This document shows, one piece after another, positions 1 to 9,015 of a DNA stretch of 9,015 bases. The stretch spans positions 1-9,015 of the IMG/VR virus record IMGVR_UViG_2563366903_000010; one strand, 5' to 3'. Source of the stretch: a virus. Taxonomy: Duplodnaviria > Heunggongvirae > Uroviricota > Caudoviricetes. A model generated the notes under the pieces. That model made no database searches. It was not told the origin of the DNA and worked only from the letters and a program-made list of their open reading frames with translations. Each line of letters begins with the position of its first letter. Positions within the stretch are counted from its first letter, which is position 1. The position numbers were made by a program, and so were the translations under genes.

Positions 1-243
1 TTGCCCTGCCGGACCCTGTGGTCCGGGTGGTCCGGCCTCTCCACGTGGGCCGGTGTCACCTTTCGGCCCCGGCGGTCCGCCCGGGTCACCTTTATCGCCC
101 TTCGGTCCCTGTGGACCTGTTTCTCCCCGTTCTCCCTTTGGCCCCGGCTCACCTTTTGGTCCGACCGCCCCCGTTGCCCCGGCTGGTCCCTGTGCCCCTG
201 TGGCACCCTGTGGACCTGTGTCCCCCTTCTCGCCCGCCGGTCC
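1..243 (-). repeat. Collagen-like Gly-X-Y triplet-repeat coding region inside the tail fibre gene (about 27 triplets, one interruption)
   Basis: Translation gives a continuous GXY pattern from residue 136 to the window edge; the DNA shows 9-bp-periodic GGN-CCN-rich low complexity. Confidence 0.7.
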
Positions 244-648
244 CCGGGCATTCTCTGCCCGTTTCTTCGCTTCCTCTGCACTCGCCGCCGACGCTTCAGC
301 ACGCTTCAGGATTTCCGCTGCCACCGCTTCCAGCTCTGCAAGCGCTTTCGGGTAATACTGCGCCTCATCCTGTTCCATCAGAAATTTATTCAGCGTTCCC
401 GGCTCAGAATCCGCCTTCACCAGAATGTCACCCACATACGACGGGGCGTACCCTTCCGTGTTCAGCGTCACCCGGTACCACCCCGGCTCCACATCAAAAC
501 TGTAACTGCCGGTTTCCCCCGGCTGCCCCTGCGCCACCGTGGTGACTATCACTGTCTCTGTGGTGCGTCGCGCTTTCAGCTCTATGGTGCATCCCGGCAC
601 CGGCTTCCCGGTGCCGTCCTTCAGCACGCCCGATATTCTGACTGTCAT
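1..648 (-). CDS. Phage tail fibre protein, 5' part (ATG at 648..646; gene runs off the window start): N-terminal prophage tail-fibre domain, Ala/Glu-rich helical segment, then collagen-like Gly-X-Y repeats
   Basis: My own minus-strand translation from ATG 648 is open to position 1 (216 codons): [26 protein letters not shown]...[34 protein letters not shown], then [55 protein letters not shown]... SD-like GGGAG 7 nt upstream of the ATG. It is the antisense of the listed plus-strand ORFs at 1..663. Lies directly downstream of J, where lambdoid phages carry the side tail fibre gene. Confidence 0.8.
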
Positions 649-830
649 AGATTTCTCCCATAAAAAAACGCAGTACCGGTTACCCGGTCTGCGCTCAGAG
701 GTATAAATTGTGACTGGCTGGTGTTAAAGGGTGCCGTCAGTCAAAGGCACCCGTGGATAATGTACGATGTCCGGCTTTTGTCGTTTTCCGGCAATCACGA
801 ACAGATGGATGAAACCTCACTATCCACCTG

Positions 831-3800
831 TCACGATGCGGTATCAAAATCGTCTGTATAGGATTTCAGGTAAAACAGAACCGGGTCCGGGATCCGAATT
901 TGACTCGTATCATGAAGTATTGAACCACCCCTGTAAAAAAGCACACCTGCTTCATACCTGAATGTAATTTCAACCCGCGCATCACCCTGTCCGGCAGGAA
1001 TACCCCATGAGCCTGACGCACTTCCGCCAACATCAGAATATACCGGCTCATATCTGCTGGCGTTTTTGGAAATCTGGACCTCCCGCTCCCCGGTTTTGAC
1101 TTTGCCTGACCTGGCATGAACGACAACTTTGTCATTTATCTTCATGATGAATTCACCTCTGGAAAATGAATACGCCATAAGCATAAGCTTGCGATCAAAC
1201 GGCATGTTGTCTTTCAGCAAAATCATTTTCTGAAAAGTCAGCTGGTTCTGAGTCATTACGCCCTGCCCCATATCAACCGTGTATCCCTTGACGATATCAC
1301 CAATGATTCGGTCAGCGCTCATCGTTCCATTAATGGTGCAGTCTTCCGCAATCGTCACGTTATTCAGTACCCCGGCACTGGCCGTTATCGTCCCGCTGAT
1401 ATCGGCATTACGGGCCGTCAGCCTGCCGTCCGGCGTCAGGGAGAATGCCGGGGGATTGCCGCCACTGGTAATGGTGGGGGCGGTGAGCGTCTTTATCAGC
1501 GCCTCATTGATAAAGGTCTGTCCACCCTGCGTAACCAGAGCCGGTGTGGTGTTACCATTTTCCGGGTTAATGAATGCCACGCGGTCCGCTGCCAGCAGTA
1601 TCTGGCTCTGCACCCCTTCATCCGTATTCTCAATGCCTGCACCAATACCGGCAATATAAAGGCGTCCGTCCTGCATCTGCTGTAGCTTCACCGCCCACAT
1701 GCTGTTCAGGTCATTATTTGTGTCCGTCTGCACACGCTGGATTTGCTGTATGGTGGCGTTCTGGTCCTCCAGCGTTTTACTGACCGTCTGCGTGATTTCA
1801 TTGCGGGTTTCTGTGATGGTGGTCTGCATTTCCGCCATCTCGTCCTTCAGCTGACTGTTGTCAATCTCTGCCCACAGCGCCTCTGCCAGATGCGTTTTTC
1901 CTATCTTTTCCCGGAAAAGTTCCAGATAGCCCGCAGCATCATTGCTCGCCCGTCCACTGGCTTCCACAAAAGCAGATTTACCCACCAGGTTGACGCTGCG
2001 CACATAAAACCAGAAATCCTTTCCGGGCTTAATGTGCGGACCGGAGACACTCCACTGACTGCCGGTCCCCAGATAACGGGCAGAGGTTTCCACCTGTGCG
2101 GCGTCTGCAATTTTTGCCTCCGAAAACCAGAACTCAAACTGCACCGTCGGGTCATAAATGGTCAGTTTCGGGACTGCCGTTATCTGAAAATACCCCGGCG
2201 TCAGTTCAACACCGGCAGGCGCTGCCGGTGCGTTAATCCGGAACGTGGTGGTGGCGGGTTCGCCCTGCTGGCCATAGCTGTTAATCGCCCTGACCGTCAG
2301 GGTGTATTCCCCGAGAGGCAGGCCACTGAAACGGTGCTCCGTACCGGCAGTGATGGCGGTGGTCAGCAGGCGGCTGTTCTCACCGCTTCCACTGGTCAGG
2401 CGCAGACTGAAGCGCACGCCCTTCACCACCCTCGGCGTGTCCCATTTCGCCAGCGCCAGATACTGACTGTCAGCTGCGCTCACCTCCACCGTCAGGTGCT
2501 GCACTGCCGGTGGGATAACGCTGTTCAGGGTGCCTGACTGCGGCTCAAAGCGGGCCCCGTTATCCACGATGGCTTCTTTTTCCGGTACGTGCTGCACCGC
2601 CGTAACGGCAAAGGTGCCGTCCGTGTTTTCCCGGATGGCCACACAGCGGAACAGGCGACGGCGAAGACCGGGCATTTTCAGTCCCCATACCCCGTATGTC
2701 TCCACGCCATCCGGCAGGGGGCTGACCTGTATCCGGTCAGGCGCAGGGTGTGCGGTAATGTCCACACTCACCGGCTTACCGCTGCCGTTAATCAGGTTCA
2801 CCGTCGATGTCCCCGTCTCCGGGAGTGTCACCTCACGGTCCAGCGTCAGGGTACGGCTGGCGGCATCGATGGCCAGAATGCGTCCGCCGGTCAGGGTCCC
2901 GGCGTAGTCGTTATCACAGATTTCAATGATGTCACCCGGCGTGTGACGCAGCCCCTGTGACCCGAGCGTGAAATCCACCGTCTGTGTTTCCAGCAGTTCC
3001 GTCTTTATCACCCACAGCCCGGCACGGTGAGCCTGACCGCGACTGGTGCAGCCGAACGCGTCCATCTTCAGCAGGTTGCGTCCGTAGCGCAGTATGGCTT
3101 CCGGGTCTTCCACCAGTTCCGTGGAGGTCTGCCAGCCGTTCTGCGGGTCGGTGTAATTCACCTCCACCGCCGTGTGCCGGTCCTTCAGGGCACTGAAGCT
3201 GTAGCGGAACCCCACGCCGTTATCATCCACCACCACATCGCTGTTGGTGTACGGCCACACCACATCCGACGGGCGGTCCTGAACGAACGTCAGCGTCTGG
3301 CCGTTCCATACCGGCATACAGCGCATCGCCGAGCAGAAATCACTGAGCACGTCCCATGCCTTACGCTGTTGTGCCAGGTACGCATTAAAGGTCATCCGCG
3401 GCTCTGTGCCCCCGAAACCATCCGGGACCGTCTGGTCGCAGTACTGCCCGATGGCATACAGCGCCCACTTGTCCACATCCGCCGCCCCCAGACGTTTTCC
3501 CATGCCGTAGCGCGGGTGAGTCAGCATGTCCCACAGGCACCAGGCCGGGTTGTTGCTGTATGCCGGTTTCAGACTGCCGTCCCAGATACCACTGTACGTG
3601 CGTTTTTCCGGGTCATAGTTTGACGGCACCTGGATGATGCGACCGCGGATATGGTAGTTCACCGTCATCTGCTGGCCGCCGAACTGCTCCGCATCCACCT
3701 GCAGCCCCACAATGGCCGTGTTCGGGTAGCACTGTTTCACATCGATGATTTCGGTGTATGACGACCAGAGCGTCTTATTCTGCAGCTGGTCCGTGGTGCT

Positions 3801-4361
3801 GTCCGCCGTCTCCCTGACCATCCGGATGTTAAAGGGGCGGGGAGGCAGATTATCCAGAATCACCGACGCAAGGAACTGTGAGGTGGTCTTGCCGTTAATG
3901 GTGACATCCTTTTCCGTCACCCAGTTACCGTTACGCTGTAACTGAATCAGCAGACGGACAGAGGACGGATTACGGTCACCCTTTGACGTGGTCTCCACCA
4001 GTGACTGCACCCCGAAGGTCACCCGCAGGCGGTCAATGTTCGCTGACGTAATGGTGCGTGTCACCGGTTTTGCCCTGGTCACTTCCACACCCAGTACAGT
4101 TTCAGAGCCGGAGGACTCAAAGCCTTCCGGTGGTGTCTGCTCCTGCTCCCCGGCGCGCCAGACCGCGGTCACACCGTGTATCACGGGATTACCGTCCGTG
4201 TCCGTCAGCGGGGTTTTGTTCACCAGAATACTCTGCAGGCCTTTCACCGGACCTTCAATGGGTCCCTCACCAATCGCATCAATCACGCTCATCATCTGCG
4301 TGGATTTGAGGTTGTCTTTCGCCTCACGCGGTGTGTGCGCCCTGCCGCCACCTTTGCCCAT
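831..4361 (-). CDS. J: Tail tip central fibre / host specificity protein J (1176 aa)
   Basis: ORF-track protein starts MGKGGGRAHTPREAKDNLKSTQMMSVIDAIGEGPIEGP, near-identical in pattern to the remembered lambda J N-terminus (MGKGSSKGHTPREAKDNLKST...), and tracks lambda J through most of its length (e.g. NPPAFSLTPDGRLTARNADISG, NVTIAEDCTINGT). Only the last ~150 aa differ. RBS AAGAGGTGA upstream of the ATG. Confidence 0.95.
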   Translation of the reverse strand: MGKGGGRAHTPREAKDNLKSTQMMSVIDAIGEGPIEGPVKGLQSILVNKTPLTDTDGNPVIHGVTAVWRAGEQEQTPPEGFESSGSETVLGVEVTRAKPVTRTITSANIDRLRVTFGVQSLVETTSKGDRNPSSVRLLIQLQRNGNWVTEKDVTINGKTTSQFLASVILDNLPPRPFNIRMVRETADSTTDQLQNKTLWSSYTEIIDVKQCYPNTAIVGLQVDAEQFGGQQMTVNYHIRGRIIQVPSNYDPEKRTYSGIWDGSLKPAYSNNPAWCLWDMLTHPRYGMGKRLGAADVDKWALYAIGQYCDQTVPDGFGGTEPRMTFNAYLAQQRKAWDVLSDFCSAMRCMPVWNGQTLTFVQDRPSDVVWPYTNSDVVVDDNGVGFRYSFSALKDRHTAVEVNYTDPQNGWQTSTELVEDPEAILRYGRNLLKMDAFGCTSRGQAHRAGLWVIKTELLETQTVDFTLGSQGLRHTPGDIIEICDNDYAGTLTGGRILAIDAASRTLTLDREVTLPETGTSTVNLINGSGKPVSVDITAHPAPDRIQVSPLPDGVETYGVWGLKMPGLRRRLFRCVAIRENTDGTFAVTAVQHVPEKEAIVDNGARFEPQSGTLNSVIPPAVQHLTVEVSAADSQYLALAKWDTPRVVKGVRFSLRLTSGSGENSRLLTTAITAGTEHRFSGLPLGEYTLTVRAINSYGQQGEPATTTFRINAPAAPAGVELTPGYFQITAVPKLTIYDPTVQFEFWFSEAKIADAAQVETSARYLGTGSQWSVSGPHIKPGKDFWFYVRSVNLVGKSAFVEASGRASNDAAGYLELFREKIGKTHLAEALWAEIDNSQLKDEMAEMQTTITETRNEITQTVSKTLEDQNATIQQIQRVQTDTNNDLNSMWAVKLQQMQDGRLYIAGIGAGIENTDEGVQSQILLAADRVAFINPENGNTTPALVTQGGQTFINEALIKTLTAPTITSGGNPPAFSLTPDGRLTARNADISGTITASAGVLNNVTIAEDCTINGTMSADRIIGDIVKGYTVDMGQGVMTQNQLTFQKMILLKDNMPFDRKLMLMAYSFSRGEFIMKINDKVVVHARSGKVKTGEREVQISKNASRYEPVYSDVGGSASGSWGIPAGQGDARVEITFRYEAGVLFYRGGSILHDTSQIRIPDPVLFYLKSYTDDFDTAS

Positions 4362-4390
4362 TACATCACCTCTTACCGTGATAATTGTTC

Positions 4391-4426
4391 ACTCACAAAA
4401 ACAACAGGCACCTCACCGGGTGCCTG
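4391..4426 (-). terminator. Intrinsic terminator-like hairpin, minus-strand orientation, just upstream of the J ribosome-binding site
   Basis: Stem CAGGCACC (4405-4412) / GGTGCCTG (4419-4426), 6-nt loop; on the minus-strand RNA the stem is followed by UUGUUUUUGU. Confidence 0.5.
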
Positions 4427-4464
4427 CGTCATGACGGAATAAAATTTCTGAATATCTTCACATT

Positions 4465-4492
4465 TTCACACACTGACTGTGGCGCTTATAAT
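4465..4492 (+). promoter_or_regulatory. Near-consensus sigma70 promoter on the plus strand (antisense to the tail operon)
   Basis: -35 TTCACA (4465-4470), 16-bp spacer, -10 TATAAT (4487-4492); AT-rich upstream tract aaaatttctgaatatcttca; predicted start near 4499. Confidence 0.55.
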
Positions 4493-4498
4493 TTCGCT

Positions 4499-4597
4499 GC
4501 GTTAGTTTTTTTTTGCCCGAGTAACAAAAACAACTCCTTAACATTAATCTTCATTTGTCTGTCCCCGCAGCTCCGCGATCACTGCGGGATTTTTTTA
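4499..4597 (+). ncRNA. Candidate small RNA (~100 nt) in the I-J intergenic spacer, opposite strand to the tail genes
   Basis: Bounded by the promoter at 4465-4492 and a plus-strand intrinsic terminator (stem CCCGCAG 4564-4570 / CTGCGGG 4582-4588, then AUUUUUUUAUGUUUUAU). No ATG with a ribosome-binding site inside. Contains a CA-rich stretch GUAACAAAAACAACUCCUUAACAUUAAUC. Confidence 0.45.
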
Positions 4598-4601
4598 TGT
4601 T
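4563..4601 (+). terminator. Rho-independent terminator, plus-strand orientation
   Basis: 7-bp GC-rich stem with 11-nt loop followed by a T7 run (4590-4597); abuts the stop codon of I on the other strand. Confidence 0.6.
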
Positions 4602-5282
4602 TTATCCCTGTCGACCAATAACCACCACCTTTCCGCCCCCGCCTTCATCACGGGTGCTGATGTCCTGAGAGATACGTCGTGAACCAACCAGCATTTCCCC
4701 GTAAGGCACCGGCATCGGGTTGCCCTGGGCAATCATGTTATCCAGTGACGAAAAATACGTGTTCTGTCTGCCGTTATCCGTTGCGCGGTAATCCGGTGTT
4801 TTTGCCTTCGGGGCCAGCATCTGGGCCACACCACCCAGAATCATGCTGGCTCCAAGTGAAAACAGCATCGTGGTGGCAGAAAAACCACCGGCTGCCAGGG
4901 CTGAACCCCATAACGCCATCGTGGCTCCGGCAGTGAAGAAAGAGCCCACGATGGCCGCCGCCCCCAGCACAATCTGCAGTCCGCCCTTTCCGGCACCGGC
5001 CAGTCGCGGCACAATATGGATGACCGTTCCCTCACCCAGTGGTTCGTGAAGGCGGGCATACACCGCCTCCGGTGCCGTGTCATCACCGGCAATACGTATC
5101 TGGTACCAGCCTTCGTTCATCTGACGGCGAAAGCCCGGCACCTGCAGCGACAGGGCACGGATGGCTTCCGCCGCCGTGTTCACATACAGGCTGAAGCGGC
5201 GGCCAAATCGTTGTAAATCCCCGTGAAGGCAGATGTGTGCCAGTGGCGGTGACGCCAGACAGAATGCGTTCGTCGTTGCCAT
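4602..5282 (-). CDS. I: Tail tip assembly protein I (226 aa)
   Basis: N-terminus MATTNAFCLASPPLAHICLHGDLQRFGRR matches the remembered lambda I (MAATHTLPLASPGMARICLYGDLQRFGRR); Gly/Ala-rich hydrophobic middle and C-terminal QNTYFSSLDNM..QGN...PV.YGEM.VGSR as in lambda I. Confidence 0.9.
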   Translation of the reverse strand: MATTNAFCLASPPLAHICLHGDLQRFGRRFSLYVNTAAEAIRALSLQVPGFRRQMNEGWYQIRIAGDDTAPEAVYARLHEPLGEGTVIHIVPRLAGAGKGGLQIVLGAAAIVGSFFTAGATMALWGSALAAGGFSATTMLFSLGASMILGGVAQMLAPKAKTPDYRATDNGRQNTYFSSLDNMIAQGNPMPVPYGEMLVGSRRISQDISTRDEGGGGKVVVIGRQG

Positions 5283-5917
5283 TTTTCGGAATACCTCTCC
5301 CGTTTACTCAGTTGTTCAGGCAGATGGTGAAGCAGTTCACCGTTGCCGCAGTAAATGGCGGCATGATTAGCCACCGATGCGCCGAAGCAGCACAGCAGGA
5401 TATCGCCCGGCAGTGCAGAGGACAGGGGCACCCGGTAAAAGCCCGTTGCCTCCATATTGTCCAGGTAAAGGTTCTGACCGTTGCACCACCAGTCATCCTC
5501 ACGGTGAAAATCCGGCATATCAATGCCTGCCAGATGGTATGCATCCCGGAACAGCGTGTAACAGTCCGTCACCCCGTGCGCAAAGCGCCGTCCGGTCAGG
5601 TGCGGAACGCAGCGGAATTTGTGAATGTCACCCCGGCAGACCAGCCACCAGGGCAGGGCACTTTTTATCTGCAGTCGCCGGTCTGCCTCACTCAGCCAGG
5701 GCAGACCACCGGGATGACTGTGGACCAGCGCCACAATCTCACCCTGCATCTCCGCCCGCAGCCAGTCTTCCGGGGCAATACGAAAATACGCCTCCGGCGC
5801 TGCGGAGATATTCACACAGGGCAGGTACCGCTCGCCCTCCGTCGTGGTTATCACGAAGCCGCACGACTCCGCAGGCGCACACCGCCGGGCATGCGCCAAT
5901 ATATTGCTATAGAGCAT
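5180..5917 (-). CDS. K: Tail tip assembly protein K (245 aa), JAMM/MPN-type and NlpC/P60-like motifs
   Basis: Contains HSHPGGLPWLSEAD, an exact HxHx7Sx2D JAMM motif, and a downstream Cys/His segment (DCYTLFRDAYH ... HH) as in lambda K-family proteins. Strong RBS AGGAG 6 nt before the ATG at 5917. 3' end overlaps the I start by 103 nt in another frame. Confidence 0.85.
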   Translation of the reverse strand: MLYSNILAHARRCAPAESCGFVITTTEGERYLPCVNISAAPEAYFRIAPEDWLRAEMQGEIVALVHSHPGGLPWLSEADRRLQIKSALPWWLVCRGDIHKFRCVPHLTGRRFAHGVTDCYTLFRDAYHLAGIDMPDFHREDDWWCNGQNLYLDNMEATGFYRVPLSSALPGDILLCCFGASVANHAAIYCGNGELLHHLPEQLSKRERYSEKWQRRTHSVWRHRHWHTSAFTGIYNDLAAASACM

Positions 5918-5930
5918 GAGAACTCCTGAT

Positions 5931-5958
5931 AAAAAACCCAGCCGAAGCTGGGTTTGTT
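5931..5958 (-). terminator. Rho-independent terminator (usable in both directions; strongest for the minus strand) ending the antirepressor-like gene, 14 nt upstream of the K start
   Basis: AAAAAA (5931-5936), stem CCCAGC (5937-5942), loop CGAA, stem GCTGGG (5947-5952), then TTTGTT. Minus-strand RNA reads hairpin + UUUUUU. Confidence 0.7.
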
Positions 5959-5971
5959 AAGTTGTCAATTG

Positions 5972-6886
5972 TCAGTAGCGATGCAGTGAAGGCGGCAACT
6001 CTTTGTTCTTAAGCCTTTCCCATGCCAGAAGGTTCGTCGGCCCGTCAGGCTCATAAATATCTATATCCCGCGTGTGATTAATTAAAACGCCCCTCGCCCT
6101 CCCGATGGTATACGAGAACTCATAGCCGTAGTCGTGGCATATGCCGGAATAGCCAGACTGAATCAGTTTTAATGCGGGATACAACTCACGGAACAATGCC
6201 TGTGAGCGGTTAGCATAATCCCATAGCCATACAAGGCTGTTTGCTTCTTTTGCGGAAAGCTCGTTGGTGCTCTTCTCTTGTTTGCCGATTAACTCTCCTT
6301 CAAGCGGAACGCGAGCAGCAAGTGACAGAGCTTCGGTAAACTGCTCCTCGCTGATTTCTTTGTACGAACATCCAAAATGTGATTTCAGTGACGACCACAT
6401 GGTGATCATCGCCTTCGCCTGTTTTTCCTTTGGCAGAGACTGACCGCGACTCATGACGAGTTGTTTAATGGCTTCCTGCTGTTCAGTAGTGATTTTCCCC
6501 GGCAACGCCTTTTTAGCTTTCAGTGTATTTCCGTAAGACCCCGTTTTACGAATGGATGGCAAAACTTCAGCTGTCACCCATTTGCGGAATTTGTGCGGGA
6601 CTGAACCTTTATTGACGGCATCGCGGCAACGCAGAACCAATGTATACATACCTGATTCGCTCACAATGCTTAAATTCTGCTCACCACCAAGGGTGTAACT
6701 TAAAGTTACTCCCTTTTCATCGTCATCAAGTGCAGTAAGCGCCTTGCGTGAGTTAGTCAGATTTAAAGCATCACAAACATCTTTTGCTACAAACCACGGC
6801 TCACCGCACTTGTTGATGACGCGGATTTCACTGTCGCCGAATTTGAAGATGGTGAAATCGTTTTGTGCCTTTGCTATACTTTTCAT
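5972..6886 (-). CDS. Bro-N domain phage antirepressor-like protein (304 aa), Ant-like by position downstream of the Arc-like gene
   Basis: N-terminal region [76 protein letters not shown] matches the Bro-N pattern; the C-terminal ~150 aa are unassigned. RBS AGGAAA 7 nt upstream of the ATG. Same size class as P22 Ant (~300 aa). Confidence 0.8.
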
Positions 6887-6918
6887 GTCAATATTTCCTA
6901 ATCCGATTTGTTGATACC

Positions 6919-6950
6919 GAAGCCCTGACTGTTACAGCAGTTGGGGCTTC
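6919..6950 (-). other. Intercistronic stem-loop overlapping the Arc-like stop codon, between the Arc-like and antirepressor-like genes
   Basis: GAAGCCC (6919-6925) / GGGCTTC (6944-6950) with an 18-nt loop. On the plus strand it is followed by AACTTTTTAG; on the minus-strand mRNA there is no U tract, so it is not a canonical terminator there. Confidence 0.3.
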
Positions 6951-7089
6951 AACTTTTTAGGCTGCGAATAAGACGCTGCACTATTTCTGAATTTAAAGAC
7001 CTGCCCTCCTCCTTAGCCTTTTCCTTCAATTTTTCTTTAATCTCTGGCGGGATACGAATCCCTAATGGAGCGATATCTCTAACTTTCAT
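6949..7089 (-). CDS. arc: Arc-like ribbon-helix-helix transcriptional repressor (46 aa from ATG 7089)
   Basis: MKVRDIAPLGIRIPPEIKEKLKEKAKEEGRSLNSEIVQRLIRSLKS; the GRS(L/V)NSEI core and overall layout match remembered P22 Arc (…EENGRSVNSEIYQRVMESFK…). The listed 87-aa ORF starts at a TTG and would cover the promoter region, so the internal ATG is preferred. Confidence 0.7.
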   Translation of the reverse strand: MKVRDIAPLGIRIPPEIKEKLKEKAKEEGRSLNSEIVQRLIRSLKS

Positions 7090-7121
7090 TTCTTTCCCAA
7101 TTGCTACACCGTGATAACTAA

Positions 7122-7149
7122 ATACTACACCGTGCTTATTTAAAGTCAA
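7122..7149 (-). promoter_or_regulatory. Sigma70-like promoter for the Arc-like/antirepressor-like operon
   Basis: On the minus strand: -35 TTGACT (7149..7144), 16-bp spacer, -10 TAGTAT (7127..7122); predicted start near 7115. The -10 overlaps repeat copy 2. Confidence 0.5.
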
Positions 7150-7167
7150 AGTTTTTTTGCCTACACT
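7139..7167 (+). promoter_or_regulatory. Possible promoter for the Mnt-like operon (weak match)
   Basis: -35 TTTAAA (7139-7144), 17-bp spacer, -10 TACACT (7162-7167), overlapping the 13-bp palindrome; placed back-to-back with the minus-strand -35. Confidence 0.3.
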
Positions 7168-7199
7168 GTGTAGCAATGCTACAGCGTGCAGGAGGAAAA

Positions 7200-7448
7200 A
7201 TGAAAGGTGCAAGAGATATCAGTCCCTTGGGAATTAGGATTCCAGACTATTTAAAGAAACGCATTCAGCAGGAAGCGGATAAAAACGGCAGATCAATGAA
7301 CTCAGAGATTGTGCTTATCCTTCAAAAACATGTTGATAATCTTGATGGCCCTCGCTCACTTGAAGGATTCGCTAACCAAGAAGCTGACAAATTCAAAGAG
7401 GCGCTGCTTGAGACGCTAAAGACCATGTATGGTAAGGATGAAAAATAA
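7200..7448 (+). CDS. mnt: Mnt-like ribbon-helix-helix repressor (82 aa from ATG 7200)
   Basis: MKGARDISPLGIRIPDYLKKRIQQEADKNGRSMNSEIVLILQ...FANQEADKFKEALLETLKTMYGKDEK. Same length as P22 Mnt (82 aa), with matching ARD, NGRSMNSE and C-terminal ...TLK..Y.K blocks. GGAGG 4 nt before the ATG at 7200; the listed 90-aa ORF starts 8 codons earlier with no RBS. Confidence 0.8.
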   Translation: MKGARDISPLGIRIPDYLKKRIQQEADKNGRSMNSEIVLILQKHVDNLDGPRSLEGFANQEADKFKEALLETLKTMYGKDEK

Positions 7449-7984
7449 TGCTGCACACAATTCATTTCTTATGCCCCGTTAACACTGCCACTGTTGGGCA
7501 ACTTCAGAACCACTGTCTCACCGCATTATCTCAAGGCGCAACTGAATTAAATATCCATATATCAAGTCAGGGAGGGGAAACTGCCGCTGGCTTTACTGCG
7601 TATAACTTTCTTAAGTCACTCCCTGTTACCGTTAGAACTCACAACATAAGCAATGTTGAATCCATAGCTAATATCGTTTTCCTGGCTGGCTCAGAACGTT
7701 TCGCAAACCCATTATCAAGATTCCTGTTACATCCTCTATTATGGGTCTTTGCCACCCCAGCCGCCGACCATGCCAGATTGAGAGAGTACGGGAAATGCCT
7801 CGATAACGATCTTGATCGCTTCGTTGAGACGTTCAATATCGACATCGGAACCCATATTAGGTGGGCATCCCTGATAGCAGACTCGACCATTTTGGATGCT
7901 AACAAGGCTCTTGAGCATGGCATAATTAATTCCATAAAAACTGCAAGGCTGGTATCCAATCAGGCAAACTGGTGGGTTGTTTGA
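7448..7984 (+). CDS. ClpP-fold (S14-like) putative Ser-His-Asp serine protease, 178 aa, lacking the ClpP N-terminal segment
   Basis: By-eye alignment to E. coli ClpP: LNIHISSQGGETAAG vs IYLYINSPGGVITAG; NVESIANIVFLAG vs GQAASMGAFLLTAG (Ser retained); LLHP vs MIHQP (His retained); LIADS vs TERDRF (Asp retained); EHGIINSI vs EYGLVDSI. The start ATG overlaps the Mnt-like stop (TAATG) with AAGGA upstream, indicating translational coupling. Confidence 0.75.
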   Translation: MLHTIHFLCPVNTATVGQLQNHCLTALSQGATELNIHISSQGGETAAGFTAYNFLKSLPVTVRTHNISNVESIANIVFLAGSERFANPLSRFLLHPLLWVFATPAADHARLREYGKCLDNDLDRFVETFNIDIGTHIRWASLIADSTILDANKALEHGIINSIKTARLVSNQANWWVV

Positions 7985-8009
7985 TGGGTAAATCATGATT
8001 GCTCCTTAT

Positions 8010-8031
8010 AAAAAAACCACCTGACGGTGGG
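8010..8031 (-). terminator. Intrinsic terminator-like hairpin immediately downstream of L (minus orientation)
   Basis: A7 run (8010-8016), stem CCACC (8017-8021), loop TGAC, stem GGTGG (8026-8030); minus-strand RNA reads hairpin + UUUUUUU. On the plus strand there is no U tract after it. Confidence 0.5.
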
Positions 8032-8040
8032 CATAATCCA

Positions 8041-8739
8041 TTACTGCGAAAGTTTATTAATGGAAAGGAAACCGCCAAAATTGCCGACATTCCTGCGCAG
8101 TTCACACCCGCGCATGCACTTGCTGCATCTGTCCTTACGGATATCGGTGGTGGGTTTATCGAACTCATCCGCCACAGCCCCGCCCGTGTAACCACACTCA
8201 TCAGAGCGGTAAGTCCACATACAGGTATTCGCCAGCATAATGCGACCGGGAAACAGCGCCCCGTCCGTCTCGGTCGGTGTGGCCAGCACAAACGAGGCCG
8301 TCATGGCTGTGAGCTGCGACATCTGCTCCACCACCCAGCGGTCCGTCAGCTCCTGCTCCGGGTCAGCCTCCGGATTGCCTGCCACAAAATTCACCGCATC
8401 CAGAAAACGCGCATACACCCGGCGACGAACCACCGTGGCCCCCACCAGGCTCTGCAAATCCTCCGCCATCCCGGTGACCAGCCCGAACAGATTCGACACC
8501 GTCAGTGACGGGCGGGCACTGCTCCCTTTCCCGTTCATCTCAAAGCCGCTGCCGTCAATCGGGTATGCCTGGTACTTCCGCCCCTGCCAGGTGACCGGCT
8601 CCCCTTTTTCATTCAGCTCATTACAGAAAAAATACCGCTCACCGCCCTGTACCGTCAGGTCGATTTCCCAGAGTACCACCCGCGGTGACTGCTCTGATTT
8701 AATCGACTCATTCAGGCTTTCTTCGTTGATCTCCTGCAT
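8041..8739 (-). CDS. L: Tail tip protein L (232 aa from ATG 8739)
   Basis: MQEINEESLNE...VVLWEIDLT..GGERYFFCNE.NEKGEPVTWQGR.YQ.YPI.GSGFE.NGKG...FLSINKLSQ matches remembered lambda L along its full length, including the C-terminus. The listed 250-aa ORF adds 18 N-terminal codons that run through a terminator hairpin and are rejected. Confidence 0.9.
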   Translation of the reverse strand: MQEINEESLNESIKSEQSPRVVLWEIDLTVQGGERYFFCNELNEKGEPVTWQGRKYQAYPIDGSGFEMNGKGSSARPSLTVSNLFGLVTGMAEDLQSLVGATVVRRRVYARFLDAVNFVAGNPEADPEQELTDRWVVEQMSQLTAMTASFVLATPTETDGALFPGRIMLANTCMWTYRSDECGYTGGAVADEFDKPTTDIRKDRCSKCMRGCELRRNVGNFGGFLSINKLSQ

Positions 8740-8752
8740 AAACATCCACCCA

Positions 8753-8777
8753 TAAAAAAAGGGGCGCAATGCGCCCC
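8753..8777 (-). terminator. Rho-independent terminator (minus orientation) ending about 14 nt upstream of the L start codon
   Basis: Stem GGGGCGC (8761-8767), loop AAT, stem GCGCCCC (8771-8777), with an A7 run at 8754-8760 on the plus strand, i.e. hairpin + UUUUUUU on the minus-strand RNA. Confidence 0.65.
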
Positions 8778-8835
8778 TGATAAAATAGTTCAATTAAAAA
8801 ATCAAAAACGATGAAGGTAATAAAATGAAAATTAA

Positions 8836-8852
8836 ATCAGCTAATAGCTGAT
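8836..8852. repeat. Perfect 17-bp palindrome ATCAGCTA-A-TAGCTGAT
   Basis: Read directly from the sequence; intergenic between the porin gene and L. Candidate protein-binding site. Confidence 0.5.
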
Positions 8853-8861
8853 CGCAGTGAC

Positions 8862-8916
8862 CAGTGGAAATATAACTTCCACTGATACAGGCCATCTGTG
8901 AGGGCAGATGGCCTGT
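8862..8916. other. Two adjacent stem-loops just downstream of the porin stop codon
   Basis: CAGTGGAA (8862-8869) / TTCCACTG (8877-8884), and ACAGGCCATCTG (8887-8898) / CAGATGGCCTGT (8905-8916). The second is followed by TATTTATTT on the plus strand. Confidence 0.4.
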
Positions 8917-8935
8917 ATTTATTTACCAGTAATCA

Positions 8936-9015
8936 TCAGAACTGATAAGTCATACCAACAGCAACGATATCATCCGTTGCAATGCCCGCATCCCTGGTAA
9001 ACTTATTCTCATCAA
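8936..9015 (-). CDS. 3' end of an OmpC/NmpC-family general porin gene (C-terminal 25 codons plus stop; gene continues beyond the window end)
   Basis: Minus-strand translation ...DENKFTRDAGIATDDIVAVGMTYQF-stop. The terminal ...VA.G..YQF with aromatic C-terminus and the preceding D.N.FTRDAGI.TD.IVA pattern match remembered enterobacterial porin C-termini (OmpC ...[24 protein letters not shown]). Confidence 0.6.
   Translation of the reverse strand, partial: DENKFTRDAGIATDDIVAVGMTYQF

Follow-up and report, generated by a model that had tools for sequence, protein, structure and literature searches.

A promoter-terminator unit assigned to the PasB/EcOnc22-24 small RNA family in the tail operon of a lambdoid E. 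coli prophage

Described prophage sRNAs and the I-J spacer

PasB (E2348CN_0006; 'pathogenicity-associated sRNA B') is an Hfq-dependent small RNA (sRNA) of 83 nt in prophage PP6 of the EPEC strain E2348/69, annotated between E2348C_1436 and E2348C_1437 on the minus strand of NC_011601.1, from 1466343 to 1466261 (Pearl Mizrahi et al. 2021, PMC8550237 Table S6). Northern blots, for which the probe was AATCCCGCAGTGATCGCGGAGCT (Table S6), confirmed its size and Hfq-dependent stability in E2348/69, and its expression was higher under the non-activating condition (PMC8550237). The part of Table S2 that carries pasB gives log2 fold changes of -6.79 and -2.39, which, from the main text of the same paper, we infer to compare delta-hfq with wild type. 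Among the Pas sRNAs, PasB has the widest distribution and the most stable synteny, is often the sole one in EAEC, ETEC and non-pathotype strains, and ranges over Escherichia and Shigella (Zhu, Shabalina and Storz, bioRxiv 10.64898/2026.05.13.724894). In O157:H7 Sakai, EcOnc22, EcOnc23 and EcOnc24 were reported as plus-strand Hfq-CRAC peaks in prophages Sp15, Sp14 and Sp11; EcOnc22 ran at ~85 nt on a northern blot and was destabilised in delta-hfq (Tree et al. 2014, PMC4104026 Table S2).

The window analysed here is a stretch of 9,015 nt (IMG/VR record IMGVR_UViG_2563366903_000010, positions 1 to 9,015) from the tail region of a lambdoid E. coli prophage, displayed on the strand opposite its genes. 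E. coli prophages match the whole window at up to 96% identity. The tail genes and the spacer of interest are placed as follows.

831-4361, minus strand: J (ORF list and Pfam GpJ domain)
4362-4601, no strand: I-J intercistronic spacer of the tail operon, 240 bp (ORF list, Pfam and lambda annotation)
4602-5282, minus strand: I (ORF list and Pfam Lambda_tail_I)
5180-5917, minus strand: K (ORF list/Pfam)
8041-8793, minus strand: L (ORF list/Pfam)

The limits of J and I thus set the spacer at 4362-4601; the corresponding spacer of phage lambda is 60 bp, with I ending at 15444 and J starting at 15505 in the lambda annotation. The spacer was matched in 1108 of 5426 complete E. coli genomes, with 100% identity over its whole length in only four of the 5426, and in 147 phage records, mostly Stx-converting phages, at ~78% identity.

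An earlier note on this DNA, made from the letters alone, had proposed a candidate plus-strand sRNA unit between tail genes I and J, and every feature that it named was found in place. It had left identity with a described prophage sRNA to BLAST and Rfam comparison. The first of these gave a clear answer. E2348C_1436 and E2348C_1437 are I and J, and genome search and alignment showed the spacer to be 98.8% identical to that of E2348/69, so that PasB maps to 4514-4596 of the window, with 81 of 83 positions identical (97.6%). The reverse complement of the PasB probe has a single match in the window, at 4569-4591, with zero mismatches. Rfam was less informative: neither the gathering threshold nor E<=10 yielded a family for the spacer RNA, the identification having come from the E2348/69 alignment and the literature, and the only matches of the spacer were sub-threshold and at chance level (Ref84, Hrs1, Trp_leader and STnc100). 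RefSeq annotates no feature in the spacer. A scan of genome contigs for the gapped pattern ATCTTCAT-N8-12-CCCGCAGCTCC gave, among the matches listed, chance matches only (Micromonospora and assorted MAGs).

The likeness to PasB of E2348/69 extends to the I-J position, the strand relative to the operon, the promoter and the terminator. Two of the differences are substitutions within the predicted seed: the window has A where E2348/69 has C at 4540 (PasB nt 27), and A where it has G at 4546 (nt 33). A third change falls in the 5' U-run, ahead of the annotated end.

The Sakai RNAs belong to the same family. In the current Sakai record, the coordinates of EcOnc22, EcOnc23 and EcOnc24 all fall beside the I-J spacers of Sp15, Sp14 and Sp11; those of Tree et al. 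2014 refer to NC_002695.1 and run ~140 nt below NC_002695.2, as gauged by the stx2B/AsxR distance. In each of the three Sakai spacers, the reverse complement of the EcOnc northern probe falls on the sRNA body, with three differences, and for that reason we assign EcOnc22-24 to the sRNA body. Left uncorrected, the three peaks seem to lie on an upstream hairpin and not on the sRNA (2863-2897, 794-828 and 844-878 of our loci L002, L003 and L004). The Sakai spacers, which carry three identical coexisting copies of the sRNA, align with the window at ~78% identity and share its locus, strand, -35, CUCC core, UUAAUCUUCAU block and terminator stem, but have (ARN)3 in place of (ARN)5, AATAAT for TATAAT, CUCCAU for CUCCUU and another terminator loop. 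On this comparison we regard PasB and EcOnc22/23/24 as one gene family. No link between them appears in the main texts of PMC8550237 and Zhu et al. 2026 or in Table S6, as far as the accessible parts of these sources extend. In the part of Table S6 that covers PasB, the 'EHEC homologue' entry is blank, and the term 'EcOnc' is missing from the main text of Zhu et al. (bioRxiv 10.64898/2026.05.13.724894), so the equivalence seems to be unwritten in those papers.

Other named prophage sRNAs were considered and rejected: HnrS (EcOnc10/11/12) has another locus and is 66 nt long, svsR of prophage NC-SV is an unrelated RNA from the 3' end of cI, and PasA, PasC and PasD are found close to Q and the lysis genes and so are not the I-J spacer RNA.

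Judged by these alignments, the promoter-terminator unit is real but already described, an allele of the PasB/EcOnc22-24 family, and as such the finding is a known one. The recovery of PasB from raw sequence is a useful positive control for a sequence-only scan, because a strong promoter and a terminator in an unexpectedly long intercistronic spacer were enough to flag a real sRNA. The additions made here are modest: the link between PasB and EcOnc22/23/24, a CUCC(U) plus ARN core, a seed that varies between alleles, and the setting aside of a GcvB decoy and of a small protein as readings of the locus.

Promoter, RNA body and terminator

The features of the RNA and of the DNA opposite it are these.

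4465-4492, plus strand: PasB promoter, with -35 TTCACA at 4465-4470, a 16-bp spacer and -10 TATAAT at 4487-4492 (promoter scan)
4499-4513, plus strand: possible 5' extension of the primary transcript, GCGUUAG and a U-run (from the position of the -10)
4514-4596, plus strand: PasB sRNA, 83 nt as annotated in E2348/69 (transferred by alignment)
4520-4534, plus strand: (ARN)5 tract AGUAACAAAAACAAC, likely Hfq distal-face motif (shuffle test)
4534-4560, plus strand: predicted seed region (conservation, and clustering of the pairing with eight RIL-seq target regions)
4564-4596, plus strand: intrinsic terminator with a 7-bp stem, an 11-nt loop and U7 (hairpin scan and folding)
4486-4554, minus strand: 22-codon mini-ORF (MKINVKELFLLLGQKKTNAAKL), judged non-coding (allele comparison)

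The promoter that the earlier note had read on the plus strand was recovered at the same coordinates as the best match in the window. TTCACA-16-TATAAT has 11 of 12 matches and is the sole site above 10/12 in the whole 9 kb; an 11/12 site arises in 5.7% of dinucleotide shuffles of the window. For comparison between alleles, we searched IMG/VR for copies of the locus with an invariant 23-mer, located upstream of the promoter, as the anchor. The 119 loci obtained comprise 59 distinct spacers and 38 distinct sRNA alleles. The -35 is identical in all alleles, a conservation that is partly by construction because the -35 lies near the anchor; the -10 reads TATAAT, AATAAT or TATCAT, always retaining A2 and T6.

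The position of the -10 predicts a start near 4499 and a transcript of ~98 nt. The ~100-nt RNA that the earlier note had expected from about 4499 therefore agrees with the predicted start, but the annotated RNA is 83 nt from 4514, an end that rests on RNA-seq coverage and northern size (PMC8550237). This end lies 22 nt past the -10, compared with the usual ~7, and hence the RNA is processed or the promoter has been assigned incompletely. A ~98-nt primary transcript, begun near 4499, may be trimmed to give the 83-nt species; the U-rich leader would be either removed by processing or under-reported by coverage-based annotation. For the Sakai allele the corresponding figures are ~91 nt predicted from the promoter and ~85 nt on the northern (PMC4104026).

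Two further observations concern this region. A T-run follows the predicted start at 4506-4514, outside the annotated mature RNA; it is T9 here, T-G-T7 in E2348/69 and a shorter T6/T7 elsewhere, and in many alleles a G breaks it up. A highly conserved, A+T-rich block that precedes the PasB -35 holds candidate CRP-like half-sites, TCTGA-N6-TCACA, at 4447-4462 on the plus strand, centred at about -44.5 from the predicted start, with the half-sites retained and the N6 varying between families. The media of the EPEC RIL-seq work were reportedly LB and glucose-containing DMEM.

At the other end of the unit, the strong plus-strand intrinsic terminator placed by the earlier note ~100 nt downstream of the promoter was again found at the same coordinates. 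Its stem pairs CCCGCAG (4564-4570) with CTGCGGG (4582-4588), at -12.6 kcal/mol alone, and T7 comes after it at 4590-4596. Most alleles share the stem unchanged, and in the two most divergent families (L008/L051) another hairpin and U-run are substituted at the same position. RNAalifold on 12 alleles recovered the terminator only, with essentially no covariation, which is uninformative because the stem is nearly invariant. Outside the terminator, PasB is predicted by folding to be largely unstructured.

Within 4499-4596 on the plus strand we saw no AUG or GUG, and the two UUG triplets there lack a Shine-Dalgarno sequence, the first meeting a stop after three codons; the earlier note's view that the transcript has no convincing ORF thus stands. 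The opposite strand deserves more attention. A small protein might be the product of the conserved block, read along the tail-operon strand from an ATG at 4554 (MKINVKELF...); the promoter and terminator on the plus strand would then be incidental. The ATGAAGATTAA block opens the 22-codon ORF from 4554 to 4486, its ATG has GGGGA upstream, the first ~9 codons are alike in several families, and a gene caller annotated a 32-codon CDS there in phage PhiR12_1. We consider this reading highly improbable. The L047, L036/L013/L070 and L008/L051 families lack the ATG, the mini-ORF is thrown out of frame where T/A runs differ in length, and its products, of 10 to more than 30 residues, show no relationship past residue ~10. 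For the homologues, moreover, strand-specific probes detected the plus-strand RNA directly (PMC8550237, PMC4104026). The mini-ORF is not conserved as a protein across families, and the allele comparison indicates that conservation of the block acts at the RNA level. The PhiR12_1 entry, a 32-codon 'hypothetical protein' in the I-J spacer equivalent to the mini-ORF (PV340549.1; our locus L006, 1562-1660, minus strand), is probably an over-call.

What the 38 alleles keep is consistent with an RNA element: the -35, the ARN run, the CUCC core, and a 3' hairpin with a U-run, even where the hairpin sequence has been replaced. Alleles differ in the sequence of the 5' third. In seven of eight allele families, the A-R-N run stands at the same place with three to five triplets (two in the remaining one), and it beats shuffles at p<=0.03 in six of the eight. 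CUCC(U/A/C)U after the ARN run is retained in every family, and UUAAUCUUCAU in most. In one divergent family the CUCC element reads ACCUCCUUA, which we take to be the same as the 3' end of 16S rRNA. From this alignment, the universal core of the divergent alleles is an anti-SD-like CUCC(U) preceded by an ARN tract.

Hfq binding and predicted pairing with mRNAs

The earlier note's stand-alone non-coding sRNA, running from promoter to terminator opposite the tail operon, is borne out by its close homologues, which are transcribed from prophages, detected on northern blots, bound by Hfq and dependent on it for stability (PMC8550237, PMC4104026). In RIL-seq, PasB was ligated on Hfq to many host and virulence mRNAs, in the part of that dataset available (PMC8550237). 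Among the rows listed in Table S3, PasB is always the second RNA of the chimera (PMC8550237), and its 3' ends there, at 1466260/1 (window 4596/4597), coincide with the terminator.

We think it very probable that this prophage pasB allele is expressed from its sigma-70 promoter as an Hfq-dependent, trans-acting sRNA that pairs with start regions through a seed at 4534-4560. The strong promoter at 4465-4492 would drive a short non-coding RNA ending at the terminator at 4564-4596. Hfq would grip this RNA both by its 3' hairpin and U-tail and by the (ARN)5 tract at 4520-4534. The predicted unstructured region 4534-4560, with its CUCCUU and UUAAUCUUCAU, would serve as the seed and occlude the ribosome-binding or start-codon regions of target mRNAs; from the position of the pairing, the most likely consequence would be repression of translation.

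The (ARN)5 tract reads AGU AAC AAA AAC AAC, a run reached by 0 of 500 shuffles. A-R-N repeats are the Hfq distal-face motif, and the motif is present in the CRAC data, within the accessible part of that study (Tree et al. 2014, PMC4104026). In the conserved region that follows, an anti-SD-like CUCCUU lies at 4534-4539, and UUAAUCUUCAU at 4544-4554 is complementary to AUGAAGA-type start regions. Class II Hfq-dependent sRNAs, of the ChiX and MgrR type, were reportedly described by Schu et al. in 2015. PasB resembles them in its ARN tract, its terminator U-tail (U7 here) and its strong Hfq dependence, and these features suggest a class II assignment.

The RIL-seq partners listed for PasB give this reading its candidate targets. 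Under the activating condition, the rows listed include bfpB, bfpI, ler, perB, galE, ftsZ and rplX (PMC8550237 Table S3); under the non-activating condition they include espC, fabR, ffh, ftsZ, glk, gshA, rplX, trmJ and ygeV, together with the 5' UTRs of raiA, tolC and ydbJ and the yrdD-smg junction (PMC8550237). The listed yhhX-PasB pair, from the non-activating condition, has 57 chimeras and an odds ratio of 80 (PMC8550237 Table S3). Several of the listed target sites are 5' UTRs or junctions just upstream of the next start codon.

We then took eight target regions from the RIL-seq rows listed and computed the best local duplex of each with the PasB body; whole-molecule RNAduplex runs, with GcvB and with the yhhX target region, had given meaningless long duplexes, so local or region-restricted duplexes were used. 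The energies summed over the eight targets came to -162.4 kcal/mol, compared with -141.2 +/- 8.1 kcal/mol for dinucleotide-shuffled sRNAs, none of 100 of which did as well, while single targets were mostly no better than shuffles (p 0.04-0.57). Paired positions concentrate at PasB nt 20-47. Predicted pairing spans the tolC start codon (CAAAUGAAGA) and falls at the fabR-yijD junction (AAUGUGAAGGA) and in the ydbJ leader (UGAAGAUCA). From conservation, Zhu et al. placed the PasB seed just upstream of the terminator (bioRxiv 10.64898/2026.05.13.724894), a position that agrees with our predicted cluster.

The seed varies between alleles, that of the window included. Because both window substitutions lie in the predicted seed, the target set may differ from that of E2348/69; in the duplex model, the A at 4540 would break the fabR pairing.

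A different use of the same region had been suggested by the earlier note, which saw in its CA-rich stretch a target for GU-rich seeds such as that of GcvB. On this account PasB is an anti-sRNA like AgvB, its CA-rich stretch mimicking GcvB targets and titrating the GU-rich R1 seed. AgvB sets a precedent for anti-sRNAs from prophages (PMC4104026), and AACAAAAACAAC, rich in C and A, is left single-stranded in the predicted fold of the 83-nt form. The pairing itself gives little encouragement: the best duplex with GcvB R1 is -15.1 kcal/mol, compared with -12.7 +/- 2.7 for shuffles (p 0.18), a value within the shuffle range, whereas AgvB reaches -22.3 (p 0.05). PasB lacks CACAACA, the consensus GcvB target, and the CA-rich insertion is missing from Sakai-type alleles. 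In the part of the RIL-seq lists covered, no gcvB::pasB row stands at the expected alphabetical places or in the sRNA-sRNA block of the activating sheet (PMC8550237 Table S3).

AgvB and AsxR (Rfam RF02702 and RF02703) do share several properties with PasB, being short, prophage-encoded and Hfq-binding, with an ARN-containing 5' part and a rho-independent terminator. They differ in being 51-60 nt long, in lying near the lysis genes and in sequestering GcvB or FnrS. The AgvB genes are downstream of PR', outside the tail operon (PMC4104026), the AgvB sequence, taken from the primer table, is unrelated to that of PasB, and the Rfam models of AgvB and AsxR gave no match at E<=10. Identity with AgvB is ruled out by location, length and sequence. 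A GcvB decoy is thus very unlikely; this reading, hinted at in the earlier note, is largely refuted and can be set aside, and the CA-rich stretch is likely better read as the (ARN)5 Hfq distal-face motif of a trans-acting sRNA.

The I-J junction and the neighbouring prophage genes

The earlier note had called the RNA antisense. This holds for its position, opposite the tail operon, but the word describes position only, because the RNA overlaps the I-J intercistronic spacer and no coding sequence. Its main role might nonetheless be in cis. The RNA has full complementarity to the late mRNA at the I-J junction and could alter expression of the tail-tip protein J, by RNase III cleavage of the paired RNAs or by interference from convergent transcription, when the prophage is induced or when a related lambdoid phage that has this spacer superinfects. 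All allele families, and free phages as well, have the gene in one position opposite the tail operon, the synteny around PasB, embedded as it is in a structural operon, is unusually stable (Zhu et al., bioRxiv 10.64898/2026.05.13.724894), and three identical copies persist side by side in the Sakai prophages. Pairing with the late mRNA, however, was absent from the portion of the data examined, and in the same portion PasB is made in lysogens, when the late genes are switched off, and forms Hfq ligation products with dozens of unlinked mRNAs. No coding sequence lies opposite it, nor any known signal for J translation; the J ribosome-binding site is ~150 nt from the PasB 5' end. Nor does it resemble cis-antisense RNAs of the sar/OOP type, since it lies wholly within the spacer and the only ORF that it overlaps is non-conserved. 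We therefore hold a main role in cis to be unlikely, and prefer action in trans.

Cis and trans action are mutually compatible. A dual-function PasB would act in trans and also pair with the I-J late mRNA, either of its own prophage or of superinfecting relatives with a shared spacer, tuning or blocking synthesis of J, and the seed substitutions of the window allele would retarget it from fabR-yijD and ler; we regard this combination as doubtful. The interest that remains is modest, and lies in the differences in seed between alleles and in a possible cis role at the I-J junction.

Elsewhere in the window, a P22 immI-like module is inserted between L and K, at 5972-7984, and is missing from PP6 of E2348/69, a difference between the two prophages. 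Its members are as follows.

5972-6886, minus strand: ant, with Bro-N and P22_AR_C
6888-6954, plus strand: sar RNA (Rfam RF00262, 69.4 bits)
6949-7212, minus strand: Arc-like gene
7176-7448, plus strand: divergent Mnt/Arc-like RHH gene
7448-7984, plus strand: ClpP-like ORF

One further structure was seen within the spacer itself, on the tail-operon strand and outside PasB.

4404-4427, minus strand: terminator-like hairpin (9 bp, six of them G-C) with UUGUUUUUGUG

A weak Rfam match to STnc100 at 4395-4476 on the minus strand overlaps this hairpin (15.8 bits, E 0.24, gathering threshold 47) and is probably due to chance; genuine STnc100 matches occur near other Pas genes, and a different Rfam set (IsrG and IS009) surrounds PasB (Zhu et al., bioRxiv 10.64898/2026.05.13.724894). 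The hairpin stands immediately upstream of the J ribosome-binding site, and its stem is kept across allele families while the loop varies (TCACCG or CCGGAG). In lysogens it may halt transcription that reads through from moron promoters upstream; alternatively, it may mark the 3' end of an RNA.

Follow-up and report, generated by a model that had tools for sequence, protein, structure and literature searches.

A P22 immI-type antirepressor module with a sar RNA and a truncated ClpP-like gene between the tail genes L and K of a lambda-like siphovirus

The stretch of phage DNA analyzed here (IMG/VR record IMGVR_UViG_2563366903_000010, positions 1 to 9,015; hereafter the window) contains between the tail genes L and K a block of genes which, judged by its sequence, is a true relative of the immI region of phage P22. 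It is probable that a complete and functional immI-type module has entered the late operon of a lambda-like siphovirus prophage by recombination, directly behind the stop codon of L. This conclusion is based on the homology of every part, on the geometry of genes and signals, on the presence or absence of the insert in related genomes and on the conservation of its operators. Antirepressor blocks at the L/K site are common and have already been annotated; the copy studied here additionally harbors a sar RNA and a truncated ClpP-like gene. The initial annotation of this DNA had recognized mnt, arc and ant, but overlooked the ClpP-like gene, sar and the Bro-N character of the N-terminal half of Ant. 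The module thus comprises four genes and one small RNA (Table 1).

Table 1. Features of the L/K insert and its flanks (positions in the window)
Feature	Position	Strand	Evidence or remark
Tail gene L (flank)	8739(8793)..8041	-	PF05100 Phage_tail_L, E=2.6e-92
Terminator-like hairpin after L	8030..8017	-	CCACCGTCAGGTGG = CCACC-GTCA-GGTGG, then T7; terminator scan
ClpP-like gene, 178 aa, N-terminally truncated	7448..7984	+	PF00574 Clp_protease, E=1.6e-11
mnt-like gene, 82 aa	7200..7448	+	PF03869, E=7e-8; SD AGGAGG upstream
Divergent control region	7102..7188	.	four copies of the core CTACAC-N-GTG
Putative operator O4	7177-7188		core CTACAC-N-GTG
Putative operator O3	7161-7173		perfect palindrome CTACACTGTGTAG
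Putative operator O2	7123-7134		core CTACAC-N-GTG
Putative operator O1	7102-7113		core CTACAC-N-GTG
Pant-like promoter, into arc-ant	7122..7149	-	TTGACT-16-TAGTAT; consensus scan; aligns with annotated P22 Pant
arc-like gene, 46 aa	7089..6949	-	PF03869, E=5e-13
sar-type antisense RNA	6888..6954	+	Rfam RF00262, full model, 69.4 bits (gathering score 43), E=3.6e-13
Psar-like promoter	6852..6880	+	GTGAAA-17-TATACT, upstream TG; consensus scan; in first codons of ant
ant gene, 304 aa	6886..5972	-	Bro-N, E=2.5e-20; P22_AR_C, E=4.5e-26
Terminator-like hairpin after ant	5957..5938	-	AAACCCAGC-TTCG-GCTGGGTTT + T-run
Right junction: module-borne SD (CAGGAG) and new K 5' end	5897..5937	-	comparison with PhiR12_2 and Stx2a_WGPS6
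Tail gene K (flank)	5917..5180	-	Prok-JAB + NlpC/P60

The gap between L and K (5918-8040) measures 2123 bp, in agreement with the approximately 2.1 kb given initially, and all ORFs within it are intact. Its GC content of 0.447 lies below that of the tail genes (0.57-0.59; L, 0.575; K, 0.587; I, 0.592; J, 0.572), which bears out the AT-richness that had been noticed before. The edges became apparent by comparison with the empty-site phage PhiR12_2, to which similarity ends exactly at 8041 on the L side; on the K side, similarity to empty-site phages restarts at 5898. At the left edge, the stop codon of L (8043..8041) forms the junction; in the RefSeq annotation of the identical copy in NCTC9112, L is a 699-bp gene. 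The right recombination joint resides about seven codons inside K, near 5898, and not at the K start, so the description of the insert as lying between L and K was accurate on the left and had to be revised on the right. K, which in relatives is annotated as C40 family peptidase or tail tip assembly protein K, begins here with MLYSNIL, in PhiR12_2 with MTQTESAIL. The module of the phage Stx2a_WGPS6 has the identical right junction.

Terminator-like hairpins occur at both ends, as the initial annotation had stated. The hairpin after L (-8.6 kcal/mol) also marks the 3' end of the convergent mnt-ClpP operon, on whose strand it has no T-run; it recurs 3' of the ClpP-like gene in three P22-like prophages (L020, L021 and L043) and 3' of mnt in an Stx phage (L003). 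The hairpin after ant (-15.1 kcal/mol, z = -5.1), from which the K start is 14 nt downstream, belongs to a segment (5931-6305) with 82% nucleotide identity to P22 positions 15660-16034, including the annotated P22 ant terminator. Lower GC content and terminator-like hairpins at both ends are found as in a moron, accompanied by sites that resemble promoters at the sequence level. The morons of lambdoid phages (additional transcription units among conserved late genes, e.g., lom and bor of lambda or those of HK97/HK022) likewise are present or absent between the same two genes in close relatives, have a lower GC content and carry promoter- and terminator-like signals of their own. In contrast to them, the L/K insert is a multi-gene circuit of two divergent operons and an sRNA, and at its right joint the initial codons of K have been exchanged for others.

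Among 5426 complete E. coli genomes, the L-K junction was found to be empty in 2007 and occupied in 631, and L and K are 10 bp apart in PhiR12_2 and many other phages. The block is an insertion, as had been proposed, and not a universal constituent of the tail operon. Eleven complete E. coli genomes contain the module with 99.7-100% identity and a twelfth copy shows 93%, while the phages PhiR12_1, PhiR12_4 and PhiR12_5 (recorded hosts E. coli MG1655 or C) carry it at 97.5%. Modules of Stx and other lambdoid phages (e.g., Stx2a_WGPS6, NC_049945; 2851; YYZ-2008; 1717) have both junctions in identical form (the hairpin that follows L and the altered 5' end of K), and the 3' two-thirds of their ant genes are approximately 90% identical to ours; RefSeq names their products anti-repressor Ant and Arc-like repressor. 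They differ by an mnt-like gene of 106 aa, by other repressor heads and operators, by a P22-type N-domain of Ant and by the lack of the ClpP-like gene. The commonest L/K module, that of Stx phages, gave no sar hit, and its arc overlaps ant, which indicates that control by sar is not obligatory at this site.

Gene order and orientation correspond to those of P22 immI. As in P22 (14519-15993), mnt diverges from arc-ant, and the antirepressor-like gene follows the Arc-like one, an arrangement that had been claimed for this DNA and is the same in the P22 record. In both phages the region is part of the late operon, and arc-ant are read in the late direction, here on the strand of L, K, I and J. 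The claim of divergent RHH repressor genes was confirmed by the common family of both products (Table 1) and by BLASTP matches to P22 Arc (43% identity, E=2e-10) and P22 Mnt (33% identity over residues 4-79, E=1e-13). The Mnt-like protein, composed of an RHH N-domain and a C-terminal tail, is homologous to P22 Mnt over its full length, the C-terminus (58-79) included; the Mnt C-domain PF11423 (Repressor_Mnt), which is detected in the Mnt proteins of P22 and Pectobacterium, was not detected in it. Unlike P22, in which immI lies between gene 16 and gene 9 and mnt is followed by orf59a and sieA, the module is inserted at L/K in a lambda-like siphovirus genome and the ClpP-like gene comes after mnt.

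While the assignment of the two repressors to the Arc/Mnt family is correct, separate operator specificities as in P22 are not found. The Arc-like and Mnt-like proteins possess the same N-terminal strand, RDI(A/S)PLGIRIP, whereas P22 and the phages and prophages L003, L009, L020 and L021 have two repressors with different heads. In P22, O_arc and O_mnt differ from each other and each has its own reading strand; here one reading strand (PLGIRIP) faces three or four copies of one core, a feature that is conserved in four genera. Thus, the division of labour between O_arc and O_mnt is not simply transferable. Out of six matches to the core pattern in the window, five are situated within the divergent control region, where the repeats (family D1) are spaced by 21, 36 and 18 bp. 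O1, O2 and O3 with their spacing are kept in P22-like prophages of Salmonella, Serratia and Tatumella; O4 is not. The blocks comprising O1-O3 and the -35 and -10 sequences show a mean column identity of 85% between E. coli, Salmonella, Serratia and Tatumella, in contrast to the diverging genes on either side. O2 overlaps the spacer and the -10 hexamer of the Pant-like promoter. The consensus scan of the region gave three promoter-like matches, with 3.7 expected by chance, so that their weight derives from position and conservation and not from number; for Pmnt, the scan yielded no match.

The sar-type RNA is predicted to start near 6887/6888 and runs antisense to the arc-ant spacer and the ant Shine-Dalgarno sequence. 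Its fold (-28.3 kcal/mol, z = -5.8) ends at the 3' side in a 14-bp hairpin with a T-run, and the region is 83% identical to P22 sar at the nucleotide level. In P22 immI, too, the promoter of sar lies within ant, the 5' end of sar directly adjoins the ant start, and ant is followed by a terminator; relative to ant, the Psar-like site is placed as the annotated P22 Psar (15097-15125). Altogether, the 3' end of ant, its terminator and sar have 82-83% nucleotide identity to P22.

P22-like prophages of E. coli, Salmonella and Pectobacterium (L020, L021, L043, L009) possess an immI with mnt and the ClpP-like gene, and the order mnt-ClpP / arc / sar / ant recurs in those of Pectobacterium and Salmonella. 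We identified sar in L020, L043 and L009 but did not detect it in L021. These copies differ from ours by their podovirus-type position between a gp16-like injection-protein gene and the tailspike gene and by P22_AR_N-type N-domains of Ant. L020, L021 and L009 also have other Arc and Mnt specificities; the exception is the Salmonella prophage L043, whose operators and repressor heads (Arc and Mnt) agree with ours. The segment 7356-8031 (mnt C-terminus, ClpP-like gene and hairpin) shares 97-99% identity with the immI regions of P22-like prophages in E. coli; the mnt-ClpP half has thus been exchanged between podovirus-type and siphovirus-type late operons.

By homology to P22, the module probably operates in the following way. 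In a lysogen, the Mnt-like protein, a presumably tetrameric RHH repressor expressed from its own promoter, would bind CTACAC-N-GTG and shut the Pant-like promoter, and no Ant would be produced. Upon entry into a cell without Mnt, Pant would fire briefly and give rise to Arc and Ant, after which Arc would shut Pant as well as Pmnt. Ant would bind CI-type repressors non-covalently and inactivate them, thereby antagonizing repression of its own or a resident lambdoid prophage. Q-antiterminated late transcripts would have to run through the module before they arrive at K, I and J; sar, starting inside ant, would pair with the ant ribosome-binding site and prevent translation of Ant from these long transcripts. 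The terminators after L and ant probably keep transcription of the module away from the tail genes in the lysogen and would be passed by the Q-modified polymerase, while the ClpP-like gene, translationally coupled to mnt, would ride on Pmnt. The record of PhiR12_1 contains a 235-aa cI and annotated cro, cII, N and Q; this carrier therefore has a CI-type immunity region of its own, independent of the module. The second immunity layer suggested by the initial annotation would fit such a circuit, as far as its homology to P22 immI can be extended to function.

The same machinery might instead be a weapon or signal between prophages: Ant produced on infection or induction would inactivate the repressors of other resident lambdoid prophages, and not add a second layer to the immunity of its own phage. 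We take this to be a realistic possibility, though we lean against it. Antirepressors are able to target repressors other than their cognate ones and can link several prophages in their induction (Lemire et al. 2011, PMC3121763). E. coli genomes with the K-side junction contain a median of two and up to six copies of it, which means that many potential targets of Ant coexist, and PhiR12_1 harbors, besides its CI-type region, a second ant in the nin region with the same C-terminal domain. All this is nevertheless compatible with an immunity role. In P22, immunity and crosstalk effects both arise from one circuit.

The ClpP-like gene occupies about a quarter of the insert, and its ATG overlaps the mnt stop codon (TAATG). 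Its product is homologous to PpClpP1 of Pseudomonas plecoglossicida (PDB 9UXT, E=2.3e-35), a protein of about 180 aa which also is devoid of the axial region and has kept the catalytic Ser and His but not Asp as third triad residue. Ser72 and His95 are invariant among 35 homologues of the ClpP-like protein, across which no Asp is kept at the triad position; the residues there are D-S here and Y-P in 9UXT, i.e., Ser takes the place of Pro151 and Asp directly precedes it. Canonical ClpPs begin about 25 residues earlier, residue 23 of the ClpP-like protein aligning with residue 50 of M. tuberculosis ClpP1, and the N-terminal axial loops, which serve pore gating and ClpX/ClpA docking, are absent. 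Without an axial region, PpClpP1 does not bind ClpX; together with canonical ClpP it forms mixed tetradecamers with higher ClpXP activity (PMC12900304). Unlike the PpClpP1 gene, the gene in the window is prophage-borne and coupled to mnt. Elsewhere it has been mislabelled as a head protease or as an ATP-dependent Clp subunit. A phage head-maturation protease was rejected, since the gene is situated among tail genes, on the strand opposite to theirs, and scored 49.7 with the NCBIfam head-maturation model (cut-off 120); the carrier prophage separately encodes an S49 head protease.

In other P22-like prophages the slot 3' of mnt is filled by two unknown 128-aa ORFs, by a gene for a Rap1a-domain protein or by three unknown ORFs, and the ClpP-like gene also occurs stand-alone, in reverse orientation, between lysis and terminase genes. 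These unrelated occupants and stand-alone occurrences argue for cargo, and the gene is best read as probably lysogen-expressed cargo on Pmnt and not as a part of the switch. One may go further and regard the mnt-ClpP operon as the selected unit, a lysogenic-conversion or anti-phage cassette with the ClpP-like protein as payload, perhaps mixing with host ClpP, Mnt as mere regulator and arc-sar-ant as ancestral baggage. Such a cassette would explain why the gene consistently opposes the late genes, as is expected of a lysogen-expressed moron, and it agrees with the mixed assembly of PpClpP1, with the varied cargo slot and with the occurrence of the mnt C-terminus and the ClpP-like gene at >90% nucleotide identity in 177 E. 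coli genomes. Nevertheless we find it doubtful, because no PADLOC defence model matched the ClpP-like gene, most L/K modules do not contain it, and arc, sar and ant are intact with control signals kept across genera. The 3' half of the ClpP-like gene, in which antisense-stop codons are depleted about five-fold across divergent homologues, may also encode a conserved antisense protein of 85 aa. A combined reading, to which we give still less credit, would make the truncated, Pmnt-driven ClpP a lysogeny effector that co-assembles with host ClpP like PpClpP1 and rewires ClpXP/ClpAP, leading to superinfection exclusion or a tuned stability of phage regulators, with the possible antisense protein, in an immI subclass whose two repressors, Arc and Mnt, would compete for shared operators.

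Returning to the complete immI-type switch, the relation of the 304-aa protein to antirepressors, as claimed initially, was verified for its C-terminal half and its PHROG membership but does not extend to the N-terminal half. Ant is a domain mosaic: residues 1 to ~122 constitute a Bro-N domain in place of P22_AR_N and have no significant similarity to P22 Ant, while residues ~123 to 304 are common to Ant of Stx phages and of the P22 type. A nucleotide breakpoint lies near 6520. By BLASTP, the C-terminal 171 residues are 63% identical to P22 Ant (E=5e-71), rising to approximately 80% in the last 110. The dissimilar N-terminal half, the lack of a related solved structure among those searched, and the variation of both N-domains (P22_AR_N, Bro-N, KilA-N) and C-domains on this circuit would fit a regulator, DNA-binding or otherwise, or else an anti-defence protein, which has only the C-domain in common with Ant and whose expression is timed by the Arc/Mnt/sar circuit. 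This appears improbable in view of the full-length match to PHROG 245 'anti-repressor Ant' (E=1.5e-104), the high C-terminal identity and the identical regulatory position. It is very improbable that the module is a decaying, non-functional remnant in cryptic prophages: gene I of the prophage with the identical NCTC9112 copy is disrupted by ISEc12, showing that some copies reside in defective prophages, but the module has four intact ORFs, an intact sar and conserved signals, and near-identical copies occur in the records of PhiR12_1, PhiR12_4 and PhiR12_5, for which laboratory strains are given as hosts.

The immI switch is hence not confined to P22-like podoviruses, as complete copies with sar are present in lambda-like tail operons of E. 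coli. Annotation of such prophages gains sar, the true junctions and the ClpP-like gene. The module also offers a natural variant of the circuit, in which Arc and Mnt appear to have one specificity, and the truncated ClpP is a defined and testable cargo gene, probably expressed together with the repressor that maintains lysogeny. Since about one in nine E. coli genomes contains some L/K module, Stx-converting phages included, cross-induction by antirepressors could bear on the induction of toxin phages.

The window covers the tail-tip region of a lambda-like E. coli prophage, whose late genes are read on the minus strand. The features identified in it, together with the mosaic segments of the block inserted between the tail genes L and K, are compiled in the table.

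Features and mosaic segments of the tail-tip region
Feature	Position	Strand	Remarks
Porin gene, 3' end	9015..8935	-	
L	8739..8041	-	
Block in question	5918-8040		2.1 kb
Hairpin with T-run on late-gene strand	8030..8017	-	directly after L
ClpP-like gene	7448..7984	+	178 aa; start overlaps mnt stop
mnt-like	7200..7448	+	82 aa, Arc domain; divergent from arc and ant
arc-like	7089..6949	-	46 aa, Arc domain; just upstream of ant
sar-type antisense RNA	6888..6954	+	Rfam 69.4 bits, gathering score 43
ant	6886..5972	-	304 aa, Bro-N and P22_AR_C domains
Hairpin with T-run on late-gene strand	5957..5938	-	14 nt before K; -15.1 kcal/mol, z = -5.1
K	5917..5180	-	
I	5282..4602	-	
J	4361..831	-	
Collagen-repeat tail fibre, start only	left end of window, after J	-	
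Segment: mnt C-terminus, ClpP-like gene, hairpin	7356-8031		97-99% to immI of E. coli P22-like prophages
Segment: arc, operators, mnt N-terminus	6957-7355		only match among loci compared: near-identical PhiR12_1 copy
Segment: Bro-N half of ant	6521-6870		only match among loci compared: near-identical PhiR12_1 copy
Segment: ant C-terminal two-thirds	5931-6520		90% to Stx-phage L/K modules; 86% to one E. coli P22-like prophage

The initial annotation had described divergent RHH genes with an antirepressor-like gene downstream of the Arc-like one, and Pfam-type domains were indeed found at these places. Its account of ant, arc and mnt thus stands, while the ClpP-like gene and the sar RNA had been overlooked. 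The higher AT content that it noted (GC 0.447 versus 0.57-0.59 in L, K, I and J) and the hairpins at both ends of the insert were confirmed. Other Rfam matches, all below gathering, were rejected, namely a MicF-like hit (28 bits versus 79), ctRNA_pGA1, which overlaps sar, rsmX and a snoRNA. None of the four block proteins matched a PADLOC defence model, and a PDB sequence search with Ant gave nothing at E<=0.1.

The block was compared directly with P22 (NC_002371). The C-terminal 171 residues of Ant are 63% identical to P22 Ant (E=5e-71), and between the N-terminal halves no significant similarity was detected. The Arc-like protein shares 43% identity with P22 Arc, and residues 4-79 of the Mnt-like protein, including the C-terminal tail, share 33% with P22 Mnt; the short Pfam Repressor_Mnt model was not reached by this protein. 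At the nucleotide level, 5931-6305 (ant 3' end and hairpin) matches P22 15660-16034, which includes the annotated ant terminator, at 82% identity, and 6871-6956 (ant start and sar) shows 83% identity. As in P22, sar starts one base from the ant start codon and spans the ant Shine-Dalgarno sequence, a TG-extended sar promoter-like site lies within the first ant codons (6852-6880), and TTGACT-16-TAGTAT (7149..7122, minus strand) aligns with Pant. The number of promoter-like matches in the region is not above chance, and these sites carry weight solely through their position and conservation. The protein matches, sar, the nucleotide homology and the signal geometry bear out the relationship to P22 immI proposed before. 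The P22 RefSeq record names mnt (14519-14770) 'partition protein ATPase', as do PHROGs 2685 and 795; this label is an annotation error, which will be passed on to Mnt-like genes, the present one included.

In phage PhiR12_2, 10 bp separate L from K. Junction alignment placed the left end of the insert immediately after the L stop codon and its right end about 7 codons within K (occupied, MLYSNILAHARR; empty, MTQTESAILAHARR), and homology to the empty-site phages picks up again at 5898. Both junctions are identical in the module of Stx2a_WGPS6. Using a 96-bp probe, for which matches over >=80% of its length were counted, the empty junction was detected in 2007 out of 5426 complete E. coli genomes, and the K-side occupied junction turned up in 631, at most 6 times in one genome. 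The alignments and counts show that the L/K site is polymorphic and that the block is an insertion, as initially suggested, rather than ancestral and universal.

The entire block is 100% identical to a copy in E. coli NCTC9112 and 97.5% identical to PhiR12_1, PhiR12_4 and PhiR12_5, whose recorded host is E. coli MG1655 or C. In NCTC9112 (L001 16099-19365) tail gene I, which is intact in the window, is split by ISEc12 (IS21-family), and this prophage copy is therefore probably defective. Upstream of L, the minus strand of 8740-9015 carries, in place of M, the 3' end of an OmpC-type porin gene borne by the prophage (...GMTYQF*), followed by a spacer of 195 bp (37% GC) with several hairpins, among them a strong terminator (GGGGCGC-ATT-GCGCCCC and T7) directly ahead of the L start. 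This porin/L junction was counted in 22 E. coli genomes. One copy, that of strain 2012EL-2448, was inspected: there, M and L are separated by the porin gene, and K directly follows L. With the porin gene, the tail-tip cluster contains a second moron. The AT-rich gap of 240 bp between I and J (4362-4601, minus strand) contains a 22-codon ORF and, directly ahead of J, a terminator-like hairpin, CAGGCACC-CGGTGA-GGTGCCTG, with a T-run. Stx phages have a gap of equal size, and in PhiR12_1 a 32-aa ORF is annotated at this place. The 70% GC and strong skew of 1-650 (minus strand) stem from the collagen-like Gly-X-Y repeats that the side tail fibre gene encodes in its N-terminal part; this gene extends beyond the left end of the window.

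In E. coli P22-like prophages, immI resides between a gp16-like injection gene and the tailspike gene, and the layout mnt-ClpP / arc / sar / ant also occurs in Pectobacterium and Salmonella P22-like prophages. This common layout and the 97-99% identity to P22-like immI show that late operons of the podovirus type and of the siphovirus type have recently exchanged the module. The commoner L/K module of Stx phages differs in having no sar match, an arc overlapping ant and no ClpP-like gene. The N-domains of Ant vary among P22-like prophages (P22_AR_N, Bro-N, KilA-N). PhiR12_1 possesses a second antirepressor gene in its nin region, whose 3' end and terminator (16118-16475) match the L/K ant (window 5929-6286) at 97% identity over 358 bp. 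As direct repeats separated by about 25 kb, the two could give rise to deletions or domain exchange.

The divergent control region contains four copies of CTACAC-N-GTG (O1 to O4) at 7102-7188, O3 being a perfect palindrome (CTACACTGTGTAG); five out of six matches of this pattern in the whole window fall within these 87 bp. By position, O2, which overlaps the Pant spacer and -10 hexamer, corresponds to O_arc of P22, and O1, just downstream of this overlap, to O_mnt. The putative operators share the CAC-N-GTG centre with the P22 mnt operator. Pmnt was not placed with confidence; the candidates are TTTAAA-17-TACACT and an arrangement that overlaps fully, like that of P22. The Arc-like and Mnt-like proteins have an N-terminal strand of identical type, RDI(A/S)PLGIRIP, encoded by differing codons, whereas P22, a Stx phage with an L/K module (L003) and P22-like prophages of Pectobacterium (L009) and E. 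coli (L020, L021) each have different strands for their two repressors. In P22-like prophages of Salmonella, Serratia and Tatumella, relatives of this Mnt are again partnered by an Arc with the same strand. These three genera retain O1, O2, O3, the spacing of 21 and 36 bp and the Pant hexamers (85% mean column identity), which lends the putative operator assignment phylogenetic support. O4 (7177-7188) is not conserved there and is at best a possible fourth operator. In the textbook case of P22, repressor specificity lies in differing N-terminal residues. The single putative operator core found here departs from that case, and the module apparently belongs to an immI subclass in which both repressors read one core.

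The only Pfam match of the ClpP-like protein was Clp_protease; against the models for canonical ClpP and for head proteases, the protein scored far under the cut-offs. The name 'head maturation protease' was rejected on account of this score, the wrong location and strand, and the prophage's own S49 protease. Ser72 and His95 are invariant among 35 homologues, and the canonical Asp position is variable. The nearest solved relative is PpClpP1 of Pseudomonas plecoglossicida (9UXT, E=2.3e-35), a tetradecamer of low activity that is truncated at the N-terminus and has a Ser-His-Pro triad. It does not bind ClpX and forms more active mixed complexes with canonical ClpP (PMC12900304). That paper does not discuss a prophage origin, and the word 'prophage' is absent from it. 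Most close relatives of PpClpP1 are morons in prophages and run opposite to the late genes, and the paralogue may itself be prophage-derived.

The ClpP-like gene occurs in 6 out of 50,697 phage records and, together with the mnt C-terminus, in 177 E. coli genomes. A genome-wide scan revealed 20 loci, found in Enterobacterales and Betaproteobacteria as well as in a few metagenome-assembled genomes with other labels. Since no mnt-like gene was evident upstream at these loci among the ORFs listed, the link to mnt is specific to immI contexts. Elsewhere (Klebsiella, Leclercia and other prophages) the gene stands alone, reverse-oriented, between lysis and terminase genes. The slot downstream of mnt in P22-like prophages holds varied, unrelated, lysogen-oriented cargo: two 128-aa ORFs of unknown function (L044 3772-4577), a Rap1a-domain (T6SS-immunity-like) gene with an unknown ORF (L045 3743-4613), or three unknown ORFs (L046 3746-4801). 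From its distribution, its stand-alone occurrence and the varied genes in this slot, we read the ClpP-like gene as probable lysogen-expressed cargo on Pmnt and not as part of the switch.

Antisense to the 3' half of this gene and codon-aligned with it runs an 85-aa ORF (7996..7739, minus strand), which has the Shine-Dalgarno sequence AAGGAG and an ATG located 4 codons beyond the sense stop. Counterparts of the ORF are present in Pectobacterium, Pantoea and Chromobacterium homologues. Among 13 homologues, codons creating antisense stops made up 94 of the 270 Leu/Ser codons in the first 97 codons and 16 of 166 in the overlapped part, an approximately five-fold depletion (Fisher p ~1e-9, a statistic that ignores kinship). 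Other A-ending codons did not differ between the parts. Synonymous divergence over the ORF was not reduced except versus Pectobacterium, and there was no Pfam match.

By inference from P22, the module most likely works as follows. Mnt made in the lysogen would keep Pant off. In a cell without Mnt, Pant would fire, yielding Arc and Ant, and Arc would next stop transcription. Ant would inactivate CI-type repressors by binding; the lambda-type immunity region annotated in PhiR12_1 (cI, cro, cII, N, Q) offers such a repressor as a candidate target. The sar RNA would prevent translation of Ant from Q-antiterminated late transcripts, which must cross the module to reach K, I and J. In the lysogen, the two terminators would keep transcription of the module out of the tail genes.

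immI itself is a classic system; at L/K, RefSeq phage records and genomes already list Ant and Arc genes. Our literature search revealed no detailed account of the L/K module, of its sar or of the mnt-ClpP variant, no explicit description of a module like immI at this junction or of a ClpP moron in prophages, and no relevant paper on PhiR12; the papers found merely list or count Ant genes in Stx and Sakai prophages. The module is of modest interest for its exchange between phage morphotypes, the apparently common specificity of Arc and Mnt, and the truncated ClpP as putative cargo.

Follow-up and report, generated by a model that had tools for sequence, protein, structure and literature searches.

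Arc and Mnt, the paired repressors of phage P22, are the classic model of β-sheet DNA recognition. In the P22 immI region, mnt is divergent from arc and ant, the sar RNA lies across the arc-ant junction, and a 90-bp spacer carries two operators that differ in sequence, each recognized by a different head. Oarc lies on the −10/spacer part of the ant promoter (Pant) and Omnt on its start; Omnt is a 17-bp palindrome, AGGTCCAC-G-GTGGACCT, bound by a Mnt tetramer. The heptads of omega, the met-boxes of MetJ and the sites of CopG and AmrZ are likewise short iterated or palindromic sequences read by a two-stranded β-sheet, with several dimers per region; to our knowledge, these proteins have no homology to those described below beyond the fold. 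In P22-like phages (epsilon34, ST64T, and others), ant, arc, and mnt form a mosaic, independently regulated insert in a late operon, the "ant moron"; operators for non-P22 alleles are not described in that work, nor is the present allele discussed (Villafane et al., 2008; PMC2629481). A search of the full-text literature found no functional study of this allele, and a literature search found no such study of the ant modules between genes K and L of lambdoid or Stx phages. None of the protein-family and structure matches was to a characterized member of the allele.

The stretch of DNA analyzed here (the window; 9,015 bp) carries an insert of the same concept as the ant morons. It lies in the tail operon of a lambdoid E. 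coli prophage, between genes K and L, whereas P22, a podovirus, has its module between genes 16 and 9. Gene set and order are like those of immI, except that a ClpP-like gene follows mnt in the window:

5972–6886, minus strand: ant antirepressor gene, 304 aa
6888–6954, plus strand: sar-type antisense RNA, complementary to the arc-ant junction and the ant ribosome-binding site
6949–7089, minus strand: arc-like gene, 46-aa ribbon-helix-helix (RHH) protein, head MKVRDIAPLGIRIP
7200–7448, plus strand: mnt-like gene, 82 aa, RHH domain (head MKGARDISPLGIRIP) and C-terminal helix
7448–7984, plus strand: ClpP-like gene, 178 aa, TAATG overlap with mnt

By homology, both small proteins are members of the Arc/Mnt family of RHH DNA-binding proteins. 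The 46-aa product, which is conserved among relatives, matches Pfam Arc (PF03869, 5.2e-13) and, in the PDB, P22 Mnt (1.5e-5) and Arc (5.5e-5), with pArc also matched. The 82-aa product matches the same Pfam family (6e-8) and phrog_2685 (1e-31), and its residues 4–76 align with P22 Mnt (1mnt_A, 1.6e-5). The G-R-S-x-N-S-E turn appears as GRSLNSE and GRSMNSE in the Arc/Mnt alignment. In the AlphaFold model of the Mnt-like protein the N terminus is extended and helices span residues 16–29, 33–48, and 51–78; the C-terminal ...ETLKTMYGK aligns to ...DTLKDLYKK of P22 Mnt, and this predicted helix is homologous to the Mnt tetramerization helix. A fold search with the model gave no significant match (best E 0.24), as expected because a 45-residue domain was modeled as a monomer; the top rows were all RHH proteins (AmrZ, Arc, CopG). 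Upstream of the mnt ATG (7200), AGGAGG occupies 7190–7195. Two other reading frames, of 87 aa (TTG 7212) and 90 aa (ATG 7176), were rejected because both lack a Shine-Dalgarno sequence and show no conservation over the added codons.

The arc-like gene is 62 nt upstream of ant on the same strand, and the ant product contains Bro-N (2.5e-20) and P22_AR_C (4.5e-26) domains in Pfam and matches phrog_245, "anti-repressor Ant" (1.5e-104). The sar RNA matches Rfam RF00262 over its full length (69.4 bits, where the gathering score is 43; E 3.6e-13), with a promoter, GTGAAA-17-TATACT, at 6852–6880 and a terminator at 6919–6950 followed by a T-run; the Rfam matches to MicF, ctRNA_pGA1, rsmX, and two snoRNAs fell far under their gathering scores and were treated as chance. 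The ClpP-like gene (Pfam CLP_protease, 1.6e-11) is translationally coupled to mnt through the TAATG overlap and is probably coexpressed with it from the prophage. All matches of its product to ClpP-related head-protease families in NCBIfam and PHROG were under the cut-off, and a role in defense was set aside, with PADLOC giving no match for the ClpP-like, Ant, or Mnt-like proteins.

Between the two RHH gene starts, a reading of the sequence alone had described a 110-bp region with four copies of CTACA(C/G)(C/T)GTG, spaced by 21, 36, and 18 bp, one of them in a 13-bp palindrome. This description holds. The spacer (7090–7199) is 110 bp long; the exact count is four, with the copies correctly placed and all within 7104–7188; start-to-start distances are 21, 36, and 18 bp; and the third copy forms the left part of the perfect palindrome CTACACTGTGTAG. 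Extended to 13 bp, the sites (O1–O4) were scored as matches to CTACAC-N-GTGTAG over 12 positions:

7104–7113: repeat copy 1, CTACACCGTG
7125–7134: repeat copy 2, also CTACACCGTG
7161–7170: repeat copy 3, CTACACTGTG
7179–7188: repeat copy 4, CTACAGCGTG
7104–7116: O1, CTACAC-C-GTGATA, 9/12, about −1 to +12 of the minus-strand Pant-like promoter
7125–7137: O2, CTACAC-C-GTGCTT, 9/12, overlapping the −10 and spacer of the Pant-like promoter
7161–7173: O3, CTACAC-T-GTGTAG, a perfect 13-bp palindrome, 12/12, 12 bp upstream of the Pant −35
7179–7191: O4, CTACAG-C-GTGCAG, 10/12, adjoining the mnt Shine-Dalgarno sequence

Such an array is not expected by chance. The degenerate 10-mer is expected 0.07 times (SD 0.27) on both strands of the window against the four copies observed, and at least four copies were seen in none of 200 dinucleotide-preserving shuffles. 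No further exact copy is present outside the spacer on either strand of the window, and a palindrome match of at least 9/12 occurs at 1 of 8882 positions outside it. A lone TACACGGTG within gene J (4172–4180) was rejected as an extra motif copy, such a copy being covered by the chance expectation of 0.52 per window. Unlike other multisite RHH operators, the sites do not form a regular tandem array.

The position of the sites relative to the promoters was examined with a promoter scan and by eye:

7122–7149, minus strand: Pant-like sigma-70 promoter, −35 TTGACT (7149–7144), 16-nt spacer, −10 TAGTAT (7127–7122)
7139–7167, plus strand: candidate mnt-like promoter, TTTAAA (7139–7144), 17-nt spacer, TACACT (7162–7167), 8/12
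7152–7158: T7 run, an A-tract on the Pant strand at about −37 to −43

The Pant-like promoter scores 9/12 and is the sole minus-strand match in 6700–7500; its predicted start near 7115 is upstream of the arc-like gene and then ant. Since the scan places this promoter at TTGACT-16-TAGTAT, the −10 is partly covered by copy 2 and the stretch from about −1 to +12 by copy 1, in agreement with the overlap that had been proposed for the minus strand. The CTA of O2 is the complement of the TAG in the −10. For the plus strand, where copies had been placed over a −10 and 5′ leader, the promoter is less secure: the −10 (TACACT) of the 8/12 candidate lies under O3, but the scan calls no plus-strand promoter in the spacer at its threshold of 9/12. 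This candidate is the best that could be read by eye from the sequence, with a predicted start near 7174; the region is nearly invariant in eight enterobacterial loci, and the −35 is not conserved in distant lineages. A mnt promoter overlapping Pant in the P22 manner was considered less likely. The −10-like hexamers TTTAAA, TATTTA, and TAAAGT near GTCAA have no usable −35, and for this reason the candidate back-to-back with Pant is preferred; the P22 promoters, in contrast, overlap almost fully. The T7 run, which is kept in allele B and in the Sulfuricella locus L083, could function either as an UP-like element or as spacer DNA in the mnt promoter.

Class A was defined in this analysis as the pairing of the repressor head RDIxPxG(I/V)R with TACAY-N-GTG upstream. 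The motif is found two to four times upstream in all 15 distinct regions with the head RDI.P.G[IV]R, including four loci of other genera or classes (Atlantibacter, Rosenbergiella, and two Sulfuricella), and in none of 36 distinct regions with seven other head types.

Eight class-A loci from enterobacteria, with Mnt-like proteins about 72%–98% identical to that of the window, were compared in detail. Relative to the mnt ATG, O1, O2, and O3 are at about −90, −69, and −33; their CAC and GTG triplets are invariant, and the center base is free (C, G, or T in O1). An O1 site of at least 9/12 is present at −89/−90 and an O2 site of 9–10/12 at −68/−69 in all eight; O3 is unchanged in these loci and in 11 distinct viral-contig variants. 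At the O4 position (−15), five of the eight loci have a site scoring 8/12 or better, and L090, L092, and L093 have none; O4 has 8 of 13 positions in common with L017. O4 is evolutionarily labile and is predicted to be a weaker site. The GTCAA of the Pant −35 is kept in all class-A lineages and in P22. Its distance to O2 is constant (10–11 nt) in six lineages, and the 12 nt between GTCAA and the TACA of O3 recur in the Atlantibacter, Rosenbergiella, and Sulfuricella loci. Relative to L017, third-codon positions are 41%–44% identical, while 7105–7177 contains just five mismatches, two of them at operator center bases. Conservation of the sites far above that of neighboring synonymous positions supports purifying selection.

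The repressor heads and the sites also appear to move together, within a single stretch:

6958–7356: specificity cassette, consisting of arc, the spacer, and mnt codons 1–52

The flanks (6545–6958 and 7356–8031) are 96%–98% identical to the allele-B phage EC.P3, and the stretch between them is unalignable. Thus delimited, arc, the spacer, and Mnt residues 1–52 (the DNA-binding domain) are evidently swapped between alleles as one cassette; the other alleles each have palindromes of their own type. The class-A cassette occurs in P22-like contexts as well, beside gp16 or SieA genes in L090 and L093. The allele is rare, being present in 19 of 5426 complete E. coli genomes.

Homology, position, conservation, and co-inheritance with the head all support the proposal, made in the sequence-only reading, of Arc/Mnt-type operators on back-to-back promoters. 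Most likely, the spacer holds the promoters and operators of an antirepressor switch of the immI type, and the sites are RHH operators read by both repressors. By gene content, the module is a moron between K and L and a complete homologue of P22 immI: it has an Ant-type gene, an Arc-type first gene, a divergent Mnt-type gene, and a sar RNA, and it keeps the TTGAC of the Pant −35 and the C-terminal helix of Mnt. Both systems place one operator over the −10/spacer part of the ant promoter (O2, at about the location of Oarc) and another over its start (O1, equivalent in position to Omnt). Two different operators (Oarc and Omnt), each with its own repressor, are not found in the window. Because a single repeat family is present and the base-reading positions of the two heads are identical, the window represents a variant rather than a plain member of immI. 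Both heads have R, P, G, and R at Mnt positions 2, 6, 8, and 10 and are of the Mnt type; the corresponding residues are R, H, N, and R in P22 Mnt and Q, N, and R in P22 Arc. A pair of repressors with one Mnt-type head, and a single operator type in three to four copies, seems to be what is new relative to P22, and O3 and O4, on the mnt side, have no counterpart there. The shared head, the single operator type, sar, and the homology to immI had been missed in the earlier reading.

The operators themselves are related to Omnt. Both Omnt and O3 are palindromes with a CAC-N-GTG center and T/A at ±5, and 8 of 12 positions are common to O3 and the Omnt core GTCCAC-N-GTGGAC. In a Sulfuricella relative, one palindrome, GGTTACAC-C-GTGTAACC, is perfect over 17 bp, matching Omnt in length. 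At ±4 and ±6, the window has A and C where Omnt has C and G, changes that parallel His6-to-Pro and Asn8-to-Gly in the head. A His6-to-Pro mutant of Mnt is reported to have altered operator specificity, which is given here as a lead and not as support. Because Pro and Gly occupy two positions that usually contact bases, recognition may lean more on the N-terminal arm. Whereas Omnt is a single site, the window has three to four sites of graded symmetry.

It is unlikely that the repeats are operators of one protein, probably the Mnt-like one, a predicted tetramer, with the Arc-like protein acting at another sequence in the spacer or in mixed oligomers. P22 does have two different operators, and the N-terminal arms of the two proteins differ slightly (MKV- versus MKGA-). 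In Sulfuricella L083, the divergent partner carries an unrelated head, QSVTVRFP, and the shared head is therefore not universal, yet TACAC sites are nonetheless there. However, repeat analysis of the 110-bp spacer revealed no second repeat family, and no TAGA/TCTA box of the P22 Oarc type could be read in it. The identity of the heads at Mnt positions 2, 6, 8, and 10 is kept in three further diverged lineages (L017, L085, and L086), and N-terminal residues are said to set Arc versus Mnt specificity, which argues for a common site. The N-terminal coding regions of the two genes form an inverted repeat (I1; 32 nt, 75%).

A role of O3 and O4 mainly as RNA, in a mnt leader hairpin (T-run and O3 in one arm, O4 and the Shine-Dalgarno sequence in the other) that controls translation, is highly improbable. 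The RNA from 7153 to 7215, which includes an inverted repeat (I2), folds at −17.7 kcal/mol with AGGAGG paired (z = −2.0), but this only marginally beats shuffled sequences, 5 of 200 being as good, and copies of a palindromic operator always form inverted repeats, so that hairpin potential comes free. Relatives L017, L012, and L090–L093 have lost the apical stem (UGUAGC/GCUACA) with no compensatory changes, a start near 7174 would leave the 5′ arm untranscribed, and O1 and O2 would be left unexplained; the reading was rejected. Least probable of all is that another factor binds the sites (prophage CI or Cro, Ant, or a host protein) or that they are left over from a 21-bp tandem duplication and have no function: O1 and O2 do lie inside a 21-nt direct repeat of 76% identity (D2), and extra binders are compatible with the data, but the motif follows the RHH head from one bacterial class to another and is exchanged along with it, its conservation is far above that of synonymous positions with exactly the center base free, and four copies against 0.07 expected exclude chance.

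If the sites are RHH operators read by both repressors, the switch may work as follows. A strong leftward promoter would transcribe the arc-like gene and then ant, with sar antisense RNA additionally damping ant translation, and a weak rightward promoter, probably TTTAAA-17-TACACT, would transcribe the mnt-like and ClpP-like genes from a start near its predicted position. The four 13-bp sites would be read by the R-D-I-x-P-x-G-(I/V)-R head of the 46-aa and 82-aa proteins, both of which could use all sites, with either two dimers binding each palindrome, the P22 Mnt mode, or one dimer binding each CAC-N-GTG core. Occupation of O1, at the start site, and O2, at the −10, would shut the ant promoter; occupation of O3, and in this phage of O4, would throttle the mnt promoter, and binding at O3 may reach over the A-tract upstream in the ant promoter. 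In the lysogen, the Mnt-like protein, a predicted tetramer via its C-terminal helix, would hold ant off, and after infection the Arc-like protein would turn the ant promoter, from which it is itself expressed, back down. Should O3 bind most strongly and be located on the mnt promoter, simple occupancy would have the Mnt-like protein repress itself before Pant closes, and either cooperativity or another position of the mnt promoter would then be needed.

Because the same reading head is kept in both, repressors of Arc and Mnt size may compete for one array. We lean, if only slightly, toward a switch with a single DNA specificity, in which paralogues that have shared the R, P, G, R head since before the enterobacterial split compete for one graded array of three to four operators. 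The repressors would then differ just in oligomeric state and source promoter, and the decision logic would be set by a hierarchy of affinities and by cooperativity, not by two recognition codes. The allele, and probably also the very common Stx-phage allele, would be modern representatives of the arrangement presumed ancestral for the Arc/Mnt pair, with operator specificities not yet diverged.

Stx-converting phages of E. coli (e.g., NC_049945) carry a sister module, Ant/Arc-like/Arc-family, at the same insertion point, with flanking K and L genes 91%–99% identical to those of the window. Known from annotation alone, it has a divergent RHH pair with mutually matching heads (IKLNLRLP/DKFNLRFP) and a single repeat family in the spacer. 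Its cassette is unrelated to that of the window, with another head and a TGGCA-type motif; a ClpP-like gene is lacking, and ant overlaps arc.

The system is a variant of the well-known P22-type immI switch, and the practical consequence is modest, the allele being rare and the overall logic that of the textbook system. Its interest is in part for recognition. With Pro and Gly at two base-reading positions, an operator near Omnt, and one head in both paralogues, the natural pair may be informative as a test of how specificity is encoded and of duplicated repressors before their specificities diverge. Antirepressor modules also decide the silence of their own prophage and of coresident prophages with Ant-sensitive repressors, and the operator and head of this allele would predict which phages are immI-homoimmune and which pairs induce each other.

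The spacer between the divergent RHH gene starts contains four exact matches to CTACA(C/G)(C/T)GTG, all on the plus strand, beginning at 7104, 7125, 7161 and 7179. The sequence-only reading had claimed these copies, and both count and coordinates were reproduced by pattern search. No fifth match was found by this search on either strand of the 9015-bp window, where 0.07 would be expected, and 0 of 200 shuffles gave four. A repeat finder returned the same motif family, the only one in the spacer, and recovered the spacings of 21, 36 and 18 bp proposed earlier. The 13-bp palindrome was likewise confirmed: the third copy is part of CTACACTGTGTAG (7161-7173), which is perfect. Scored as 13-mers against CTACAC-N-GTGTAG, the sites O1 (7104-7116), O2 (7125-7137), O3 (7161-7173) and O4 (7179-7191) reach 9/12, 9/12, 12/12 and 10/12, respectively; 9/12 is attained at 1 of 8882 positions outside the spacer. 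The lone TACACGGTG within gene J (4172-4180, minus strand) is no more than chance would give, 0.52 per window being expected.

At 99.8% identity to Escherichia phages PhiR12_1, _4 and _5, the window represents a lambdoid tail region encoded on the minus strand. The gap between tail genes K and L holds a five-part insert, comprising ant, a sar RNA, an arc-like gene, an mnt-like gene and a ClpP-like gene.

Features of the tail region and its insert
831-4361, minus: gene J, lambdoid tail
Gene I, minus: lambdoid tail
5180-5917, minus: gene K, lambdoid tail
5972-6886, minus: ant, with Bro-N and P22_AR_C domains; phrog_245 Ant
6888-6954, plus: sar antisense RNA, full-length Rfam sar match (69.4 bits; gathering score 43)
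6949-7089, minus: arc-like gene, 46 aa, ATG at 7089; Pfam Arc 5e-13
7090-7199: spacer between ATG 7089 (leftward) and ATG 7200 (rightward)
7200-7448, plus: mnt-like gene, 82 aa; Pfam Arc 6e-8
7448-7984, plus: ClpP-like gene, 178 aa; Pfam CLP_protease match only
8041-8793, minus: gene L, lambdoid tail

Gene set and order are shared with the immunity I region (immI) of phage P22, for which NC_002371 provides promoter and operator annotation. The sar RNA has its own promoter (GTGAAA-17-TATACT) and a terminator with a 14-bp stem (window 6852-6960), and it spans the junction of arc and ant together with the ribosome-binding site of ant. AGGAGG lies upstream of the mnt-like ATG, at 7190-7195. Residues 4-76 of the Mnt-like protein align with P22 Mnt (1.6e-5), and in its structure model two helices (16-29 and 33-48) precede a long one at the C-terminus (51-78). 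In RefSeq P22 (L088 3520-3771, NC_002371), mnt is labeled "partition protein ATPase," as are phrog_2685/795; for Mnt-type repressors this label is a propagated annotation error. The PGAP label for the 46-aa Arc-like protein is "YlcI/YnfO family protein."

The ClpP-like ORF and the mnt stop codon have one base in common (TAATG), and lysogens therefore probably express this ORF together with the maintenance repressor. It gave no PADLOC match. The same gene comes after mnt in L092, a Salmonella locus, and in two loci carrying a different cassette, allele B (L003 and L020), with 98% identity downstream of mnt. In L054, one of the related immI modules, the ORF after arc (1579-1761, minus) encodes 61 aa with a ClpX C4 zinc finger alone (PF06689, 42.6 bits); an ORF in L020 (1519-1719) has the same position and cysteine pattern and no Pfam match. 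With ClpX-finger and ClpP-like proteins both present in one ant moron family, a connection with proteolysis is suggested. A terminator-like hairpin with a T-run (8017-8030, minus) lies right behind the gene L stop, at the insert's edge, and the Stx-phage locus has kept it too. Transcription of the late tail genes toward K, I and J must pass through this hairpin and the antisense mnt and clpP-like genes. E. coli CP55_Sichuan (L089, NZ_CP053731) has an arc-mnt region 100% identical to that of the window; there ompC directly follows gene L, and the prophage is therefore truncated.

A scan returned a sole minus-strand promoter, TTGACT(7149-7144)-16-TAGTAT(7127-7122), resembling Pant, the leftward promoter of arc and ant. 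O2 overlaps its -10, the operator CTA being the TAG of the hexamer, and O1 spans about -1 to +12. Since P22 Oarc lies in the Pant spacer and Omnt just after the -10, O2 and O1 are at equivalent places. On the plus strand, no promoter reached the scan threshold; the best candidate, TTTAAA(7139-7144)-17-TACACT(7162-7167), scores 8/12; its -10 would overlap O3, and O4 would sit near +11 of a putative rightward start site. The two promoters are thereby predicted to stand back to back with adjacent -35 hexamers, in contrast to P22, where they overlap almost entirely. Of the proposed overlap of motif copies with both promoters, the minus-strand part stood, at the -10 and the start, and the plus-strand part depends on this sub-threshold candidate.

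Alignment of the N-terminal heads (P22 Mnt ARDDPHFNFRMP; Mnt-like ARDISPLGIRIP; Arc-like VRDIAPLGIRIP) places R, P, G and R alike in both window proteins at Mnt positions 2, 6, 8 and 10, residues which we take to be DNA-contacting. The RD arm is of Mnt type, not Arc type, and the P22 Omnt core has 8/12 positions in common with O3, including the CAC-N-GTG centre. Because of the shared heads, the Mnt-type arm, this kinship and the single repeat family, both proteins are predicted to read the same operators, the main departure from P22. Binding of the repeats by just one of the two is unlikely, as the heads are identical and a second motif is absent from the spacer. The N-terminal coding regions (7049-7080 and 7212-7243) form a 32-nt inverted repeat (75%), which, at the sequence level, is DNA evidence for paralogy of the two heads. 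Head identity between short and long proteins is also found in L017, a diverged relative, and in Atlantibacter and Rosenbergiella, where the remainder of the proteins has diverged; the shared head is therefore old and maintained. It is not universal, since the divergent partner in Sulfuricella carries another head. The allele that Stx phages carry between K and L, at this very insertion point, likewise has heads that match each other (IKLNLRLP / DKFNLRFP), and its spacer has its own single repeat family, GCCATAATGCCA / TGGCAATATGGC (L002 2741-2847, Stx2a phage WGPS6, NC_049945).

Using the Mnt-like protein to scan viral contigs gave 79 loci, whose Mnt proteins have a common C-terminal ...ETLKTMYGK... 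and several N-terminal head types, each with its own palindromes in the spacer. By BLAST, the window is 96-98% identical to the allele-B phage EC.P3 up to 6958 and from 7356, and nothing aligns between; arc, the spacer and Mnt residues 1-52 were therefore exchanged as one cassette, behavior that would be expected of a repressor-operator specificity unit. The right-hand breakpoint, 7356, falls precisely between the Mnt DNA-binding domain and the oligomerisation helix. TACAY-N-GTG occurs in 2-4 copies in the upstream 125 nt of 15/15 distinct regions with the head RDI.P.G[IV]R (class A) and is absent from all 36 distinct regions with other heads. The class-A set takes in Atlantibacter, Rosenbergiella and two Sulfuricella genomes, located via the Arc-like protein; among the sites of this distant set are TTACAT-T-GTGTAG and the perfect 17-bp palindrome GGTTACAC-C-GTGTAACC.

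Class-A relative L017 has an Mnt 74% identical to that of the window. Third-codon positions of arc and mnt are 41-44% identical, as against five mismatches across 7105-7177; two of these are operator centre bases, two more move the right halves of O1 and O2 toward GTGT, and O3 is identical at 13/13. Eight loci were compared: the window, L012, L017 and five found by protein search (Serratia, Salmonella and read-set assemblies). In all eight, O1, O2 and O3 lie at about -90, -69 and -33 from the mnt ATG and each scores at least 9/12, with invariant CAC and GTG triplets and a free centre base. O3 lies 12 nt from the Pant -35 (GTCAA when read on the plus strand) in all lineages, Sulfuricella included. 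That the motif follows the head and O1-O3 hold fixed positions indicates that the earlier interpretation as Arc/Mnt-type operators was essentially right, and we infer repressor binding at these putative sites. Binding by some other factor, or a duplication relic, is a very improbable account, contradicted by both the head-motif association and the selection pattern.

O4 reaches at least 8/12 in five of the eight loci and is unrecognisable in three, and is therefore read as a lineage-variable extra site outside the conserved core; in this phage it is probably functional. In the leader, O3 could pair with O4 and the Shine-Dalgarno sequence in a hairpin of -17.7 kcal/mol (z = -2.0). Palindromic sites produce such a fold automatically, the apical stem lacks conservation and O1 and O2 are left unexplained, making this hairpin a very improbable function of the repeats. 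The class-A variant L011 (1693-1803) has a beta-strand change in Arc (R12H) together with a mutated O2 (CTATAC) and a weaker -35 (TCGACT); this copy of the switch looks to be decaying.

With shared operators, the Mnt-like protein, predicted to be a tetramer via its conserved C-terminal helix (a putative stoichiometry), would occupy O1 and O2 in the lysogen and keep the ant promoter closed. Occupancy of O3, and in this phage O4, would limit its own synthesis, and the A-tract preceding the Pant -35 may be covered by O3 as well. Upon infection, the ant promoter would fire, Arc-like protein would build up and close the same sites, and ant translation would be limited by the sar RNA. Were O3 to bind most tightly and to sit on the mnt promoter, the making of enough Mnt-like protein to fill the weaker O1 and O2 would need a further explanation.

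Systems of this kind are textbook material. Full-text literature of incomplete coverage and family and structure look-ups yielded no study of this allele, and its operator sequence, its 3+1 site architecture and the Mnt-type head common to both proteins, which has Pro and Gly where bases are read, appear to be undescribed. Among complete E. coli genomes the allele is rare (19 of 5426). The layout of one head and one motif may be common and widespread in medically relevant phages.

Follow-up and report, generated by a model that had tools for sequence, protein, structure and literature searches.

How long many regulators, antitoxins and phage proteins persist in the cell is set by the proteases ClpXP and ClpAP, and phages are known to act on host proteases by way of inhibitors and adaptors. 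In phage P22, the maintenance repressor Mnt is made in the lysogen, and mnt is followed on the same strand by ORF59a and sieA.

On the bacterial side, P. aeruginosa ClpP2, Listeria ClpP1 and Mycobacterium ClpP1P2 share the concept of an intrinsically weak second ClpP isoform that joins the main isoform in hetero-tetradecamers and adjusts Clp assembly and output (PMC13056064, PMC12900304), and P. aeruginosa ClpP2 has been found to modulate ClpXP assembly (PMC13056064). ClpP1 of Pseudomonas plecoglossicida (PpClpP1) forms a homotetradecamer with a 42.7 Å pore whose peptidase activity is measurable, Ser/His-dependent and 13-fold below that of its canonical paralogue (PMC12900304). PpClpP1 does not bind ClpX, and with canonical ClpP it assembles into a heterotetradecamer in which both peptidase and ClpX-dependent activity are raised (PMC12900304). 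Here we describe a locus of a temperate E. coli phage in which a short relative of PpClpP1 is carried as cargo behind a P22-type maintenance repressor gene.

A P22-type immI cassette in a lambda-type tail operon

The window analysed is the whole stretch of 9,015 nucleotides taken from the IMG/VR virus record IMGVR_UViG_2563366903_000010 (Table 1). Positions 5972-7984 hold a complete P22-type immI cassette (ant, sar, arc, candidate operators and mnt) together with a ClpP-like cargo gene, and this cassette has moved into a tail operon of lambda type, between genes K and L. GC content is 41-48% in the cassette versus 56-63% in its flanks, and Pfam matches to K and L bear out the initial annotation, which had placed the ClpP-like/mnt pair in the tail region.

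Table 1. Features of the immI cassette and its flanks in the window.
Feature	Position	Strand	Evidence
Lambda-type tail gene K	5180-5917	-	Pfam
Low-GC inserted cassette, immI plus ClpP-like cargo	5950..8040		GC; flanking K/L; same cassette in P22-like prophages
Antirepressor gene ant, 304 aa, Bro-N + P22_AR_C	5972..6886	-	Pfam P22_AR_C 4.5e-26, Bro-N 2.5e-20; PHROG 245 anti-repressor Ant 1.5e-104
sar antisense RNA, opposite ant ribosome-binding region	6888..6954	+	Rfam RF00262
Arc-type repressor gene, 46 aa (as in PhiR12_1 and RefSeq annotation)	6949..7089	-	Pfam Arc E 2.7e-12
Divergent control region between arc and mnt	7090..7199		Repeats, promoter-like site
Mnt-type ribbon-helix-helix (RHH) maintenance repressor gene, 82 aa	7200..7448	+	Pfam Arc domain E 7.4e-8; P22 Mnt homology
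ClpP-like gene, short, 178 aa	7448..7984	+	ORF; Pfam PF00574; PDB 9UXT match; AF2; Foldseek
GC-rich hairpin between convergent ends of ClpP-like gene and tail gene L	8017..8030		Terminator-like site, T-run on minus strand
Lambda-type tail gene L	8041-8793 (as ORF)	-	Pfam

Homologues of Mnt, Arc and Ant occur here in the P22 arrangement with sar opposite the start of ant, so that the locus runs, as P22 immI does, from ant, sar and arc through a divergent control region to mnt with cargo on the same strand. The sar match to its Rfam model is full length (1-68; 69.4 bits against a gathering score of 43, E 8.7e-14) and is accompanied on the plus strand by a promoter-like site (6852-6880) and a terminator hairpin (6919-6950). 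The control region between arc and mnt contains four copies of a CTACACCGTG-like 10-mer (at 7104, 7125, 7161 and 7179), one of them within the palindrome CTACAC-T-GTGTAG, and these repeats are candidate Mnt/Arc operators. A Pant-like promoter site on the minus strand (TTGACT-16-TAGTAT, 7149 to 7122) is to be read as a consensus match only, because promoter-like sites in this region are no more numerous than expected from shuffled sequence; no convincing sigma-70 consensus for Pmnt was found between arc and mnt. At the far end of the cassette, the GC-rich hairpin could possibly act as a bidirectional terminator.

The 82-aa RHH protein is a full-length homologue of P22 Mnt (33% identity over 93% of its length), and tblastn with it retrieved the annotated mnt genes of P22, L, epsilon34 and CUS-3. 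The gene has a Shine-Dalgarno sequence, AGGAGG, at 7188-7193, and its TAA stop (7446-7448) shares one base with the ATG of the ClpP-like gene (7448-7450), which itself has AAGGA 9 nt upstream. The TAATG overlap first seen in the sequence thus joins the ClpP-like gene to a genuine Mnt homologue. As the last 81 nt of mnt also travel with the ClpP-like gene across different mnt alleles, we take the latter to be the predicted second cistron of the mnt transcription unit in this lineage. The layout, a small RHH gene overlapped by a second cistron, is also the usual one for type II toxin-antitoxin systems; the RHH protein would then be the antitoxin and the protease the toxin. This reading is very improbable, given that the RHH protein is orthologous to Mnt over its full length and belongs to a complete immI region, and we set it aside because solitary homologues exist, the protease being found without an RHH partner in many prophages and chromosomes.

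The initial annotation had further compared the position of the gene with the slot that sieA occupies beside mnt in P22. The positional part of the analogy stands: P22-like prophages of E. coli, Pectobacterium and Providencia carry the ClpP-like gene immediately behind mnt, in the interval between immI and ejection gene 16 where P22 has ORF59a and sieA. It is not a simple replacement of sieA, however, as two loci have a SieA-like gene downstream as well. Moreover, the cargo differs from that of P22 in being a cytoplasmic protease subunit with no similarity to the SieA exclusion protein, and in the present phage the cassette lies between tail genes K and L rather than beside the tailspike gene. 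The interval from immI to gene 16 is a cargo island: P22 keeps SieA there, whereas relatives have a YafO-type toxin gene and a Panacea-domain gene. The cargo beside mnt in CUS-3, Klebsiella phage ST899-OXA48phi17.1 and others was considered as a source of further ClpP relatives and rejected, as it either had no Pfam match or was a YafO toxin.

A short ClpP with Ser and His and no canonical third acid

Profile and structure searches uphold the ClpP fold that had been proposed for the 178-aa product from alignment by eye. It matches Pfam CLP_protease (PF00574) with 44.9 bits against a gathering cut-off of 20.2 (E 1.6e-11), residues 24-165 corresponding to positions 37-180 of the 182 in the profile. 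The AF2 model (pLDDT 92.7, pTM 0.89) has the ClpP alpha/beta fold with its handle helix, and Foldseek aligns it with E. coli, S. aureus and Listeria ClpP at TM 0.82-0.84 (about 0.83 for E. coli; Listeria ClpP1/2, 4ryf, is the second-best structural match, with TM 0.83). The closest solved relative is PpClpP1 (PDB 9UXT): residues 3-175 align with its residues 4-179 at 38-40% identity (E 2.3e-35), and the predicted fold superposes on it with TM 0.94 and an rmsd of 1.6 Å. Since the phage protein begins at about residue 26 of mature E. coli ClpP in the alignment, the first ~25 residues, and with them the axial N-terminal segment, are absent, just as the initial annotation had described.

The claim of a Ser-His-Asp triad held only in part. 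Ser72 and His95 align with Ser97 and His122 of E. coli ClpP and are invariant in 40 of 40 close homologues and in all 153 representatives of the wider family. The canonical Asp171, on the other hand, aligns with Ser146, so that neither Asp nor Asn occupies the third position, and column 146 is Ser, Ala or Thr in the phage clade, Pro in Pseudomonas and mostly Gly or Ala in the wider family. The adjacent Asp145 was considered as the triad acid and ruled out, as it aligns with E. coli Arg170 in a column that varies freely. Because Asp171 aligns with Ser146 and column 145 varies, the protein would, by alignment, be a Ser-His enzyme lacking the canonical third acid.

It is likewise predicted from its sequence not to be a housekeeping ClpP that docks ClpX or ClpA, in keeping with the original suggestion that it is not partnered by these ATPases. 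The N-terminal loops are gone, the docking-pocket residues Tyr60 and Tyr62 of E. coli ClpP are replaced by Asn35 and His37, and the NCBIfam housekeeping equivalogs TIGR00493 and PRK00277 are missed by a wide margin (18.5 bits versus 308.6 and 30.5 versus 249, respectively).

With full-length homology, a structural match, the N-terminal truncation and Ser-His without the canonical Asp, the protein falls in the short ClpP1-type group. This is a distinct family, N-terminally short, with invariant Ser and His and no conserved third acid, and comprises about 230 clusters at 50% identity (E <= 1e-30), mostly of 180-200 aa and with a common start point. The likeness to PpClpP1 covers the truncation, the catalytic pair (Ser73/His96 there, Ser72/His95 here), the lack of Asp at the third position and the absence of ClpX-docking features from both proteins. 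The two differ in the third position itself, Pro in PpClpP1 and Ser146 in the phage protein, and in genomic setting, since PpClpP1 orthologues are conserved chromosomal genes beside KGG stress-protein genes, whereas the phage gene is cargo behind mnt. We ruled out that PpClpP1 is itself prophage-borne: its Pseudomonas orthologues lie in ordinary chromosomal neighbourhoods, as do its Massilia and Telluria relatives. The second ClpPs of P. aeruginosa, Listeria and Mycobacterium are more remote; they are chromosomal, keep their N-terminal segments and mostly have Asp or Asn as third residue, and in sequence they resemble the phage protein no more than ClpPs do in general (E about 1e-5 to 1e-7).

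Distribution, context and selection

The gene is present in 128 of 5426 complete E. coli genomes, nearly always overlapping a gene annotated 'Arc family', and in prophages of Klebsiella, Pectobacterium, Providencia, Proteus and Pantoea. A survey of homologues, proposed at the outset as a test of linkage to Mnt/Arc genes as opposed to head genes, showed linkage to the former in part of the homologues and to the latter in no locus examined. Among loci at >=79% identity, the mnt gene ends 3-18 nt before the ClpP-like start in all 44 with intact context (a 45th is interrupted), and the pairing is kept in Pectobacterium (79% identity, overlap retained) and Providencia (65% identity, 30-nt gap). At <=73% identity, by contrast, none of 35 IMG/VR homologues has ant, arc or mnt nearby, and the same holds for homologues in Klebsiella, Leclercia, Pantoea and Chromobacterium. 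An obligatory linkage to Mnt across the family is therefore ruled out, the association being confined to a clade at >=65% identity. The distant homologues (52-73% identity) are solitary and antisense to the late genes, located just after Rz/Rz1 or beside lysozyme and before the terminase genes. This is also the place of the lysogen-expressed bor gene in lambda, which follows Rz/Rz1 in opposite orientation and precedes the terminase genes; the proteins are unrelated, and the likeness concerns position and presumed expression only.

These contexts bear on whether the protease serves the immunity region itself by degrading Ant (or Arc or Mnt) as a second safety lock on the antirepressor; proteolytic control of the antirepressor had been raised in the initial annotation. 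Such a role would fit the predicted co-transcription with Mnt, which keeps ant off, and the presence of ant 560-1200 bp from the ClpP-like gene in all Mnt-linked loci. We nevertheless consider it distinctly improbable. Antirepressor-specific control is disfavoured because ClpP-like alleles that are 98-100% alike accompany Ants that range from 49 to 100% identity to that of the window and differ in their N-terminal domains, and because the 35 IMG/VR homologues at <=73% identity have no ant, arc or mnt nearby; the wider family is, in addition, chromosomal in Pseudomonas and Massilia.

The other alternative carried over from the initial annotation, a misplaced or spare prohead (head-maturation) protease, draws on the best PHROG matches of the protein, which are head maturation proteases (phrog_94, E 1.6e-20), and on the phiv205-1 record, which annotates the gene as one. 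Phage prohead proteases (NF045542; PHROG 94) do share the ClpP/S14 fold and the Ser-His catalytic core. The phage protein differs, however, in having no scaffold or capsid fusion and no C-terminal extension, in being encoded antisense, and in scoring 49.7 bits against the cut-off of 120 of the NCBIfam head-maturation model NF045542. The carrier phage also either has a head protease already or needs none. Escherichia phage PhiR12_1, a 100% match to the window at positions 6900-8040, has its own lambda C/Nu3 protease-scaffold gene, and most of the phages that carry the ClpP-like gene are P22-like and build procapsids that need no proteolysis to mature. In none of the 80 IMG/VR loci or of the genome loci examined does the gene adjoin a portal, scaffold or capsid gene of the same orientation. 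As none of these loci lies in a head module, and with score, position, strand and the presence of C/Nu3 all against it, we regard the prohead-protease role as effectively excluded.

The gene is intact and under purifying selection. Forty-two of 44 near-identical IMG/VR copies are intact, and the codon variants among 18 alleles number 11 synonymous ones at about 124 sites and 10 nonsynonymous ones at about 410 (crude pN/pS about 0.28), with Ser72 and His95 untouched. It is antisense to the late genes in every context examined, and no phage-encoded partner is conserved beside it in the 80 IMG/VR loci and the genome loci examined. The low GC content of the cassette here, and the antisense orientation of the gene and its absence from head modules in those same loci, agree with the accessory status first suggested for it, and we conclude that it is moron-type cargo and not a head protease. 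A full-text literature search found nothing on a prophage ClpP paralogue tied to mnt or immI; the P22 SieA paper mentions no ClpP-like gene, a Pectobacteriaceae Tn-seq paper mentions host ClpP alone, and the relevant papers found were those on PpClpP1 and P. aeruginosa ClpP2.

A possible role in the lysogen

We put forward, with confidence that stops just short of even, that this is a lysogenic-conversion (moron) gene for a short, ATPase-independent ClpP paralogue that would remodel host Clp proteolysis in the lysogen. By analogy with P22, the dormant prophage would transcribe the gene together with mnt, and its translation would be coupled to that of mnt. If its product behaves as PpClpP1 does, it would form heptameric rings that are themselves unable to dock ClpX or ClpA, and these might pair with rings of the one housekeeping ClpP that the host has, forming hybrid tetradecamers whose peptidase output is changed. 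Such particles could retune the ClpXP- and ClpAP-dependent turnover of regulators in the lysogen, and the benefit may lie in prophage stability, induction timing or resistance to other phages. The biology may differ from that of PpClpP1, because identity is 38-40% and the PpClpP1 orthologues are chromosomal and not in phages. Pairing with the host ring could also be doubted, because the ring-ring sensor residues of canonical ClpP (the Arg170/Asp171 region) are not conserved in the phage protein or its family. That no convincing sigma-70 consensus for Pmnt was found counts against the proposal as well. The fullest form of the proposal, that a phage ClpP subunit from a maintenance-repressor operon enters host Clp as a hybrid tetradecamer and reprograms lysogen proteolysis so as to lock lysogeny or destroy incoming-phage proteins, is possible, though we hold it to be doubtful.

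Two other readings start from the same structural relative. The protein may act on its own as an open-pore peptidase, a homotetradecamer without a gate that degrades unfolded polypeptides or peptides without an ATPase; injected or early proteins of a superinfecting phage are one possible target, which would, speculatively, make the gene one of exclusion or defence. PpClpP1 alone, a homotetradecamer with a dilated 42.7 Å pore and Ser/His-dependent peptidase activity, is a precedent for such autonomy, although as a homomer it is a weak enzyme (PMC12900304). The position of the gene in an island with SieA, YafO-type toxin and Panacea-domain genes and its solitary occurrence in many prophages also fit. 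One might, however, expect toxicity from an ungated cytoplasmic protease, which sits ill with the constitutive linkage of the gene to mnt. As for defence, the ClpP-like, Mnt, Arc and Ant proteins match no model in PADLOC-DB 2.0 at E <= 0.1, which argues against that version of the reading and against a known defence system. All told, we judge an autonomous peptidase unlikely, while taking it seriously.

Alternatively, the phage protein might be a dominant-negative or decoy subunit, weakly active, that on mixing with host ClpP would lower ClpXP/ClpAP output and stabilize phage or host Clp substrates. Its missing third triad residue, N-terminal loops and ClpX-docking tyrosines point this way, and a hybrid 7+7 particle would have one docking face only. 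Still, the single experimental precedent is of stimulation and not inhibition (PMC12900304), and since Ser72 and His95 are strictly conserved (153/153), catalysis is arguably selected for; we therefore think a decoy improbable.

Were the fullest form of the proposal true, a phage would be taking over a core host protease by subunit substitution, a route different from that of inhibitors and adaptors. With 128 E. coli genomes and prophages of other genera, the gene is frequent enough to be of consequence, and its usual annotations, 'ATP-dependent Clp protease proteolytic subunit' and 'head maturation protease', both mislead. More broadly, the comparison places PpClpP1 in a Ser-His family of about 230 clusters, one branch of which has been captured by phages.

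Organization of the immI cassette

Between tail genes K and L of a lambda-type tail module lies a 2.1-kb block whose GC content (41-48% over 5950-8040) is well below the 56-63% of the flanking tail genes. Because this block carries a full-length sar antisense RNA together with ant, arc and mnt, it represents an entire P22-type immI region with one additional gene, the ClpP-like gene, and the whole is an insertion into the tail operon. The same cassette is present in P22-like podovirus prophages and so has moved between phage types. Across window 6900-8040 there is 100% identity to Escherichia phages PhiR12_1, PhiR12_4 and PhiR12_5 and to E. coli NCTC9112.

Features of the tail module and the inserted cassette
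Feature	Position	Strand	Remarks
Tail-fibre protein gene, N-terminal part	1 to ~640	-	long collagen-like Gly-X-Y repeats; ORF continues beyond window end
Host-specificity protein J gene	831-4361	-	lambda-type tail module
Tail gene I		-	lambda-type tail module
Tail gene K	5180-5917	-	JAB and NlpC/P60 domains
ant	5972-6886	-	Bro-N and P22_AR_C domains; PHROG 245, E 1.5e-104
Promoter-like site	6852-6880		near sar, within ant 5' end
sar antisense RNA	6888-6954	+	full length; Rfam RF00262, 69.4 bits (gathering score 43); opposite ant start
Terminator hairpin	6919-6950		near sar
Arc-type gene	6949-7089	-	46 aa
Control region			110 bp, between Arc-type and Mnt-type genes
CTACACCGTG-like 10-mers (four)	7104, 7125, 7161, 7179		divergent control region (7100-7190)
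Palindrome CTACAC-T-GTGTAG	7161-7173		divergent control region
Mnt-type gene	7200-7448	+	82 aa
ClpP-like gene	7448-7984	+	178 aa
GC-rich hairpin	8017-8030		T-run on minus strand
Tail gene L	8041-8793 (as ORF)	-	Phage_tail_L, E 2.6e-92

The initial annotation described the ClpP-like gene as translationally coupled to an Mnt-like repressor, and the sequence fits both parts of that description: the upstream product aligns with P22 Mnt over its full length (33% identity), and the mnt TAA stop (7446-7448) shares one base with the ATG start (7448-7450), with an AAGGA 9 nt upstream of that ATG. The two genes thus form an operon. The 10-mer repeats and the palindrome are candidate Mnt/Arc operators. 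The GC-rich hairpin lies between the ClpP-like gene and L, whose 3' ends converge there, and could terminate both transcripts, in which case late tail transcription would need to read through it. The PHROG families best matching the Mnt-like and Arc-like proteins (phrog_2685 and phrog_795) are named 'partition protein ATPase', as is mnt in several phage records, and this label looks like a propagated misannotation.

Genomic context of homologues

We surveyed 80 IMG/VR loci, along with genome loci, encoding contigs and annotated records. At 79% identity or above (45 IMG/VR loci), a same-strand Mnt gene always precedes the ClpP-like gene, with arc and ant divergent; it ends 3-18 nt before the ClpP-like start in 44 loci, and the remaining locus has an interrupted gene. 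Nine of these loci share the window's position between K and L, while approximately 35 are P22-like prophages in which the gene sits between mnt and ejection gene 16, adjoining the tailspike gene, which is the true P22 immI position. The mnt-linked context extends to Pectobacterium, whose homologue is 79% identical and retains the overlap, and to Providencia, whose homologue is 65% identical and starts after a 30-nt gap. Of 5426 complete E. coli genomes, 128 carry the gene, which overlaps an 'Arc family' gene in almost every case. The window and most E. coli carriers have no more of mnt in common than its final 81 nt (window 7367-7447), which places a mosaic joint inside mnt, such that its 3' end travels with the cargo.

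The position 3' of mnt is a variable cargo slot. The same mnt allele can precede other cargo (E. coli loci L076, L077): in strain W4 it overlaps a different downstream gene, of 69 aa, with a Panacea-domain gene nearby, and in strain ISHS7 other small genes come next. Other occupants of the mnt-to-gene-16 interval include SieA, a YafO-type toxin gene and a Panacea-domain gene. In two IMG/VR loci (L092, L097) the ClpP-like gene is followed ~1.4-1.6 kb downstream by a same-strand SieA-like gene (28% identity to P22 SieA), so that such cargo can co-occur and is not simply mutually replaced.

Linkage to Mnt does not extend to more distant homologues. The group of 52-73% identity comprises 35 IMG/VR loci together with homologues from Klebsiella and Leclercia and an E. 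coli variant of 186 aa, and none of them has mnt, arc or ant in the vicinity. In at least 19, Rz is 74-210 bp away and encoded on the other strand, and the gene occupies the gap separating the lysis cassette from the terminase genes. Pantoea and Chromobacterium homologues lie antisense within tail modules. These solitary homologues, and the lack of co-variation with Ant, weaken the idea that the protein is an Ant-specific safety lock, which we consider very unlikely. The gene's placement is moron-type, with no conserved phage-encoded partner. A TA-like pair seems highly improbable.

A misplaced prohead protease, raised in the initial annotation, is effectively excluded: no surveyed locus places the gene among late-strand head genes, PhiR12_1 encodes its own C/Nu3 gene, P22-like capsids mature without proteolysis, and the score with the NCBIfam head-maturation model is 49.7 bits, where the cut-off is 120. 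Phage record phiv205-1 labels the gene 'head maturation protease'.

Near-identical IMG/VR copies are intact in 42 of 44 cases (one frameshifted, one interrupted). Among 18 alleles, 11 codon variants are synonymous (~124 sites) and 10 are nonsynonymous (~410 sites), for a crude pN/pS of ~0.28; none falls at Ser72 or His95.

Fold, catalytic residues and family

The predicted ClpP fold was borne out. The ORF scores above the Pfam CLP_protease threshold (E 1.6e-11), and an AlphaFold2 model built from 40 homologues (pLDDT 92.7, pTM 0.89) matches solved ClpPs at TM ~0.83 and PDB 9UXT at TM 0.94. As anticipated, the N-terminal axial segment is missing: the protein starts at approximately residue 26 of mature E. 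coli ClpP (residue numbering internally consistent) and therefore lacks the axial loops and gate. The docking tyrosines are also lost (E. coli Tyr60 and Tyr62 being Asn35 and His37). Of the proposed Ser-His-Asp triad, Ser72 (E. coli Ser97) and His95 (E. coli His122) stand and are conserved without exception (40/40 close homologues, 153/153 wider-family representatives), but the Asp does not, as E. coli Asp171 pairs with Ser146. At column 146 the phage clade has Ser/Ala/Thr, Pseudomonas has Pro and betaproteobacterial members have Ala or Glu; over the whole family Gly/Ala predominates. The adjacent Asp145 was rejected as the triad acid; it pairs with E. coli Arg170 and is not conserved.

The short ClpPs to which the protein belongs form a family of their own: searching 1.84 billion representatives with a profile gave 230 clusters at E <= 1e-30, mostly of 180-200 aa with a common start point. 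The family has been known structurally since 2026, and databases loosely label the protein a Clp protease subunit. By far its best solved relative (E 2.3e-35; runner-up 2e-7) is 9UXT, ClpP1 of Pseudomonas plecoglossicida (PpClpP1), which lacks more than 15 N-terminal residues and has a Ser73-His96-Pro 'triad' (PMC12900304), with Pro where the phage protein has Ser146. In PpClpP1 the Ser and His are essential and the third residue is dispensable, change of Pro to Ala or Asp retaining ~60% activity (PMC12900304). In Pseudomonas (PpClpP1 orthologues) and Massilia/Telluria the gene is chromosomal, not phage-borne. At Pseudomonas loci L069-L072 the orthologues are conserved on the chromosome, with KGG-repeat stress-protein genes and a DUF6555 gene as flanking genes; there are hints of a stationary-phase or stress role for this branch.

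The searched literature yielded no description of the phage-borne short-ClpP branch, of its fixed second-cistron place in the mnt operon of a mobile immI cassette, or of the family-wide lack of a third catalytic residue, and PADLOC has no model for the protein.

Possible function

While the observation itself is solid, the biological effect of the ClpP-like gene is wholly inferred. PpClpP1 forms a homotetradecamer with an axial pore of 42.7 A and a peptidase efficiency 13-fold below that of its canonical paralogue, and does not bind ClpX (PMC12900304). That the phage protein is an autonomous peptidase with an open pore, perhaps directed at proteins of incoming phages, we consider doubtful. PpClpP1 also assembles stably with canonical ClpP, and the resulting heterotetradecamer has higher activity than either homomer whether or not ClpX is present (PMC12900304); a dominant-negative subunit is unlikely. 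Our tentative model, which we rate slightly below an even chance, is that, by analogy with P22 biology, the mnt promoter would drive expression of the gene in the lysogen, and that the gene product may co-assemble with the host's single ClpP. As with PpClpP1 and P. aeruginosa ClpP2 (PMC13056064), such hybrid tetradecamers might then retune ClpXP/ClpAP output, a hypothesis that is easy to test.
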